From contig JBHLON010000009.1 in the NCBI GenBank assembly GCA_048940445.1, forward strand, positions 1-64,000: a DNA stretch of 64,000 bases, given 5' to 3'. Positions 1-64,000 of the stretch are shown here, piece by piece. Below the pieces are notes generated by a model that searched no databases, was not told where the DNA came from, and saw only the letters and a program-made list of their open reading frames with translations. Position numbers and translations under genes: made by a program. The number at the start of each line of letters is the position of its first letter. Within the stretch, counting starts at the first letter, position 1. This DNA comes from Promethearchaeota archaeon (GTDB lineage: Archaea; Asgardarchaeota; Lokiarchaeia; Sigyniarchaeales; SOKP01).

Positions 1-428
1 CGCAAGATGTTTTCTGTCTTTTTTTTGCCAAAGCCAGATAATCCTTCAAGTTTTCCATTGTTAACCGCTGTTTCTAGTTCTTCTACCGTTTTGATTCCAA
101 GCTCTTTACTTAATCTAAAAGCAGTTTTGGGACCGATTCCTTCAATTTCTACTAATTCATCCATACCTTCTGGAAGTTCTCTTTTTAATTGTTCCAAATA
201 CTCACTATGACCTGTTTCAAGATATTCCTTTATTTTAGCAGCAATACTTTTCCCTACGCCATCAACTTCTTCTAGCATACCGTTTTTATTGATTTCTTCA
301 AGATCTTCAGATAAAGCTTCAATATTTCTAGCAGCTCGTCGATATGCCATTGGTTTAAATTGGACTCCTTGTAATTCTAAAAGATCAGCAATCTTGTAAA
401 ATAAAGTTGCGATCTCAAAATTTTTAAT
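1..428 (-). CDS. polX: DNA polymerase X family protein (PolX), 5' part; runs off the window start
   Basis: Not in ORF track. Manual translation gives (M)KNFEIATLFYKIADLLELQGVQFKPMAYRRAARNIEALSEDL...VDGVGKSIAAKIKEYLETG...IEGIGPKTA...LSGFGKKKTENIL, the 8-kDa domain plus HhH motifs of PolX. First codon is ATT at 428, preceded by an in-frame TAA and a GAGGTG SD. Confidence 0.92.
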   Translation of the reverse strand, partial: MKNFEIATLFYKIADLLELQGVQFKPMAYRRAARNIEALSEDLEEINKNGMLEEVDGVGKSIAAKIKEYLETGHSEYLEQLKRELPEGMDELVEIEGIGPKTAFRLSKELGIKTVEELETAVNNGKLEGLSGFGKKKTENIL

Positions 429-541
429 TTAATTCACCTCATACAAATTCAACAAAACAATATACGTCTATTTGAGATTACCCTTTTGTAATATAACAAG
501 TTATTTATTTTTAGTATGGGTTTATATAGATTAATATCGAA

Positions 542-1915
542 ATGGCAAATTTTAAATTTGATTTAATAATTGTTGGCGCTGGTACTTCAGGAACTATAGC
601 AGCCAGATTTGCTGCTCAACAAGGCTTAAAAGTATGCTTAATTGATAATAATACTAGAACTGAAATAGGAAATAAGATTTGCGGAGATTGTGTTCTTGCA
701 ACTGTATTTGATTTTCTAAATATCAAACCACCTAAAGGAAATGAATTATTGAGCCTTAAGCATGGTTTCCGAATTTATTCTCCAGATCAAAAAAGTTGGA
801 TTACAATAAAACTCCCCTTGTATCTGGTAGATCGGTTAAAATTTGGTCAGAGATTACTCAATGAAGCTGTGGATTCTGGTATTGATAAATTTTTAGATAA
901 AACTAAGGCGATTAATTTAACTTATAATAAAAGTAGTGTTGATGGTATTAAAATTAGGTTAAAAGATGGTACAAAAATTAATTTAAAGTCGAAAATTGTC
1001 ATCGATGCAAGTGGTTATTATTCTAATTTGAGAAGAACGATAAAAAGCAACTTTATAATGAACAAAATTCCTAAAAAAGATTTAGTTTTATGCTATCGCA
1101 GTATAGTAAAGCTTCCATCTGAATTGAAACAAAACCTTGACCTTGATTATTGTACCCTAATCATTGATCCTGATAAACGATCTCCGGGAGGATTCATCTG
1201 GTATTTTCCGAAAAGTGAGAGTATTATCAATATTGGTTTAGGAACATTCATGCAATATAAATCCTCATTAAAAAATTATTTTCAAAAGTATGTTTTTGAT
1301 TACTTTCTTAACCAAACTAACTATAATATAATTTCTTCAGCAGGATGTGTTGTTCCCTTAAGAAGGCCATTACCATCTTGTGTAGATAATGGGATCATGT
1401 TTGTTGGAGATGCAGCATGTCATGTGAATCCTGCCAATGGGGGAGGTATTGATACAGGAATGAAAGCAGGTTATTACGCTGCTCAAATAGCTAAAAACGC
1501 CATTTTTTCAAATGATCCTTCGCTTAATACATTATGGGAGTATAATTCTATTATTATGTCAGATTTTGGAGCAAAACATGCTGCTTCAGACATCATAAGG
1601 CTCTTCTTTCAACATAAACCTTCAAAGGATCTTAACTATATCATTAAAAAAAATATTTTAACTAATATTGATATTGGCAAACTTTGGCTTAATGGAGAGT
1701 TAGATTTGAATTTTAAATCATCTTTTCAAAAACTCTTTAAAGGAATCAGTCGACCAAGATTATTACTTGATTTAAAATCTATGCAGAAATATATGAATAA
1801 AGTCATTAATCTCTACAAAAAGTACCCCAATAATAGTGATCAATTTGAAGGATGGAGAGTACAAGAAACTTCACTTTTTGATAAGATATATTCAAAATTT
1901 ATTAGAACAAGTTAA
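542..1915 (+). CDS. Geranylgeranyl reductase family FAD-dependent oxidoreductase (digeranylgeranylglycerophospholipid reductase-like)
   Basis: GAGTSG FAD motif, KICGD, IDASG, WYFPK and VGDAACHVNPANGGGI motifs. Confidence 0.85.
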   Translation: MANFKFDLIIVGAGTSGTIAARFAAQQGLKVCLIDNNTRTEIGNKICGDCVLATVFDFLNIKPPKGNELLSLKHGFRIYSPDQKSWITIKLPLYLVDRLKFGQRLLNEAVDSGIDKFLDKTKAINLTYNKSSVDGIKIRLKDGTKINLKSKIVIDASGYYSNLRRTIKSNFIMNKIPKKDLVLCYRSIVKLPSELKQNLDLDYCTLIIDPDKRSPGGFIWYFPKSESIINIGLGTFMQYKSSLKNYFQKYVFDYFLNQTNYNIISSAGCVVPLRRPLPSCVDNGIMFVGDAACHVNPANGGGIDTGMKAGYYAAQIAKNAIFSNDPSLNTLWEYNSIIMSDFGAKHAASDIIRLFFQHKPSKDLNYIIKKNILTNIDIGKLWLNGELDLNFKSSFQKLFKGISRPRLLLDLKSMQKYMNKVINLYKKYPNNSDQFEGWRVQETSLFDKIYSKFIRTS

Positions 1916-1945
1916 ATAAATTTGTATTAAATTTTTAGAAGAAAG

Positions 1946-2773
1946 TCAGGAAAGCGTTTTTTTATTGAACAGCATTATCCCTATTACTAGTGTGATAGCT
2001 AAGAAAGCAATAATTATGAATAACGCACCCCAAAGAGGAATGTTAGTTGTTGCTGCATTGAAAATATTATCTGAATTAGATATTAGTGAATCTGTCCATA
2101 GATTTTGTCCTAAAACAACAATTTGTTGATATAATTGATTTGCCCAGAATGGAGGAAAAAAATACACAATTGGATTTTCGAAGGGTATCATGGCTCCGCT
2201 TAAGAAAAGTACTGGCATAACATATATCATAGAAATACCTAATCCTGCTTCTGCAGTTTTAGCGTAAGCAGAAATAATAATTCCCAGGCCTAGAGTAGAA
2301 AGTCCAAATATAAAAATTATAATATATCCTATGACTAATAGAGATAAATCTTGATGAAATGCTCCTGTAGTCATATTATATCCCCATTGTAACCTTAAAA
2401 TTCCATAACCTACAATAAACATAATAATCAATTGAACAATTAAGAACACTGACTCTGATAATAATGTTCCTATAAAAATTTGTGATCTTTTACAAGGAGT
2501 AGTATCCATCCTAATTAAAGTACCTGATTGTTTTTCAGAGCAAAAAACTACAGCTGCATTTATCGTCCCGAAAGAAGCCGTATAGATTAACAGCCCTGAT
2601 ATTGAAAGGGTGAAAACTGAAAATCCAGGGATAATTTCCTGCGTGCCAAATATAAAGTAAAAAACAAATGTAAATATCAACGGAAATCCAAAAGAAAAGA
2701 AATAAGTTTGACGTTGTCGAAACCTAATTTTTAAGTTTTTAATAGCAATATCTATTATACAATGGTTATTCAT
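1946..2773 (-). CDS. ABC-2 type transporter permease
   Basis: About 6 TM helices, EKQSGTL-R motif, LSGAMIP; overlaps the ATPase stop. Confidence 0.88.
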   Translation of the reverse strand: MNNHCIIDIAIKNLKIRFRQRQTYFFSFGFPLIFTFVFYFIFGTQEIIPGFSVFTLSISGLLIYTASFGTINAAVVFCSEKQSGTLIRMDTTPCKRSQIFIGTLLSESVFLIVQLIIMFIVGYGILRLQWGYNMTTGAFHQDLSLLVIGYIIIFIFGLSTLGLGIIISAYAKTAEAGLGISMIYVMPVLFLSGAMIPFENPIVYFFPPFWANQLYQQIVVLGQNLWTDSLISNSDNIFNAATTNIPLWGALFIIIAFLAITLVIGIMLFNKKTLS

Positions 2774-3720
2774 TGGGCTCTCAACTTCCTACCCGTTAAT
2801 TTTAAAAATACATCCTCAAGACTATTTTGCCTTAGTCTCATATATTCAAGCTCCTCCACATCATTTATTATCTTTTGATTCAAAATTTCTATGAAATTAA
2901 TTATGTTTCCATCAAAGTAAATAGATACACTCTTATCACCATTAACAATAACATCTTTTACAAAATCTAATTTTTTAAGATTATGTTTTAAATTAAGCTC
3001 ATTTGAATCATCTTTATATTTAAGTTCTAAAATATTATGTTCACTATATTTGTCTTTTAATTCATCCGGAGAACCTTCAGCAATAATTTTACCATTATCA
3101 ATAATTAGAACTCTATCGCTCAATATTTCTGCCTCATGCATGTCATGTGTTGTCAAAATGATTGTTTTACCTTCCTTCTTCATGCTTCTAATTATTTGCC
3201 ATACCATATTCCGGGCTTGTGGATCTAAACCTGCAGTAGGTTCATCTAAAAATAAAATCTCAGTATTCATGATAACACCTATCCCAAAATTTAATTTCCT
3301 CTTCATTCCCCCTGAAAAATTTTTTACTCTATCATTTCGTCCAGCCAAGTTTAAAGTATAAAGAATATTTTGTGCTTCACTCTTCAATTTATTTGGAGGG
3401 ATATTGTGCATTTTACCAAAAAAAAGAAGATTTTCTTCCCCAGATAAATCTTCATATAAAACTAATTCTTGGGGCACAATACTTATTAATTCTCTGATCT
3501 CTTTCTTATTTTTTTCAATATCATATCCATTGATACATGCTACACCCACATTAGGTTTAAGTATTGTAGTTAACATTTTAATTGTTGTAGTCTTGCCTGC
3601 ACCATTAGGTCCGAGAAGACTAAGTAATTCCCCACTATAAATTCTAAAACTTAGATGATCCACAACTACTCTTCCATCGAAAACTTTTGTTAAATCTTTT
3701 GTTTCAATTACAAGACTCAT
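2770..3720 (-). CDS. ABC transporter ATP-binding protein (DrrA-like exporter)
   Basis: Walker A GPNGAGKTT, signature FSGGMKRK, LDEPT, H-loop TTHDM, C-terminal LEDVFLKLTG; ATG at 3720 preferred over TTG at 3744. Confidence 0.93.
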   Translation of the reverse strand: MSLVIETKDLTKVFDGRVVVDHLSFRIYSGELLSLLGPNGAGKTTTIKMLTTILKPNVGVACINGYDIEKNKKEIRELISIVPQELVLYEDLSGEENLLFFGKMHNIPPNKLKSEAQNILYTLNLAGRNDRVKNFSGGMKRKLNFGIGVIMNTEILFLDEPTAGLDPQARNMVWQIIRSMKKEGKTIILTTHDMHEAEILSDRVLIIDNGKIIAEGSPDELKDKYSEHNILELKYKDDSNELNLKHNLKKLDFVKDVIVNGDKSVSIYFDGNIINFIEILNQKIINDVEELEYMRLRQNSLEDVFLKLTGRKLRAQ

Positions 3721-3829
3721 TTTAATCACAATAAAATTAATCAATAAAAGAGTATTTTTGAGTAAATTTTAATGAATCAGTGAAAAAAGTTTTAGTAAAA
3801 TTTTATTTACTTCATTTTCGATCCATTGA

Positions 3830-4321
3830 CTAAGAAGTTTTTCTTAAAGTCCAGATAATTATATAATTTATTGAAGAAATGACGCCAATAACAATTTGAA
3901 CTAAAATTACTGTTAAATACCCGGGATTTGAGCTTAGAATAAGAGGGATGATCGTTGAAGCACTTACCCAACAAATCACAGTTACACAATAAGCATAGAG
4001 GAATTTTTTTTTATATTTTGATATTCTAATTGATTGATCAGTTTTGCTTAATAGATTAATTGCTGCTTCTCCGATTTCAGATAATTGATATCTATTTCCT
4101 TTTTGAATTAACATAGATTGCAAACTTTTTAGATGATATGAGAGAGTTGGACTATCTATAGGCTCTAAGTGATTCCTAATTTCTGTGAAGCTCAAAGTTC
4201 TATTTCCTACAATTTTAATGATATCTCTTCGAATTTTGTGACTAAGAGATTTAAAAATGTCTTCTTCATCTTCTACAACATGCTTTTTTAGATTCTCATT
4301 TTTTTTAGTAATATCTGTCAT
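3830..4321 (-). CDS. ArsR-type winged-helix regulator with two C-terminal TM helices
   Basis: IFKSLSHKIRRDII...SPTLSYHLKSL, followed by two hydrophobic segments; ATG at 4321 follows a GAGG SD. Confidence 0.8.
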   Translation of the reverse strand: MTDITKKNENLKKHVVEDEEDIFKSLSHKIRRDIIKIVGNRTLSFTEIRNHLEPIDSPTLSYHLKSLQSMLIQKGNRYQLSEIGEAAINLLSKTDQSIRISKYKKKFLYAYCVTVICWVSASTIIPLILSSNPGYLTVILVQIVIGVISSINYIIIWTLRKTS

Positions 4322-4525
4322 TATATCCCTCAAATAATCATATTTAGACTTCTATATGATATAATTATAATTAAAGAATTAAATTTTAGTGAACCTAAAG
4401 GGGGTTTATCTATCTTCAGACTAAAAAAAAAATACAAACCTTTAAATACTGGAGAAAATATTATTTTATAGTAAAAGTATTTTTTACCATAAAAAAAAAC
4501 CATCACTTATAAAAAGAGAGATCTT

Positions 4526-4930
4526 ATGGCCAAAAAAAAAGAAAAGAAAAAGCCCATTTTTGATAAAGTCGGGCTTGTATTCCGAAGTCCCGTGAGGGTA
4601 GATATCATGAGAGAACTTTCTGAAAAAGCCCAAAAGGCAATAGAAATCGCCGATAATATAGGAATTCAAAAACAAAACTTAAATTATCACTTAAATGCTC
4701 TTAAGCGAGGAGGTTTAATTCAAGCACATAAAGAAGAGTTGTTAGAAACTGAATTTCAAGCAGAGAGGGGAGCAAGGATAAATGGAATAACTGAGAAAGG
4801 AAAACTTCAAGTCTCTCAAGGAGTAGAACTGACTAAAAATGGAAAAAACATCGTGAATCAATTTATAGACCCTCTATACGAGAACGAGAAAAAAAAAAGT
4901 GGGAAAACTAAAAAATTAGAGGATGATTAA
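4526..4930 (+). CDS. ArsR-like winged helix-turn-helix protein
   Basis: SPVRVDIMREL...EIADNIGIQKQNLNYHLNALKRGGLI...ELTKNG. Confidence 0.8.
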   Translation: MAKKKEKKKPIFDKVGLVFRSPVRVDIMRELSEKAQKAIEIADNIGIQKQNLNYHLNALKRGGLIQAHKEELLETEFQAERGARINGITEKGKLQVSQGVELTKNGKNIVNQFIDPLYENEKKKSGKTKKLEDD

Positions 4931-4932
4931 TT

Positions 4933-5970
4933 ATGAAAAGTGAAAGTATTAAGATAGTAGAATCTTTATTTGAAAATCCATTAGGTTTTCTTAAATTAGA
5001 TACACCTCAAACTTATGAGAATATGACTGTTATACCCATTATTTTTCAAGATGATAAATTTATAGATTTTATTAGTATTAAACAGGCAGAGGAATTAGAC
5101 TTAATAGAAATTATAGAAACTGAATCAGTTAGCCAATTAGAAGTCATAAATAAAAGTGATAAACAAATTCTGATCCCATTTGGAATGACTGTTCATGGTG
5201 GAAAACAAGATCGTACAATCTGGGAACCTATTTTACTCCCAGTAGGAGAAAAACAAAAAATATTCAATCAAAATTCTGGAAATCGAAATAAAAAGTATGT
5301 GATCCCTGCCAAGTGTATAGAGCAATCAAGATGGACCTATACAAAAGGAAAGGGATTCAAATCTTCAAATACAAGAATTCATCCAAATATAGCGTTTGAG
5401 GCAATTTCCACCGCAGGGCAAGGAGCAGTATGGCAAGAGATTCAAGCTCATAGATCTGAAATGAAATATGCAATGAGTGTAGCACCTACTCAAAGTTATC
5501 TTGAGATGACAAAAATTTCAGATAGACAAACAAACAAGTTCATTACAAGTTTTAATAGTATTGAAAATCAATGTGGAATTGCAGTCTTTATAAATAAAGA
5601 ATTTATAGGAATTGAATTTTATGCTAACCCTGATGCATGGAAATATATGAGCGAAGATATTATTAAAGCTTTTGCCATCGAAGCAATTAGATTTAAAGAT
5701 AAACCTATTAAAGGAAGCTCTAATGAATTTCATGATATTCTAATTACCATTCTGCAAGAATTAAATTTTAATTTTTCTTCACGAGAAGGAATTGGACTAG
5801 GGAATGTAATCGAATTTGATTCCAATGATAACAAATGGAGAGGAATTGCATTAGTGTATAATGAAGCAATAATACAATTCTACTTAGTTTCAAAACGAGG
5901 AGGATATCAAGCTAATAAACGCCATGAAATTCATTTTCAAACTGCTATTAATCAAAGATATTCATTATAG
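4933..5970 (+). CDS. ARPP-1 / DUF6569-like domain protein
   Basis: VSQLEVINKSDKQILIPFGMTVHGGKQDRTI, CIEQSRW, QGAVW and GIAVFIN..FIGIEFY motifs recalled for the ARG/rhodanese-phosphatase-associated family; starts 2 nt after the wHTH stop. Confidence 0.7.
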   Translation: MKSESIKIVESLFENPLGFLKLDTPQTYENMTVIPIIFQDDKFIDFISIKQAEELDLIEIIETESVSQLEVINKSDKQILIPFGMTVHGGKQDRTIWEPILLPVGEKQKIFNQNSGNRNKKYVIPAKCIEQSRWTYTKGKGFKSSNTRIHPNIAFEAISTAGQGAVWQEIQAHRSEMKYAMSVAPTQSYLEMTKISDRQTNKFITSFNSIENQCGIAVFINKEFIGIEFYANPDAWKYMSEDIIKAFAIEAIRFKDKPIKGSSNEFHDILITILQELNFNFSSREGIGLGNVIEFDSNDNKWRGIALVYNEAIIQFYLVSKRGGYQANKRHEIHFQTAINQRYSL

Positions 5971-5993
5971 CAAGTTTAACCAAATATAATAAA

Positions 5994-6010
5994 TTTTTTT
6001 TTTTAATTTT
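5994..6010 (+). terminator. Oligo-T tract, putative archaeal terminator
   Basis: T11 run about 25 nt after the stop at 5970, between convergent genes. Confidence 0.4.
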
Positions 6011-6038
6011 ATTCATTTTTCTTAGAAATTTATTAAAA

Positions 6039-6452
6039 TTATAGTAATGATATTCTTTTAAGGTCCTCTTTAGGAACTTTCTCTCTTGCTATTTCAAATA
6101 GCTCTAATAATACATGATCTGGGCCCTCAACCATAACGTACTTCCATAATCCATAAGTTTTTATGTTATTTCTAAAATTATATCCCTTTGATTTCATATG
6201 TTCTATTAGTTCTTCAAGATTATTTGTTTCGATACCCAAATGATGTATAGCTCCTCTTCCTTTATCTTTAGGCGATTGATTATAGAAATTAATTTTCATC
6301 GATCCTATAGAAATCATAACATTTCGAGCTCCTGCCATCTCTAAATCAAAAAGAATCTCTGCACCAAACATTTCACGATAGAAATGTATGCTATTATCTA
6401 AATCTGATGCAAAAAGATGAGCGTGGTGCAAATTTGCCTTTATTTTTGCCAC
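6039..6452 (-). CDS. VOC / glyoxalase family protein
   Basis: LHHAHLFASDLDNSIHFY, IHHLGIET, EGPDHVLLELFE; true start may be ATA at 6443. Confidence 0.88.
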   Translation of the reverse strand: MAKIKANLHHAHLFASDLDNSIHFYREMFGAEILFDLEMAGARNVMISIGSMKINFYNQSPKDKGRGAIHHLGIETNNLEELIEHMKSKGYNFRNNIKTYGLWKYVMVEGPDHVLLELFEIAREKVPKEDLKRISLL

Positions 6453-6693
6453 CTTTCATTTTAATTTTAATAATTTAATTTTAATAATTATTTATTATCG
6501 AAAAACTATTTATAATATTTTTTTGAACTTTAAACATTCTTATAGTTTCAAATTTCTATTTTTCAATGACAATTTTTTTTAATAGTAAGAGCTGTAAAGT
6601 TAATTCTTATCTGAGCTTTACAATAAAAATTTAAAATAAGTTAGAAATAAAAGAAATAAATTTTAATAGTAATTTATTAAATACGTAAATAAC

Positions 6694-6927
6694 ATGGAAG
6701 AATTCGGAAGATCAAACATCAAAATTAGGAATATTGCACTAATTTTGATTTTAATAGCTATATTAATACTTTCAGTATGGCTTATTTATTACTTACTGAT
6801 TAACAAAAATGAACTCCAGTTCCTACTAGCTATTGGTATTGCTTTACTTTTTGCTGGCATTTTATTACTAACTAGAATCCAATATCTAATTTGGATGCTA
6901 AAAAAAGTTCAAAAATCAACAGTATAG
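6694..6927 (+). CDS. Small two-TM membrane protein
   Basis: ATG start, two hydrophobic helices. Confidence 0.6.
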   Translation: MEEFGRSNIKIRNIALILILIAILILSVWLIYYLLINKNELQFLLAIGIALLFAGILLLTRIQYLIWMLKKVQKSTV

Positions 6928-7112
6928 GTTCTTATTCATTCCAGTAAAATAAATGATCAAAATTCACATTGAAAACTTTTATTGACTTCATTTTTATGTT
7001 CAATCTAATACAACAATAAAATAAGTTCCATCCCATTGATATTTAATCAGAAAAAGACTAAATTTTTTAAAAGAGAAACTCTTATTAAATAAAACATTTT
7101 TCAGATGATTTT

Positions 7113-7586
7113 ATGAACAATTTAATCATATTTTATTCAAGAACCGGAAACACCAAACAATTAGCTGAATTAATTTCTCAACAAGGTAATTGGAAATTTG
7201 AAGAGATAATTGATACTAAAAAAAGGAAAGGAATTATTGGCTTTTTAAAATCTGGCTATGAAGCAACTAGAAAAAAGTTAACCATCATAAAAGAACTTGA
7301 GAAGAATCCGGCCCTTTTTGATTCACTTATATTAGGTACTCCAATTTGGAATAAAAGAATGTCAACCCCCATAAGAACATTTATTGTTCAGAATAAAAGT
7401 AAAATGAAGAAGATTGCATTTTTTTGTACTGAAGGAAGTAAAGGAGGTTTTAAGACTTTTGAAAACATGGCTGAATTATGTGGGATGCAACCGACAGCAA
7501 CCTTAGAAATTACTAAACAAGATATCAAAAACGATTTACATCTAAATAAAGTTAAGAATTTTGTCCAAGAAATAAGTTCAAATTAA
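7113..7586 (+). CDS. Flavodoxin family protein
   Basis: FYSRTGNT FMN loop, LGTPIW, AFFCT. Confidence 0.88.
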   Translation: MNNLIIFYSRTGNTKQLAELISQQGNWKFEEIIDTKKRKGIIGFLKSGYEATRKKLTIIKELEKNPALFDSLILGTPIWNKRMSTPIRTFIVQNKSKMKKIAFFCTEGSKGGFKTFENMAELCGMQPTATLEITKQDIKNDLHLNKVKNFVQEISSN

Positions 7587-7639
7587 ATGATTATAACTCA
7601 TAAAACAATAAAAAATATAAATTTATTAGGGATATTAAT

Positions 7640-8074
7640 TTGAATAGAAAACTGGAAAGTTTAAAAGTATATACAGATGGAGCTGCACGTGGTAATCCAG
7701 GCCCTGCAGCATGTGCATTCCTTTATGTCCATAATAATGAAATTATCTATAGTGAAGTTAGTTATATTGGGAATGCTACTAATAACCAAGCAGAATATCA
7801 AGCTATTATTAATGCAATGAAAAAGGTTGGATCGTTTCATGCAAAACATATTAAAATTTTTTCTGATAGTAAGTTGGTAATTCAACAGCTGAATCGAAAA
7901 TGGAAAATAAATGTTCCTCATTTATCGAAATTAAGTTCTCAAGTCTTCCAAATGATAGATAAGTTTGAAAAAGTGGATTTTTTCCATGTAAGAAGAAATA
8001 ATTCTTTTATTCAAAAATGCGATCTTTTATGTAATGAACGGTTAGATAATGAAGGTATAAAAGGAAAATCTTGA
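7640..8074 (+). CDS. rnhA: Ribonuclease HI
   Basis: YTDGAARGNPGPA, TNNQAEY, SDSKLV, HVRR..N..CD motifs. Confidence 0.92.
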   Translation: MNRKLESLKVYTDGAARGNPGPAACAFLYVHNNEIIYSEVSYIGNATNNQAEYQAIINAMKKVGSFHAKHIKIFSDSKLVIQQLNRKWKINVPHLSKLSSQVFQMIDKFEKVDFFHVRRNNSFIQKCDLLCNERLDNEGIKGKS

Positions 8075-8137
8075 TTTTATTCCTTAAGAAAAATTGAAAT
8101 TTACATCGTTTAATAAACTATACACAAAGCGATTTTA

Positions 8138-8653
8138 ATGAATTTATTTAATCGACTTAACAAACAAGAATTAAAAGAGCTTCTGATAAAATGTTGGATG
8201 ACTCATGATGGTTCTTGGTTCTATAATTGCGTAAAAGAATATAATATTGATATAGCTAACAAATTAAATAAAGGAGCGATTAAAAATCTTGCACCATTCG
8301 AAATTCAGAGAGTTAAGAAAGCGTTGGGAATGAGCACTAAGAAAATAACAACTTTTGAGCAACTTAAAAAGTTCATTGATGATGGATTTAGTGTATTAAA
8401 AGGTGATTTCATGAAATTTAAGTACTCATTTCCAGAAAAAAATCAATTATATTGGGAAATGAATACATGTTTTGCGTTTGAAGGAATGAAACTTATTGGA
8501 GTAAAAGAGAATTATGAATGTGGAGTAATATTTCGTGTTTGTTGTTGGTTGGATGCATTAGGAATTAAATATGAAATCGAACCCAAAATTGATAAATGTT
8601 TACTTTATTCTCAAGATAAATGTTCTGGTTTTATTAAGTTCTTTTTAGATTAA
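8138..8653 (+). CDS. DUF6125-like / V4R-related Cys-containing protein
   Basis: KCWMTHDGSWF motif and C-terminal C..ECG..C..C pattern. Confidence 0.6.
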   Translation: MNLFNRLNKQELKELLIKCWMTHDGSWFYNCVKEYNIDIANKLNKGAIKNLAPFEIQRVKKALGMSTKKITTFEQLKKFIDDGFSVLKGDFMKFKYSFPEKNQLYWEMNTCFAFEGMKLIGVKENYECGVIFRVCCWLDALGIKYEIEPKIDKCLLYSQDKCSGFIKFFLD

Positions 8654-8674
8654 ATAGTTAAAAATAAGAAAAGT

Positions 8675-9586
8675 TTATTCGATAAAGGCATAACTTTGTA
8701 TTAAAAAATCTGATGAATCCACTGGTAATTCTCCGACCATCCATCCTTGGGCGGTTGTTTCACAGACCCAATATTGATTATCATCTTCGGCTGCATCTAG
8801 ATAATAGCTGGGAGGATAACTTGCATGATGGGTAGGGGTAAAGTCTAAATCTATCCCTACTACAGCATGTCCAACCCATTCACCATCAAATATGAGAACA
8901 CATATAATAACTGCTTCATAACCTAAAGATTCTACTAAAGAACCAAAAAAAATTGATAGATCTTCACAATCACCTTTATTAATTAAAGTCTCTAAAGGAT
9001 ATTGCGCCCGATCAATCAAATCAGATTTATAATCTATGCCTTGAGTGAAACTTAATAAAGCATTAACAACTTCTTCCTCATCATTTTGATTAGTGCATTG
9101 AGACTTAACTTCTTGTGCAATTTTTAATATTTCTGGCTCTTCAGGAGTGCAAAATGATGCTATAACTGATGCCACAACATCCCAATCATTACTTCCATGT
9201 GATGGATGTATTAGATTATCATAATAATTATAAGTCTCACGAGGGATCATACAATTATATGACTTGGATATATTTCCATAGCTCACATAATAGTTTATAT
9301 TTCTAATTTTATAATTAGTAAACAAATAAATTATAGGAGTTAAGACTCCTGCTAAAACTATTGAAGATAGAATAATTATAACTGCTATTTTTTTTTTAGT
9401 AAACCATGGTCTCTTTTTTTTCAATGTATCAAATTGTACTTCAGGAGGCTTTACAACCATAGAAGTTGTACTTGGTCTATAATCTGTAGGTGTAGTTACT
9501 TGTTGATAAAATGTTTTGCCACAATAGGGACATACATTCCAGTGAGATTGGCATGGTTTTCCACAATTACTGCAGAAATTTGGCAT
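8675..9586 (-). CDS. Zinc-ribbon + TM + transglutaminase-like domain protein
   Basis: N-terminal CSNC..CPYC, one TM helix, then YPLETL..GDCED, GHA, CETT (Cys-His-Glu triad). Confidence 0.8.
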   Translation of the reverse strand: MPNFCSNCGKPCQSHWNVCPYCGKTFYQQVTTPTDYRPSTTSMVVKPPEVQFDTLKKKRPWFTKKKIAVIIILSSIVLAGVLTPIIYLFTNYKIRNINYYVSYGNISKSYNCMIPRETYNYYDNLIHPSHGSNDWDVVASVIASFCTPEEPEILKIAQEVKSQCTNQNDEEEVVNALLSFTQGIDYKSDLIDRAQYPLETLINKGDCEDLSIFFGSLVESLGYEAVIICVLIFDGEWVGHAVVGIDLDFTPTHHASYPPSYYLDAAEDDNQYWVCETTAQGWMVGELPVDSSDFLIQSYAFIE

Positions 9587-9747
9587 GATATATTAAAAAT
9601 TCCACTATTTATGGATTTTTGATTATTTAATAATTATTAACAATTTTATAATTTTGTATTTTGAAAACAACATGTTCGGGTTTAGCTTTAAATCAGTTTA
9701 GTTCTTTATAAACTTAAAAAATATGACTTAATAGAGTTAATGATACT

Positions 9748-10086
9748 ATGTCAGAAGAAATTAACATTAAAGATATCGTGAAGGTACAGAACTTAAATGA
9801 AATGTTAGATTATCAAGAAGGTTCTGTAATTAGTAGAACTTTAATTGAAAAAAAACAAGGAACAGTGACTCTTTTTTCTTTTGATAAAGATCAAGGTTTA
9901 AGCGAGCATACGGCTCCATTTGACGCTATGGTACATGTTTTAGATGGAAAAGTAAAAATTACAATTTCCAAAAAAGATTATCTACTTAATGAAGGGCAAA
10001 TGATAATAATGCCAGCTAATGAACCTCATGCATTAAAAGCTCTTGAAAAATTCAAGATGATACTCATAATGATAAAAGAAGAATAA
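9748..10086 (+). CDS. Cupin domain protein
   Basis: GLSEHTAPFDAMVHVLDG and MPANEPHAL. Confidence 0.9.
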   Translation: MSEEINIKDIVKVQNLNEMLDYQEGSVISRTLIEKKQGTVTLFSFDKDQGLSEHTAPFDAMVHVLDGKVKITISKKDYLLNEGQMIIMPANEPHALKALEKFKMILIMIKEE

Positions 10087-10171
10087 TTATCTTTTTTTCT
10101 ATTTCTAGATTATTTAAATTATTTAATGTAAAAATAAAATTATCCACTATAATTCACTCAATGAATTAGAG

Positions 10172-10990
10172 ATGACAATACTCGGAATTAATTATGAAAA
10201 ATGTATTCAATGTGGATTATGTATTAAAGAGTGCCAGCGGTTCTTTATCAAAAATGAACAGCAGAACAAAATTATTTTTGAAGATCTTCATGGAAGATGT
10301 AACCTTTGTGGGCATTGTATTGCTGTATGTCCAGAAGAAGCAATATTGTATGAAAATTTAGGAGATGATCCTTATTATTTTGATGGAATAGAACATCTTG
10401 AAAATTATATATCTTATGAAAGTATTTCTAATTTTTTAAGAGCAAATCGTTCAATTCGCCATTACAAAATCAAATCAATACCTCAATCTACCCTAAAAAA
10501 AGTAATTAGAGTCATGGAATTTGCACCAACAGGAGCAAATTTAAGAGCAGAAAAAATAGCGATCATATCAGACCCGGAACAAATAAAGACTCTTTCTGAA
10601 GCAGTTATTGATGAACTTCTTAAAAATCCAAGTATCAAATCTCGTAGTGGAGATCATTTTGAAAAATTTAGAGAAATACATAAGGATCCCATTTTTCATG
10701 ATGCTCCTCATTTGATCGTTGTTTATTCTTTAGGAAACTCAGTCTTGGATCATTTTAATATAGGTAATATAATTACTTATGGTAGAATCGCGGCTCAATC
10801 TTTAGGGTTGGGTACTTGCTATATTGGATATGCTCAAATGGCTTTCGAAAGTAACCCAAAACTTCTTAAAATTGCTAAGATTACTGGGAAATGTTGGGGG
10901 GTTATTACTATAGGGTATCCTAGCATCAAATTTTTACGTTGTCCACCACGATCTCATAAAAAAGTAAAAGGTCTTGAAAAATTGGGTTGA
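10172..10990 (+). CDS. Nitroreductase family protein with N-terminal 2x[4Fe-4S] ferredoxin
   Basis: CIQCGLCIKEC, CNLCGHCIAVCP, RSIRHY, APTGAN, GLGTCYIG. Confidence 0.9.
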   Translation: MTILGINYEKCIQCGLCIKECQRFFIKNEQQNKIIFEDLHGRCNLCGHCIAVCPEEAILYENLGDDPYYFDGIEHLENYISYESISNFLRANRSIRHYKIKSIPQSTLKKVIRVMEFAPTGANLRAEKIAIISDPEQIKTLSEAVIDELLKNPSIKSRSGDHFEKFREIHKDPIFHDAPHLIVVYSLGNSVLDHFNIGNIITYGRIAAQSLGLGTCYIGYAQMAFESNPKLLKIAKITGKCWGVITIGYPSIKFLRCPPRSHKKVKGLEKLG

Positions 10991-11028
10991 ATTCAATTAA
11001 TAACAAGAAAAAAATTATTATTGAAGAA

Positions 11029-11937
11029 TTAAATTTGTATTGAAGAATCAATAATAATGGATAAAATGTAAATCAGAAGAGTAGCATGAAACAAAGGCAA
11101 TGCCTTCAATCTCTCCTTCAGGTCTTTAGATTTTACAATAATAAAGTTCGCTCCTATTATGAGTACCCAGCCAAATGCAAATCCTATTTGGGCTATGATC
11201 CCTAGATCAAGAAAAGCAAAAATCATAGATGTTACAATTTGAATCGAGGAAAAAGAAATAATCCATATAATATTTCCTTTAACACCATATAAGCCAGTAA
11301 TTGTTTTAAGATTTTTAGCTGCATCATTTTTTACATCAACAATATCATTTGCCCCAAGGTGAGCAAGGGCCCAGGGATACATGAATAAAAGATAAAGAAC
11401 AACTGTAAAATCAAAATATCCAAAGCATAGATACCCTGCGATTGGAAATAAAAGCAGATCAGTTCTTCCAAGAATCTGAGCAATTGGAAATCTTTGTTTC
11501 CTCTTCACAATCTGATAGAACACTTCCATTGAATAAGCGTAGGCCATAATAATATAAATGAATATAAAGTGGGGATATGGTAAAAATGCTATTAAAATTG
11601 TCGTAATTGAAACAAGAATAATAAATACACTGATCGCTTCCTTTAAAGAAATCTTTCCAGAAGGAATAGGTCGTTCATTAAAGGGTCTCCAATAATTTGT
11701 AAGTGTATTATCAATATCTAATTCATCAATACGATAGTCAATGATGTCATTTAACACCATCCCAGCCTCAAACCCGAAGAGTCCAATAAAAATAGCAAGT
11801 ATAAGAAGACTCCAAGAAAAATAATTATAATTTCTAAATGCAAGAATTAAACCCGAGCAAAATAGTAAAGGCCATACAGGGGCGAAATGAGCTCGTGTTA
11901 AATCTATATAAGCTTTAATTTTTTCCTTTAATCTCAT
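11029..11937 (-). CDS. UbiA family prenyltransferase
   Basis: NDIIDYRID...RPIPSGKIS and NDIVDVKND Asp-rich motifs; multi-TM. Confidence 0.88.
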   Translation of the reverse strand: MRLKEKIKAYIDLTRAHFAPVWPLLFCSGLILAFRNYNYFSWSLLILAIFIGLFGFEAGMVLNDIIDYRIDELDIDNTLTNYWRPFNERPIPSGKISLKEAISVFIILVSITTILIAFLPYPHFIFIYIIMAYAYSMEVFYQIVKRKQRFPIAQILGRTDLLLFPIAGYLCFGYFDFTVVLYLLFMYPWALAHLGANDIVDVKNDAAKNLKTITGLYGVKGNIIWIISFSSIQIVTSMIFAFLDLGIIAQIGFAFGWVLIIGANFIIVKSKDLKERLKALPLFHATLLIYILSIIIDSSIQI

Positions 11938-12184
11938 ATAAAAAACCTATCTTAAAAAAGTGAATACTTTAAGAAAGATTTTACTATTTTAAAATAAATT
12001 GGAGTCCAAATTTTGCTATTAAAACAGCTTATAAAGTCTCTTGTAAATAAATTTTTTATAATAACAGAATGTTTAATTTTCATTTATTATTATGTAAAAA
12101 ATTTTTAATATAATACTCTAAAATCCAAAGATTTTTTAATTAAACTAGTCTGAATTTAATTTAGAAATCAAATAAAATTTGGAT

Positions 12185-14449
12185 ATGAAGTCAAGAAATT
12201 TATTTATATTTTCAATTTTTGTGTTATCCATTCTTCTAGTTTCAATGAGTGAAAATGGAGTCTCTTCAGTAAAAGCGAGTAACTCTTTAAGTGTAAATAA
12301 CAAATTTGAATTTTTAGAGTATTCAGTCAACAAAGGAACTTATAAAAACTTAAGTTCATTTGATTTTAATTTACCTTCTTCGTCTTGGAGTATTAAAGAT
12401 GTTAAATTAAATTTTAGTGAGGTAGAGTTTGGGCCTGAGTCCAAGATTATTGAAGATAATCCTGTTAATTCTGCTACTATTGATAAATTTACTGATGGTT
12501 TAGGAGTCCAACTTAAAATACTGGATCCAACTATTGTTTACGGAGTAGAAATATATGGTAATAATGAATCATCTGAGAGCAAATCCATTTATTTCCAGAT
12601 AAAAGGGTATGATGATTTAACTAATGCCCCAAACACTCAAATTTATAGCCCCTTGTTAAATTTAAATATGACTTTTTCACTTGCACCTACTTGGCACCAC
12701 CAAACCTTTTCTACACCAATATTCCTCCCAACTGGAGAATATTATATCATAATTGATGGTGCTGCTATAGGAAATAGTCCAAAATCAGATTACTTTTGGT
12801 ATTTTAATGATGCTAATCCTAACAATCCAAATTTGTATACTTCATCATATGATGGTGCGTCTTGGACAAATGGTTCTCAAGGAGCTCCTTTTCTTTATAA
12901 GCTAACTCGAAAACTTAATTCTTCCGTTTTCCCAGAGGCTATCAATATGACTACTCAAATTAACGGTAAATCTTATAAAGTATCAAATGGAAATGCTTAC
13001 GGAAAAGGATATCTAAAGAAAAAGGACATTAATTTCCATCCTAATAATGATTTTGTTAGTTTTAAGGTTAAAAATAATAAAACTGAGAACTTGAATTTTA
13101 ATCTAGACTACACACTTCACATTAATAATATATTTGATGCTGAGAGTTCTGTTATTATTAGATATAACGATTCTAATGATTGGATTATTAATCCTATAAT
13201 CACAAGAGCTTCTAACAACCATACAGTGAAACTCTTTTTTCCAAAAAGTTGGAATAATCTAAGAATAATCAAGAATAAGTTAGATATTTCTTCAGATGTT
13301 ATTATTGACACATTGAACAATTATTTAATAATCCCTAATAATACCATTGAAGATAATGCAGAATGGGAAATATACGCTAATTCCCCAGACACAGAATTTA
13401 TAATTAATGCTCCTATAATTGAATTTAAAGCAGGACAAGAATTACTCTTTTCAATCACCTCTCCTTTAGAGGGTAATTATACATTTGTACTAATTAATCC
13501 AATAGATATAGTAAAATATCAGACTGTAAGACAAATACCATTAGAATCTAATACTTTTTCATATACTATCCCTACGAATGCAATTGAGGGGAATTATATT
13601 GCCTACGTTTTTTGGAATAACAAGACAGATGTGGGGGTTCAGTCTCAAGTATTTTTCATATCAGCAAATTTACCTGAAACAATACCACAAGATTTCTCAA
13701 TTTTTATAATTATCGGAAGTATTATAATTGGTGGGGCTGTTATTGGTTATTCGAGTTATGTTATTGTTAAAAGAGCTGAATCAACTAGAAGAGATAAGTT
13801 ACATAAAATTCTAGAACAATGTAATGATGTTTTGAATTTAAAATATGTTATAATATTAGACTCTAATACCGGAATCGACTTATATTCACAATCCTTCGAA
13901 GAGAAAGAATTAGATTCTACCTTAATTTCAGGTTTTCTTCAAGCTATTCATAATTTTGGTGTTGAAGTAATAGATGGTGCGAAGGAATCTCGAACTGTGA
14001 AAGTAGAATATAAAAATTCGATTATTTTAATGACTGAATTTATCAATTTGCGATTAATCGTTATAATGAAGAGTAACCCAACCAAAAATTTTCTATATTC
14101 CATTGAATCGCTTGCATACCATATTTACAAATATTATGGAAAGTTAATAGATGATTTTCAAGGAAATCTTAAACCATTCCGAAGTATACAAAAATTAATT
14201 GATAGCGATTTAAACGTTTCATTCCGTTATCCTTTAAGAGTCTCAATCTCCAAAAACTTTAAGCTAAACCAAAGTGAAAAAGATATGATCAAAAAAGCGA
14301 CTACTTTTATGAAGGATAACGATTTTACTTATTTTTATGCAATATATCTTCTACCAGAAAATGAATGCGGACCAAAAGATTATGAAACTCTCCTCAGTTT
14401 GATAAAAAAAGGAGTTTTTGTACCTGTTAAGAAGCAAAAGTATGGATAG
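12185..14449 (+). CDS. Single-pass membrane protein: signal peptide, beta-rich ectodomain, TM, cytoplasmic longin-like domain, C-terminal wHTH-like domain
   Basis: N-terminal hydrophobic signal; many N-x-S/T sequons; TM FSIFIIIGSIIIGGAVIGYSSYVIV; then YVIILDSNTGIDLYSQSF...LISGFLQAIHNFGVEV, typical of Asgard longin-like domains. Confidence 0.75.
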   Translation: MKSRNLFIFSIFVLSILLVSMSENGVSSVKASNSLSVNNKFEFLEYSVNKGTYKNLSSFDFNLPSSSWSIKDVKLNFSEVEFGPESKIIEDNPVNSATIDKFTDGLGVQLKILDPTIVYGVEIYGNNESSESKSIYFQIKGYDDLTNAPNTQIYSPLLNLNMTFSLAPTWHHQTFSTPIFLPTGEYYIIIDGAAIGNSPKSDYFWYFNDANPNNPNLYTSSYDGASWTNGSQGAPFLYKLTRKLNSSVFPEAINMTTQINGKSYKVSNGNAYGKGYLKKKDINFHPNNDFVSFKVKNNKTENLNFNLDYTLHINNIFDAESSVIIRYNDSNDWIINPIITRASNNHTVKLFFPKSWNNLRIIKNKLDISSDVIIDTLNNYLIIPNNTIEDNAEWEIYANSPDTEFIINAPIIEFKAGQELLFSITSPLEGNYTFVLINPIDIVKYQTVRQIPLESNTFSYTIPTNAIEGNYIAYVFWNNKTDVGVQSQVFFISANLPETIPQDFSIFIIIGSIIIGGAVIGYSSYVIVKRAESTRRDKLHKILEQCNDVLNLKYVIILDSNTGIDLYSQSFEEKELDSTLISGFLQAIHNFGVEVIDGAKESRTVKVEYKNSIILMTEFINLRLIVIMKSNPTKNFLYSIESLAYHIYKYYGKLIDDFQGNLKPFRSIQKLIDSDLNVSFRYPLRVSISKNFKLNQSEKDMIKKATTFMKDNDFTYFYAIYLLPENECGPKDYETLLSLIKKGVFVPVKKQKYG

Positions 14450-14460
14450 TAGAATTAGAA

Positions 14461-14985
14461 TTAATACATATTATTTGATACTGTAAGCATTAATTTAGAA
14501 AGAGTCTCAAAAATTCTTTCAACATTAAGCCCCGTTTTACTAGAACATTCGATAAAGTCATTTAAATGGTGAGAAGTAGTAAGTTCAAATCCTTCCACGA
14601 AAGATACTTGGCGATCTTCTTCTAAATCTATTTTACCTCCTACAAGAATAATTGGAAAGCTTTCATTTGTTTCATGTATAACAGATAACCAATCTTCAAT
14701 ATGAAAAGTGGAAGGATAGCTTGTAATATCATACATCAAAATTCCACCACTAGCACCACGTATATATCTCGGAAGTAAAAATCTGAACCTTTCTTCTCCA
14801 CCAAAATCCCAAATCTGCAGCTTTATCTCTTTTCCTTCGACTTCAATTGACTTAACTACAAAATCTACCCCAATTGTCATTTGTGTATCGGATATAAATA
14901 AATTTGTCATAAATCTCTTAGTAAGGGCTGTCTTACCGCTTCCAGCATCGCCAAAAATAACTACTTTGAAAATTGCGTCATACAT
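14461..14985 (-). CDS. Rab-like small GTPase
   Basis: G1 GDAGSGKT, TIGVDF, KLQIWDFGGEERFR, YIRGA, LMYDIT, G4 GKID, G5 CSSK. Confidence 0.93.
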   Translation of the reverse strand: MYDAIFKVVIFGDAGSGKTALTKRFMTNLFISDTQMTIGVDFVVKSIEVEGKEIKLQIWDFGGEERFRFLLPRYIRGASGGILMYDITSYPSTFHIEDWLSVIHETNESFPIILVGGKIDLEEDRQVSFVEGFELTTSHHLNDFIECSSKTGLNVERIFETLSKLMLTVSNNMY

Positions 14986-15314
14986 AGTGCATTCTCTAGC
15001 TCTTCAACTCAACCTTAATTAAACTATATATACTGTTTTGCTACATAAAGATTTTCTTTATTTTTTATTAAATATATCATTATTCACTCTAATAAAGCTT
15101 AATGAAAAACCTATATATGAGGGAACTTAATCAAAGAAACCAATGTTCTAAATTTAATATCAACCTAAAAATTTAGAAAGGTTCATAAATCTTATGTTAT
15201 AAATTAGATTTAAAATTATGCTTAAATTTAGTAATTTAATTTATTGCTATTAAATCTCTTTAAGTTTTAGAATTTTCTCATTAATAAGTAATTAGTTATT
15301 AAAAGCACTATAAA

Positions 15315-16163
15315 GTGATAAAATTGGAAGCATTATTAGGTTTTTTGATGATTTTTATTATCGGGTCTTTTAGCCTTATAGGCGTTTTTATGATTTCCTT
15401 AAAAGAGGCAACATTAGATAGATTTTTATTTATTTTAGTAGCTTTTGCTACTGGTACTATCCTTGCTACAGCACTATTTGATTTAATTCCGGAATCAATT
15501 CACCATCTCGAAGAGTTAAATGCCGGTGGCGCTGGAATTAGTGAATCTTTATTATTTTCTTATATTATTATAGGATTTGTGGTGTTCTTTATTATTGAAA
15601 GATTTATCTACTGGTTCCATGGTCATGCTCACGAAAAAGAAAATCAATTAGTTTGTTATGATGATCTCACCGAAGGTACGGGAAAGATTGTTCAAAAAAG
15701 TGGAAAGATAAAAAATTTTGCTCTCCTTAACTTAATCGGAGACAGCTTACACAACTTTTTAGATGGAGTCATAATTATGGTTGGATTTTTGAATGGAGTA
15801 AGTACTGGATTGATAATCACACTTGCTGTTTTATTTCATGAATTACCACAGGAAATTGGGGATTTTTCAATTCTCGTTTATGGGGGATTCACTAAAAAAA
15901 AAGCTCTTTTATTTAATTTTATAAGTGGGATGATTGCATTGTTGGGGGGGTTATTAGCTTATATGCTTTCAGAAATAGTGAGCATTTTTAACTTATTTTT
16001 TTTAGCTTTTTCTGGGGGAGGGTTTTTATATATAGCAAGCACTGAATTAATGCCGGAATTAATAAAAGAGAAAAACCTAAAAAAATCTATTGTCCAAGCA
16101 CTCATTTTCTTAATTGGTTTGATACTAATAATGTGCATGATATTACTTTTACCACATGCATAA
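15315..16163 (+). CDS. ZIP family metal transporter
   Basis: HGHAH loop, GDSLHNFLDG, HELPQEIGDF. Confidence 0.93.
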   Translation: MIKLEALLGFLMIFIIGSFSLIGVFMISLKEATLDRFLFILVAFATGTILATALFDLIPESIHHLEELNAGGAGISESLLFSYIIIGFVVFFIIERFIYWFHGHAHEKENQLVCYDDLTEGTGKIVQKSGKIKNFALLNLIGDSLHNFLDGVIIMVGFLNGVSTGLIITLAVLFHELPQEIGDFSILVYGGFTKKKALLFNFISGMIALLGGLLAYMLSEIVSIFNLFFLAFSGGGFLYIASTELMPELIKEKNLKKSIVQALIFLIGLILIMCMILLLPHA

Positions 16164-16236
16164 AAAGATTCTCTGTTTCTAAAAAAACAAGTAAAGAAAA
16201 AAAATTTTTTAAATTATAATTTAAAAAATTCTTGTA

Positions 16237-16353
16237 TTATTTTCTAGCTGGCTTCTTTTTAGGAGCAGCCTTTTTTTTTGGAGCCGGCTTCTTTTTTGGG
16301 GCTGCTTTTTTTTTAGGGGCCGTTTTCTTTTTAGGAGCTGCCTTTTTTGCCAT
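16237..16353 (-). CDS. 38-aa Lys/Ala/Pro-rich histone-H1-tail-like microprotein
   Basis: Not in ORF track. ATG at 16353 to TAA at 16237 encodes MAKKAAPKKKTAPKKKAAPKKKPAPKKKAAPKKKPARK; repeat units use varied synonymous codons; purine-rich AGGAAAAGGG upstream. Confidence 0.8.
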   Translation of the reverse strand: MAKKAAPKKKTAPKKKAAPKKKPAPKKKAAPKKKPARK

Positions 16354-16902
16354 TCTGCTTCCCTTTTCCTGTTTTTAATTTCATTTCTATAAAATAGTAA
16401 AAATATGAAAAAATATACACATCACTTAAATTTAAATGTTTAGCTTGGAATTATTACTTTTTACCTATTATCTTTTATAGAATAAATGCGTTTGAGTTCT
16501 CTGAGATTTAGCAAAAAAGAACTGTTTCCAAGAAAAAACTATAAAATTGTTTGATTTAAGCGTCTTAAATTATCATTAAATGATATAATTAAAAATATAT
16601 AATGAATAACTGCTAAATAAGTAGGAAATAAAAAAAAATTATTAAGGATAGATTTAATGTTGAGATTTACTCTTTTAAAAGATACGCTGTATAATGAATC
16701 CTACTTTCAGGACTGACGCCTCCTAAAAAAGATTGATGTAATAATAAAAGCAAAACATTCAAATGCTAATCTATTTTTTTTAAAAGAGAAAGAAATACAA
16801 TAACATTTTCTTAACTTACATTTAGCTATTATGCAATACTGAAATTTTATATATTTGTACTTTTTCTATTAGAACTAACACATGTAGTATAGTGAGTGTA
16901 TT

Positions 16903-17307
16903 ATGGGAAAAGATAAGGATAAAGATAAAGACAAGGATAAAGATAAAGACAAAGAAAAAGACAAGGACAAAGAAAAGAAAGAGAAAAAAGAAAAAGAAAA
17001 AGAGAAGGATAAGGACAAAGATAAAGAAAAAAAAGATAAAGAGAAAGATAAAGAGAAGAAAGAGAAAGATAAGGAAAAGGAAAAAGTTTCTTTAGATGAA
17101 GAATGGAAACTAAATATAAGTAAGAATCTTGATTCCTTGACTCATACTTACGAAAAAATTGCTAACAAATTTAGGGACATTGATAATTATATATTAAAAA
17201 GCGCTAAATCAGAAGAAGATTTTTTCGAGAAAGTTAAGAAGAATATTGAAGACTTACCGGAATCCTCACAACAGATATTCTTAACGTTCCTAAAATCTAT
17301 TGAATAA
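16903..17307 (+). CDS. Protein with about 60-aa N-terminal KD/KE alternating-charge tract and helical C-terminal domain
   Basis: MGKDKDKDKDKDKDKDKEK...KEKEKVSLDEEWK; mixed AAA/AAG and GAT/GAC/GAA/GAG codons. Confidence 0.8.
   Translation: MGKDKDKDKDKDKDKDKEKDKDKEKKEKKEKEKEKDKDKDKEKKDKEKDKEKKEKDKEKEKVSLDEEWKLNISKNLDSLTHTYEKIANKFRDIDNYILKSAKSEEDFFEKVKKNIEDLPESSQQIFLTFLKSIE
16909..17085 (+). repeat. Degenerate hexanucleotide (AARGAN) coding repeat
   Basis: aaagat/aaggat/aaagac/aaggac/aaagaa units encoding K-D/K-E. Confidence 0.8.
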
Positions 17308-17319
17308 TTATAAATAACT

Positions 17320-17700
17320 TTATTTCAACTTTTTTTCTAGAGTTTTGATTTGACGATTAATTTCCTTCATTTTAGCGTTCTTTTCATTAGAAATAGATTT
17401 TAACTTCTGATCTAAACTCTTCTTTTTTTCTTTCTCTAAATTTTTATGCTGTTTTTTTAGCGTATTTAAAAGACTATTTAGCTTTTTCTGCTCTGAAACT
17501 AAACTCGCAACAGAATTATTTACTCCATTGAGTTTATCTTGATTAGTTTTAATTATTACTTCCACTTCACTTATTTTCGAATCGAATTCTTCCGCAATTC
17601 TACTCTTTACATATGTTTCTTTTTTCTTTGCACCTTCTTCCACTTCCATAATCCTATTTGCTATTTTATTAATTTGGTCTCTAAGTTCCTCTTCCGACAT
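17320..17700 (-). CDS. Coiled-coil protein
   Basis: Heptad-like E/K/L/I-rich sequence with no Pro. Confidence 0.7.
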   Translation of the reverse strand: MSEEELRDQINKIANRIMEVEEGAKKKETYVKSRIAEEFDSKISEVEVIIKTNQDKLNGVNNSVASLVSEQKKLNSLLNTLKKQHKNLEKEKKKSLDQKLKSISNEKNAKMKEINRQIKTLEKKLK

Positions 17701-17850
17701 AGTGCTTTCCTAGAACAAATTTTTCAATTAAGATTTTATCTAATAATTTACCCTAATTACCCTAAGAAATACTTTCTTTATAATTCTTTATATTTCTAAA
17801 TTTCCTTTATGTAAGCAATTAAAGTAATTTAGTCCTTTAAAACAAGTAGA

Positions 17851-18765
17851 TTAAATTTTCTTCTTTGAAATAGAAATTTTCTTGAGAAGAGGTTTTATAA
17901 AATTAACTTTTTGAGGATTACATATTTCAATTTTTGGTAACAATTGCTTCATATCATTATTATCGGGATCAATTTCTAAGATATAGTTACAAAAATCTAA
18001 TGCAAAAGAATATTCCTTCAATTTATATAAATGAAGAGCAAGCTGATTCCAAATTTTAATATCAGTTGTTTCTTTTTCGATTGTGAGATGGATTAGTTCA
18101 TTTAGCTTCATATTGCCGTTAATGTAGTCTTTAACTTCTTTAGCTGGTTTTATAGGACCTGAATGACCATCGCACAATATATCAACGTGTAAATCTTTTA
18201 ATCTCTTCATAGAATCAAAATAGTTATTGTAATTACCACCATGAATTCTTAAAGTAAGTCCCGCGATATCACCACCAAAAAGAATTTTTGATTCACCTCT
18301 CCTTAAGAAATATGCTACTGCTCCTGGAGTATGCCCTGGAGTATGAATACATTTCAATTTAAATTCATCAAACCTTAAAACATCATTTGCTTTAAGTTTT
18401 CTGGTTAACTTAATGGGAGTATAATTATATCCGGGATAAGATTCGGACATTTCTTTGATTTCAAGTTTTTGTTCGATTCTTTTCGCATCTGATTCATGAG
18501 CATAGAATTTAATATTTTCATTAATCTCTTTAAGTTGGTAACAAGCCCCAAAATGATCTAAGTGGCCATGTGTAATTAAGCAATGATTAATATCTTTAGA
18601 ACAAAAACCTTTTTTTTCAATTTCATTAAGAAATTTTGTATAAAGACCAGGATCAATTACAATTAAGCCTTCAGCACTCCTTGTATCAATTAAATACTTT
18701 GAACTATCAAAAAGAGGACCACCATAAGGATTAATACTATAAACGTAATCATTAATTTTTTCCAT
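17851..18765 (-). CDS. MBL-fold metallo-hydrolase with C-terminal TPR-like motif
   Basis: THGHLDH, HTPGHTPG, FGGD, DGHS; C-terminal ALDFCNYILEIDPDN; ATG at 18765 preferred. Confidence 0.87.
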   Translation of the reverse strand: MEKINDYVYSINPYGGPLFDSSKYLIDTRSAEGLIVIDPGLYTKFLNEIEKKGFCSKDINHCLITHGHLDHFGACYQLKEINENIKFYAHESDAKRIEQKLEIKEMSESYPGYNYTPIKLTRKLKANDVLRFDEFKLKCIHTPGHTPGAVAYFLRRGESKILFGGDIAGLTLRIHGGNYNNYFDSMKRLKDLHVDILCDGHSGPIKPAKEVKDYINGNMKLNELIHLTIEKETTDIKIWNQLALHLYKLKEYSFALDFCNYILEIDPDNNDMKQLLPKIEICNPQKVNFIKPLLKKISISKKKI

Positions 18766-18960
18766 ATTCAACGCAATTTCAATGATACTGTCTGTGATTG
18801 TATTATACAATCTAAATATTAAATAGTTTAGAGTAATGAACTTCAATGGGAGTTTTATATAAAATCTTTTCGATAATTTTGTCAAAGGAAAGATTGAATT
18901 CTTATTAATGATAATAGAAAAGTAATACTATCAGAAAAATTAAAAAGATTGTGAATAGAA

Positions 18961-20298
18961 ATGGTTAGACCTAAAGTTGTGTTACCCGAGAAAGGAATAC
19001 TTGGTGAAAAACTTTTAGAAGAAATGAATAGCATTGCTAAAGATGATGTAGATTGGAAAGAGGGAAAGGTATGGAGCTTGGTTTATCATGCTTCAGATAA
19101 ACATACAGAACTACTTAAAAAGAGTTATCAACTTTTTTTTGAGAAAAATGCATTGAGTCCACTAGCATTCCCAAGCTTGAGGAGGTTTGAAACGGAAGTG
19201 GTTTCAATGGCTATTGATTTATTCAATGGAGATAAAAGATGTTGCGGAAGTATGACTTCGGGTGGGACTGAAAGTATCCTTATGGCTGTTAAAACCTATA
19301 GAGACTGGGCGAGAGAGAAATTTCCGGATATCAAAAAACCAGAAATGATATTACCTAGCTCTGCTCATCCAGCATTCTATAAAGGAGCAGATTATTTTGA
19401 TGTAAAGGCTGTAATAGTACCGGTGGATGAAAAAACACACCGCGCAGATCCAAAAGCAATGGAAAAAAAGTTAAATAAGAACACAATTCTAATTGTTGGG
19501 TCTGCATGTGACTTTCCCCGAGGTGTTGTTGATCCAATCCAAGAATTAGCTTCCCTTGCTCAAAGTAGGGGTATTGGAATGCATGTTGATAGTTGTCTTG
19601 GAGGTTTTATGCTGCCTTTTGTTAGAAAGCTTGGCTATACTATACCAGAATTTGATTTCTCAGTAGCCGGTGTTACTTCTATCTCTGCTGACGTTCATAA
19701 ATATGGATATGGAGCCAAAGGAGCCTCAACTATATTATATCGCAATGATAAACTATGGAAACACCAGTTTTCTGTATATACTGATTGGTCTGGGGGTGTA
19801 TATATCTCAACTACAATGCGTGGAACAAGACCAGGAGGGGCAATCGCAGCAGCGTGGGTTGCTATGAGATCTTTGGGGATAAATGGGTATTTAAGATTAG
19901 CTAAGATTGTTATGGATGCCACTAAAAGATTAATTGAGGGAATAAATAACATTCCTGAACTCTATGTAATTGGAGAACCCGTTATGAGCGTATTCTCTTT
20001 CACTTCGGATAAAATTTCTATCTTTCAATTAGGAGATGAGTTAGATAAAAAAGGTTGGCATTTAGATAGGATACAATTTCCTTCTGCTCTCCATATGATG
20101 GTTAATCCTCATCATGCAGATGTCATTGATGAATTTTTAAATGACTTAAGAGATGCAATTGAAGCCGTACGTAAACATCCCGAGAAAGTCTCCGATGGTG
20201 AGGCTGCAATGTATGGCATGATAGCAACTTTACCAGATCGTGGTAAAGTTAAAAACTATATCATCAATTTCCTAAAGGCTCAATACAAAATTATTTGA
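18961..20298 (+). CDS. PLP-dependent sphingosine-1-phosphate lyase-like enzyme (group II decarboxylase fold)
   Basis: TSGGTESI, HVDSCLGGF, SISADVHKYGYGAKGAS (PLP Lys), GTRPG, C-terminal AAMYG. Confidence 0.85.
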   Translation: MVRPKVVLPEKGILGEKLLEEMNSIAKDDVDWKEGKVWSLVYHASDKHTELLKKSYQLFFEKNALSPLAFPSLRRFETEVVSMAIDLFNGDKRCCGSMTSGGTESILMAVKTYRDWAREKFPDIKKPEMILPSSAHPAFYKGADYFDVKAVIVPVDEKTHRADPKAMEKKLNKNTILIVGSACDFPRGVVDPIQELASLAQSRGIGMHVDSCLGGFMLPFVRKLGYTIPEFDFSVAGVTSISADVHKYGYGAKGASTILYRNDKLWKHQFSVYTDWSGGVYISTTMRGTRPGGAIAAAWVAMRSLGINGYLRLAKIVMDATKRLIEGINNIPELYVIGEPVMSVFSFTSDKISIFQLGDELDKKGWHLDRIQFPSALHMMVNPHHADVIDEFLNDLRDAIEAVRKHPEKVSDGEAAMYGMIATLPDRGKVKNYIINFLKAQYKII

Positions 20299-20619
20299 TT
20301 GGATATTTGTACTATCATTGCTTCAACTCTTATAGCTAGAGATATTGACAAAAAGAAGAAGGAGGTACTTGTTGGATTAAATAGAATTCACGATGTTAAT
20401 CTTTTTGAAACTGTAAAGAGTTTAATAGATGGAAAGGATCTTTCTACAGATACTATATTAAGGGCAGTATTAGTACGTCTCTATACCGAAGAAATGAATG
20501 TAAAGTTAAAGCAACACACTTTAGATCGAGATTTAGTAAATAAAATGATTGTTGTAGCCTTAGTGCCCATAATATCCTATAAAGTAAGAATAATTTTGGG
20601 TCCTGTACTTAGATTCTAA
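20299..20619 (+). CDS. Hypothetical protein, in frame directly after the lyase stop
   Basis: 106-codon open frame with TTG start; no recognised family. Confidence 0.4.
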   Translation: MDICTIIASTLIARDIDKKKKEVLVGLNRIHDVNLFETVKSLIDGKDLSTDTILRAVLVRLYTEEMNVKLKQHTLDRDLVNKMIVVALVPIISYKVRIILGPVLRF

Positions 20620-20669
20620 ACTATAATTTTTTTTCTTTATTTTGTATGAATAAAAACTTCATAGAGGAA

Positions 20670-21206
20670 TTAGTATTTTACTTTTACTTGAATACTTGAT
20701 ATATTTAACATTAGTTGTGTTAAATTTTCAAACACAATATCCACATTTTCCCCAGTTTTGCTAGAACATTCCATAAACGCATTTAATCCCCTAGATTTAC
20801 AAAACTTTAATCCCTCTTTATAGGTAATTTCTCGAATCGAACTTAAGTCTATTTTACTACCTATCAGAAAAATTGGAAAATCCTCATTGGTTTCCTTTAT
20901 GACTGATAACCAATCATAAATGTGAGAAAAAGATGAGTATTCAGTAATGTCATACAGTAAGATTCCTCCCATAGCTCCTCGAATATATTTAGGTAACATA
21001 AAACGAAATCTTTCTTCACCAGCAAAGTCCCAGACCATTAACTTCACATGACTCCCATTTAAAAAAATATCCTTTGTTTCAAAATCAACTCCAATTGTCA
21101 TTTGAGAATCTGGGATAAATAGCCCAGTCATATATCTCTTTGCTAATGTAGTTTTACCACATCCAGCATCCCCAAAAATGACTACCTTAAAGATTGCATC
21201 ATACAT
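20670..21206 (-). CDS. Rab-like small GTPase (paralogue of 14461..14985)
   Basis: GDAGCGKT, TIGVDF, WDFAGEERFR, YIRGA, LLYDIT, SKID, CSSK. Confidence 0.93.
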   Translation of the reverse strand: MYDAIFKVVIFGDAGCGKTTLAKRYMTGLFIPDSQMTIGVDFETKDIFLNGSHVKLMVWDFAGEERFRFMLPKYIRGAMGGILLYDITEYSSFSHIYDWLSVIKETNEDFPIFLIGSKIDLSSIREITYKEGLKFCKSRGLNAFMECSSKTGENVDIVFENLTQLMLNISSIQVKVKY

Positions 21207-21287
21207 CTTTATGTTTTTAAAAACCCAATATATTAGATAATATTGTCGCTATTTAACTTGACATTACTAAAATAAAAATAAAGATAT

Positions 21288-21890
21288 TTAATCTTTTTTA
21301 AAAATTTTAAATAACTCCAATTTCTGTCCTTCTTTTAAAGCTTTGATACTTAATGTTAATTTATTGCCTGAAAACTTTTGGTTTATGGATTTCTCAACCT
21401 GATTTTCATTTAACGGTAAAAACCTTAAAATATAACCTAATAAAAACATGTTGATAGACTTAACATTAATTAGACTTTTTGTAATCTTGCTCGGGGAAAT
21501 ATAATATATATCTTCAAAAAGCTCATACAAATTGTTGATTAAAGATTTATTTACATTGTTTTTCGATTTCAGGAGATGACCCTCATAATTGAATATTACT
21601 AATTTTGTGCTTCTATCAGGTTTAGCAAATTTTAGGGTATCAGTAATAAAATTTTTTTCAATAGTAATAATCATATCTGCTGATCCTATTATTGGTATGG
21701 GTGAACCAAGATTATTGCCAAAACGAAGAAAGCATAAAACTTTCCCACCTCTCTGACTAAGACCATGAGTTTCAGAAGTAATAACTTTATATCCAGCATT
21801 CATCAACGTATTCCCTAATATTTGTAATAAGGTTATTAGGCCCTGACCGCCAATACCCGTCATTACTATTATGTAACTCTTAACAAACAT
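21288..21890 (-). CDS. iorB: Indolepyruvate:ferredoxin oxidoreductase beta subunit
   Basis: GIGGQG, SETHGLSQRGG, NMFLLG; directly downstream of iorA. Confidence 0.88.
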   Translation of the reverse strand: MFVKSYIIVMTGIGGQGLITLLQILGNTLMNAGYKVITSETHGLSQRGGKVLCFLRFGNNLGSPIPIIGSADMIITIEKNFITDTLKFAKPDRSTKLVIFNYEGHLLKSKNNVNKSLINNLYELFEDIYYISPSKITKSLINVKSINMFLLGYILRFLPLNENQVEKSINQKFSGNKLTLSIKALKEGQKLELFKIFKKD

Positions 21891-21892
21891 AT

Positions 21893-23836
21893 TTATCCCT
21901 CTTTATTAATCGCGTGATTAGGACATATTTCCTCACAGATACCACAACCTAAGCAAACATTTTGATTAATTAAAGCGATATTGCCTTTTTCATGAATTGC
22001 TGGGCATGAAAATTGGTTGTAACATAAACCACAGTTATTACAAAGCGCTTCATTCACATATCTTACTATAACTTCCGTCCTTTTGGTATACCTCTGGATG
22101 CATTCATCTTTCACTACAATAACATGCAGATTTTTTTGTTTTAGTACATCCATTCCATTTTTATAGATACAATCCTTTAATCTATTGAAATAAGTTCCTT
22201 CAACATTGCTATGATGCTTTATTATATTAACATCCACTCCCATACCTTTTATAAAATTCTCTAAATCTATACTCTTTTTAAAAAACCCTCCAGTATAATA
22301 ACGTGTATCACTTCCTGGATGCGGTTGTTGTCCAGTCATTCCTATCCATCCGTTATCTAATATTAATACTAAGATAGGAGTTTTATTATGGATTGCATTC
22401 AATAATGCTGGTATCCCAGAATGAAAAAAGGTTCCATCTCCTATTATTGCTATATTTAAACTATCACTTGTTTGAGCAACTCCTTGTGCTAGTGCTATGC
22501 TTGACCCCATACAATATTTTACGTTAGCAAAAGAGAGGGGAGGATAAGCCAAGAGTGTATAACACCCTATATCTTGGTAAAAGAAGATTTCTTTTCCGGT
22601 CTTAGATTTGATTCTTTTATTAGCTTGATTTATTGCAAACCCTGTTGTTCTATGTGGACATCCAGCACACAAAATTGGAAATCTTGGAACTATTTGATCC
22701 TTGCGATCTTTTATTCGAAATAGATCTATTCTTGGTTTGAGATTGGTCACTTTTAGCAATGCAAGTGCTACTTTAGTTGGATTTAACTCTCCAACATAAG
22801 ATAATAATGCTTTTTCCTTAGAGTAAGAAAATGGACTTTTTCCATGTATATCTACATTGAGACTATTCTTTTGAGCAATTGCTAATATTTGAGTTTCGAT
22901 AAACGCATCGTTCTCTTCAATAACTAATACTTTTTTACATTGTTTAAGAAATTTTACAATTATTTGTTCGGGAAGAGGATTTATAATGCCAATCTTAAGA
23001 ATTGGAGCTTGTAGCTCAAGAAAATTTAATGCTTCGTTTACATAATTGTAAGATACTCCACAAGTAATAATTCCTAGCCCAAAATCATTTTTATTATTCT
23101 CGTTTTCGATCCTGTTCAAAGAACTCTTTTCTGAAAAATCTAGTGCTTTATTCATCCTATTATATATCTGATCTTCCTTTAATTCTAAAAAATAAAGTCT
23201 TGATGCCACATTTACTTCCTTTGATAAATCAAATGTACTTTCTAGTTCTGAAGGTTTTATTTTTCCAATAATTACATTACTTCTTGCATGAGACACCATA
23301 GTAACTGCTCTTAAGATCACTGGAAGCTTTAATTCTCTCGAAAGTGAAAATGCTAATTTAGCAAATTCTAGACATTCTTGCGGATTACTAGGCTCTAGTG
23401 CGGGTATTTTAAATAGACTCAGATAGTATCTTGAATCCATCTCTACAGCACTTGAATGTTGTTGTGGATCATCCGCTACAAAAATAACCAAGGCAGAATT
23501 CTTATTCCTTGGATAAGTAGTAGCTAATGCAAATAAAGGATCAGATGCTACATTTAACCCAACATTTTTCATACCAACCATCGCAGTAGCTCCTCTAGCG
23601 TAAGCCGCACCTGCAACTTCTAGCGCAACCTTTTCATTAATACTACTCTCAACCCATTTCATTCCTACTTCTCTAAAAATTTCTGTAAAAAGTTCTCCCA
23701 CCTCTGAGCTCGGTGTACCTGGATAATATGTATAAACATCTATTCCACTTTCTAAAGCTCCACGAACAATAGCCTCATTCCCTAGAAAGAATTTTTCTTC
23801 CCCAGGATTGCCCTCAACAATTTTTCTAAAATTCAT
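21893..23836 (-). CDS. iorA: Indolepyruvate:ferredoxin oxidoreductase alpha subunit
   Basis: LGNEAIVRG, YPGTPSSE, NEKVALE, LCAGCPH, GDGTFFHSG TPP motif, C-terminal ferredoxin. Confidence 0.93.
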   Translation of the reverse strand: MNFRKIVEGNPGEEKFFLGNEAIVRGALESGIDVYTYYPGTPSSEVGELFTEIFREVGMKWVESSINEKVALEVAGAAYARGATAMVGMKNVGLNVASDPLFALATTYPRNKNSALVIFVADDPQQHSSAVEMDSRYYLSLFKIPALEPSNPQECLEFAKLAFSLSRELKLPVILRAVTMVSHARSNVIIGKIKPSELESTFDLSKEVNVASRLYFLELKEDQIYNRMNKALDFSEKSSLNRIENENNKNDFGLGIITCGVSYNYVNEALNFLELQAPILKIGIINPLPEQIIVKFLKQCKKVLVIEENDAFIETQILAIAQKNSLNVDIHGKSPFSYSKEKALLSYVGELNPTKVALALLKVTNLKPRIDLFRIKDRKDQIVPRFPILCAGCPHRTTGFAINQANKRIKSKTGKEIFFYQDIGCYTLLAYPPLSFANVKYCMGSSIALAQGVAQTSDSLNIAIIGDGTFFHSGIPALLNAIHNKTPILVLILDNGWIGMTGQQPHPGSDTRYYTGGFFKKSIDLENFIKGMGVDVNIIKHHSNVEGTYFNRLKDCIYKNGMDVLKQKNLHVIVVKDECIQRYTKRTEVIVRYVNEALCNNCGLCYNQFSCPAIHEKGNIALINQNVCLGCGICEEICPNHAINKEG

Positions 23837-23960
23837 GGTAATTTCAATAAAATCAGTTATTATTTAACTAATAAAAAAGATTCTTGGGTTTATTAAATGT
23901 GTATAAACTTATAAGATTATAAATCTTAAATTTTAAGATTTATTGTAATCTATAATAATT

Positions 23961-24953
23961 ATGAAACTCAATCTTGAAAAATTTGATATATTTTATATCA
24001 TTGCTATTGCTGGAACTACAATTTTCATGGTATTGGAACTTATTTTAGGATTTATTTCACTAAACTTCACATTTTTAATCTTCTTTTGGACAATGAAACT
24101 AATTTCTGGTTTTGGTTTAATCATTTCTATTTCAAATGCTATTTTATGGATATTAAATCGTTTTACTGAGAAATTCACTAAAAAATATGTTCAAATTCTT
24201 ATCATCTTTCAAGTAATAGTCCCGGGAGTCTTAGCAGGATACGCTATCTACTCCATTTTTTCAAATTTACCTCCAGCAACTTCTTCTACTGGTTTAAATT
24301 ACTGGTTAAACCTTATTTTATTCCTATATGGTATGATTTCTTTTACAGTTTCTTTATATATAATTCCTTTAATAAGAGTTGAATTTCAAGAAGCTGTAGA
24401 GACTGGATTGCTGAAAAAGATCAAAAAAAGCGCTACAAAAGTTGGACGGGGTATTAAAAAAAGATATTTTAACTGGAGGGGAAAATATGCTAAAGTCCAC
24501 ATTCAGGATCAAATGACTTTAGGAGAAGTTCTAGAAATTTGGAGAGATCGATTCGCAGTTTACTTATTACTCCCAATTGCAGTTGGTTCGGTTATTTTTA
24601 CTCCAATTTCCTTCATTTGCCTCATTTTTTGGTTAAAGATTTTTGTTCTTGATAAAGGAGACCCAAAGTTTTATGAAAGAATCGCTTTAATGGTTTCAAT
24701 GGCATGGATTACAATCATCGCTTCATTATCATATCTATTTAATTTAGAATTCTATACTACTATTCAATCGTTATTTTGGACTATTCAAATATTTTATTTG
24801 GCTGGAATTATTATCTCGGGAATTATTTTTATTTATCAATTTGCACATCTCAAAGGGATAACCTTAAAAAAGATTAAAAAAGAAATCAAAGAAGAAATTA
24901 AAGAAGTAAAAGCTAGGGTTTCTAAAAAGGAGGATAGTGAAGAATCAGAATAA
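23961..24953 (+). CDS. Multi-pass membrane protein of unknown function
   Basis: About 7 TM helices with a basic cytoplasmic loop and charged tail. Confidence 0.7.
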   Translation: MKLNLEKFDIFYIIAIAGTTIFMVLELILGFISLNFTFLIFFWTMKLISGFGLIISISNAILWILNRFTEKFTKKYVQILIIFQVIVPGVLAGYAIYSIFSNLPPATSSTGLNYWLNLILFLYGMISFTVSLYIIPLIRVEFQEAVETGLLKKIKKSATKVGRGIKKRYFNWRGKYAKVHIQDQMTLGEVLEIWRDRFAVYLLLPIAVGSVIFTPISFICLIFWLKIFVLDKGDPKFYERIALMVSMAWITIIASLSYLFNLEFYTTIQSLFWTIQIFYLAGIIISGIIFIYQFAHLKGITLKKIKKEIKEEIKEVKARVSKKEDSEESE

Positions 24954-25084
24954 TAAAATTAATCCCTAATTAAATTTTTCTTACTTTTTTGTAGTTGAAT
25001 GATTTTTTTTAGAATTTAGTAAGTTTTTAAATGTCTTGATAAAAGTGACAAATAATAATTAGGATGAAATATCTAATAATACTT

Positions 25085-25282
25085 ATGATTCCACGATCTT
25101 TGTTTGATGAATTAAAAGATAAACGCATTAGAATCTTTGTGAAAGACTTACCAGACCCTCACTGTGTTCAAACTGGAAAAATTGAGACGGTTACCGAGCA
25201 TTTAATCGTACTGTATGATGAAAAACATGATATTCATATTTATCTACCAATCGAAGAAATAAGTTTAATTAGAACAATATAA
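25085..25282 (+). CDS. Small beta-barrel protein, Sm/LSm/Hfq-like fold candidate
   Basis: Helix (LFDELKDK), RIRIFV, QTGKIETVTEHLIVL, IYLPIEEISLI pattern; ATG at 25085 or 25064. Confidence 0.55.
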   Translation: MIPRSLFDELKDKRIRIFVKDLPDPHCVQTGKIETVTEHLIVLYDEKHDIHIYLPIEEISLIRTI

Positions 25283-25575
25283 TTGATGAGCTCTCTTTCA
25301 TTTTACATAATCTCTAAATGAAGCTTTCAGTTCGTTTTTCATTAATAACTTAAATTCAGACTGAGAAAGATCAATAATTTTTATAGCTTTTTTTGTTAAC
25401 TTATCTCGGGTCAATTTTATAGTGGCAATATTTTTATGAATAGCTTCCAGTCCTAAGGCAATATTCTATTTTATTATAAATTATAAAAATTGGCAATTAT
25501 ATACATTTAATAATCAGTTTTAATAATATGGTTTTAGTCTTATTAAGTAAGATGTATTAATTATAATGGTTAAAG

Positions 25576-26076
25576 ATGAATAAGTATCATCTAAGAAGAA
25601 TTGAAAAGGAGATATCGGAAAGGGAGGTCCTTCTTGAAATAATAAAAAAAGGGAAATTTACCACAATCTCTATGTGTAAAGAAAATGAAGCATATTTAGT
25701 GACAATGAGTTACGGATATGACGGTAAAAAAAATGCTCTTTATTTTCATTGTGCTAAGGAAGGCCAAAAAATAGATTTTATAAAATCTAATCCAAATGTA
25801 TGTGGTACAGTAATAGAAAATAGAGGTTATGAAGAAGGTTGTGGTCAAGCATTTCGTTCAGTAGTATTTAGGGGAGAAATGAAAATTGTAGAAAGTTTAC
25901 AAGAAAAGAAGTATGGATTCGATGTTTTATTAAAACATTTAGAAGAAGACCCTAAATTAATTAAGCATAAATTTCTGAAGAAGGATGAAACCTATGAAAA
26001 TTCAGGTATGCTAAGATTAGATATAATGTATATTACTGGTAAAGAAGAAAAAGCAGAATCACAAACTACATCTTGA
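25576..26076 (+). CDS. Pyridoxamine 5'-phosphate oxidase / NimA-like flavin-binding protein
   Basis: LRRIEKEI, LYFHCAKEGQKIDFIKSNPNVC, FRSVVFRG, ITGK. Confidence 0.88.
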   Translation: MNKYHLRRIEKEISEREVLLEIIKKGKFTTISMCKENEAYLVTMSYGYDGKKNALYFHCAKEGQKIDFIKSNPNVCGTVIENRGYEEGCGQAFRSVVFRGEMKIVESLQEKKYGFDVLLKHLEEDPKLIKHKFLKKDETYENSGMLRLDIMYITGKEEKAESQTTS

Positions 26077-26563
26077 TTTCATTCAATATATCATCGAGAT
26101 AATGTAATTTTTCATATTCAATTTCATCCTTTAATGCATTTGCTAAAGAATATTTAAATGCCCAAATCTCGATGTTTTTATGTAATTCTTTTACTTTTTT
26201 AATAACAGGTAGAAAATCTCCATCTCCGGATACCAATATTGCTGTATCATAGGCATTTTCGTATCCAAAAGAAATTATATCTATTGCAATCTTTATATCT
26301 ACTTTTTTCTCAAAAGTATTATTGAGAGCAATTTTATCAAAACTAACCTTAACCTCATAACCACTTATAGCACTCAGATCTTCATACCACTTCTTTTTTT
26401 CTGGATTCATTGGATAAACAGCTCCTTCATACAAGAATATGCCCGTTAATTTCCGATTCTTAGTAATTATGCTTTTTAATTTCTCATAATCTGCCTTTAC
26501 GTTATACTTTCTAAAACCTTTGAAGATATTGCTATTATCAATAAAAATCATTATCCGATCCAA
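26066..26563 (-). CDS. NYN domain (LabA/DUF88, PIN-like) protein
   Basis: IFIDNSN, EKKVDIKIAID, LVSGDGDF. Confidence 0.9.
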   Translation of the reverse strand: MDRIMIFIDNSNIFKGFRKYNVKADYEKLKSIITKNRKLTGIFLYEGAVYPMNPEKKKWYEDLSAISGYEVKVSFDKIALNNTFEKKVDIKIAIDIISFGYENAYDTAILVSGDGDFLPVIKKVKELHKNIEIWAFKYSLANALKDEIEYEKLHYLDDILNEIKM

Positions 26564-26726
26564 CTATAAAACCCTTTCTTTACTTCTTAAGAAGCAAAAA
26601 GAAGTAGTATTTTTTTAGAAAATATTTATAATAATCTGTATTCTTATCAATTTAATTAGTTTTACTAAAAATGTAAAAAAATATATTTAGATACATCAAG
26701 AACCTAATTCCTTGAGATTTTTATTC

Positions 26727-26879
26727 TTAACAACATCTTCTTTTAAATTGGGTTTCTTTGACCTCAAAATTTACCTTCTGCTCAACAGAATCATCAATAT
26801 TAACCAACTCTCTTCCACAATATTCACAATATTTTTGATTAATATCTCGGATTCTACTCCCACAATCTGGACAATTCAC
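26727..26879 (-). CDS. 50-aa zinc-ribbon microprotein ending in KRRCC
   Basis: Not in ORF track. GTG at 26879 gives MNCPDCGSRIRDINQKYCEYCGRELVNIDDSVEQKVNFEVKETQFKRRCC*; CPDCG..CEYCG zinc ribbon. Confidence 0.78.
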   Translation of the reverse strand: MNCPDCGSRIRDINQKYCEYCGRELVNIDDSVEQKVNFEVKETQFKRRCC

Positions 26880-27067
26880 TTAAATCTACTCCATAGATTG
26901 AATTCAAATAGAAAAATATCTATTAAAATAGAATAATTCCAGTATTAATAAAATAGTTCCAATATTTTATAAGTAAATCTTAAGTTGTAACCAATTAATT
27001 TCACTTGATTTAATTAATTTGGATTCTTATTAATTATTTAACCTTTCATTAAAAGAGCGATCATAAA

Positions 27068-27988
27068 ATGAAAAGAACTGATCCAGATTCCGCTGAGGGA
27101 TGGTTTAATCGTGGACTCAATTACATACAAGATGGAGATATAAAGAGAGCAATTAACGCTTTTAAGAAAGTTTTAACAATAAATCCTAATGATGTAGAGG
27201 CTTGGGTTAATTTAGGATTAGCTTTCAGTATGCTGGGGAATACTAATGAGGAAATCAAATCTTATAAAAAAGCTTTAGAATTAAAACCAAATAACCCTGA
27301 GCTCTGGGTAAATTTAGGGGTAGCATACGGACAAAAAGATGAAATTGATTCTGAGATCAACGCCTATAGGAAAGCTTTAGAAATTAATCCAAATGATGCT
27401 GATACATTATATAATTTGGGTGTAGCTTTTGGAAAATCAGAAAATTATGAAGAAGCTGTCGTTTACTTTAAAAACTCACTCAAAATAAATCCTAATGATT
27501 CTGAAGTATGGAATAATCTTGGTAGAGCATACGGAATGTTAGGGAACGCTAAAGAAGAAATCAGTGCTTTCAAAAAAGCAATAGAAATAGATCCTCAGAA
27601 TGAGATTGCTTGGTTCAACCTTGGTTTAACATCACTTAATAATGAGAAGTTCGAACAAGCGATTAATTGCTTTAAAGAGACTATTAAAATCGATCCACAA
27701 TTAAGTATTGCATTTTTTGGTCTTGGTTTTGCTTTTGAAAAAATGAATAAGCTTGAGGAAGCTATAAAGGCATATAAAAGTGTTTTAAACCTTGAACCGG
27801 AGGATGTTGAGACATTAATTCATATTTCAATTGTCTATCAAAAAAAAGGTAATGACAAGGAAGCATTGAATGTTCTAGAAAAAGCAATTAGCATCGATAA
27901 GGATTTAGTATTAATCTTAGATGAAGAAGAGAACCTACTTCAAAATCTAAAAGATTTGAATGGATTTGAAAAAATATTGGAGAGTTAG
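27068..27988 (+). CDS. Tetratricopeptide repeat protein (about 8 TPRs)
   Basis: Repeating W.NLG.A.....A...YKKALE..P 34-aa units. Confidence 0.93.
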   Translation: MKRTDPDSAEGWFNRGLNYIQDGDIKRAINAFKKVLTINPNDVEAWVNLGLAFSMLGNTNEEIKSYKKALELKPNNPELWVNLGVAYGQKDEIDSEINAYRKALEINPNDADTLYNLGVAFGKSENYEEAVVYFKNSLKINPNDSEVWNNLGRAYGMLGNAKEEISAFKKAIEIDPQNEIAWFNLGLTSLNNEKFEQAINCFKETIKIDPQLSIAFFGLGFAFEKMNKLEEAIKAYKSVLNLEPEDVETLIHISIVYQKKGNDKEALNVLEKAISIDKDLVLILDEEENLLQNLKDLNGFEKILES

Positions 27989-27990
27989 GA

Positions 27991-28653
27991 TTAATTATTT
28001 TTCTTTTTAAGAGTAATTTTCATCCAACCATCTGTTAATTGCATTCTAAAGTTTGTATTAAAATCTGTGTGTTTAATCATTTCTTTTATACTCGTATTAT
28101 ATTTAATCCATTCAAAACCATGTAATTTTTGGATACGAGTGAGAATATTATATTTTATTACACCATATTTTCTTTTTAATTTGACTTGTTCTTCATCAGG
28201 AGAATTATAACATCCATCATATATCCAAGCTTCTTTGTTATTTTTTAAAATTCGATAACATTCATTGAAAACTTTAATTGGATATTTCCAGTGATGAAAT
28301 GAGCCTGTACTAATAATTAAATCAATGGAATTATCCTCAAAGGGAATCTTAACAGCATTTGCTAATTTAAATTGTACATTTTTATATTTTTTAGCGTTTC
28401 CAGAGGCGATCTCTACCATCTTCTTACTCAAATCAATTCCATAAATATTCAAATCTGGAGTTCTTTTAGCAATTTCTATTGAAAGATATCCAGTCCCAGA
28501 TCCCACGTCTACTAAAACACCTTGTTTTATACTTTGGACTACACTTTTAGATATTTCTGTTTCTGATTTGCTTAAAATTCTTTTTACAAAAGCATTATAA
28601 AAAATTGCCCCAGGATTGGGAATAGCTTCCATTTTTACTTGTATATTTTTCAC
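27991..28653 (-). CDS. Class I SAM-dependent methyltransferase
   Basis: VDVGSGTG, GIDLS, IPFEDNSID, SFHHW. Confidence 0.9.
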   Translation of the reverse strand: MKNIQVKMEAIPNPGAIFYNAFVKRILSKSETEISKSVVQSIKQGVLVDVGSGTGYLSIEIAKRTPDLNIYGIDLSKKMVEIASGNAKKYKNVQFKLANAVKIPFEDNSIDLIISTGSFHHWKYPIKVFNECYRILKNNKEAWIYDGCYNSPDEEQVKLKRKYGVIKYNILTRIQKLHGFEWIKYNTSIKEMIKHTDFNTNFRMQLTDGWMKITLKKKNN

Positions 28654-28815
28654 AAAATCTTCTAAAAAAATGTTTCAGCCACCCATTGAAAAAGATATTC
28701 CCCATACATTTTGAAACAATGATCTTAATTATAAAAAATACAGTAAGTATAATAACCTTCTATATATAATATGAAAGTTCAATTTTTATAATAAATTTTT
28801 AACAAAAATTTCTCT

Positions 28816-29523
28816 TTAATTAATCTTAAGTGAATATTTCTTTAAAGAAATGGATTTTTTAGACATGAGTTCATAGATCTCATGTGCACGTTTCATAATC
28901 TGTTCTTTGCTAATAGGGTCACTTTTTTTGCATTTTTTATATCTTTTTATAGCAATATTTCTCCATTTCTTTTTCCATGAAGGAAATCCTATCTTAACGA
29001 ACCGTTCACGATTAGGAAAATCGCGACAGACCCAATCAAACAAGATAAAATACCTTTGTGCGCCGGATTCTTTCGTTAGATTCTTTGAAGATACTCCTAG
29101 TTTTCGGAGGTGTTGGATATATCTACCTTCCACAGCATCTTGTAGTTCTCCTTCAATAATCGCAGGTTCATAGTATATATTATTCTCATCAAAGTAGTCT
29201 CTAACAAGATCAAAACAATTTCCCCTACATAGTAAAATCCTATCTTTATTGTTATGTTTGAGTTTTTTAAGTGTTTTAATTACTAGTTTGAGTATGTGTT
29301 TTTTCGGACGTGCATCATCCTTATTATCGTCATTATAGAGTCCAACAGGAATTGATTGAAATAATATCTTTCCCGTTTTTGTGTCTCGAAATCCAATAAA
29401 AGCATCTCCAACAAGGTCTCCAGTCCCAGCATCATCAATTTCTATTGTTCTCCCATTCCACTCGCTGGGATTATTAGTGGATTGGCACGACGTCATGTCG
29501 TCACTTTCTATTTTTGTCTTCAT
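28816..29523 (-). CDS. Uncharacterised RNase H-like fold protein
   Basis: TIEIDDAGTGDLVG resembles the RNase HII GxDEAGxG strand-1 motif; start uncertain (29544/29523/29496). Confidence 0.55.
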   Translation of the reverse strand: MKTKIESDDMTSCQSTNNPSEWNGRTIEIDDAGTGDLVGDAFIGFRDTKTGKILFQSIPVGLYNDDNKDDARPKKHILKLVIKTLKKLKHNNKDRILLCRGNCFDLVRDYFDENNIYYEPAIIEGELQDAVEGRYIQHLRKLGVSSKNLTKESGAQRYFILFDWVCRDFPNRERFVKIGFPSWKKKWRNIAIKRYKKCKKSDPISKEQIMKRAHEIYELMSKKSISLKKYSLKIN

Positions 29524-29598
29524 TATGAATTTAAATGATTGCACTCATAAATAAATTGGGATTTCGAACTACAAATGAAATAATTCCATTCTTAAGTA

Positions 29599-30387
29599 CT
29601 ATTTTTGGTTTATGATTTCTTGAATAGAAATTTCAGGATGGTGATATCTTCCTGCTTTTAAAGTATCATTTCCAAATTGGATCGCCTGTTCTGGGCAAAA
29701 ATGCATACAAGCTAAACATAGTTGGCATTTATGATGCCATTTGGGGGTTCCATTTATTATTTTAATATTATTTACAGGACATACCTTTTCACATATGCCA
29801 CATCCATTACAATTTTCAGTAGCATAGTATGATTCATCCATTTCATTAACTTCATTACGAAAATTCTTGTTAATTCTCGCATTTCGTTCTATTATTTTTT
29901 CAAGAATTTCTTTATTTAAATTATCTTTTTTTTGCTTGATCATTTCACTGATTGATTGAACTTGATTAGGCACTTTATCAAACAACTTTCTTTTGTGCGC
30001 CTCTGATGAGACGTTATATCCCATAATATAGTTATTAGGCATATTTATAAAGAAGCCAGAATTAAGCTTCTTTCCTTTTATTTTTAAAGCATTATTAATT
30101 TGTTGAAATGGAAATTCATTTTTATCTTCTGCACTTGTGATAACAGAAAAAAAGTATTCGGATTTATAAGGAGATAATTTCTCCAGAAAGTTATATACAA
30201 TTTGGGGTAATCCAAAATAATAAAGCGGAAAAATAAATCCAACATTTTCGGTTACAGATTCTATTTTTTCGGTTTGTCCTGTTTTAGCAATAGGTATAAG
30301 TTCGCAATCTCCTAGATTCTCTGCAAGAACTTTTGCAATATTTAGTGAATTCCCTGTTCCAGTAAAAAAAAATATAGTAGTATCCAT
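29599..30387 (-). CDS. EFR1-family flavodoxin-ferredoxin fusion
   Basis: FFTGTGNS, MPNNY, CNGCGICEKVCP, CQLCLACMHFCP, RYHHP; ATG at 30387. Confidence 0.9.
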   Translation of the reverse strand: MDTTIFFFTGTGNSLNIAKVLAENLGDCELIPIAKTGQTEKIESVTENVGFIFPLYYFGLPQIVYNFLEKLSPYKSEYFFSVITSAEDKNEFPFQQINNALKIKGKKLNSGFFINMPNNYIMGYNVSSEAHKRKLFDKVPNQVQSISEMIKQKKDNLNKEILEKIIERNARINKNFRNEVNEMDESYYATENCNGCGICEKVCPVNNIKIINGTPKWHHKCQLCLACMHFCPEQAIQFGNDTLKAGRYHHPEISIQEIINQK

Positions 30388-30735
30388 TAATAAACACCAT
30401 AAAAAGTATTTAGAATATATAAAAAAATGAATCTTGCCCATTTATAGTTTAGAGTTTTGAACTTCATTTGAACTTAGACTTGAATTTTAAATAGAATAAA
30501 ATTAAATAGCAGGAAATTCGATCAAACTCCAAAAAAAATATGCAATAATTAAATTTCAATAATTAATTTTTTCTTATTGCTTTTACTCAGAATTTTATAA
30601 TTAAATTGATTTATGACTTTTTTATAAGCTACTTACCAGTAAATCCAGAATTTGTCTCTTTTGATATAGAAAACTTTTAAATTAAAAATGTCCTAACATT
30701 TATTTAATCCAATATTTACAATAAAGTGAAATCTA

Positions 30736-33700
30736 ATGAAACAAAATTATTTTAGATTAGTCATATTTTTAATTCTCATTACATTGTTTACGAATCCGAT
30801 TTTCTTTTTATCGTTCTCTGGAATAGATAAAAAGTCATTTTCTTTAATTAATGAGACACCTACTTACTTTGATACCAGTAATGGAGCAGATTATTATCAT
30901 TTTAAGGTAGGTACCATAAATGAGCCCTATACTATTGACCCCGTTGACGCATGGGACAGTGGGTCTTATAATGTATTAAAACAAGTGGTTGAAACCTTGT
31001 TTGCGTACGATTTGAACGATCCAAATCTTCCTCGGATTAACAGGCTAGCAGAGTCCTATTGGTGGCTCGATACAACCACGCTTCAGGTTAAACTTCGAGA
31101 AGGAGTACTATTTCATGATGGGACGCCCTTTAACGCCTCAGCTGCTAAATGGAACTTTGATAGATTGTTATACCTAACTAATTGTAGCGGAACTAATACG
31201 GGTAATGTTACCGCGACTCAAACCTTATGGATGCTCCCTGATGGGGTTACGCCCATTATCAGCGATGTCTCCGCAGTTGGTGATTGGAACATAACCATCA
31301 CGCTCAATGCTCCTTATGCTGCCTTTATAGACCTCTTATCCTTTATTAATGCTGCAATGCTCTCCCCAACCAGTACTTCAACCAATCAATTAATAGATCT
31401 ATCCTCTGGACAAGTTATAGGAACAGGTCCATTTAAATACGAATACTATTTAAGCGGGATAGAAGTTTACTTCACAAGATGGGATAATTATTGGCAAACT
31501 CCCGCTTTTTTTGAAGAGATGTCTTTTATTTTTTTCCCTGATTCACCCACCCTAAATAATGCTATGCTAAGCTACGATATCGACTACTTATTAAACCCAT
31601 TATACGCATTCTTCCCTTCTTTTGATGCCGATCCCAACATTACTCTAAAAAGATATAGTGACGACACTGGTAAAACGGGATTTACTTATTATTTTTTAGG
31701 ATTTAACAACCAACTTTACAATGTTACTTGGAGAAAAGTTATGTCTTTAGCTATAAACTACACCTATATGTTAGATGAGATACTAATTGGTAATGCAATA
31801 CGAGCTAACTCACCAATTTCTCCAAGCTTTGGTGATGCATATAATGCGTCCGCCATGGCTGCTAACTTCGACATCGCAACAGCGCGATTGATAATGCAAT
31901 CGATGGGATTCGGTGTGGGGTTTACCACAGATGCAGAATGGATCGCTCAAGCTGAAGGATCTTCACCTTTCTTAACGCTTAATTTCACCTATAATCTAGG
32001 AAATGTGATCCGAGCAGATATGTATTCAATGCTAAATAATGATTTTAAGCTTCTTGGAATTAAGTTGGAAGAAGCTGCTTTATCGTACTCAGATTATATT
32101 AATCGCCTCTTTAATATAGATGATGGTTGGAACAAACTTTGCACTTTCATCTCTGGATGGATGCCCGACTATTTGGAGCCTTACAACATGTTATATCCAT
32201 TATTTACTCCTGGTTCTCTTGGTAACCCAGGTCAAGTAGATGACCCATGGTTAAATGCTCAATTAGCGCTTGCTATTAATACTTTGGACGATAACGCGAG
32301 AAACGATATTTATAAAGATATTCAGTCGTACTTGGCAGAAGTCGGATATTTTCAAGCTCCTTTATATCATCCTAAAATATATTTCGTTCATTTGTCCGAT
32401 ATACAAGGAGTACCTTATCACGCTTTAGGGGAACTTTACGCATATCCAATCCATCGGGCGTTACCAAGTACATTTTTATTATCTTCGGATGCTGGAGTCC
32501 CTGACAACGATGGTAATTTTAACATTAATTGGACAGCATCTATGGGAGCAACAAATTATTCTGTGTACGAATATTCGAGCTATATTACCGAGATAAACGG
32601 AAGTTTAACTTCTTTAGCCGATGAAATTACAGATCTCGGACTTTATCTAAGTGGTTATCCAGACGGAACATACTATTTCATTGTTGTCGCTCATAATGAA
32701 TACGGGGATACACTCTCAAACTGTATAAGTGTAACGGTTGCTCTTCCTTTGAACCACGATTTAGAGGTGGATCTTTTACTCCCGTCATCCATTGATGTCA
32801 ATATGAGTTACATTATTTATGCAATGGTGGAAAACATTGGTCTAAACGACGAAACGGGCGTACAATTGTTTTTATACCTTGATGAAGTGTTAGTTAATTC
32901 CACTCCTACCTTTGATTTAGATGTTGGACAGACTGTTATCATCCAATACAACTGGACTCCCTCAGAATATAGGGCTTATAACTTTACTGTTTACGCTCCA
33001 CCAGTACCTCTTGAATCTTATGTGGATAATAATATCCAAACTAGGTTTGCGTATGTAGTAAAAGCCGGTTGGTTAGATGGTTTGTACATTACTCATCGTT
33101 TTGGTCAAATGGGGGCGTTTTACGAGACGAACTTCAGTTATGTCCCTTATATAGGGGGGTTGTATAATGAATCTTTCGAAATTGCGGGTATGGTAAACTA
33201 TACATGGCAAGTTGATCCTCAAACAAGAGTAATGTCAGGAGGGTCATTGTTCGGAGATGGTTATCACACGCCTGCGTGGATTTTCACTAATACTTCTCTT
33301 TATGATATTATCCCAATAGCGGTCGACGGTGATGGAGACCACGATTTTTATGTAGCACGAGAATTTCTGTATGATCTTTCCGGATTTGGTCTAGTAGAAG
33401 TATGGGAACTCGAAGATTTAACTGAACCTGGAGGCCTCGCTTGGTATGAGAAGAGCACAGGAATTCTATTAAATGGTACGTTCTTTTACGGAGGAGGTGT
33501 GTACTATTATGTTTTCGAATTTGTTGATACCAATGCAAACTTTAAGTATATAGTTTTTGATCATGAGATTAAAGTCTTCCTAGATATCCCATCAATCGTA
33601 GAAGCTAACAATTCCTACGTTATTACCGCTACAGTCATAAATAATGGTCTATATTCCGAAGCAGACGTAGAATTATTCCTATATCTCGATAAAATACTTG

Positions 33701-34755
33701 TAAACTCAACTATAATACCTAGTCTTGGCGTTGGCATGAGTCAATCCATCGAATATATATGGACTCCCACTGAATATAGAGCGTATAACTTTACTGCGAT
33801 AGCCCCTGCTGTTCCATTGGAGTCATACCTCGACAATAATAGGATAACTAATATTATATACATAATAGAGACGAAATTATTTGATGGATTGTATATAAAG
33901 CATATTTTCAACCTTATGGGAACCATTTATAACACAAATGTGACATATAGTTATTATAACGGCAGGCTATTCTATGAAACTTTGAATCTCGAATATATGG
34001 GGATGACAATGGCTTATCCGTGGATGGTTGACGCGTTAACGCGAGTAATGTCAGGGGCTTCATTATTCGGAAATGGTCAGCATAGCCCATTTTGGTTATT
34101 TACCGATATTTCGCTTTATGACACCATCCCGATAGGAATCTTCGGTGAAGGAGACCATAACTTTTACGTTGCAAGAGATTTGATCTATAACCTCCCAGGA
34201 TTTGGTCCAGTGGACGTATGGGAACTCGAAGATTTAACTCAACCCGGTGGACTTGCGTGGTATGAGAAGAGCACAGGAATTCTATTAAGTGGTACATTTT
34301 TTTTTGGAGGAGGTGTAGGTAATTACACTTTCGATTTTGTTGATACTAACACGAATTTAGCCGTTGTGGAATCACAACCTCCCGGAAATTTCACCTTGTC
34401 TTCGAATGCAGGTAGTCCTGATACGGACGGAAATTTCGATCTAGTGTGGACGGCGTCTTCCGGAGCCGATGATTATTCCATTTATCGCAGTTCTAGCTTT
34501 ATTACAACAATTACTGGGAGTTTAACTTTATTAGCAGACGATATTTCCGCTCTTAGTATGGCATTAAGCGGCTATGCAGATGGCACATACTATTTTATAG
34601 TGGTTGCACACAATAGTATGGGAGATACTCTTTCAAATTGTATATCGGTCACGGTATCTAAACCAGGAATTCCAGGTTATAATGTTATGGTCATTAGCGC
34701 TGTGCTAGGTATTACTGTAGCTCTAATTATTAAAAAAAAGTATAGAATGAAGTAA
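30736..34755 (+). CDS. Family-5 ABC substrate-binding protein fused to FN3/CARDB-like repeats and a Loki-CTERM-type anchor
   Basis: IDPVDAWD, LREGVLFHDGTPFNA, GTGPF, GWMPDY.EP; repeated C-terminal modules; IPGY + TM + KKKYRMK tail. Confidence 0.88.
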   Translation: MKQNYFRLVIFLILITLFTNPIFFLSFSGIDKKSFSLINETPTYFDTSNGADYYHFKVGTINEPYTIDPVDAWDSGSYNVLKQVVETLFAYDLNDPNLPRINRLAESYWWLDTTTLQVKLREGVLFHDGTPFNASAAKWNFDRLLYLTNCSGTNTGNVTATQTLWMLPDGVTPIISDVSAVGDWNITITLNAPYAAFIDLLSFINAAMLSPTSTSTNQLIDLSSGQVIGTGPFKYEYYLSGIEVYFTRWDNYWQTPAFFEEMSFIFFPDSPTLNNAMLSYDIDYLLNPLYAFFPSFDADPNITLKRYSDDTGKTGFTYYFLGFNNQLYNVTWRKVMSLAINYTYMLDEILIGNAIRANSPISPSFGDAYNASAMAANFDIATARLIMQSMGFGVGFTTDAEWIAQAEGSSPFLTLNFTYNLGNVIRADMYSMLNNDFKLLGIKLEEAALSYSDYINRLFNIDDGWNKLCTFISGWMPDYLEPYNMLYPLFTPGSLGNPGQVDDPWLNAQLALAINTLDDNARNDIYKDIQSYLAEVGYFQAPLYHPKIYFVHLSDIQGVPYHALGELYAYPIHRALPSTFLLSSDAGVPDNDGNFNINWTASMGATNYSVYEYSSYITEINGSLTSLADEITDLGLYLSGYPDGTYYFIVVAHNEYGDTLSNCISVTVALPLNHDLEVDLLLPSSIDVNMSYIIYAMVENIGLNDETGVQLFLYLDEVLVNSTPTFDLDVGQTVIIQYNWTPSEYRAYNFTVYAPPVPLESYVDNNIQTRFAYVVKAGWLDGLYITHRFGQMGAFYETNFSYVPYIGGLYNESFEIAGMVNYTWQVDPQTRVMSGGSLFGDGYHTPAWIFTNTSLYDIIPIAVDGDGDHDFYVAREFLYDLSGFGLVEVWELEDLTEPGGLAWYEKSTGILLNGTFFYGGGVYYYVFEFVDTNANFKYIVFDHEIKVFLDIPSIVEANNSYVITATVINNGLYSEADVELFLYLDKILVNSTIIPSLGVGMSQSIEYIWTPTEYRAYNFTAIAPAVPLESYLDNNRITNIIYIIETKLFDGLYIKHIFNLMGTIYNTNVTYSYYNGRLFYETLNLEYMGMTMAYPWMVDALTRVMSGASLFGNGQHSPFWLFTDISLYDTIPIGIFGEGDHNFYVARDLIYNLPGFGPVDVWELEDLTQPGGLAWYEKSTGILLSGTFFFGGGVGNYTFDFVDTNTNLAVVESQPPGNFTLSSNAGSPDTDGNFDLVWTASSGADDYSIYRSSSFITTITGSLTLLADDISALSMALSGYADGTYYFIVVAHNSMGDTLSNCISVTVSKPGIPGYNVMVISAVLGITVALIIKKKYRMK
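32755..34356 (+). repeat. Intragenic tandem duplication (about 0.8 kb x2: 32755..33540 and 33562..34356)
   Basis: Both copies contain WTP.EYRAYNFT..AP.VPLESY.DNN and VWELEDLT.PGGLAWYEKSTGILL; DNA near-identical in blocks such as tggtatgagaagagcacaggaattctattaa. Confidence 0.9.
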
Positions 34756-34880
34756 TTCTCCATTATAAATTCTTTTTTTTTATTTTAAAATGAAATGATA
34801 GATTATGTTTTTCTAATCATTTGTTAGTAAATATTTATATTTTGATTATAAATAGAGAAAAGTGGAAGGAGTTTAATATG

Positions 34881-35633
34881 TTAGTTACTTCCCCTCTTTC
34901 CAATAACTCCTACATAAATAGCTGTTTCAGTAACCCCATCGATTCCAATTGACTTGTTTATCTCATCATCATAAATGGCCCCTATAGTACAGGCTCCTAA
35001 CCCTAGAGCCTCAGCAATCAAATAAAAATTTTGACCAATATGACCTACATCCATATAAATATAACGATAACATCTCTGAAGATATTTCCATTTAGATCTT
35101 TCAATGATAGCTGTCCATACAATATTTAAGGCAGAATTAAACGCTAATTGTTGATCTAAACACCCTCTCATAATTTCAGACCGGAAATCTCCTTCCCTTA
35201 ATAACTCAACGCTATGATTTGGTATGTTATAATGATAAATTCCCCTCTCGATACCTTCAACATTATTGATCACTGGGTAAGTTTCAATGGGATACAAGCC
35301 TCCTGCTGAAGGGACTGTTCGAAATGCAAATTGTGGGAAAATTCGAGTTAGACCTGTTATCCCAAATAATAGAAGACTTAATTGTGGCAGCGTAATTGGA
35401 TTATTTTTAAACTTTCGAATAGACTTCCGATTTAAAATGACATCCCAAAAGCTTATTTTTTTATCAAATTTTGGTGTGGGTAATTTTATAATTCTTACTG
35501 CATCAGGGTATGATTTATAGGTTTCAGGTTTATTTATCCAATCTAATCTATGATGAGGCAATTTATCGCGGAAATATTTTGATTTTTGTTGAAACTTATC
35601 TCCGTATGCATCTAGATTATTGTTCATATACAA
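34881..35633 (-). CDS. SagB/ThcOx-type nitroreductase family dehydrogenase
   Basis: RKSIRKF, RTVPSAGGLYPIE, DVGHIGQN, GAIYDD. Confidence 0.9.
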   Translation of the reverse strand: MYMNNNLDAYGDKFQQKSKYFRDKLPHHRLDWINKPETYKSYPDAVRIIKLPTPKFDKKISFWDVILNRKSIRKFKNNPITLPQLSLLLFGITGLTRIFPQFAFRTVPSAGGLYPIETYPVINNVEGIERGIYHYNIPNHSVELLREGDFRSEIMRGCLDQQLAFNSALNIVWTAIIERSKWKYLQRCYRYIYMDVGHIGQNFYLIAEALGLGACTIGAIYDDEINKSIGIDGVTETAIYVGVIGKRGSN

Positions 35634-35743
35634 TTAGATTAACAGAACCTTAAAAATTTTAATTTAATATATTAAAAGAAAATTAACTAATGATATCTAG
35701 TCTATTGCTAATCCTTATAAAATAAAGTAATTTAAGATAATTT

Positions 35744-36142
35744 ATGGCTAAAAAAAAGAAAAATCCCATAATATTTGAAAGAATGTACTTTCAACTAAAA
35801 GTAGCTGATATTGAACGAGCGAAAAAATTTTATGAGGAAATCTTCAACTTTGATCTCTCTTGGTATATGTCTCCCGAGGCTGGCTGGTGTGAATTTGATT
35901 TACCAGGTGGAACTCCAAGACTTGGGTTAAATACTATTGCAGAAGGTGAGAAGGTTATTCCTGATTCTGGTACTTTTACAATAGAGGTACAAAATATAGA
36001 ACAAACAAAAAAATACTTAGAAGAAAAAGCTATTGAAACTTCTGAAATAACTGACATACCAAATATGGTTTCTTACTTCAATATGACGGATTCAGAAGGA
36101 AATAGAATTCAGATAGTATCTGAACCTAGGATTAAAGAATAA
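35744..36142 (+). CDS. VOC / glyoxalase family protein
   Basis: VADIERAKKFYEEIF and DSEGNRIQI. Confidence 0.88.
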   Translation: MAKKKKNPIIFERMYFQLKVADIERAKKFYEEIFNFDLSWYMSPEAGWCEFDLPGGTPRLGLNTIAEGEKVIPDSGTFTIEVQNIEQTKKYLEEKAIETSEITDIPNMVSYFNMTDSEGNRIQIVSEPRIKE

Positions 36143-36170
36143 TCTAATTTCATCAATAGCGGTTTTACCT

Positions 36171-37391
36171 TCATTGAGCTGCCAGCATTTCCATAAAAGC
36201 TTCAAGACGAGTTAATATTTGACCATATGAATAATTCCTTTCATCGATGCAATCAACATCAAGATGAATCAGTGGAACCCCTACTTTTTGAAGCGCTTCT
36301 TTAAATAATACCCTAGCACCTGAGGATTGCCGACAACCCCAATGTGCAGGGTTAATTGCACCATCTACGTTAAATTCCTTTGCTAATTGCGTAAGTACCT
36401 TAAGCCGGCGTTCTACAGGACCAACTAAGGGGTGAGTAATTACTCGATATGCAAGACTCCTTAGAGGGTCGTTATTATCTAGATTATCCCACCAAATGTG
36501 ATTTAATTCATCGATTACTACATTTGCACCATATTTTTCCTCCAGAATATCTAAAAGGTCCGTTTTAAACTGTATTCTATTCTGAATCCAAAGTAACCGA
36601 TAATTCTCTTTTGGTAAACCAAATATGTTATTATTAATTCTATTTTGAAATTCATCTCGATAAAGTTTAGCAACTTCAACTCCTTCCTTGGTTCCTAAAA
36701 GAAGAATAAAAATTATAAAATTTTTTAAATCATTAGAAGTAGAAGGACTGGGAACATGTTTACAGAGTTCCTCTACCTCTAATAGATATTCTCTAGCTTG
36801 ATTATTATAGTCTATGGTATGCTTAAGTTTCTGATAATCTAATTTACGTCCCGTATTTTCTTCAATATAATCGATCATTTGTTCATATTGTTCAACTAAG
36901 TAATCCACAGATTTAGAGGTTATTTCAATTGGAATATTAAGAATGAATACCTCCTTATTGAAGATTTCACCTATGCGCTTTAATGCTTTTACACCACCAT
37001 TACATGGGATACTTGCTCCTATAAGTATCTCCGGTTCAGGAATAAGACCATCCATGGCTGCTCCTATTATTGTTCTGTGATATGAGCAACTATCTGTAGA
37101 ATAGCCTTTACTTTCAGCTAGTTCAAAATATTTTCGAGCCATCCCAGTTCCAGAAAGCATTGCTCCAAAAAATTCAACAAACATACCTGAAACATTCATA
37201 GAGTTTAAGATTTCGTATGGTACAAAAACGGTTGTCCATCCAGTGGACCAATCATCATTAAAAATACGAGAACCGATACGAGCTATTTCATATACAAATT
37301 TTCTACGAGCAGTTAATTTTGACTCCATCTTTTGTTTTAGAGCAGACTCCAGTTGGAAAAAATACTTTTTTAATATATTATGATCAACCAT
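36171..37391 (-). CDS. 2-hydroxyacyl-CoA dehydratase / benzoyl-CoA reductase family subunit (HgdA/FldB-like)
   Basis: GYSTDSCSYHR, PCNG, HWGCRQ, DVDCID, TRLEAFMEML. Confidence 0.87.
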   Translation of the reverse strand: MVDHNILKKYFFQLESALKQKMESKLTARRKFVYEIARIGSRIFNDDWSTGWTTVFVPYEILNSMNVSGMFVEFFGAMLSGTGMARKYFELAESKGYSTDSCSYHRTIIGAAMDGLIPEPEILIGASIPCNGGVKALKRIGEIFNKEVFILNIPIEITSKSVDYLVEQYEQMIDYIEENTGRKLDYQKLKHTIDYNNQAREYLLEVEELCKHVPSPSTSNDLKNFIIFILLLGTKEGVEVAKLYRDEFQNRINNNIFGLPKENYRLLWIQNRIQFKTDLLDILEEKYGANVVIDELNHIWWDNLDNNDPLRSLAYRVITHPLVGPVERRLKVLTQLAKEFNVDGAINPAHWGCRQSSGARVLFKEALQKVGVPLIHLDVDCIDERNYSYGQILTRLEAFMEMLAAQ

Positions 37392-37400
37392 AGTTGACTA

Positions 37401-38465
37401 TCACATCCCTTTTTTTAACATCTCTGAAAATGCCTCAATTCTAGTCTTTAATTGGTTAATACTTCCTAGCGTTCCATCACTCTCAATAAATAATACATTT
37501 AATCCTTCATCCATCAATATTTCTTTTAATTTTGGTACATCATATAAATATGTATCACAAAACTTCAATGAATGATGAATAATTCCATTAACCTTGAACT
37601 CTCTGGACTTCATTATCAAATTCTCTGCTCGTTTTTCTACTTTCATCATACGTGCGCAGGGAGTCTTATATAAATAAGCCTCACTCAACGAACTTAAAAG
37701 ATCTTTAGATTTCCTTATATTTAGATCAAAAAATTTACCTCCAGAGCAAACATCCTCAAATACAACATTTAAATCACAATCTTCAATGAACGAGATGAAA
37801 TCTGTATCATGAATGGGACTTCCTGACAAAAGTACTCTAGGTTTTTTATTTTCTGGAGAAGTATTATTCCGAATTTTTAGTAATTTTTCATTTGTACTTT
37901 TATTCCATAATTTTGGATCTGATTTAAAGAACTTAGTTATTAAGTTATTAACTTCACTTCCTCTTATCAGAGGTGGATTGTCCAACCTTAAAGAATTAAG
38001 TTTATGAAATAATAATCGAGATTCCATAAATAAATCTATAGATTCTTCAAGTACCTTATCTTGAATAAGATTTGATGTGTATTTTTCCAAAGCAACTTTT
38101 AATTTTTCGAATTCCTCTCTAATGTACCTTAACCCTAAAGACGAATAACCCATTGGTATGTCAAAGATATAGATAAATTTTGAAGGAATGTATCTTTTCC
38201 AGAGATCATAAAGTCTTCTCATAGCATCACACGAATTAACAAAAATTACACCTTCAAGAAAATCATACCCTCCTTCTATTGCTACATCCACAGTAGATCT
38301 TACGAATTGACAAAAATTCGTATGGATATATGAGTCAGCATCTACTACGGGATTTGAATGGCCCACTATACGATAAGGTAGAAATCCGGCAGCATATATC
38401 AATTCCAAAGGAGTATATGAACACACCCATCCCATTTGAGGTTTTTCGGAAGTATTAATTTTCAT
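37401..38465 (-). CDS. 2-hydroxyacyl-CoA dehydratase family subunit (HgdB/FldC-like)
   Basis: CSYTPLELIYAAG, NSCDAMRR, KFCD, QLKTRIEAF. Confidence 0.87.
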   Translation of the reverse strand: MKINTSEKPQMGWVCSYTPLELIYAAGFLPYRIVGHSNPVVDADSYIHTNFCQFVRSTVDVAIEGGYDFLEGVIFVNSCDAMRRLYDLWKRYIPSKFIYIFDIPMGYSSLGLRYIREEFEKLKVALEKYTSNLIQDKVLEESIDLFMESRLLFHKLNSLRLDNPPLIRGSEVNNLITKFFKSDPKLWNKSTNEKLLKIRNNTSPENKKPRVLLSGSPIHDTDFISFIEDCDLNVVFEDVCSGGKFFDLNIRKSKDLLSSLSEAYLYKTPCARMMKVEKRAENLIMKSREFKVNGIIHHSLKFCDTYLYDVPKLKEILMDEGLNVLFIESDGTLGSINQLKTRIEAFSEMLKKGM

Positions 38466-38608
38466 ATTTTTTACTTATCTTAACTTGAATCCCCTAATCT
38501 ATGAATAAAAATTTATACTAAATTAATAATTTTAGTATAATTTTATTAGAAAATTATTAATAAAAGTTGTAACAATAGATTAAATTATAAATTAAAAAAG
38601 GTGCAAAT

Positions 38609-40246
38609 ATGGTTAAATTTAAACGAGGACATCTTTACTATCCAGAAATTCCAATCTATAAAATTTTAGAAGATACAGCGGAGAGATTTCCAAAGCGATT
38701 TGCGTTCCTATATCCAGAGGAAATGACATTTAAGCAATTTAAAGAACAAGTGGACGTATTTGCTACAGTATTAAACAACCTTGGAATAAAGAAGGGAGAT
38801 CGAGTTGCTTTATATGGACCAAATTCAATCCAATGGGCAATTTGTTTTTACGGATTAGAGAAAGCAGGAGGCATCTTGGTTCCTATGAATCCATTATTTA
38901 AAGAGGTTGAAGTAGAATATGAACTTAATGATTCGGGAGCAGAAACTATAATAGTTTTCCAACCATTATATCCTAATGTAGCAGCAGTTAAAGATAAAAC
39001 GAAACTCAAGAATATTATTATCCTCGAATCAGAGAGAAATCCTGAAACACCAGATTCAACTATTGGGTTTTCAGAGATAATGAAAAATACCAAACCAAAT
39101 CCTCCAAATTACACTTTCAATCCTAAAGAAGATCTTGCTACATTAGTATATACAAGTGGTACAACAGGGTTGCCAAAAGGAACTATGCTTACCCATTATA
39201 ATCTGGTATCCAATGTACTTCAAATATCTCAGATCTTTGAATTAAGTGAATTAGATGTTGCTATAGCTGTACTTCCACTTTACCATATCTATGGATTAAG
39301 TGTGTGTATGAATCAAGCGGTCTGGATAGGAGCAGCACAAGTGATCACTCCGCGATTTGAGGTAAAGCAATTCTGTGAACTCATTGAAAAGTATAAAGTT
39401 ACCTATAGTTTATGTGTTCCTCCCATATTTCTCGCCGTTGTTCGTCATCTAGAAAATGAAAATGTGAAAGGATATGATTGGTCTAACCTTAAAATCTTCA
39501 ATAATGGAGCTGCACCTATTGCTCTAGAACTTCTTGAAAGATTCGATAAATTAGCTAAAGAAAAATGTAATGCAAAAGAAGTAGCGGTTCAACATGGTTG
39601 GGGATTAACAGAAGCGTCTCCAGTTGTTGCAGTAAATCCCATGTACCGTCGTAAAATGGAATCGCAAGGGACTTTAATTCCCGATACATTTCATAAGATT
39701 ATTGATTTAGAGACTGGCAGAGAATTGCCAGAAAGCGGACAAGTCGGTGAATTAGTAATTAAAGGGCCTCAAGTAATGAAAGGTTATTGGAATAAACCTG
39801 ATGCTACAGACGAAGCCTTTTGGATCGATCCCCATACTGACCAAAAATGGTTAAGAACAGGTGATATGGCATATATCGATGAAGAGGGATATGAACATTT
39901 ACTTGATCGCATAAAAGAGATGATAAAATATAAAGGATGGAGCATTGCACCTGCAGAAATTGAAGATTTACTTTTTAAAAATCCAGATGTATTTGATGCA
40001 GCCGTAATAGGTAAACCATCAAAAGAATTAGATATAGGCGAAATTCCGAAAGCTTTTATCATTCTGAAGCCAGAATCTAAGGGTAAAGTTAATGAACAAG
40101 ATATTATAGATTGGGTTGCTGAAAGAATTTCTGCCTATAAAAAAATACGGGAAGTTGAATTTGTAGATACAATTCCAAAATCAGGTTCAGGTAAAATCCT
40201 AAGACGAGAATTAGTCAAACAAGAAAAAGAAAGATTGGAGTTATAA
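38609..40246 (+). CDS. Long-chain acyl-CoA synthetase (AMP-binding)
   Basis: YTSGTTGLPKG, GWGLTEASP, RTGD, PKSGSGKILRR. Confidence 0.92.
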   Translation: MVKFKRGHLYYPEIPIYKILEDTAERFPKRFAFLYPEEMTFKQFKEQVDVFATVLNNLGIKKGDRVALYGPNSIQWAICFYGLEKAGGILVPMNPLFKEVEVEYELNDSGAETIIVFQPLYPNVAAVKDKTKLKNIIILESERNPETPDSTIGFSEIMKNTKPNPPNYTFNPKEDLATLVYTSGTTGLPKGTMLTHYNLVSNVLQISQIFELSELDVAIAVLPLYHIYGLSVCMNQAVWIGAAQVITPRFEVKQFCELIEKYKVTYSLCVPPIFLAVVRHLENENVKGYDWSNLKIFNNGAAPIALELLERFDKLAKEKCNAKEVAVQHGWGLTEASPVVAVNPMYRRKMESQGTLIPDTFHKIIDLETGRELPESGQVGELVIKGPQVMKGYWNKPDATDEAFWIDPHTDQKWLRTGDMAYIDEEGYEHLLDRIKEMIKYKGWSIAPAEIEDLLFKNPDVFDAAVIGKPSKELDIGEIPKAFIILKPESKGKVNEQDIIDWVAERISAYKKIREVEFVDTIPKSGSGKILRRELVKQEKERLEL

Positions 40247-40260
40247 ATAAAAATATGATA

Positions 40261-41058
40261 TTATGGAAGAGACATAATCCTCTTTATCTTTAACCTTATT
40301 GGATATGCAATTTTAGGGCGTTTAGAAATAAAGGAAGCATCAAAATCTTTACTCATACGTTTAGCAATCTCAAATGGAATACCCATTGATAAGTAATTCT
40401 GTGGAAACCAATTATTTCCTGTGGGATCAGTCGGTCCAACAATAATACAATTCTTTGGACCTTTTTCGGTTAACCCTGCTGGATAGGATACAAAAGAAGC
40501 ACAGGAAGAACCCCATGGAATTATAATATTAAAATCTAACTCTGAGCCAAAGAATGCTAATGAACATAGATTTCTTATTTGTTCCGAAATTCCAAAACAA
40601 ATAAATGCTCTAACATTAAAATCTTGCTCATCTATAGAATTATATTTTCGAATCACAGTGTAGTTCCCTAGGGATGTAACTTTACCAATAGAATTTATTC
40701 TCTGTTCAGCAAGATCAGGATTTGCTATTAAAAATTCCGCAGCTCCGCCTCTATAATCTTTTGATCCGGTTGAAAGAAAGTACTTTAACATTGGTACAAA
40801 GGCTTTATAACCAAACCACGCCTGACCCCCTGGACAACATCCCTCTAATGTATCATTTCCAATATATATTGAATTAATCTCTTTACTAATTGATAAATCA
40901 AAAATAGCTTTGGCAATGCACCGATTAATCTTATTTATCGGAACAGCGTTCTCAGGAAAAGATTCGGAACCATATATGCACAACGGACTTGCTTGTAGTT
41001 TTCCTGCTTGTACTAATTTCAATCCAATTTCTTTAATTGTGAAATTCATCATATTCAT
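40261..41058 (-). CDS. DUF169 family protein
   Basis: CCPGG, WGSSC, GPTDPT, MGIP motifs. Confidence 0.65.
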   Translation of the reverse strand: MNMMNFTIKEIGLKLVQAGKLQASPLCIYGSESFPENAVPINKINRCIAKAIFDLSISKEINSIYIGNDTLEGCCPGGQAWFGYKAFVPMLKYFLSTGSKDYRGGAAEFLIANPDLAEQRINSIGKVTSLGNYTVIRKYNSIDEQDFNVRAFICFGISEQIRNLCSLAFFGSELDFNIIIPWGSSCASFVSYPAGLTEKGPKNCIIVGPTDPTGNNWFPQNYLSMGIPFEIAKRMSKDFDASFISKRPKIAYPIRLKIKRIMSLP

Positions 41059-41161
41059 TTACAATTTTTTACATTTAATATTTTTTCAAATGAGCATAAA
41101 CTTCAATTTAATATTATGCTCTATCAACATTTAATATTACCAGAAAAACATTAATTAATAT

Positions 41162-41887
41162 TTAATCAATATATTTCTTTCCATATTTATTGCTATATAT
41201 AAAATCTTCTTTTTCTCTTCGGACTCTTAAATATTTGCGGGTCTTAGAAAGAGCGTAGCCTAATCTGGCACTAAAAGCAATTTTCATTTGATTGGGAATA
41301 TTCAGAATAGTTTTTATCTCTTGTTCGACACCATCTGTACTTAGAGCAGTTATCACGTGAAAAGCAATTCCCAAGGACTCCGCCATTAGCCACATATTTT
41401 CCATAACACACCCGAGACCCATAATGCCCAAGAAATCCCCTTTTGATGCAGGCGCTCTTTTGGTTGGATCATATAATATGATAAGAAGAATTGGATTTGA
41501 CTGTATAAATCTTCCAATAGATGAAACCACTTTTTCGCGGGATTCTTTATCGAGGGTTGGGTTTCTTAATAACGCAGGAGGAAACATTGTACCTAAGAGA
41601 CCGACTTTTTTCTTCAAAAATTCCTCCTTCGAAAAAGAAAGTTGTTGATAATTTTCTCTGATAAATTCGTCTGAAATAGCATATTCTATATTACCAATCT
41701 TTTCTAGAATCTTCTTATTATCGATAACCATTATTTCGAAGTTCTGCATGTTATGAGGCGTTGGGGCCCAACGAGCTGCTTCTAAAATCTGATCTAAACT
41801 TTCCCTTCTCAGAGAACGATTTGGATCAAATGAGGATCTCGTTGATTGCCTATTTTTTATTATATTTAGAATATTATTATTCTTCAT
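41162..41887 (-). CDS. Nitroreductase family protein
   Basis: RQSTR, ARWAPTPHNMQ, ENMWLMAESLG, RLGY. Confidence 0.88.
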   Translation of the reverse strand: MKNNNILNIIKNRQSTRSSFDPNRSLRRESLDQILEAARWAPTPHNMQNFEIMVIDNKKILEKIGNIEYAISDEFIRENYQQLSFSKEEFLKKKVGLLGTMFPPALLRNPTLDKESREKVVSSIGRFIQSNPILLIILYDPTKRAPASKGDFLGIMGLGCVMENMWLMAESLGIAFHVITALSTDGVEQEIKTILNIPNQMKIAFSARLGYALSKTRKYLRVRREKEDFIYSNKYGKKYID

Positions 41888-41911
41888 AGCGAATTTCCTT
41901 CTTTTCATAAC

Positions 41912-42124
41912 TTAATAATTCATTCTACTAAACACTTGGTGAAAATTGCTTTTTGATGTCGTCCTCAAACCTTCGGCTTCGCTAACGTCAGCGTCTTTTA
42001 ATTTCGTTTCTCTTCTTCCACAAATAATGACTTCGTTATCAGCATTTAAGAAGTGTTCTGCAAGGGAGAATGCTATACCCGTTGCTCCACCGGTTATCAA
42101 AATCGTGTTTTTAGTGATTTTCAT
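41912..42124 (-). pseudogene. Truncated short-chain dehydrogenase (SDR) remnant
   Basis: MKITKNTILITGGATGIA...NEVIICGRRETKL is an SDR Rossmann start; similarity is lost after about 45 aa; no YxxxK; third Gly replaced by Ala. Confidence 0.75.
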
Positions 42125-42229
42125 AAATGTACTTATGAGATTGATAATTTAAAGTTATTATCTTAATTTTGTTAATTTGAAAAGGTAATTTATTGTTTTA
42201 TTTTCAAATTTTATTTTAATAACATACTT

Positions 42230-42245
42230 TCAACGAAATTGTTGA
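42230..42245. promoter_or_regulatory. Imperfect palindrome TCAACGAAATTGTTGA upstream of acr3, candidate operator
   Basis: TCAAC-N6-GTTGA inverted repeat about 190 nt upstream of the acr3 start. Confidence 0.35.
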
Positions 42246-42433
42246 TAATAGTTATTTTAATTTTTTATGAGAAAAATTAATAAAAGTAAATAAAATTCAA
42301 TCAGAATATTTTTTTTAAAGACAAAATAAATATATTTGGTTCTCAATTTATTAATTTTGGTAATTGTTGTTGATACTAAAAATTACATCTTTTAATATCT
42401 TTAAGTTCCTAAAAGTAATTGTGAAATATAACT

Positions 42434-43498
42434 ATGACAGAAACTACAGAGACTCCTAAAAAACTCTCAAATCTGGATAAGTTCCTTACACTATGGATAT
42501 TCATAGCAATGGTTATGGGTATTTTGCTTTCTTACTTCATCCCCAGTTTTGAACAATTTCTTTCAATATTTCAAGTAGGTTATACAAATATACCAATTGC
42601 AATTGGGTTAATCTTAATGATGTATCCTCCTCTCGCCAAGGTGCATTATGAGGAATTAGGAGACGTATTTAAGGATAAAAAAGTTTTAGGTTTGGCTTTA
42701 ATTCAAAATTGGTTAATTGGACCGTTTTTAATGTTCGTGCTCGCCATTATATTTCTAGGGAACTATCCAGGATATATGGTTGGAGTCATTCTTATAGGGC
42801 TTGCTAGATGTATTGCAATGGTTATTGTATGGAACGATTTAGCGGGAGGTAGTCGTGAATATGCTGCTGGTTTGGTAGCATTTAATAGCATATTTCAAGT
42901 AATCTTTTATAGCGTGTTTGCATGGTTTTATATTACATTATTACCCCATCTACTTGGTCTTCAATCTAATGTTGTTAATATAGGAATAGGATCAATTGCA
43001 GAAAGCGTAATTATTTATCTGGGAATTCCATTTACGTTAGGATTTCTTACTCGTACTATATTGGTTAAAAAGAAAGGGCATGAATGGTATGCTAAAAAAT
43101 TTATCCCTAAAGTAAGTCCAATCACATTAATTGCTCTCTTATTCACCATCATAGTAATGTTTGGGTTAAAAGGAAATATAATTGTATCAATTCCGTTAGA
43201 TGTAGTTAAAATAGCTATTCCTCTGCTTCTTTACTTCATTTTGATGTTTTTGATCAGTTTTGCTCTGAGTAAAAAACTAGGTGCAGATTATCAGAAATCA
43301 ACTAGTCTTTCGTTTACTGCTGCAAGTAATAATTTTGAACTCTCACTTGCTATTGCAGTATCAATATTTGGCTTAGGATCTAGTATTGCATTTGCTGCAG
43401 TCATTGGACCATTAATTGAAGTTCCCGTAATGATTTCCTTAGTAAATGTTGCAAAATTTTTCAAAAAGAAATTTTATAGATCATCACTAAGAAGTTAG
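42434..43498 (+). CDS. acr3: ACR3 family arsenite efflux transporter
   Basis: [43 protein letters not shown]. Confidence 0.95.
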
Positions 43499-43540
43499 AT
43501 AAATTGACTGTTTAATCTGAAGAAAAATCAACTTCAAAAA

Positions 43541-44572
43541 TCATTTAATTTCTGTGTATATAGCTTCATATATATCCCTAATAAAATCCCCTAAATAGCG
43601 GATTAGAAACTCAGGATCAGGCGTTAAAAGTATAAAACGGTAAAATGCATAAAAATCGGCTCCATATAATTGCCAAGTGGGTTTTATTAAAAACTTATCT
43701 GACCATTTTTGGCAAATTCCTTCTAATAACACATCATTACGAGTTACTCTCTTATCTAAATTTAATTCCAAGACATAGCGTACTATTTTATTTTTTTTCA
43801 CATATTTTGAATGAGGAACTTTCTCTTGTTGTTCTCCCTCATCTCTCAGAAAAAAACTTTCTTCCATACTAGTCATCATTTGCAGAGTTTCACGTATTTG
43901 TGATAATTCTTCTTTTAATTGACGCACAATTTTGAATTGCCCTTTCTCTTCTTCAATAATAGCTTCTAGATTGTCTTTTGTTTGTTCTAAACGTTTTAGA
44001 TATTGATCTAACCACTTTTTGGAAATAGTATGATTTATAATACTAGTATTTACGCAATTAATATTAGGAATTAGAGAAACGGTCTCATCTATATGTTTCA
44101 ATTTGGTATAATTGAGTGAAATTTCAATAACAATGCCATCAGAACCATTTACATTGATATAATCACCAACTGTAAACGGTCGGACTAATAGAATCCATAT
44201 TCCCGCAATAAAGTTATTTATTGCATTCATAGAAGCGAATGCTATGGCACTCACGACGATCCCCGACACTATTAATATGTAACTTGACTCAATCTTTAAA
44301 AAATTCATGATCAAAATTATAATTACAATTCCTAAAACTAATCGTACTCCAAACTTTAAACCGTTATAAATATCCGGAGTGGAGCCTTGCAAAGTTATTC
44401 TTTTATTAATCTTTCTAAAAATGTATTTATATATAATAATGATGACCACAATAATCCCTACCAGAAGAATCAATCCCATGATTGGAATTAACCAACCCCA
44501 TAAATCTAAGTATCCTAAAATGCCAAAAAAGTCATCTATCGGGTTAGTTCCTTGAAAAGTTAAGTTGATCAC
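43541..44572 (-). CDS. mscS: MscS-family mechanosensitive channel with coiled-coil insertion
   Basis: 3 TM, NFIAGIWILLVRPFTVGDYI, IPN. Confidence 0.85.
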   Translation of the reverse strand: MINLTFQGTNPIDDFFGILGYLDLWGWLIPIMGLILLVGIIVVIIIIYKYIFRKINKRITLQGSTPDIYNGLKFGVRLVLGIVIIILIMNFLKIESSYILIVSGIVVSAIAFASMNAINNFIAGIWILLVRPFTVGDYINVNGSDGIVIEISLNYTKLKHIDETVSLIPNINCVNTSIINHTISKKWLDQYLKRLEQTKDNLEAIIEEEKGQFKIVRQLKEELSQIRETLQMMTSMEESFFLRDEGEQQEKVPHSKYVKKNKIVRYVLELNLDKRVTRNDVLLEGICQKWSDKFLIKPTWQLYGADFYAFYRFILLTPDPEFLIRYLGDFIRDIYEAIYTEIK

Positions 44573-44575
44573 GGT

Positions 44576-45469
44576 TTATCCTCCTCCGTAAATAGCGATC
44601 ATTAAATCTTTAATGAAGTGTGAGTGGTTTCTAATTATAATTAAAGGATTATGACAATAAATCTTAAACCTAAAATGTACACGCCAATAGATGTATGATA
44701 CAATAAATTGCGGACGATATCGATAAATATTCTTATGTTTATCGCATATTATATTTACAGCTTCGATCGTTTTTTCTGGTAATCGATCTAAATCAACTGC
44801 GATCTCGAAAGTGTATCTAATAATTTCGTTCTCCAAAATTATGCTCTTTAAATCATTCAATTTTAATTTTTTAGATATTTTTTTTTTAATTTTAGTTTTC
44901 TTAGCCACCGTTTTTTCATTAGTCTCTAAAAGCTGCTTTTTCTTTTTAATAGGGCTACCAATACTATTAAGTATTTCTGGGGTTAATTTTACTGTATATT
45001 TAAGAACTTCAGCATCCAGAATAGTCTTATTTGGGATTTTCACGATTGTACCGCTAAATTTTTGAAGTGTTGTAAAATTGAGCCCAATTTCTAATATCAA
45101 TCCATCAATGCCATTAATGTTAACCAAATCATTTACTCTAAAGGGTCTGGATGAGAGTAAGTAAATTCCTGCTACAAATTGGCTTACTACTTGAGTGGAG
45201 GCAAATCCTATAATGACACCGGTGATTGAAGATATAGAAACTAAATAGGAAGAAGCTCCCGGAATAAAAGTAAGAAGAGCAATAATGATTAAAAAGATGG
45301 TTATTAAACGTAGGATTATTTTAATCCCATTTGTTGCTTCAAGAGGTACTCGTTGCTTTTTTGCACCACTTCGAACTACATACATCAGGATGCGATAAAT
45401 AATTAAAATTGTGATAACAATTATCGCCACTATTATTGTTTGCCATAAAAGATCTAACCATGTTACCAT
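44576..45469 (-). CDS. mscS: MscS-family mechanosensitive channel with Lys-rich insertion
   Basis: GFAS..VSQFVAGIYLLSSRPFRVNDLV, IPN. Confidence 0.85.
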   Translation of the reverse strand: MVTWLDLLWQTIIVAIIVITILIIYRILMYVVRSGAKKQRVPLEATNGIKIILRLITIFLIIIALLTFIPGASSYLVSISSITGVIIGFASTQVVSQFVAGIYLLSSRPFRVNDLVNINGIDGLILEIGLNFTTLQKFSGTIVKIPNKTILDAEVLKYTVKLTPEILNSIGSPIKKKKQLLETNEKTVAKKTKIKKKISKKLKLNDLKSIILENEIIRYTFEIAVDLDRLPEKTIEAVNIICDKHKNIYRYRPQFIVSYIYWRVHFRFKIYCHNPLIIIRNHSHFIKDLMIAIYGGG

Positions 45470-45637
45470 CTCTTTTCACCACTTAGATATTATGTTCTTT
45501 ATTCTAAAAACTATTATTATTTATTAATTCTTATTATAAAAATTATAAATAAGGGAAGTTAAACATTAGAAACATCGAAACTCTTTAAGCTTAAACTCTT
45601 TCTTTTCTATTTATCGCTATTTATCTTTTAAAAAAGA

Positions 45638-46006
45638 TCATTTAGCATCTGGATCACTTTTCATTATTCCTGTAACAATCCCTTCAGGATCTTCAAAATA
45701 AGCTATCCACCCTACTCCAGGAACTGCATGTTTAGGGCGTATAATTTTTCCACCATTAGATTGGATCTTTTTAATAATTGAATCAATATCATCAACATCG
45801 ATAGTATTTACTACGTTAGGAAAATCTTCTTCAGCAAAACCAAGACCACCATCAATCCCGGGTTCATCTTCTTTTCCTGTCATAATTAACCAATAGTCTA
45901 TAGGGCCTTCCCACTTTTTTATTTCCCAACTAAATACTTTTTCATAAAATTTTATAATTTTGTCTACATCTTTTACATTCAATTCAAAATGTACAATTCT
46001 TCCCAT
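45638..46006 (-). CDS. VOC family protein
   Basis: IVHFEL, PGIDGG, PGVGWIAYFEDPEG; GAGGTG SD 6 nt before ATG at 46006. Confidence 0.92.
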   Translation of the reverse strand: MGRIVHFELNVKDVDKIIKFYEKVFSWEIKKWEGPIDYWLIMTGKEDEPGIDGGLGFAEEDFPNVVNTIDVDDIDSIIKKIQSNGGKIIRPKHAVPGVGWIAYFEDPEGIVTGIMKSDPDAK

Positions 46007-46028
46007 CTTTTTCACCTCTTTTTCTTAT

Positions 46029-46619
46029 TTAAACGTTTAAATAATTCTTGCCTATACTCCAAGCTTTTCCAGCTTTTTCTCCCATCTTCCAATAGAAATT
46101 ATCATTTTGAGTCAATGTAAATGGTTTCATTTTAGCTAAGTCTGGAACTCCATTTGTTAAATACTTTTCATCCGCATAAGCATTCACTATTTTCCCAATA
46201 AAAATATTATGGCCTTTTTTATCGGAATCAATTAATTCATTTGTATTTAATATTTTTACTACTTCACATTCAAGGTTTAATGGTGCTTGCATTATCATTG
46301 GTGCGGTTTTTAAGTCACCAAAGAATATTTCAAATATTTCTGATTTATTTTGATTTTTACCCGAATGCAAACCACAATAATCAGTAGCTTTGATCATAGT
46401 TTCTGAGGGAGTGTTTACACTAAAAGTTTTATTTTCAATAATACCTTCATTTGTGTAGTGTGAATTTGATGATGATATCAAAATCATTGGAGGTTCATGT
46501 TCAGCCATACAAATCCAAGCAAGTGGCATAAAATTTGGTTTACTCCTTATATTCGCTCCAATTAGAACAACAGGCATTGGATAGATAAGAGGATTAACTC
46601 TAATCTTACTCTTAGGCAA
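46029..46619 (-). CDS. Flavin reductase-like (flavoredoxin) protein
   Basis: YPMPVVLIG, FSVNTP, DYCGLHSG, NLEC, IFIG. Confidence 0.9.
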   Translation of the reverse strand: MPKSKIRVNPLIYPMPVVLIGANIRSKPNFMPLAWICMAEHEPPMILISSSNSHYTNEGIIENKTFSVNTPSETMIKATDYCGLHSGKNQNKSEIFEIFFGDLKTAPMIMQAPLNLECEVVKILNTNELIDSDKKGHNIFIGKIVNAYADEKYLTNGVPDLAKMKPFTLTQNDNFYWKMGEKAGKAWSIGKNYLNV

Positions 46620-46711
46620 GTATCATCAACTTTTGTTTTACTTTAATCCTAATCATTATTAGAATTTAAATATTTGTGATTAGATCAATTTTGAGACTAA
46701 AAGATTCCTAT

Positions 46712-47587
46712 TTAGATCTTGAAAAATATCTTGATAATAATACCCAGAATAAATGACAATCCAGCGATTCCTAGACTAATAAACACCATTTCTAAAAATC
46801 GTTTTTTAAAGTTAAAATCCTTAGCTACAGAAACATAATAATTAAAAACAAAAATAATTAAAATCGCATTGAATAACATGAAACCAAGACAAAAATAATA
46901 ATTTGAATAGATTAAATAAGGGAATATTAAAAGCATTACAGTTGTTAAATAAGCTAATCCAGTATAAACAGCAGCTTTCCGTGGTTTTTTTCCAATTTGT
47001 TCCGATTTAGTTGATAAGTATTCTGAAGTCGCCATAGATAATGTTGCGGCGATTCCTGTTATAAAGCCAGTGGCTGCAATTAATTGACTATTTTGAAATG
47101 CAAAAGTAAATCCTGCAAGAGCACCAGTCAGTTCCACGAGAGCATCATTGATCCCTAGTACCATTGATCCAACATATTTAAGACGTTCTTCATCAATTAA
47201 ATTGATAAGTTCCTGTTCATGGTCAATTTCATCCTCTATAATCTCTTTTGTTTGGGGAAAAATTTTTGTCAATTTTTGATATTCTTGCTGAGCACTTTTT
47301 TCTCCATTTTCCATACGTTTAATGGTAAAAGTTAAACCAAATATTTTTGAGACTACATAGTAAAACCATATCTTCCATTTATTTGGCTCGACTTCCTCTT
47401 TAGAAAGCTCCTTACCAACGTTATAATGTTTTAATTCTTCATCTGCGATCTGTTTTAAAATGCGCTTATTATTTGAGTCTTTAATTGACGTTGCCAGCTT
47501 TTTATATATATGAAATTCCGTAATTTCATTCTTCTGTGCCTTTAATAGCATTTTTTTGACTTCTGGAATCAAAATGTCTTCAGCCAT
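46712..47587 (-). CDS. Rubrerythrin-like + VIT1/CCC1 fusion (MbfA-like iron exporter)
   Basis: E..H diiron motifs (DEELKH, DEIDH), then VLGINDALVELTGALAG and LSMATSEYLS. Confidence 0.9.
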   Translation of the reverse strand: MAEDILIPEVKKMLLKAQKNEITEFHIYKKLATSIKDSNNKRILKQIADEELKHYNVGKELSKEEVEPNKWKIWFYYVVSKIFGLTFTIKRMENGEKSAQQEYQKLTKIFPQTKEIIEDEIDHEQELINLIDEERLKYVGSMVLGINDALVELTGALAGFTFAFQNSQLIAATGFITGIAATLSMATSEYLSTKSEQIGKKPRKAAVYTGLAYLTTVMLLIFPYLIYSNYYFCLGFMLFNAILIIFVFNYYVSVAKDFNFKKRFLEMVFISLGIAGLSFILGIIIKIFFKI

Positions 47588-47649
47588 TCTGTATTATTAT
47601 CTTTTAAAAATATCTATTGAATCATGACTATAATAGAAAATAAGCTTAC

Positions 47650-48033
47650 TTATTCAATATCTAAAGCAGCCCGAGCTTTTTCTAAGTTATCAACACCTAA
47701 AACTATTCTATTATTCTCAGCAAAATAAATTAGGTCGATATTAACACCGGCATTGCCTATTTTTCGAGCCATTTTACCTCCTGTACCCGGTTTTCCTACG
47801 ATATTGCCAATATCCAAGACTAGTACATCACGTATAGCACGAACTTGGAAACCAGCATCTTCGAGAGCCCATTGAGCTGTTGTATCATCTTCAACCAGAA
47901 TGTGAATTACACCCTCATCTTTCTGAGGATAACCACATAAACCTTCCATGTTTATACCCATTTTACCCAAAGATTCTCCCATATCTGCTAATGACCCAGG
48001 TTCATTTTTAACAATAACTGTTAAATCTTTCAA
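47650..48033 (-). CDS. Tandem ACT domain protein
   Basis: NEPGSLA...GINM and KPGTGG...GVNIDLIY; GGAGG SD. Confidence 0.85.
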   Translation of the reverse strand: MKDLTVIVKNEPGSLADMGESLGKMGINMEGLCGYPQKDEGVIHILVEDDTTAQWALEDAGFQVRAIRDVLVLDIGNIVGKPGTGGKMARKIGNAGVNIDLIYFAENNRIVLGVDNLEKARAALDIE

Positions 48034-48230
48034 TATCTTATTCCTCCTTTTTCTTATCTTTATCGCTTTTAATTTTCGTACAAAACTAAAGAAAATGTCT
48101 TAATCATTAGAATTCCTTGCAATAAGAAATTATGATGACCATTTATTAAAACTTTATTCCATCTCAAAGAAGTTTGAAAGATCAATTTACTTTGATCCAA
48201 AATTTGCGAAATTAAATAAAAAAAAAATAA

Positions 48231-50309
48231 TTAAATACTTGTTAAGTCAACCGTGGCATATAAAGCTGGATGATCCGATGCATATCCCCCAGTATAATGG
48301 ATGTATGTCATTGATCCATTTAATTGCGAAGAGACAAATATATGGTCAATTCTTTCATCTGGAATTATACGATCCCCAGGAAGATTAGGATCAACGACTG
48401 CATTTGCTGGATTGGAATTAAGTACTAATTCCCAAGCATCATATAGTTGGGCAACTGTAATGTTATATTGTTTGGTATTAGGTTCAAAGTTAAAATCTCC
48501 CATTAGAATTACATTCTCTTGGTTCTCTGTTACATTTAAAATATTCTCTTGCTGGATAATTTGAGTTCTATCACCTTCGGTAGCGTTTTCAAAATTGCCA
48601 AGGTGAGTTACAAAAATATTAAATCTAATCCCGTTTACGACAATCTGGGCCCAAATAGAAGCAGTTTGTTCCCCCACACTTTTCATATAAAATGTCTGAG
48701 CATTCATGATAGGATATTTAGATAATAACGCTATTCCATAAGTACCAGTTACAGTTTTAGGACCATAATACGAATAATATCCCAATGTCTCGCTAATGTA
48801 TCGTACGAAATCGTTATTTCCATTAACAATTCGGGCCGTATCTGATTCCTCTAAAGCTATTACATCTGGATTCAAACTCTCAATTACAGCATGTTGTCCA
48901 TCAAAATTCATATTTCCTGGTTCATCAGCACCTTGCTGGATATTATAAGTCAAAATTGAAAGAGTAGTACTAGAACTGGGTGATCTTATATTTGGTGAAT
49001 CAAGAATTACGCAACTTATTATAGTTCCTATAGTAAGTATTAAAATTGCACTAACAACTTTATATATCTTTATTATTTGATTTCTAGATCTCCTAGAAAA
49101 AAACATAGATTCTTTTTTAACTAATAAAAGAGGCCACATTATGAATACTCCAATCACTAAAAATATAAGCCATATCATATCTCTAAATAATGGTCCTATT
49201 AAAGGAATGTAATCATACGTTGTAGTGAAGACAGTTGCAAATATTATAACAATAGAAAAAAGGGCTGATGCAAAAAAGCCTGCCCCCATCTTTCGACTAG
49301 ATGGTTTGCTTCTAAATAATTCCCTCAATAGAATTACAAAGTCAATAAATATGATCGGGGAGAGGACGAGCATTATATACAGAATAATTTGATTTAAAAT
49401 TGTTGCATCGGGAACAAAATATGGATACGATGAGATAAATGCAAATGCAACTTGATTTAACCCAATAGTAAGCACTAGCATTACCACGAATAATATATTC
49501 CAAAGTAGAATACCTTTGGAAGGTATCTTATTGATTAAATCTGGTTTTACAGAAACTATGACTATAAAACTCGCTATAATTACTATGATAATCATGACGA
49601 TTGCTATATAATCTCCTTCAGTCCATCTTGCAATAACCGTAGGACTACTGAATGCAAAATAACATAAAATGAGAATGCTAAATAATCCCACGCAAAGACC
49701 CAAAATTTTCCACTTGCCTCCAATCTTTCTGAAACCGCCTAATTCTTCTTTATTTGCTTCAACCTTTACTGGATTTAATAAATTTATCATCATTATTGCA
49801 GCAATAGCCGCTAGAATCCATCCAATCCACATAAACCAAAAAGTTAGTGATAAGTCAACCGAAGAACCAAGCGTTCTAAATAAAATTGACAATGCTAATC
49901 CAAAACCTAAACTAATGCCTAGAGATAATCCACTTTTTTCATTATTTACCGAAGCTTTTTTTTGAAGGTAAACTGGAAAGAAGATCATAAAGCATCCCAT
50001 ACCAATTCCAGTAAATATAATTTGAAGTCTTGCTCCAAAAAATGGTTGTAAAATTCTACATAATATCATAACTTCTCCGAATAGTATCATCATCTTTTTA
50101 GAAAGACCTTTTTTAAAGAATAACAAAACAACTGGAGTTATTAAAAATAAAATTGCGAGTGCGCTTTCATTTAGCCCTGAAACGATAAGGTTTAAAAGAT
50201 AAATAGAAGCTACAAGTTGAGTTATCTGTTCGAAAAAGAAGTAGAATAATATGCCAAAAAGGATAATTTCAGAATAATACTTAACTAAATGTTTGTTATA
50301 GATTTCCAT
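48231..50309 (-). CDS. Multi-TM protein with C-terminal endonuclease/exonuclease/phosphatase domain (Cwh43/PGAP2IP-like)
   Basis: About 12-13 TM, then TYNIQQG, ALEESD, GIALLSKYPI, THL, MGDFN, RIDHIF, SDH. Confidence 0.85.
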   Translation of the reverse strand: MEIYNKHLVKYYSEIILFGILFYFFFEQITQLVASIYLLNLIVSGLNESALAILFLITPVVLLFFKKGLSKKMMILFGEVMILCRILQPFFGARLQIIFTGIGMGCFMIFFPVYLQKKASVNNEKSGLSLGISLGFGLALSILFRTLGSSVDLSLTFWFMWIGWILAAIAAIMMINLLNPVKVEANKEELGGFRKIGGKWKILGLCVGLFSILILCYFAFSSPTVIARWTEGDYIAIVMIIIVIIASFIVIVSVKPDLINKIPSKGILLWNILFVVMLVLTIGLNQVAFAFISSYPYFVPDATILNQIILYIMLVLSPIIFIDFVILLRELFRSKPSSRKMGAGFFASALFSIVIIFATVFTTTYDYIPLIGPLFRDMIWLIFLVIGVFIMWPLLLVKKESMFFSRRSRNQIIKIYKVVSAILILTIGTIISCVILDSPNIRSPSSSTTLSILTYNIQQGADEPGNMNFDGQHAVIESLNPDVIALEESDTARIVNGNNDFVRYISETLGYYSYYGPKTVTGTYGIALLSKYPIMNAQTFYMKSVGEQTASIWAQIVVNGIRFNIFVTHLGNFENATEGDRTQIIQQENILNVTENQENVILMGDFNFEPNTKQYNITVAQLYDAWELVLNSNPANAVVDPNLPGDRIIPDERIDHIFVSSQLNGSMTYIHYTGGYASDHPALYATVDLTSI

Positions 50310-50461
50310 AATAGTATAATTTACTTACATCACATTTAAACCTTTAATGCTAATCTAATTAAGAAAATTATGAGATTTGATTCCCTCTACATTTAAAAAG
50401 TTAGTTTTTAGAAAATATATTTATGTAAAAAAATTCTTTATTCCATAGTATTATAATAATT

Positions 50462-50659
50462 ATGGTGAAATTTTTGCCAGAATACCTAGCTGAGATTAAA
50501 TTCCATATTTTTCCTTATCGAAAATTGAAAATTAGCGCTAAGAATGAGGTTGAAGCGAAAAAGATCGCAATCACTCATGCGGAAGACATAGTAAAAAATC
50601 TGAAATTCACAATTAAAAAATTGAAGCAAAGACAAGTTTTAATAGAAGACTTTTTATGA
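50462..50659 (+). CDS. Small hypothetical protein
   Basis: ATG start, protein-like composition (ISAKNEVEAKKIA). Confidence 0.5.
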   Translation: MVKFLPEYLAEIKFHIFPYRKLKISAKNEVEAKKIAITHAEDIVKNLKFTIKKLKQRQVLIEDFL

Positions 50660-50818
50660 AAAACCTTAGACAATTTCTTTGACAAGGTCTATTTTTTCAT
50701 TAAATTAAAAAAAAAGGAATATAGAAGATAAGAATTAAAAATTGGACTACAGAGAGCTTATATTCTTCCTTTCTCAATATTTTTTATAGAAAATAAATAA
50801 AATAAGATTATTTGTATC

Positions 50819-51400
50819 ATGAAACTTTTTACAAAAGGAAATGCAGGTATAGTATTGTTCGTTGGTTGTATTCAGTGGTTAATGATGATGATTATATTAG
50901 AAAGTTTTCAACCGGGCTATAACAGTGCTCTACATTACGTAAGTTCTCTAGGAGTTGGTACTACTTCTATTTTATATAATATTTCAATTATATTGTTTGG
51001 TATTAGTGTGATATTCACTTCGATTATTCTTTATAAATCTATTAGGTTTAGGTTATTCAATATAATCTTACTAATTACTGGGTTATTTATAGTAGGAGTC
51101 GGATTTTTTCCAGAGAATATTCGCCCTATTCATGGTTATGTCACAGCTTTTGCATTTATCTTTGCAGTTATTAGTGCATTAATTTCTTATAAAGTGTTAG
51201 ATGCTCCTTTTTCTTATATGTCAATAATCTTTGGAGTGATATCACTAATAACATTAACACTCTTCTTTCCTTATTTAGGTCTACCAGCAGATTCAACTCT
51301 ATTATTCTTAGGATTAGCAAAGGGAACTATGGAACGAATTGTAATTTATATTCTCATGTTTTGGATCCTAAGTTTCAGTTTGTATCTTACTAAAAAATAG
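50819..51400 (+). CDS. DUF998 family membrane protein
   Basis: PGYN....VSSLG, GVGFFPE, H, GTMER. Confidence 0.8.
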   Translation: MKLFTKGNAGIVLFVGCIQWLMMMIILESFQPGYNSALHYVSSLGVGTTSILYNISIILFGISVIFTSIILYKSIRFRLFNIILLITGLFIVGVGFFPENIRPIHGYVTAFAFIFAVISALISYKVLDAPFSYMSIIFGVISLITLTLFFPYLGLPADSTLLFLGLAKGTMERIVIYILMFWILSFSLYLTKK

Positions 51401-51514
51401 TTAATAGTAAATATCAAAAAATTATTCATCTCTTCTTTTTTTAAAGTAATAAGTTAGAAATACGATAATTAATTTCTACAATCAATTTAAACTCAGGTAT
51501 CTGAGATCTTCAAA

Positions 51515-52138
51515 ATGGATTTATTTGAAAAAATTAATGAGTTTAAAATCATTCCGGTTGCGGTTATACAAAATTTAAATGATGCTATCCCCTTAGGGAA
51601 AGCTTTAATTGAGGTTAATCTTCCTATTATAGAAGTCACATTTAGAACTGAAATCGCAGCTGAAGCTATTAAGAAACTCACAATAACATATCCCAATCTT
51701 CTTGTCGGAGCGGGCACTATTTTGAAAGTTGAACAAGTAAAACAAGCAATCAATGCTGGTGCTTTGTTTATTGTAACTCCTGGCTTCAACCCAAAAGTTG
51801 TTGATTATTGCATAGAAAATAAGATCTCTATAATTCCAGGTGTAAATACACCAACAATGGTAGAATGGGCTCTTGATAGAGGTGTTGTAGTTGTAAAATT
51901 CTTCCCCGCTGATCTTTCAGGAGGTCCTAAAATGCTTAAAAGTTTAGCAGGACCATATCCTGAGATGAAATTTGTACCAACTGGGGGAATTAATAATAAT
52001 AACATAAAGGATTATTTGCAGTTACCAAATGTTATAGCATGCGGAGGAAGCTGGATAGTGAAACAAGATTTAATTTCTGAAGGAAAATTCGATGAAATCA
52101 TGAAATTAACTCAGAAAACACTTTCTTTAATAAAATAA
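51515..52138 (+). CDS. eda: KDPG/KHG aldolase
   Basis: IEVTFRT, VGAGT, VTPG, PGVNTPT, KFFPA, PTGGI. Confidence 0.93.
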   Translation: MDLFEKINEFKIIPVAVIQNLNDAIPLGKALIEVNLPIIEVTFRTEIAAEAIKKLTITYPNLLVGAGTILKVEQVKQAINAGALFIVTPGFNPKVVDYCIENKISIIPGVNTPTMVEWALDRGVVVVKFFPADLSGGPKMLKSLAGPYPEMKFVPTGGINNNNIKDYLQLPNVIACGGSWIVKQDLISEGKFDEIMKLTQKTLSLIK

Positions 52139-52224
52139 AGTGTACATATTTAAAGTTGAATTGAAATTAATAACGGTCTAATAATCATAAAATTATACCA
52201 TTAAGAGGAAATATAATAAAGAGC

Positions 52225-53283
52225 TTGTTTAATAACAAAATGGACCTTTTAAATTACGTCGGTTTAAGCGAGGAGAAAAAAAGGAAACTTAGGATTCAAA
52301 GTTATTTAGATTCTCTCTTAAGCGATGACGAAAAAACTAATAATAAATATAAAATGGTCTCAATCTCTCCACTAAGATACGCAGGTGGAAAATCTAGAGC
52401 AGTTGGGTATATCTTAGAACATCTTCCTGAAAACATAGATAATAAAATTGTGTCCCCTTTCTTTGGAGGAGGTTCATTTGAATTTGCTTTAAGTGCTAAT
52501 CTAGATTTTGAAATAATTGGATATGATATTTTTGAAATTTTAGTAAATTATTGGTATTTTCAAATTAATAAACCTCAAGAATTATATGAGGAATTGAGAC
52601 TGCTTATTCCCGATAAAAAGAATTATACACGAAATAGACATATTCTATTGCATTATTGGGATAAAGTGAAACCAGAAACCCTTGATTACATTACGAGAAG
52701 AAAAGTTCAGCTTACAGAAGAAGAAAAGACTATGCTTGATCATAATGACTTAAAAAGAGCAGCTTATTATTATTACAATCACCAATTATCTTATGGCCCC
52801 ATGTTTCTAGGCTGGGGATCATCTGTTTATTTAAACCAAAATAGATATGACATTATTCTTGAGAAAGTGAAGAATTTTAAAGCGGGGAATGTCACCGTAA
52901 AATGCGATTCATTTGAAAATGTTTTTAAAAAATATAAAACTGATTTTATATATGCGGATCCTCCTTATTACTTAGAAGGGGATTCAAAAATGTTTAAAGG
53001 TATTTATCCTAATAGCAACTTTGCGATTCATCATAAAAATTTTGATCATAAGTTATTAAGAGAGCTATTAAGAACACATAAAGGGGGGTTCATTATTACT
53101 TATAATGATTGCAGTGATATTAGAGAGATGTATAAAGACTATGAACAATATTTTCCGGCATGGCAATATTCATATGGTCAAGGAGAAACAAGAATTGGGA
53201 AAAATAGGCTAGCCAAGAAGAAAGTTAATAATATTAAGAAATCCCACGAAATTATTATCGTCTGTCCTCCCAATGATTCTTAA
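52225..53283 (+). CDS. Dam/D12-class N6-adenine DNA methyltransferase
   Basis: SPLRYAGGKS, SPFFGGGS, YADPPY, ITYND; ATG at 52240 is the likely start. Confidence 0.92.
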   Translation: MFNNKMDLLNYVGLSEEKKRKLRIQSYLDSLLSDDEKTNNKYKMVSISPLRYAGGKSRAVGYILEHLPENIDNKIVSPFFGGGSFEFALSANLDFEIIGYDIFEILVNYWYFQINKPQELYEELRLLIPDKKNYTRNRHILLHYWDKVKPETLDYITRRKVQLTEEEKTMLDHNDLKRAAYYYYNHQLSYGPMFLGWGSSVYLNQNRYDIILEKVKNFKAGNVTVKCDSFENVFKKYKTDFIYADPPYYLEGDSKMFKGIYPNSNFAIHHKNFDHKLLRELLRTHKGGFIITYNDCSDIREMYKDYEQYFPAWQYSYGQGETRIGKNRLAKKKVNNIKKSHEIIIVCPPNDS

Positions 53284-53309
53284 ATAGAGTAGATATTTAA
53301 AATATAAAA

Positions 53310-54098
53310 CTAGATGAATAGTAAGAAGGCACTGTACAAAATTCTTGATAATAGCTTTTTCCATAAACTAACTCTTATTCTAATATAATATCTTCTTTTT
53401 GAATCAGTCCAACCATGTTTCTTCCAATATTCATAATCGATACTATTAGATAATTCTGGGTTGCTTCGATATTTTTGTTGAATCTTAAATGAGGTAAGTC
53501 CTATTATAGATGGATTAAGATAAGACTTATTTTTTACTGCTGAATATAACTTTCTTGCCAGCTGTGAAATTTCTTTACTATAATTGTGCCTTAAAATTTC
53601 TAATGAATCATTTGAACTACTCGTCTTAAAACCTTTTGTTCCAATAATCTTGAATCCCCAACTATATGTGGCGGCACCAATTGTACGAATTGTTCTTTTC
53701 AAACTTGTCTTATTAGTAGTAACAATAATCATAGCGCATTTATCATAAAATTCTTGACGGTGACAAGTATAGGCTAATCTATCAATTAATGCCTTCATCA
53801 TGGAGTTCACATCACCTACATACACAGGACTTGCAAGGACTACTGCATCCGCTTCCTTTATCTTACTTTTAATTTTGGGGATGTCATCCTGTAGAGGACA
53901 TTTTTCCTCTCCATAATCCATGCATGCTCGACAACCTCTACAATGTTCTATATTATAATCAGCCAAGAAGATGGTTTCAAAATGTATGAAATCATGATTA
54001 TGTTCAACAATTTGATTAACATCCTTTTCCAATAAAGATACTATTTGAGATGTATGCCCTTTTTTCCTACCACTGCTTATAATACTTAAAATTTTCAT
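53310..54098 (-). CDS. Iron-sulfur flavoprotein / NADPH-dependent FMN reductase family
   Basis: SGRKKGHT, CRGCRAC...C, ASPVY, KALIDR. Confidence 0.88.
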   Translation of the reverse strand: MKILSIISSGRKKGHTSQIVSLLEKDVNQIVEHNHDFIHFETIFLADYNIEHCRGCRACMDYGEEKCPLQDDIPKIKSKIKEADAVVLASPVYVGDVNSMMKALIDRLAYTCHRQEFYDKCAMIIVTTNKTSLKRTIRTIGAATYSWGFKIIGTKGFKTSSSNDSLEILRHNYSKEISQLARKLYSAVKNKSYLNPSIIGLTSFKIQQKYRSNPELSNSIDYEYWKKHGWTDSKRRYYIRIRVSLWKKLLSRILYSAFLLFI

Positions 54099-54335
54099 TA
54101 TTTCCACCTAATAATTGTAGATAACGATCTTTATTATTTCACATGAATCAATTTCATTTAAAGTGATGTTTAGGTAGTCTTGGATTTAAGATCCAAAATT
54201 AATGAGAAAAATGATCTATTTATCCACCAAAAGATAAAAATTTGATTACTTCTGGGAACTTATTTATCAACTAAATGGTATAATAAAACTTCATTGCGTT
54301 ATTTAGTGAATTTCTAAATAAAAAGATAAAAAAAT

Positions 54336-54506
54336 TTATTTTTTTATAGCTTTCTTGACGGCATTAAGGGTTTCGGTTGGGATAGGATCCATGTTATGAG
54401 CCCATTTAGCATGATTCCCAATATGTTTCATTAATTCATTTTCTGTCCCTGCTTCCACTTTAAAGCCGCAGTCAATACCAACGTCAGCACACGCAAATTT
54501 TGGCAC
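54336..54506 (-). CDS. DUF1059 small metal-binding protein
   Basis: FACADVGIDCGF..A.TENELM....HAKWAH; GTG at 54506 after a GAGGT SD. Confidence 0.85.
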   Translation of the reverse strand: MPKFACADVGIDCGFKVEAGTENELMKHIGNHAKWAHNMDPIPTETLNAVKKAIKK

Positions 54507-55028
54507 TTCTAAATACCTCAATTATTATTATTTTTTATAATAATCTGGTAAAACAGCATATTTATGGATTATATTTATATAACATAACACTATTTAGATT
54601 TTCATTAATATAGATAAAGTGTTAGAATTCTTACAATAATTATTTAGAAAAAACAGCTAGACAAACTTATCCATAAATATCAAGCAAATTAATATTTTAA
54701 AATAGATGAAGATTTAGTCCCACCATCATTGCTTTAGGTACAGAAAATTAACACCAAATTTTTCCAAAAGATGATTAGAATTAAATTTTTTGCGTTAATC
54801 CTTGCTTTGATTACATAATTCATTTTGGGAGCACTTTTATATTAAAAAATTCTATTTGGACAGCAGTTAATTAAGCTCAAAATAAAAAATCTGAATTGAA
54901 TTTATAGACGCCCAATCAATCTCGGATGATATTTGAAATAGACATGAGAGTCTACCTATGTCTGATTACTAAGCCTTTTAATGAACTAAATGGTTCCAAT
55001 CAACATATTATTCCCAGATTTTTATTGT

Positions 55029-55562
55029 TCACACCTTCCAGAGGAGACTAGAATAATCATTTTCTATATTAAGCTGATCTAAAAGCACTGACACTCCACC
55101 TCGGTGATGGGTTTCATGATTGAAAAGATGCGACAAAATATGCCATATGATATATTCAAATTTCCCTCGGCGCCCTTCAACTACAATTTTAGTGGAATAC
55201 TCAGAAGCGGGGAGAGATTTAACCGTGCGTTCTATCATATCATCAATTTCTGAGCGAACACCTTTATACTCATCTAGAGTTTTCCAATAAAGCTTATCTG
55301 GGGGAAGACGTTCAGTAGGAAAGCGCTCTAAGAGAGACGGTATAAAATCCAGGCTCGAGATATGAGTTCCCAAAACTCGAAGCCATCCTATATCAGCATG
55401 TAATTGGTGGTTCAGGAGCCCCATAATAGACAAATAATAGGATCCAAGATCTTCAGTCAATTTATTTGATTCAACTCCTTCTAAAACTTTAATCATATCA
55501 ATATTTGTGAGTTTATTATATTTAGAGAATAATTCAAAAACAGTTTTTATATCATCTACCAT
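55029..55562 (-). CDS. DinB family protein
   Basis: SIMGLLNH...D..W and HLFNHETHHRG. Confidence 0.88.
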   Translation of the reverse strand: MVDDIKTVFELFSKYNKLTNIDMIKVLEGVESNKLTEDLGSYYLSIMGLLNHQLHADIGWLRVLGTHISSLDFIPSLLERFPTERLPPDKLYWKTLDEYKGVRSEIDDMIERTVKSLPASEYSTKIVVEGRRGKFEYIIWHILSHLFNHETHHRGGVSVLLDQLNIENDYSSLLWKV

Positions 55563-55645
55563 TTATGTTTACCTCCTTTTCATAATAATTAATTATTTTT
55601 AACAAAGATCATTTAATTTTCTTAAATATTAATAATATTCTCTTA

Positions 55646-56218
55646 ATGTTTATAATGTCTAAATCAAACAACATTGAAATAAAGAATGAAGAATTGCCAC
55701 GTCCTGGATCGGTTTTATATAACTTCCATTATCAGGATGAGGCATCTATAATAAAAACTTTAAAGCGATGGAAAAAATTAAATAAGTATTTGATGGTTCC
55801 ATTATATCGAATAAGATTTTTGCAATTATTTGGGTTTGGAAGAATATTTCTCATTTTAAAGACCAAAGGATGGAAAACGGGTAAAGTAAGAAGAACTCCA
55901 TTAGAATATAGAAAGTTTGAAGGTATTATTACTATCTTTGCTGCAAGGGGCGAAAATGCAAATTGGGTTAAAAACTTAAGAGCAAGTCCAGATGATATAT
56001 CAGTTATTTGTGGATTCCGTCATTTCAAACCACGTATAGAGTTTATCTCCGAAGATAACCGTAAGAAGCTAATCATGAAATGGTACGTGACGAAGTATAG
56101 TAAAGCAGCAAATGTATTATTTGGATGGAATCCTAAAACAGATGATCCTGAATCCATTGATTTCTCTAAATTAACGAATTTAATTTCAATACTCTTACTT
56201 CATAAATCTGGAAAATAG
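55646..56218 (+). CDS. Deazaflavin (F420)-dependent nitroreductase family (DDN-like)
   Basis: LKTKGWKTGKVRRTPL and ANWVKNLRASP. Confidence 0.82.
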   Translation: MFIMSKSNNIEIKNEELPRPGSVLYNFHYQDEASIIKTLKRWKKLNKYLMVPLYRIRFLQLFGFGRIFLILKTKGWKTGKVRRTPLEYRKFEGIITIFAARGENANWVKNLRASPDDISVICGFRHFKPRIEFISEDNRKKLIMKWYVTKYSKAANVLFGWNPKTDDPESIDFSKLTNLISILLLHKSGK

Positions 56219-56271
56219 GTTATCTTGGTTTCATATATGTTCTTATTCCATTTTACGGATATCTTCTAATT

Positions 56272-57159
56272 TTAATCACTAATCTTTCCTGCAATAAATT
56301 TAAAAAATAAACCCCAATTTTTTATGTGAACAAACAATGCAGGAGTGACTTTTCTATATTCTTTATAGGAATTCCCAAATCTATTAATTAATTCTTTTTC
56401 CTCTACAAAATAAATGTGAATATTCATTCCTAAGTATAATATCAGAAAGAATGAAATTGAATAAATGTTTAATTGAATAATCATTACACCTAAGCAAATC
56501 AATATGACCGCACTATATGCTGGATGTCGTAATATTGAATAAATTTTATGATTTTGTAATTCACTTTCTTCTGGGAAATAGAGATAGGTAACAGTCATAT
56601 AGTCAATTCCAAAAGTCTCTAAGGCTCGATACATTTGTATAATACCTACTATGCACAAAAAACTTCCTAAAAAAAAGCGGATATATCCAAAGAAAAGAGA
56701 GATTGGAGAAAGATATGATGTTAAAGGAGTTATGAATATCGAGAAAGGAAATTGAGACCAGAAATTAGGATTCCATTCATAAAACGGTATCAAAGTATTT
56801 ACTACAATGCTAAAAATAATGACAACTCCTCCCAATCCTATCAGAAATATCTTTTGATATGATAATCGACCATACTTAACCTTTAAACGATCTCGCCGAT
56901 GCCACATTTGATATATTAATAATATTGCAAGAGATCCCATCAAAATCACTCCTAATGCTGGAAAACTAATGAGGAAATATTTGAATTCTCCGTTAATAGG
57001 AATTAAAGATGGTAATAAGTCAAAATAAATTTGAAATAATAAACTAAGACTAAAAACCAAAAAACAATAGATAGGTAAAATTATTATTTTTTTGCCAGAA
57101 AATTTTGGTATCCTTTCTCGAAATTTTTTTATTCCTTTCAACTTCAAATTCTTCACCAT
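56272..57159 (-). CDS. ICMT/PEMT family membrane methyltransferase
   Basis: IYSILRHPAY, EEKELINRFGNSYKEYRKVTP. Confidence 0.85.
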   Translation of the reverse strand: MVKNLKLKGIKKFRERIPKFSGKKIIILPIYCFLVFSLSLLFQIYFDLLPSLIPINGEFKYFLISFPALGVILMGSLAILLIYQMWHRRDRLKVKYGRLSYQKIFLIGLGGVVIIFSIVVNTLIPFYEWNPNFWSQFPFSIFITPLTSYLSPISLFFGYIRFFLGSFLCIVGIIQMYRALETFGIDYMTVTYLYFPEESELQNHKIYSILRHPAYSAVILICLGVMIIQLNIYSISFFLILYLGMNIHIYFVEEKELINRFGNSYKEYRKVTPALFVHIKNWGLFFKFIAGKISD

Positions 57160-57258
57160 AAGGTTTTAAGTGTTTTAATCATTCGTAGTTCAAGGAAAAA
57201 TATTTAATATCCCAAAAATCAATTACTTATCTTAAAAATAAATATATCCATTATAAAA

Positions 57259-57717
57259 TTAAATAATTGATTTATCCCCAAAATATCCAATAAAAAGTAA
57301 AACTAAGATAATACTGCAGAAGAATAGCTCAAAAAATCCAAACGGAATAAAAATTATATCCATTATCATTGTAAGAATTATACTTATTATCCCAATATAA
57401 AACCCCCACATTAAATTTTTAAATATACCTATTGTGGATACAATTCGCATAAAAGTAAAACTTAGGAAGAAAGGTAAAAAGAAAAAAGGTTGATTTAATA
57501 GAACTTCCTGGATTTCAGGGATAATTAACCCCAAACTAATATAAAGATTTGGAGCAAGCTTTAAAATTATTAAGGATAAAAAAATACAATCGCTTATTTC
57601 AATTATGGAATAGATCAAAAAAGAAATTCCTACAATAAGCATGTACCTATTTCTCATTATATTTTTATTAATGAATTGCTTTGTTTTTAGATCTTTTTCA
57701 ATATCCGTTGCTTTCAT
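57259..57717 (-). CDS. Four-TM membrane protein
   Basis: Hydrophobic; co-oriented between two ICMT-family genes. Confidence 0.65.
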   Translation of the reverse strand: MKATDIEKDLKTKQFINKNIMRNRYMLIVGISFLIYSIIEISDCIFLSLIILKLAPNLYISLGLIIPEIQEVLLNQPFFFLPFFLSFTFMRIVSTIGIFKNLMWGFYIGIISIILTMIMDIIFIPFGFFELFFCSIILVLLFIGYFGDKSII

Positions 57718-57746
57718 ATATGATCAAACTCACTTGATTATCAAAT

Positions 57747-58358
57747 TTATTTTCTCAGTTTAGGAAACAATGCTCCAGTACTTTTTTGGTATTCTCGATA
57801 CTTATCACCGAAACGTTCAATGAGATCTTTTTCCTCATAATGAATCATGATTGGAATATAAATGATTATGAATAATGATGAAATTACTACTAAAAACCAT
57901 GAATTGAATGCAAAACTAAGTGCGGGAAAAAGAGGAAATTCTCCTAATGATTGGGGATGTCGAATATATCTATAGATCCCTCCATACATTTCAGTTTCCT
58001 TCGATGGACTAAGAGTTTCAGATCCAGCAGCCTTAATACCTAAGAACAATAAAATGCAACATGGTATAGCTATACAAATTCCTATAGTAATTCCAATCCA
58101 AATGTTAGGACTTATTACCCATGTATCTACAATAGGTAAGGGAAACCAGATCCAGACAAACAAATTAACTATTGAGATTAATTCAAGCAATCCTCCAATA
58201 CTTCGAAACTTTTTACAATCTTTCCATGCCTTTTCACCAAATTTTTTCGATCTTTTAATCGGTTGGATACTTAAGATATATAAATAACTCATAACAACAC
58301 AAGAGACTATAAAGGAACTAAAATTTATTATAGAGACAATCATATTTACACTACTCAT
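57747..58358 (-). CDS. ICMT/PEMT family membrane methyltransferase
   Basis: GGIYRYIRHPQ, EEKDLIERFGDKYREYQKSTG. Confidence 0.87.
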   Translation of the reverse strand: MSSVNMIVSIINFSSFIVSCVVMSYLYILSIQPIKRSKKFGEKAWKDCKKFRSIGGLLELISIVNLFVWIWFPLPIVDTWVISPNIWIGITIGICIAIPCCILLFLGIKAAGSETLSPSKETEMYGGIYRYIRHPQSLGEFPLFPALSFAFNSWFLVVISSLFIIIYIPIMIHYEEKDLIERFGDKYREYQKSTGALFPKLRK

Positions 58359-58462
58359 CTAAAGATTTACAATTCATACTTATTACTTGTTATCACCAAA
58401 AAGAATTCTTTGATATATAAATATGCATAATAGAGAATCTATATCATGAAAGTATTTTCGAA

Positions 58463-58484
58463 TAATACGAAAAATTTCGTATTA
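58463..58484. promoter_or_regulatory. Perfect 10-bp inverted repeat TAATACGAAA-AA-TTTCGTATTA, putative operator
   Basis: Exact dyad lying between the divergent ICMT cluster and a wHTH regulator gene. Confidence 0.65.
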
Positions 58485-58578
58485 ACTCAAAATTTTCAAC
58501 CATTTACTCAGATTGCTCTCTTAGAAAAAGAAATGGATTTAACGAAGATTTTTCTTGATATCTATATTAATCCTAATA

Positions 58579-59421
58579 ATGAATGAGTTTGAACTAGATA
58601 GTAATTTAGTTGGGCTATTTAAATCGAAAAAAAGTTTAAAAATTCTTGACTTTTTCATGAATAATCATGATTTTTTTCATTTTAATGAGATTGCTAACCA
58701 ATTAAAAATTAGACCCTCCACCTTAGAATATCATATTAAACGATTAACAGATCTTGGATTATTAATACACATAAAAAATCAATACAGAAGTAATGCATAT
58801 ACCAAATTGATCTGGATTGCTTTTCATAATCTCTCTAAATTAGAACCCCTTATTCCTTTTTTGAAAACTCATAATCTACCCATAAATAATGCCAGATTGA
58901 TAAATCAATTATTTAGTTTGGAATTAAAAGTCATACCAGACATGATCTCATTACTTACTTTGATGAAAGACAAACTTGCCAAAAATATCTTAAAAATTCA
59001 GCTCGCAGGAATTTTTGACCTTAGATTAGAAGAGAAGATGATGCGTTTTAGTGAATTGGATTTTAAAATCGAAGGGATTGAAATAATCACTAATTATGAG
59101 AACTTTATTAAATTCATTAATTACGAAAATTTTGAATATTTCTTATCCTTTTCAAAATTAGAAAATATTAAGCTTTTTTTGATTGATGAATGCAACTTTT
59201 ATATAGCTATCGCGGATAATATTGGAATTCTTTTTTTACCAAAAGTAAATAACATTATAGATTTTCAGCAATGCTTATTATTTGAAGGTGAGAATAATCT
59301 TCAGTGGCTAAAAGAAACATTCGAATGGTTAAAAAATCAGTCAAGAAATATTACATTAACAGAAGGTTTTATTGAAGACAAGGACCTTTTCATAAAGTAT
59401 CTCCATGAAATAATAAATTAA
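58579..59421 (+). CDS. Winged-helix transcriptional regulator with C-terminal DUF1724-like domain
   Basis: FNEIANQLKIRPSTLEYHIKRLTDLGL; C-terminal LFLP....DF......LQW..F. Confidence 0.75.
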   Translation: MNEFELDSNLVGLFKSKKSLKILDFFMNNHDFFHFNEIANQLKIRPSTLEYHIKRLTDLGLLIHIKNQYRSNAYTKLIWIAFHNLSKLEPLIPFLKTHNLPINNARLINQLFSLELKVIPDMISLLTLMKDKLAKNILKIQLAGIFDLRLEEKMMRFSELDFKIEGIEIITNYENFIKFINYENFEYFLSFSKLENIKLFLIDECNFYIAIADNIGILFLPKVNNIIDFQQCLLFEGENNLQWLKETFEWLKNQSRNITLTEGFIEDKDLFIKYLHEIIN

Positions 59422-59793
59422 AAATCAAATACCTATTGTTCTATTTAAATTTCAAACTTATTTGTAATAATCGGCACTTTTAAAATTTAAAACTTTAAAC
59501 TTTTTATTTTCTTATCCTGTTCAACTATAACTAAACCCATTTGTTTTCATAAGTTTTTACAAATTCTCACTTCTTATAAAGCTTTTCTTCACAAAAAGAG
59601 ATTAGTCCTAACTTATAAATCAATAATTTATAGTTAAAATATTAATTTACTAAAAAACGTCCTAAACCTTAAACTATTCCCAAAAAAATACTCACTTTTC
59701 TACAGTAAAAAAGTAATATTTTGTCAAACCTAAATTTATATATAATGAAATATTACTAATAATTGATGAGTTCATGGCTTAAGGTGAAAAAGA

Positions 59794-60090
59794 ATAATAA
59801 ATTCTAAATCTGAGGATAAATTCAAAAGGAAAAAAACTGAAGATTCTCTAATTAAATGTTTAACTGAATGTGAAAAAGGTGAAACTGTAACAATAGTAAA
59901 TGTTAGTGCTGGTCGTAGGGCAAAAATGCGTCTTGCAAACTTAGGAATTATACCTGGGGTAGAAATTAAAAAAATGAAGTCTGCTCCATTAAGAGGACCA
60001 GTAGAGATAATCGTGAAAGGATCCTCAATCGTGCTTGGAAGAGGGATCGCGTCAAAAATTATCGTTAGCTGTAATAAAGAATGTAAATAA
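59794..60090 (+). CDS. feoA: Ferrous iron transport protein A
   Basis: Not in ORF track. CLTECEKGETVTIV...RLANLGIIPGVEI...APLRGPVEIIVKGSSIVLGRGIASKI; directly upstream of feoB; no in-frame ATG/GTG/TTG before the domain, probable ATA start. Confidence 0.9.
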   Translation: MINSKSEDKFKRKKTEDSLIKCLTECEKGETVTIVNVSAGRRAKMRLANLGIIPGVEIKKMKSAPLRGPVEIIVKGSSIVLGRGIASKIIVSCNKECK

Positions 60091-60154
60091 AGAAAATTTC
60101 CACTCTAATTTTAATATATTAAGTTATATAATGGGATATTACTGAGCATAGGTT

Positions 60155-62287
60155 ATGAGTTGTCATTTACCTAATAAACCTAAACAAAAAAACGTATATG
60201 AAAAGTCAATAAATATTGCATTAGCTGGTAATCCAAATGTCGGTAAATCAGTCATATTTAATCAGTTAACAGGGCTCTCACAAACGATAGGAAATTGGCC
60301 CGGAAAAACAGTAGAAAAAATGGAAGGATATTTAGATTTTCAAGGGTACCATTTTAATATTGTTGATTTACCCGGAATTTATTCATTGTCAACATACAGT
60401 ATAGAAGAAATTGTGAGTAGAGAGTTTATTGTTTCCGAAGATGTTGATATCATCATAAATGTTATTGATGGTACTAATCTTGAACGTAATCTATTTTTCA
60501 CGTTCCAACTTTTAGAGTTACACGTTCCAATGATCCTTGCAATAAACCAAATGGATATTTTACACAAGAGAAATATAGATTTAGATTTTGATAAATTAGA
60601 GGATTTTTTCCAATTACCAGTTATGCCTGTTATTGCAGTACATGGGAAAGGCGTTCATCAACTTCTCGAAAAGGCAATAGAAATGCTAGTAGATCACCAT
60701 TACCACCTACACCATCATGAAAATAAGAACAAGTGGAGGAAAGAACATCATCAGAGCCATTTTCATGAAAAAGTTGAAAAACGATCTTCATCAAATCGTA
60801 AGTTTATCTTTCCCGAATTAACAGATTTACTATCTTTCGGAAAAGAAGTTGAGATAAAAATTAAAGAACTCATAAAATTCTTTAAATCTAATCCAAACTC
60901 AATATCTAATCTTCACTATCCTTTGCGATTTTTAGCAATAAAACTTATAGAAAATGATGAAGAAATTCAAAAACTATTTCTAAATAATGAACTCTCTTCG
61001 AAGGCAATCCAAAAAGCAAATGATTTAAGAAATGAACTTGAAGTGCTTCATGGTGAAGAAATTGGTACTATTATCTCTTCAGAAATTTATAATAATATTA
61101 ATAAAGTTATACAACAAGTTCTAATTGTAAAATCGGGAAAAAATGCTAGGAAAATATCAATTGCAGATAAACTAGATCATGTTACCACTCATTCCATATT
61201 TGGATACGTTATCTTAATTGTAGTAGTAATATTAATCTATATGTTTACTTTTTCAGTAGGAAATTTTCTTGGCGAATTAATAGATAATTGGTATGTGACT
61301 TGGACTGGTGGAATTCATTCATTATTTGGGGAAAACAATTTACTCATAAAGATTTTTTGGGATGGAGGAATGGGGGGATTTTTAGGAGCAATTGGAGGAG
61401 TCTTAGTTTATGTAGTTCCATTTTTCTTCATAATTGAAATTTTGCAAGACTCTGGTTATTTACCACGTGCTGCATTTTTAATGGATAGGATCATGCACGT
61501 AATTGGAGTTCACGGAAAAACAATTATTCCGATGATACTCGGGTTTGGCTGTAATGTACCCGCTTGTGCTGGTTGTAGAATTATGGAGACTGAACGAGAA
61601 AAAAAAATATCAATTGCCTTGACTTCTCTTATACCTTGTGCTGCAACGATGACAGTTGTTATGGGACTGGTGGGACGATACTTGGGATTTGGATGGATTA
61701 TTGTTCTTTTTGTGATAAATTTTTCAGTAATCTTAATTGTCGGTAGGATTTTAAATAAAACAATGCCTGGAGAGTGTACAGAATTGATTATGGAAATGCA
61801 TGATTATCGCATGCCAAATTATAATGTAATAGTAAAACAGACGTGGTTAAGAAGTAAAGAATTTATTTATAGAGCGCTTCCAATAATAATTATTTTAGGG
61901 ATAGCTTTAGAAATACTATTGATTTTTAATGCGTTAGAACCAATAAATATAGTTTTATATCCAATATCCGTATTGTGGTTGGGTTTACCTGCTGCTGCTG
62001 GTATTTTTTTAATATATGGAATCTTACGTAAGGAATTAACACTAGTTCTTCTAGCTCTTTTTGCAGAGAATTTGGGACTTTCTGTATTACAACTTCTAAC
62101 TCCCGTTCAGATGATTGTATTTAGTTTGGTAACTATGCTTTACATTCCATGTTTCGCAACGATCATCATTATTGCTAAACAAACGAATTGGAAATATGCA
62201 CTACAGATTTCAGTGATGGAAATTGGCATAGCCTTACTTATTGGAGGTATTATTAACTGGGGATATATTATTTTTTCATCTTTGTGA
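60155..62287 (+). CDS. feoB: Ferrous iron transport protein B
   Basis: GNPNVGKS, NWPGKTVE, DLPG, NQMD, DSGYLPRAAF, GFGCNVPA, LYIPC. Confidence 0.96.
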   Translation: MSCHLPNKPKQKNVYEKSINIALAGNPNVGKSVIFNQLTGLSQTIGNWPGKTVEKMEGYLDFQGYHFNIVDLPGIYSLSTYSIEEIVSREFIVSEDVDIIINVIDGTNLERNLFFTFQLLELHVPMILAINQMDILHKRNIDLDFDKLEDFFQLPVMPVIAVHGKGVHQLLEKAIEMLVDHHYHLHHHENKNKWRKEHHQSHFHEKVEKRSSSNRKFIFPELTDLLSFGKEVEIKIKELIKFFKSNPNSISNLHYPLRFLAIKLIENDEEIQKLFLNNELSSKAIQKANDLRNELEVLHGEEIGTIISSEIYNNINKVIQQVLIVKSGKNARKISIADKLDHVTTHSIFGYVILIVVVILIYMFTFSVGNFLGELIDNWYVTWTGGIHSLFGENNLLIKIFWDGGMGGFLGAIGGVLVYVVPFFFIIEILQDSGYLPRAAFLMDRIMHVIGVHGKTIIPMILGFGCNVPACAGCRIMETEREKKISIALTSLIPCAATMTVVMGLVGRYLGFGWIIVLFVINFSVILIVGRILNKTMPGECTELIMEMHDYRMPNYNVIVKQTWLRSKEFIYRALPIIIILGIALEILLIFNALEPINIVLYPISVLWLGLPAAAGIFLIYGILRKELTLVLLALFAENLGLSVLQLLTPVQMIVFSLVTMLYIPCFATIIIIAKQTNWKYALQISVMEIGIALLIGGIINWGYIIFSSL

Positions 62288-62295
62288 AGTTCTAA

Positions 62296-62961
62296 TTATT
62301 TTTTCAGCAAAATTATCTGAAAAACACTTAAGAACTTTTTAATAGGAATTTGTTTTAATGGTTTAAAACCAGATATTTTTAGTTCTTTCAATATATTTCT
62401 CTGCATTTCGAACGAATGGGAAGTTAACTTTTCAATAAAACCCAGATAAAAGTTATAAAATAGTCTCAGTGAACTTTTGGTAGGTTCATGATGTTCAAAA
62501 ATTAAAAATGTACCTCCACTTTTCAATACCCTATACACTTCAGATAACACATTGAGTCTTTGTTCCTTTTCCATCTCATGTAAAGCAGCTGAAATGATAA
62601 CATGATCAAAGTACTCATTTGAAAATTTTAATCTATTTGCATCCATTACCTTAAATTCTAAGTTAGGATATCTATTTTTCTCTCGTGCTCTGGCGATTTG
62701 ACCAGAAGATAAGTCCACTCCTATAATTTCACAATCCTTATATAGCAATTTTGCGAGTAAAATGGGTAATGTGCCAGTTCCACAGCATAAGTCTAAGACT
62801 CGGTCCTTTCTTTGAATGAATGGAGCCAAATTTAGAAACACACTAGTTCGAAGTATACTTTCTCCAACTGGAGTTAAACCGATTTTTAATCCAATATCAT
62901 AAAATTGAGAAATAAATTGATTGTATACTTGTTTATATCGTTCTGATTGATATTTTGCCAT
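62296..62961 (-). CDS. Class I SAM-dependent methyltransferase (UbiE-like)
   Basis: LDLCCGTG, GVDLS, ALHE, RVLKSGG. Confidence 0.9.
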   Translation of the reverse strand: MAKYQSERYKQVYNQFISQFYDIGLKIGLTPVGESILRTSVFLNLAPFIQRKDRVLDLCCGTGTLPILLAKLLYKDCEIIGVDLSSGQIARAREKNRYPNLEFKVMDANRLKFSNEYFDHVIISAALHEMEKEQRLNVLSEVYRVLKSGGTFLIFEHHEPTKSSLRLFYNFYLGFIEKLTSHSFEMQRNILKELKISGFKPLKQIPIKKFLSVFQIILLKK

Positions 62962-63067
62962 CTTGAGGTATTATTATGTCATTTTGAACATTTTAATAGT
63001 AAATAAAAAACAGAATTAAATATTGAAAAAAACTCTGTTTATTTAATATAAATAAAAGCAATGGAAC

Positions 63068-63754
63068 ATGAAAAGAGACCAAAAACTTACAGATCATTTA
63101 ATTCGATTCGCACATAAAATCGGCATTGATCTGATTGGTTTTGCGCATCCTAAAGGATATGAACGATTTAAAAAGGAGAACAGACCAGAAACTTTCTTAG
63201 AAAATGTAAATACTGTAATCGTAATTGGAATTCATGTATATGATATTATTCTTGACGCTTGGAGTCAAGATCAAGCTACTGGTAAAAGTTTTCACTATTT
63301 AGATTCAATATTAGAAAGTCGAGCATACCGAATAAAGGATTTTTTATTTCAAAAAACATATAACTCTATTATTCTTCCTTACAGTCCGGGGCTTTTTTTA
63401 AAAGATTCAGCAGCATTAGCTGGGCTAGGTCCAATAGGGAAAAGTAATTTATTTATTAGCAAAAATTTTGGGTCTCAAGTCAGGCTAAGAGCAATAGTAA
63501 CTGAAGCTCCATTAAAAACAGGAAACCCTACAATAGGGAATGAATGCTGTAAAGGATGTGAATTATGTATTGTTAACTGTCCAGCTAAGGCTTTGACTTC
63601 AGATGGCTATAATAAACAAGCCTGCTTGTCATATAATATTGCAAATCTGAGAATGCTTTCGGATTACACCTCAATTTGGTGTAATATTTGCATAGAAATT
63701 TGTCCCTATAGCAAAAAAGGCTTGAAAAGTAATCTAAAGGGATATTTTCACTAA
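63068..63754 (+). CDS. QueG/reductive-dehalogenase-like 4Fe-4S protein
   Basis: GIDLIGFA, AALAGLGPIGKS, FGSQVRL, CKGCELCIVNCP, CNICIEICP. Confidence 0.8.
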   Translation: MKRDQKLTDHLIRFAHKIGIDLIGFAHPKGYERFKKENRPETFLENVNTVIVIGIHVYDIILDAWSQDQATGKSFHYLDSILESRAYRIKDFLFQKTYNSIILPYSPGLFLKDSAALAGLGPIGKSNLFISKNFGSQVRLRAIVTEAPLKTGNPTIGNECCKGCELCIVNCPAKALTSDGYNKQACLSYNIANLRMLSDYTSIWCNICIEICPYSKKGLKSNLKGYFH

Positions 63755-63859
63755 ATTAAAGTGTACTCCCTATTACCTATAGTTTAAAATTATAACTTTT
63801 AAATAAAACAAAATAGTTATAAAATAATAATCTAAACTATTTCCAAATATGGTAAACCA

Positions 63860-64000
63860 ATGAGTGAAGAAAAACCAAAATCAACTAGTTTAAAACAGAA
63901 TAAACTTGTGGGCCCCGGGTTGGGGTTAATTATCATGGGAGCGGCATACCTTGTGTGGTGGTTAATATTCATAGAAAATGCGATATTAGACCCAAGATGG
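63860..64000 (+). CDS. Membrane protein, 5' part; runs off the window end
   Basis: MSEEKPKSTSLKQNKLVGPGLGLIIMGAAYLVWWLIFIENAILDPRW..., open to the edge. Confidence 0.7.
   Translation, partial: MSEEKPKSTSLKQNKLVGPGLGLIIMGAAYLVWWLIFIENAILDPRW

Follow-up and report, generated by a model that had tools for sequence, protein, structure and literature searches.

A lysine-rich microprotein gene of one Lokiarchaeia family and its likeness to the tail of the histone HLoB

In the window analyzed here (the whole stretch of 64,000 nucleotides from one contig of a Promethearchaeota archaeon), positions 16353 to 16237 of the minus strand are a real gene, selected as a Lys-rich protein. Judged by sequence, the closest relative of the encoded microprotein appears to be the N-terminal tail of the tailed histone HLoB and not the linker histone H1, with whose C-terminal domain (CTD) the original prediction had compared it.

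15315..16163, plus strand: ZIP zinc transporter gene (PF02535, E value of 2.9e-46), convergent neighbor
16181..16228, minus strand: oligo-T runs in the gap to the ZIP gene, candidate archaeal terminator
16237..16353, minus strand: microprotein CDS, 38 aa plus TAA, with five xAPKKK units
16358..16370, minus strand: purine-rich leader motif AGGAAAAGGGAAG, degenerate and Shine-Dalgarno (SD)-like, with a putative role
16416..16422, minus strand: ATGTGTA, predicted promoter-proximal element, also found in HLoB histone promoters (as ATGWRTA)
16431..16436, minus strand: TATA-box-like TTTAAA, predicted promoter 83 nt upstream of the ATG, conserved in the alignment
17320..17700, minus strand: coiled-coil gene, 126 aa, context marker

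The microprotein gene, its coding strand and its orthologues

The original prediction had quoted a 38-aa peptide with 19 basic and no acidic residues and had given no strand. The peptide was found to be the exact ATG-to-TAA translation of the minus strand from 16353 to 16237, and its composition (18 K, 10 A, 7 P, 1 R, 1 T, and 1 M) confirmed both counts. A 4-residue head is followed by five 6-aa xAPKKK units (x = A, T, A, P, A) and a 4-residue tail, and the mature microprotein has a computed mass of ~3.97 kDa, a pI of ~11.7 and a net charge of ~+19. No second short K/A/P ORF was found in the 3.64-Mb genome. The peptide had also been called unannotated, in agreement with a collection of 15 billion proteins which contained none of eight members of the microprotein family but did contain the tailed histone of the genome.

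When the repeat units were compared pairwise, there were 32 synonymous versus 7 nonsynonymous differences, and such synonymous variation had been taken as a sign of selection on the protein rather than DNA slippage. However, a hydrophobic ORF of 48 aa on the plus strand (16232-16378) overlaps the CDS and uses the same wobble positions, so that synonymous variation alone cannot pick the strand. The strand was therefore tested directly. At the four-fold degenerate codon sites of the antisense frame, the base was A or G in 212 of 212 cases, with Lys always kept and Asn never produced. The antisense frame was open in 43 of 44 members and had a start codon in only 15 of them. The test decided for the Lys-rich frame over the antisense hydrophobic frame, and the TATA and SD-like motifs are likewise oriented with the Lys-rich strand. 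Selection on the protein was thus upheld by the strand test and by the pN/pS of 0.084 described below, while the argument originally given for it had left the strand undecided.

The orthologue set was assembled by DNA, protein and pattern searches. Genome HMM searches missed most members because of their low complexity, and exact DNA patterns were used instead; such patterns can miss diverged copies, and metagenome-assembled genomes are incomplete, so that absence in what follows means not found in the genomes searched. Of 135 genomes in a single family of the Promethearchaeia (Lokiarchaeia), f1, 45, including the source genome, carried a complete free-standing orthologue of 27 to 38 aa. These carriers comprised 15 of 42 genomes in the source genus, 28 of 54 in a second genus and one in each of two more; beyond the 45, one orthologue truncated at the end of its contig and one paralogue in tandem were found. 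The latter (L042:1807-1917, minus strand, genome G139) is a more diverged 37-aa paralogue with its own TATA box, lying ~210 nt upstream of the family gene. Two loci, L065 (G079) and L218 (G146), were identical over 364 nt despite the assignment of their genomes to different genera; this is a binning error or a very recent transfer, and the G079 copy is not independent. The start of the source copy was shared by the orthologues of 44 other genomes, and a reversed-pattern control gave no match in all 400 genomes, indicating more than chance.

For 13 alleles of equal length, the Nei-Gojobori method gave a pS of 0.52 and a pN of 0.044 (pN/pS of 0.084), and comparison of alleles with the source copy gave a pS of 0.51 to 0.88, a pN of 0.04 to 0.14 and a pN/pS of 0.07 to 0.17. 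The microprotein family is therefore under purifying selection. Length changes within it are in frame, with units of 5 to 6 aa gained and lost, and its composition is 95% K+A+P, with a Lys:Arg ratio of 726:4 summed over the free peptides. The original prediction had staked itself on conserved orthologues and on a frame unbroken in relatives, and both were found. In three orthologues, L028 (G017), L029 (G018) and L027 (G019), an in-frame stop occupies a former Lys-type codon, and in G017 and G018 about ten more in-frame repeat codons lie between the new stop and the older one. These are probably tolerated truncations, and readthrough of the stops may occur.

The anchored pattern matched in 52 of 134 other f1 genomes. 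In the sister family f2 it matched in 1 of 14 genomes, where the match was a long unrelated protein, and in other Asgard classes in 1 of 239 genomes, where it was a tailed histone; the free peptide was thus found in none of these 239 genomes with this pattern. Unanchored and looser patterns likewise found no free peptide in the 14 f2 genomes or in well-assembled f1 genomes such as G008, G102, G114 and G072, and pattern searches did not find the gene in several relatives that are 97 to 100% complete. The gene therefore appears to be family-restricted and dispensable.

The overlap with the plus-strand ORF, its shared wobble positions, the nearly always open antisense frame and the stops gained near the end of three copies could be read to mean that there is no Lys-rich protein gene here, but a slippage repeat, the remnant of a histone pseudogene or the shadow of the antisense hydrophobic ORF. 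We regard this as hardly credible and rejected it on the outcome of the strand test, the rarity of an antisense start, the orientation of the TATA and SD-like motifs and the low pN/pS. In addition, an intact HLoB is present elsewhere in 40 of 45 carriers, at a locus with different and strongly conserved synteny, and the microprotein is therefore not a broken histone.

Genomic setting, promoter and relation to the tailed histone

The microprotein gene stands alone between the convergent ZIP transporter gene, from which its stop is separated by 73 nt, and a divergent DK/EK-repeat gene. Its immediate neighbors differ among genomes: the ZIP gene is adjacent in just 3, and the 126-aa coiled-coil gene was also found upstream in five genomes of another genus. 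However variable the neighbors, 32 of 61 neighbor-gene best hits fell on the source 87-kb contig, which is 2.4% of the genome (23 genomes, 16 outside the genus), pointing to one orthologous gene in a shuffled, loosely conserved chromosomal region. A histone gene adjoins the microprotein gene in no carrier, and inspection recognized no ribosomal genes among its neighbors. A mobile-element origin was considered and rejected: the viral matches were either unrelated proteins or a pair of short peptides whose contigs have 37 to 45% GC, with no family link shown. The DK/EK-repeat gene (16903-17307, plus strand) encodes 134 aa with a long N terminus of alternating D/K and E/K; it has a paralogue on contig C128 (76% DNA identity) and matched no Pfam family above the cutoff. 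Two similar genes for small Ras/Rab-like GTPases lie on either side of the region, at 14461-14985 (PF00071) and 20670-21206, both on the minus strand.

A TTTAWA hexamer occurs at positions -78 to -86 in 36 of 44 family members, compared with 8% of 2,080 long ORFs in the source genome, indicating that the gene has its own predicted promoter at a conserved position (a sigma-70 promoter scan is unsuited to archaea). Most other members carry GGAG at -16; no 16S 3' end turned up in a script-based search. All 44 members listed have T-runs downstream of their stop codon, but the region is AT-rich. Of the family HLoB promoters, 65% have the element ATGWRTA after the TATA box, compared with 0.5% of genomic TTTAWA sites; among microprotein promoters it is present in 6 of 8 in the clade of the source copy and in none of the other members. 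A promoter matrix was trained on HLoB promoters from outside the source clade with the TATA hexamer masked. Among 27,725 TTTAWA sites it ranked the HLoB promoter 1st, the promoter of an untailed histone 5th and the microprotein promoter 6th. The last was in the top 0.1 to 0.4% on downstream bases alone, and this held with training on other genera. The HLoB-like promoter is confined to the 8-genome clade of the source copy, which counts as one event, and it had been spotted by eye before the test, making the test post hoc; the 34 other members were at background on downstream bases. This likeness suggests either a relic of common origin or coregulation with HLoB. A matrix built from the promoters of the other members placed the source promoter only 1,955 of 27,725, so that promoter homology across genera is not shown.

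An alignment search with the family profile retrieved a tailed histone (L050) whose tail reads like the free peptide. The source genome has five histones, one of them tailed (L058), and the orthologue of the latter in the closed 6.04-Mb genome G066 contains the tail peptides that a preprint gives for Loki HLoB, which identifies the tailed histone family as HLoB; no free peptide was found in the family of G066. According to the preprint, HLoB histones are abundant, nucleoid-localized and tail-methylated and are substrates of LoHAT2 and LoSIR2b (bioRxiv 10.64898/2026.07.02.735847). HLoB was found in 114 of 134 family genomes, mostly as a single copy with a short tail. Every one of the 44 free peptides tabulated begins with MAKK-x(0-2)-AP, a start also present in 47 of 65 HLoB tails of the family, and the exact start MAKKKAPAKK occurs in 13 free peptides and 21 HLoB tails. 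The Lys:Arg ratio in HLoB tails is 371:0, while 30% of the basic residues in the source proteome are Arg. Since AAA to AGA is a single transition, the exclusion of Arg from both peptides and tails indicates selection for Lys and not just for charge.

The histone fold that follows the HLoB tail is absent from the microprotein, with a stop at 27 to 38 aa in all members and PF00808 matches on other contigs. No neighbors common to the HLoB and microprotein genes were found. The idea that the free peptide compensates for short HLoB tails was rejected within the family, where median tail length was 18 in carriers and 18 in noncarriers. Family f2 offers a contrast, with up to three longer-tailed HLoB copies and no free peptide in 14 genomes, as a single phylogenetic comparison. 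The most likely origin of the microprotein gene would be derivation from, or co-option with, the 5' region of HLoB, low-complexity similarity being weak evidence of descent.

Several other histones were observed along the way. The HLoB-type histones L288 (G160), L263 (G025) and L264 (G032) have more than 50 residues ahead of the fold motif, and an HLoB match with an internal TAG (G002:C82:17929-18153, minus strand) is possibly a broken or misassembled histone gene. L061 (G000:C101, near 99715) is a divergent 65-aa histone resembling the bacterial-type histones L156 and L197 and lies ~4 kb from a SIR2 gene (L344, C101:95376-95909).

Proposed action and competing explanations

On balance, we lean toward the microprotein being a disordered Lys/Ala/Pro polycation that would neutralize and compact DNA in trans. 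The gene would be monocistronic, expressed from a histone-like promoter, and its product would in effect be a multimer of HLoB tail units made without the histone fold. After removal of Met, the 37-mer of ~+19 would bind the DNA backbone without sequence specificity, its charge being enough for ~9 to 10 bp, and could bridge naked DNA and histone-wrapped segments, leading to compaction or condensation in a mode like that of histone tails in cis, H1 CTDs and bacterial H1-like proteins. With Lys used so strictly, binding would stay dynamic and the peptide could be acetylated or methylated by those enzymes that act on the HLoB tail, and Lys modification could serve as a switch; the source genome has three SIR2-family genes. 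The microprotein would then be an accessory, dispensable factor of one family.

A simple polycation would bind any polyanion, and the peptide could act mainly on RNA or ribosomes, as an RNA chaperone or as a ribosome-coating or hibernation peptide, and not on chromatin. This possibility, which we consider doubtful, draws on an anatomy of charge only with no specificity determinant, on similar free peptides in bacteria not shown to have histones, and on the lack of linkage of the gene to chromatin genes. Small ribosomal basic peptides are typically Arg-rich, so that the near exclusion of Arg (4/730) counts against a ribosomal reading, as do the start identical to that of the HLoB tail, the HLoB-like promoter in the source clade and the failure to recognize ribosomal genes nearby. 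It is unlikely that the peptide is a histone-tail mimic, whether as a decoy, sink or buffer for enzymes of HLoB-tail acetylation, deacetylation or methylation or as a competitor for partners of that tail. In keeping with such a role, its start is nearly identical to that of the HLoB.2 tail peptide, described in the preprint as a methylated enzyme substrate in Loki-B35; the peptide is Lys-only, its promoter element is shared with HLoB in the source clade, and SIR2-family enzymes are encoded in the same genome. However, free peptides and the HLoB tails of the same genomes do not covary and are clearly different in the source genome, no readers are known in Asgard, and the free variation in unit number and C terminus (27 to 38 aa, with new stops in three copies) is more in keeping with bulk charge than with specific recognition.

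The same K/A/P makeup, the Asgard host and the existence of CTD-only H1 proteins in some protists and bacteria (PMC6615755) could be taken to mark the microprotein as a genuine homologue or forerunner, in archaea, of the eukaryotic H1 CTD. We consider this very unlikely, given that it was found in one family only (0/239 genomes of other Asgard classes with the anchored pattern, the sole match being a tailed histone), the lack of a Pfam or PDB match to H1, of a linker-histone domain in the genome and of S/T-P-x-K motifs, and the fact that for a sequence of such low complexity no homology can be demonstrated. A role in organizing polyphosphate or other storage granules would parallel AlgP, whose KPAA-repeat domain localizes to polyphosphate granules and spaces them (PMC9239181), but is highly improbable, as PPK1 and PPK2 were not found in the 93%-complete source genome.

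Significance and comparison with known basic proteins

A larger possibility, held tentatively, is that one Lokiarchaeia family separated the histone tail from its fold and enlarged it into an abundant, coregulated and modifiable "tail-only histone" that acts in trans, as a linker histone would, on archaeal histone chromatin. If true, this would be an independently evolved archaeal analogue of H1 and a living model of basic tails moving between free and fused states. The gene also suggests that a histone tail can exist as a free module, which bears on the origin of tails. Such a microprotein is easily overlooked, as gene callers skip the ORF and tryptic proteomics would shred a peptide that is half lysine, and literature searches found no description of the gene. 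Its weight is limited, since the searches located it in a single family that can do without it and since similar peptides are common among bacteria.

Archaea are stated in reviews to lack linker histones and H1-like proteins (PMC6136690, PMC6615755). Like the H1 CTD and Tetrahymena H1, which is without a globular domain (PMC6615755), the microprotein is ~50% Lys plus Ala and Pro, and charge-driven DNA condensation would by analogy be expected of it; it differs in having no winged helix, no S/T-P-x-K sites and no demonstrable homology. Neither the peptide nor the family matched the winged-helix domain PF00538, no linker-histone domain was found above the cutoff in the genome, and none of the 44 family sequences listed has an S/T-P-x-K motif. 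The usual H1 CTD is about three times as long as the microprotein. The description of an H1-CTD-like microprotein thus held for composition, free-standing state and selection but not for a special link to H1.

Chlamydia Hc1/Hc2, the Pseudomonas AlgP CTD and the mycobacterial HupB/MDP1 tail are likewise disordered Lys/Ala/Pro repeats of variable unit number. Repeat tails of this kind drive DNA binding or compaction in AlgP (PMC9239181) and in MDP1 (PMC10810275). The microprotein differs from these proteins in being much shorter, archaeal and without a folded domain, and it had no match in Pfam, NCBIfam or PDB sequence searches; this includes the bacterial H1-like HMMs (Hc1 PF07432, Hc2 PF07382 and AlgP), against which short low-complexity queries score poorly. 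The nearest ESM Atlas clusters were unnamed hypothetical proteins of 36 to 41 aa, with a recognition score below the trusted level, and the nearest named cluster, with HC2 PF07382 in 17% of members, is a lead only.

The same start module was found on bacterial histones, HU-like and SWIB proteins and as free ORFs of 16 to 32 aa in diverse bacteria. The free Lys-rich ORFs, from bacteria and two viral contigs (L110, L151, L158, L165, L168, L187, L208, L340 and L341), stand alone with the same start motif, often with an SD sequence, in unrelated hosts and are probably convergent with the microprotein. In the bacterial histones L156 and L197, the same repeat forms the N-terminal tail. Other Loki proteins contain K/A/P repeats as well. 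In genus g21, an RNA polymerase subunit A' C-terminal-like protein (L323, L324, L326 and L327) ends in PAKKA repeats and, after these, a short conserved segment; a protein of ~355 aa that is gelsolin-like by eye (L048, L052, L055 and L056) has an internal PKKKPA repeat linker. The K/A/P unit thus appears from its occurrence to be a generic prokaryotic basic tail, so that resemblance to H1 is expected without descent. The proposed relevance to the origin of H1 was accordingly reduced to analogy, because the free peptide is found in one Loki family (0/239 genomes of other Asgard classes with the anchored pattern) and the module is widespread in bacteria. By that analogy, the conserved Asgard tail-only gene is a candidate functional analogue of H1.

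Compared with HLoB, the microprotein has no histone fold, 4 to 6 units instead of 1 to 3, a separate chromosomal region and a patchy rather than near-universal distribution, and it is not mentioned in the available part of the HLoB preprint (bioRxiv 10.64898/2026.07.02.735847). The two share the start motif, the K/A/P unit, the use of Lys only, the same organisms and, in the source clade, an HLoB-like promoter.
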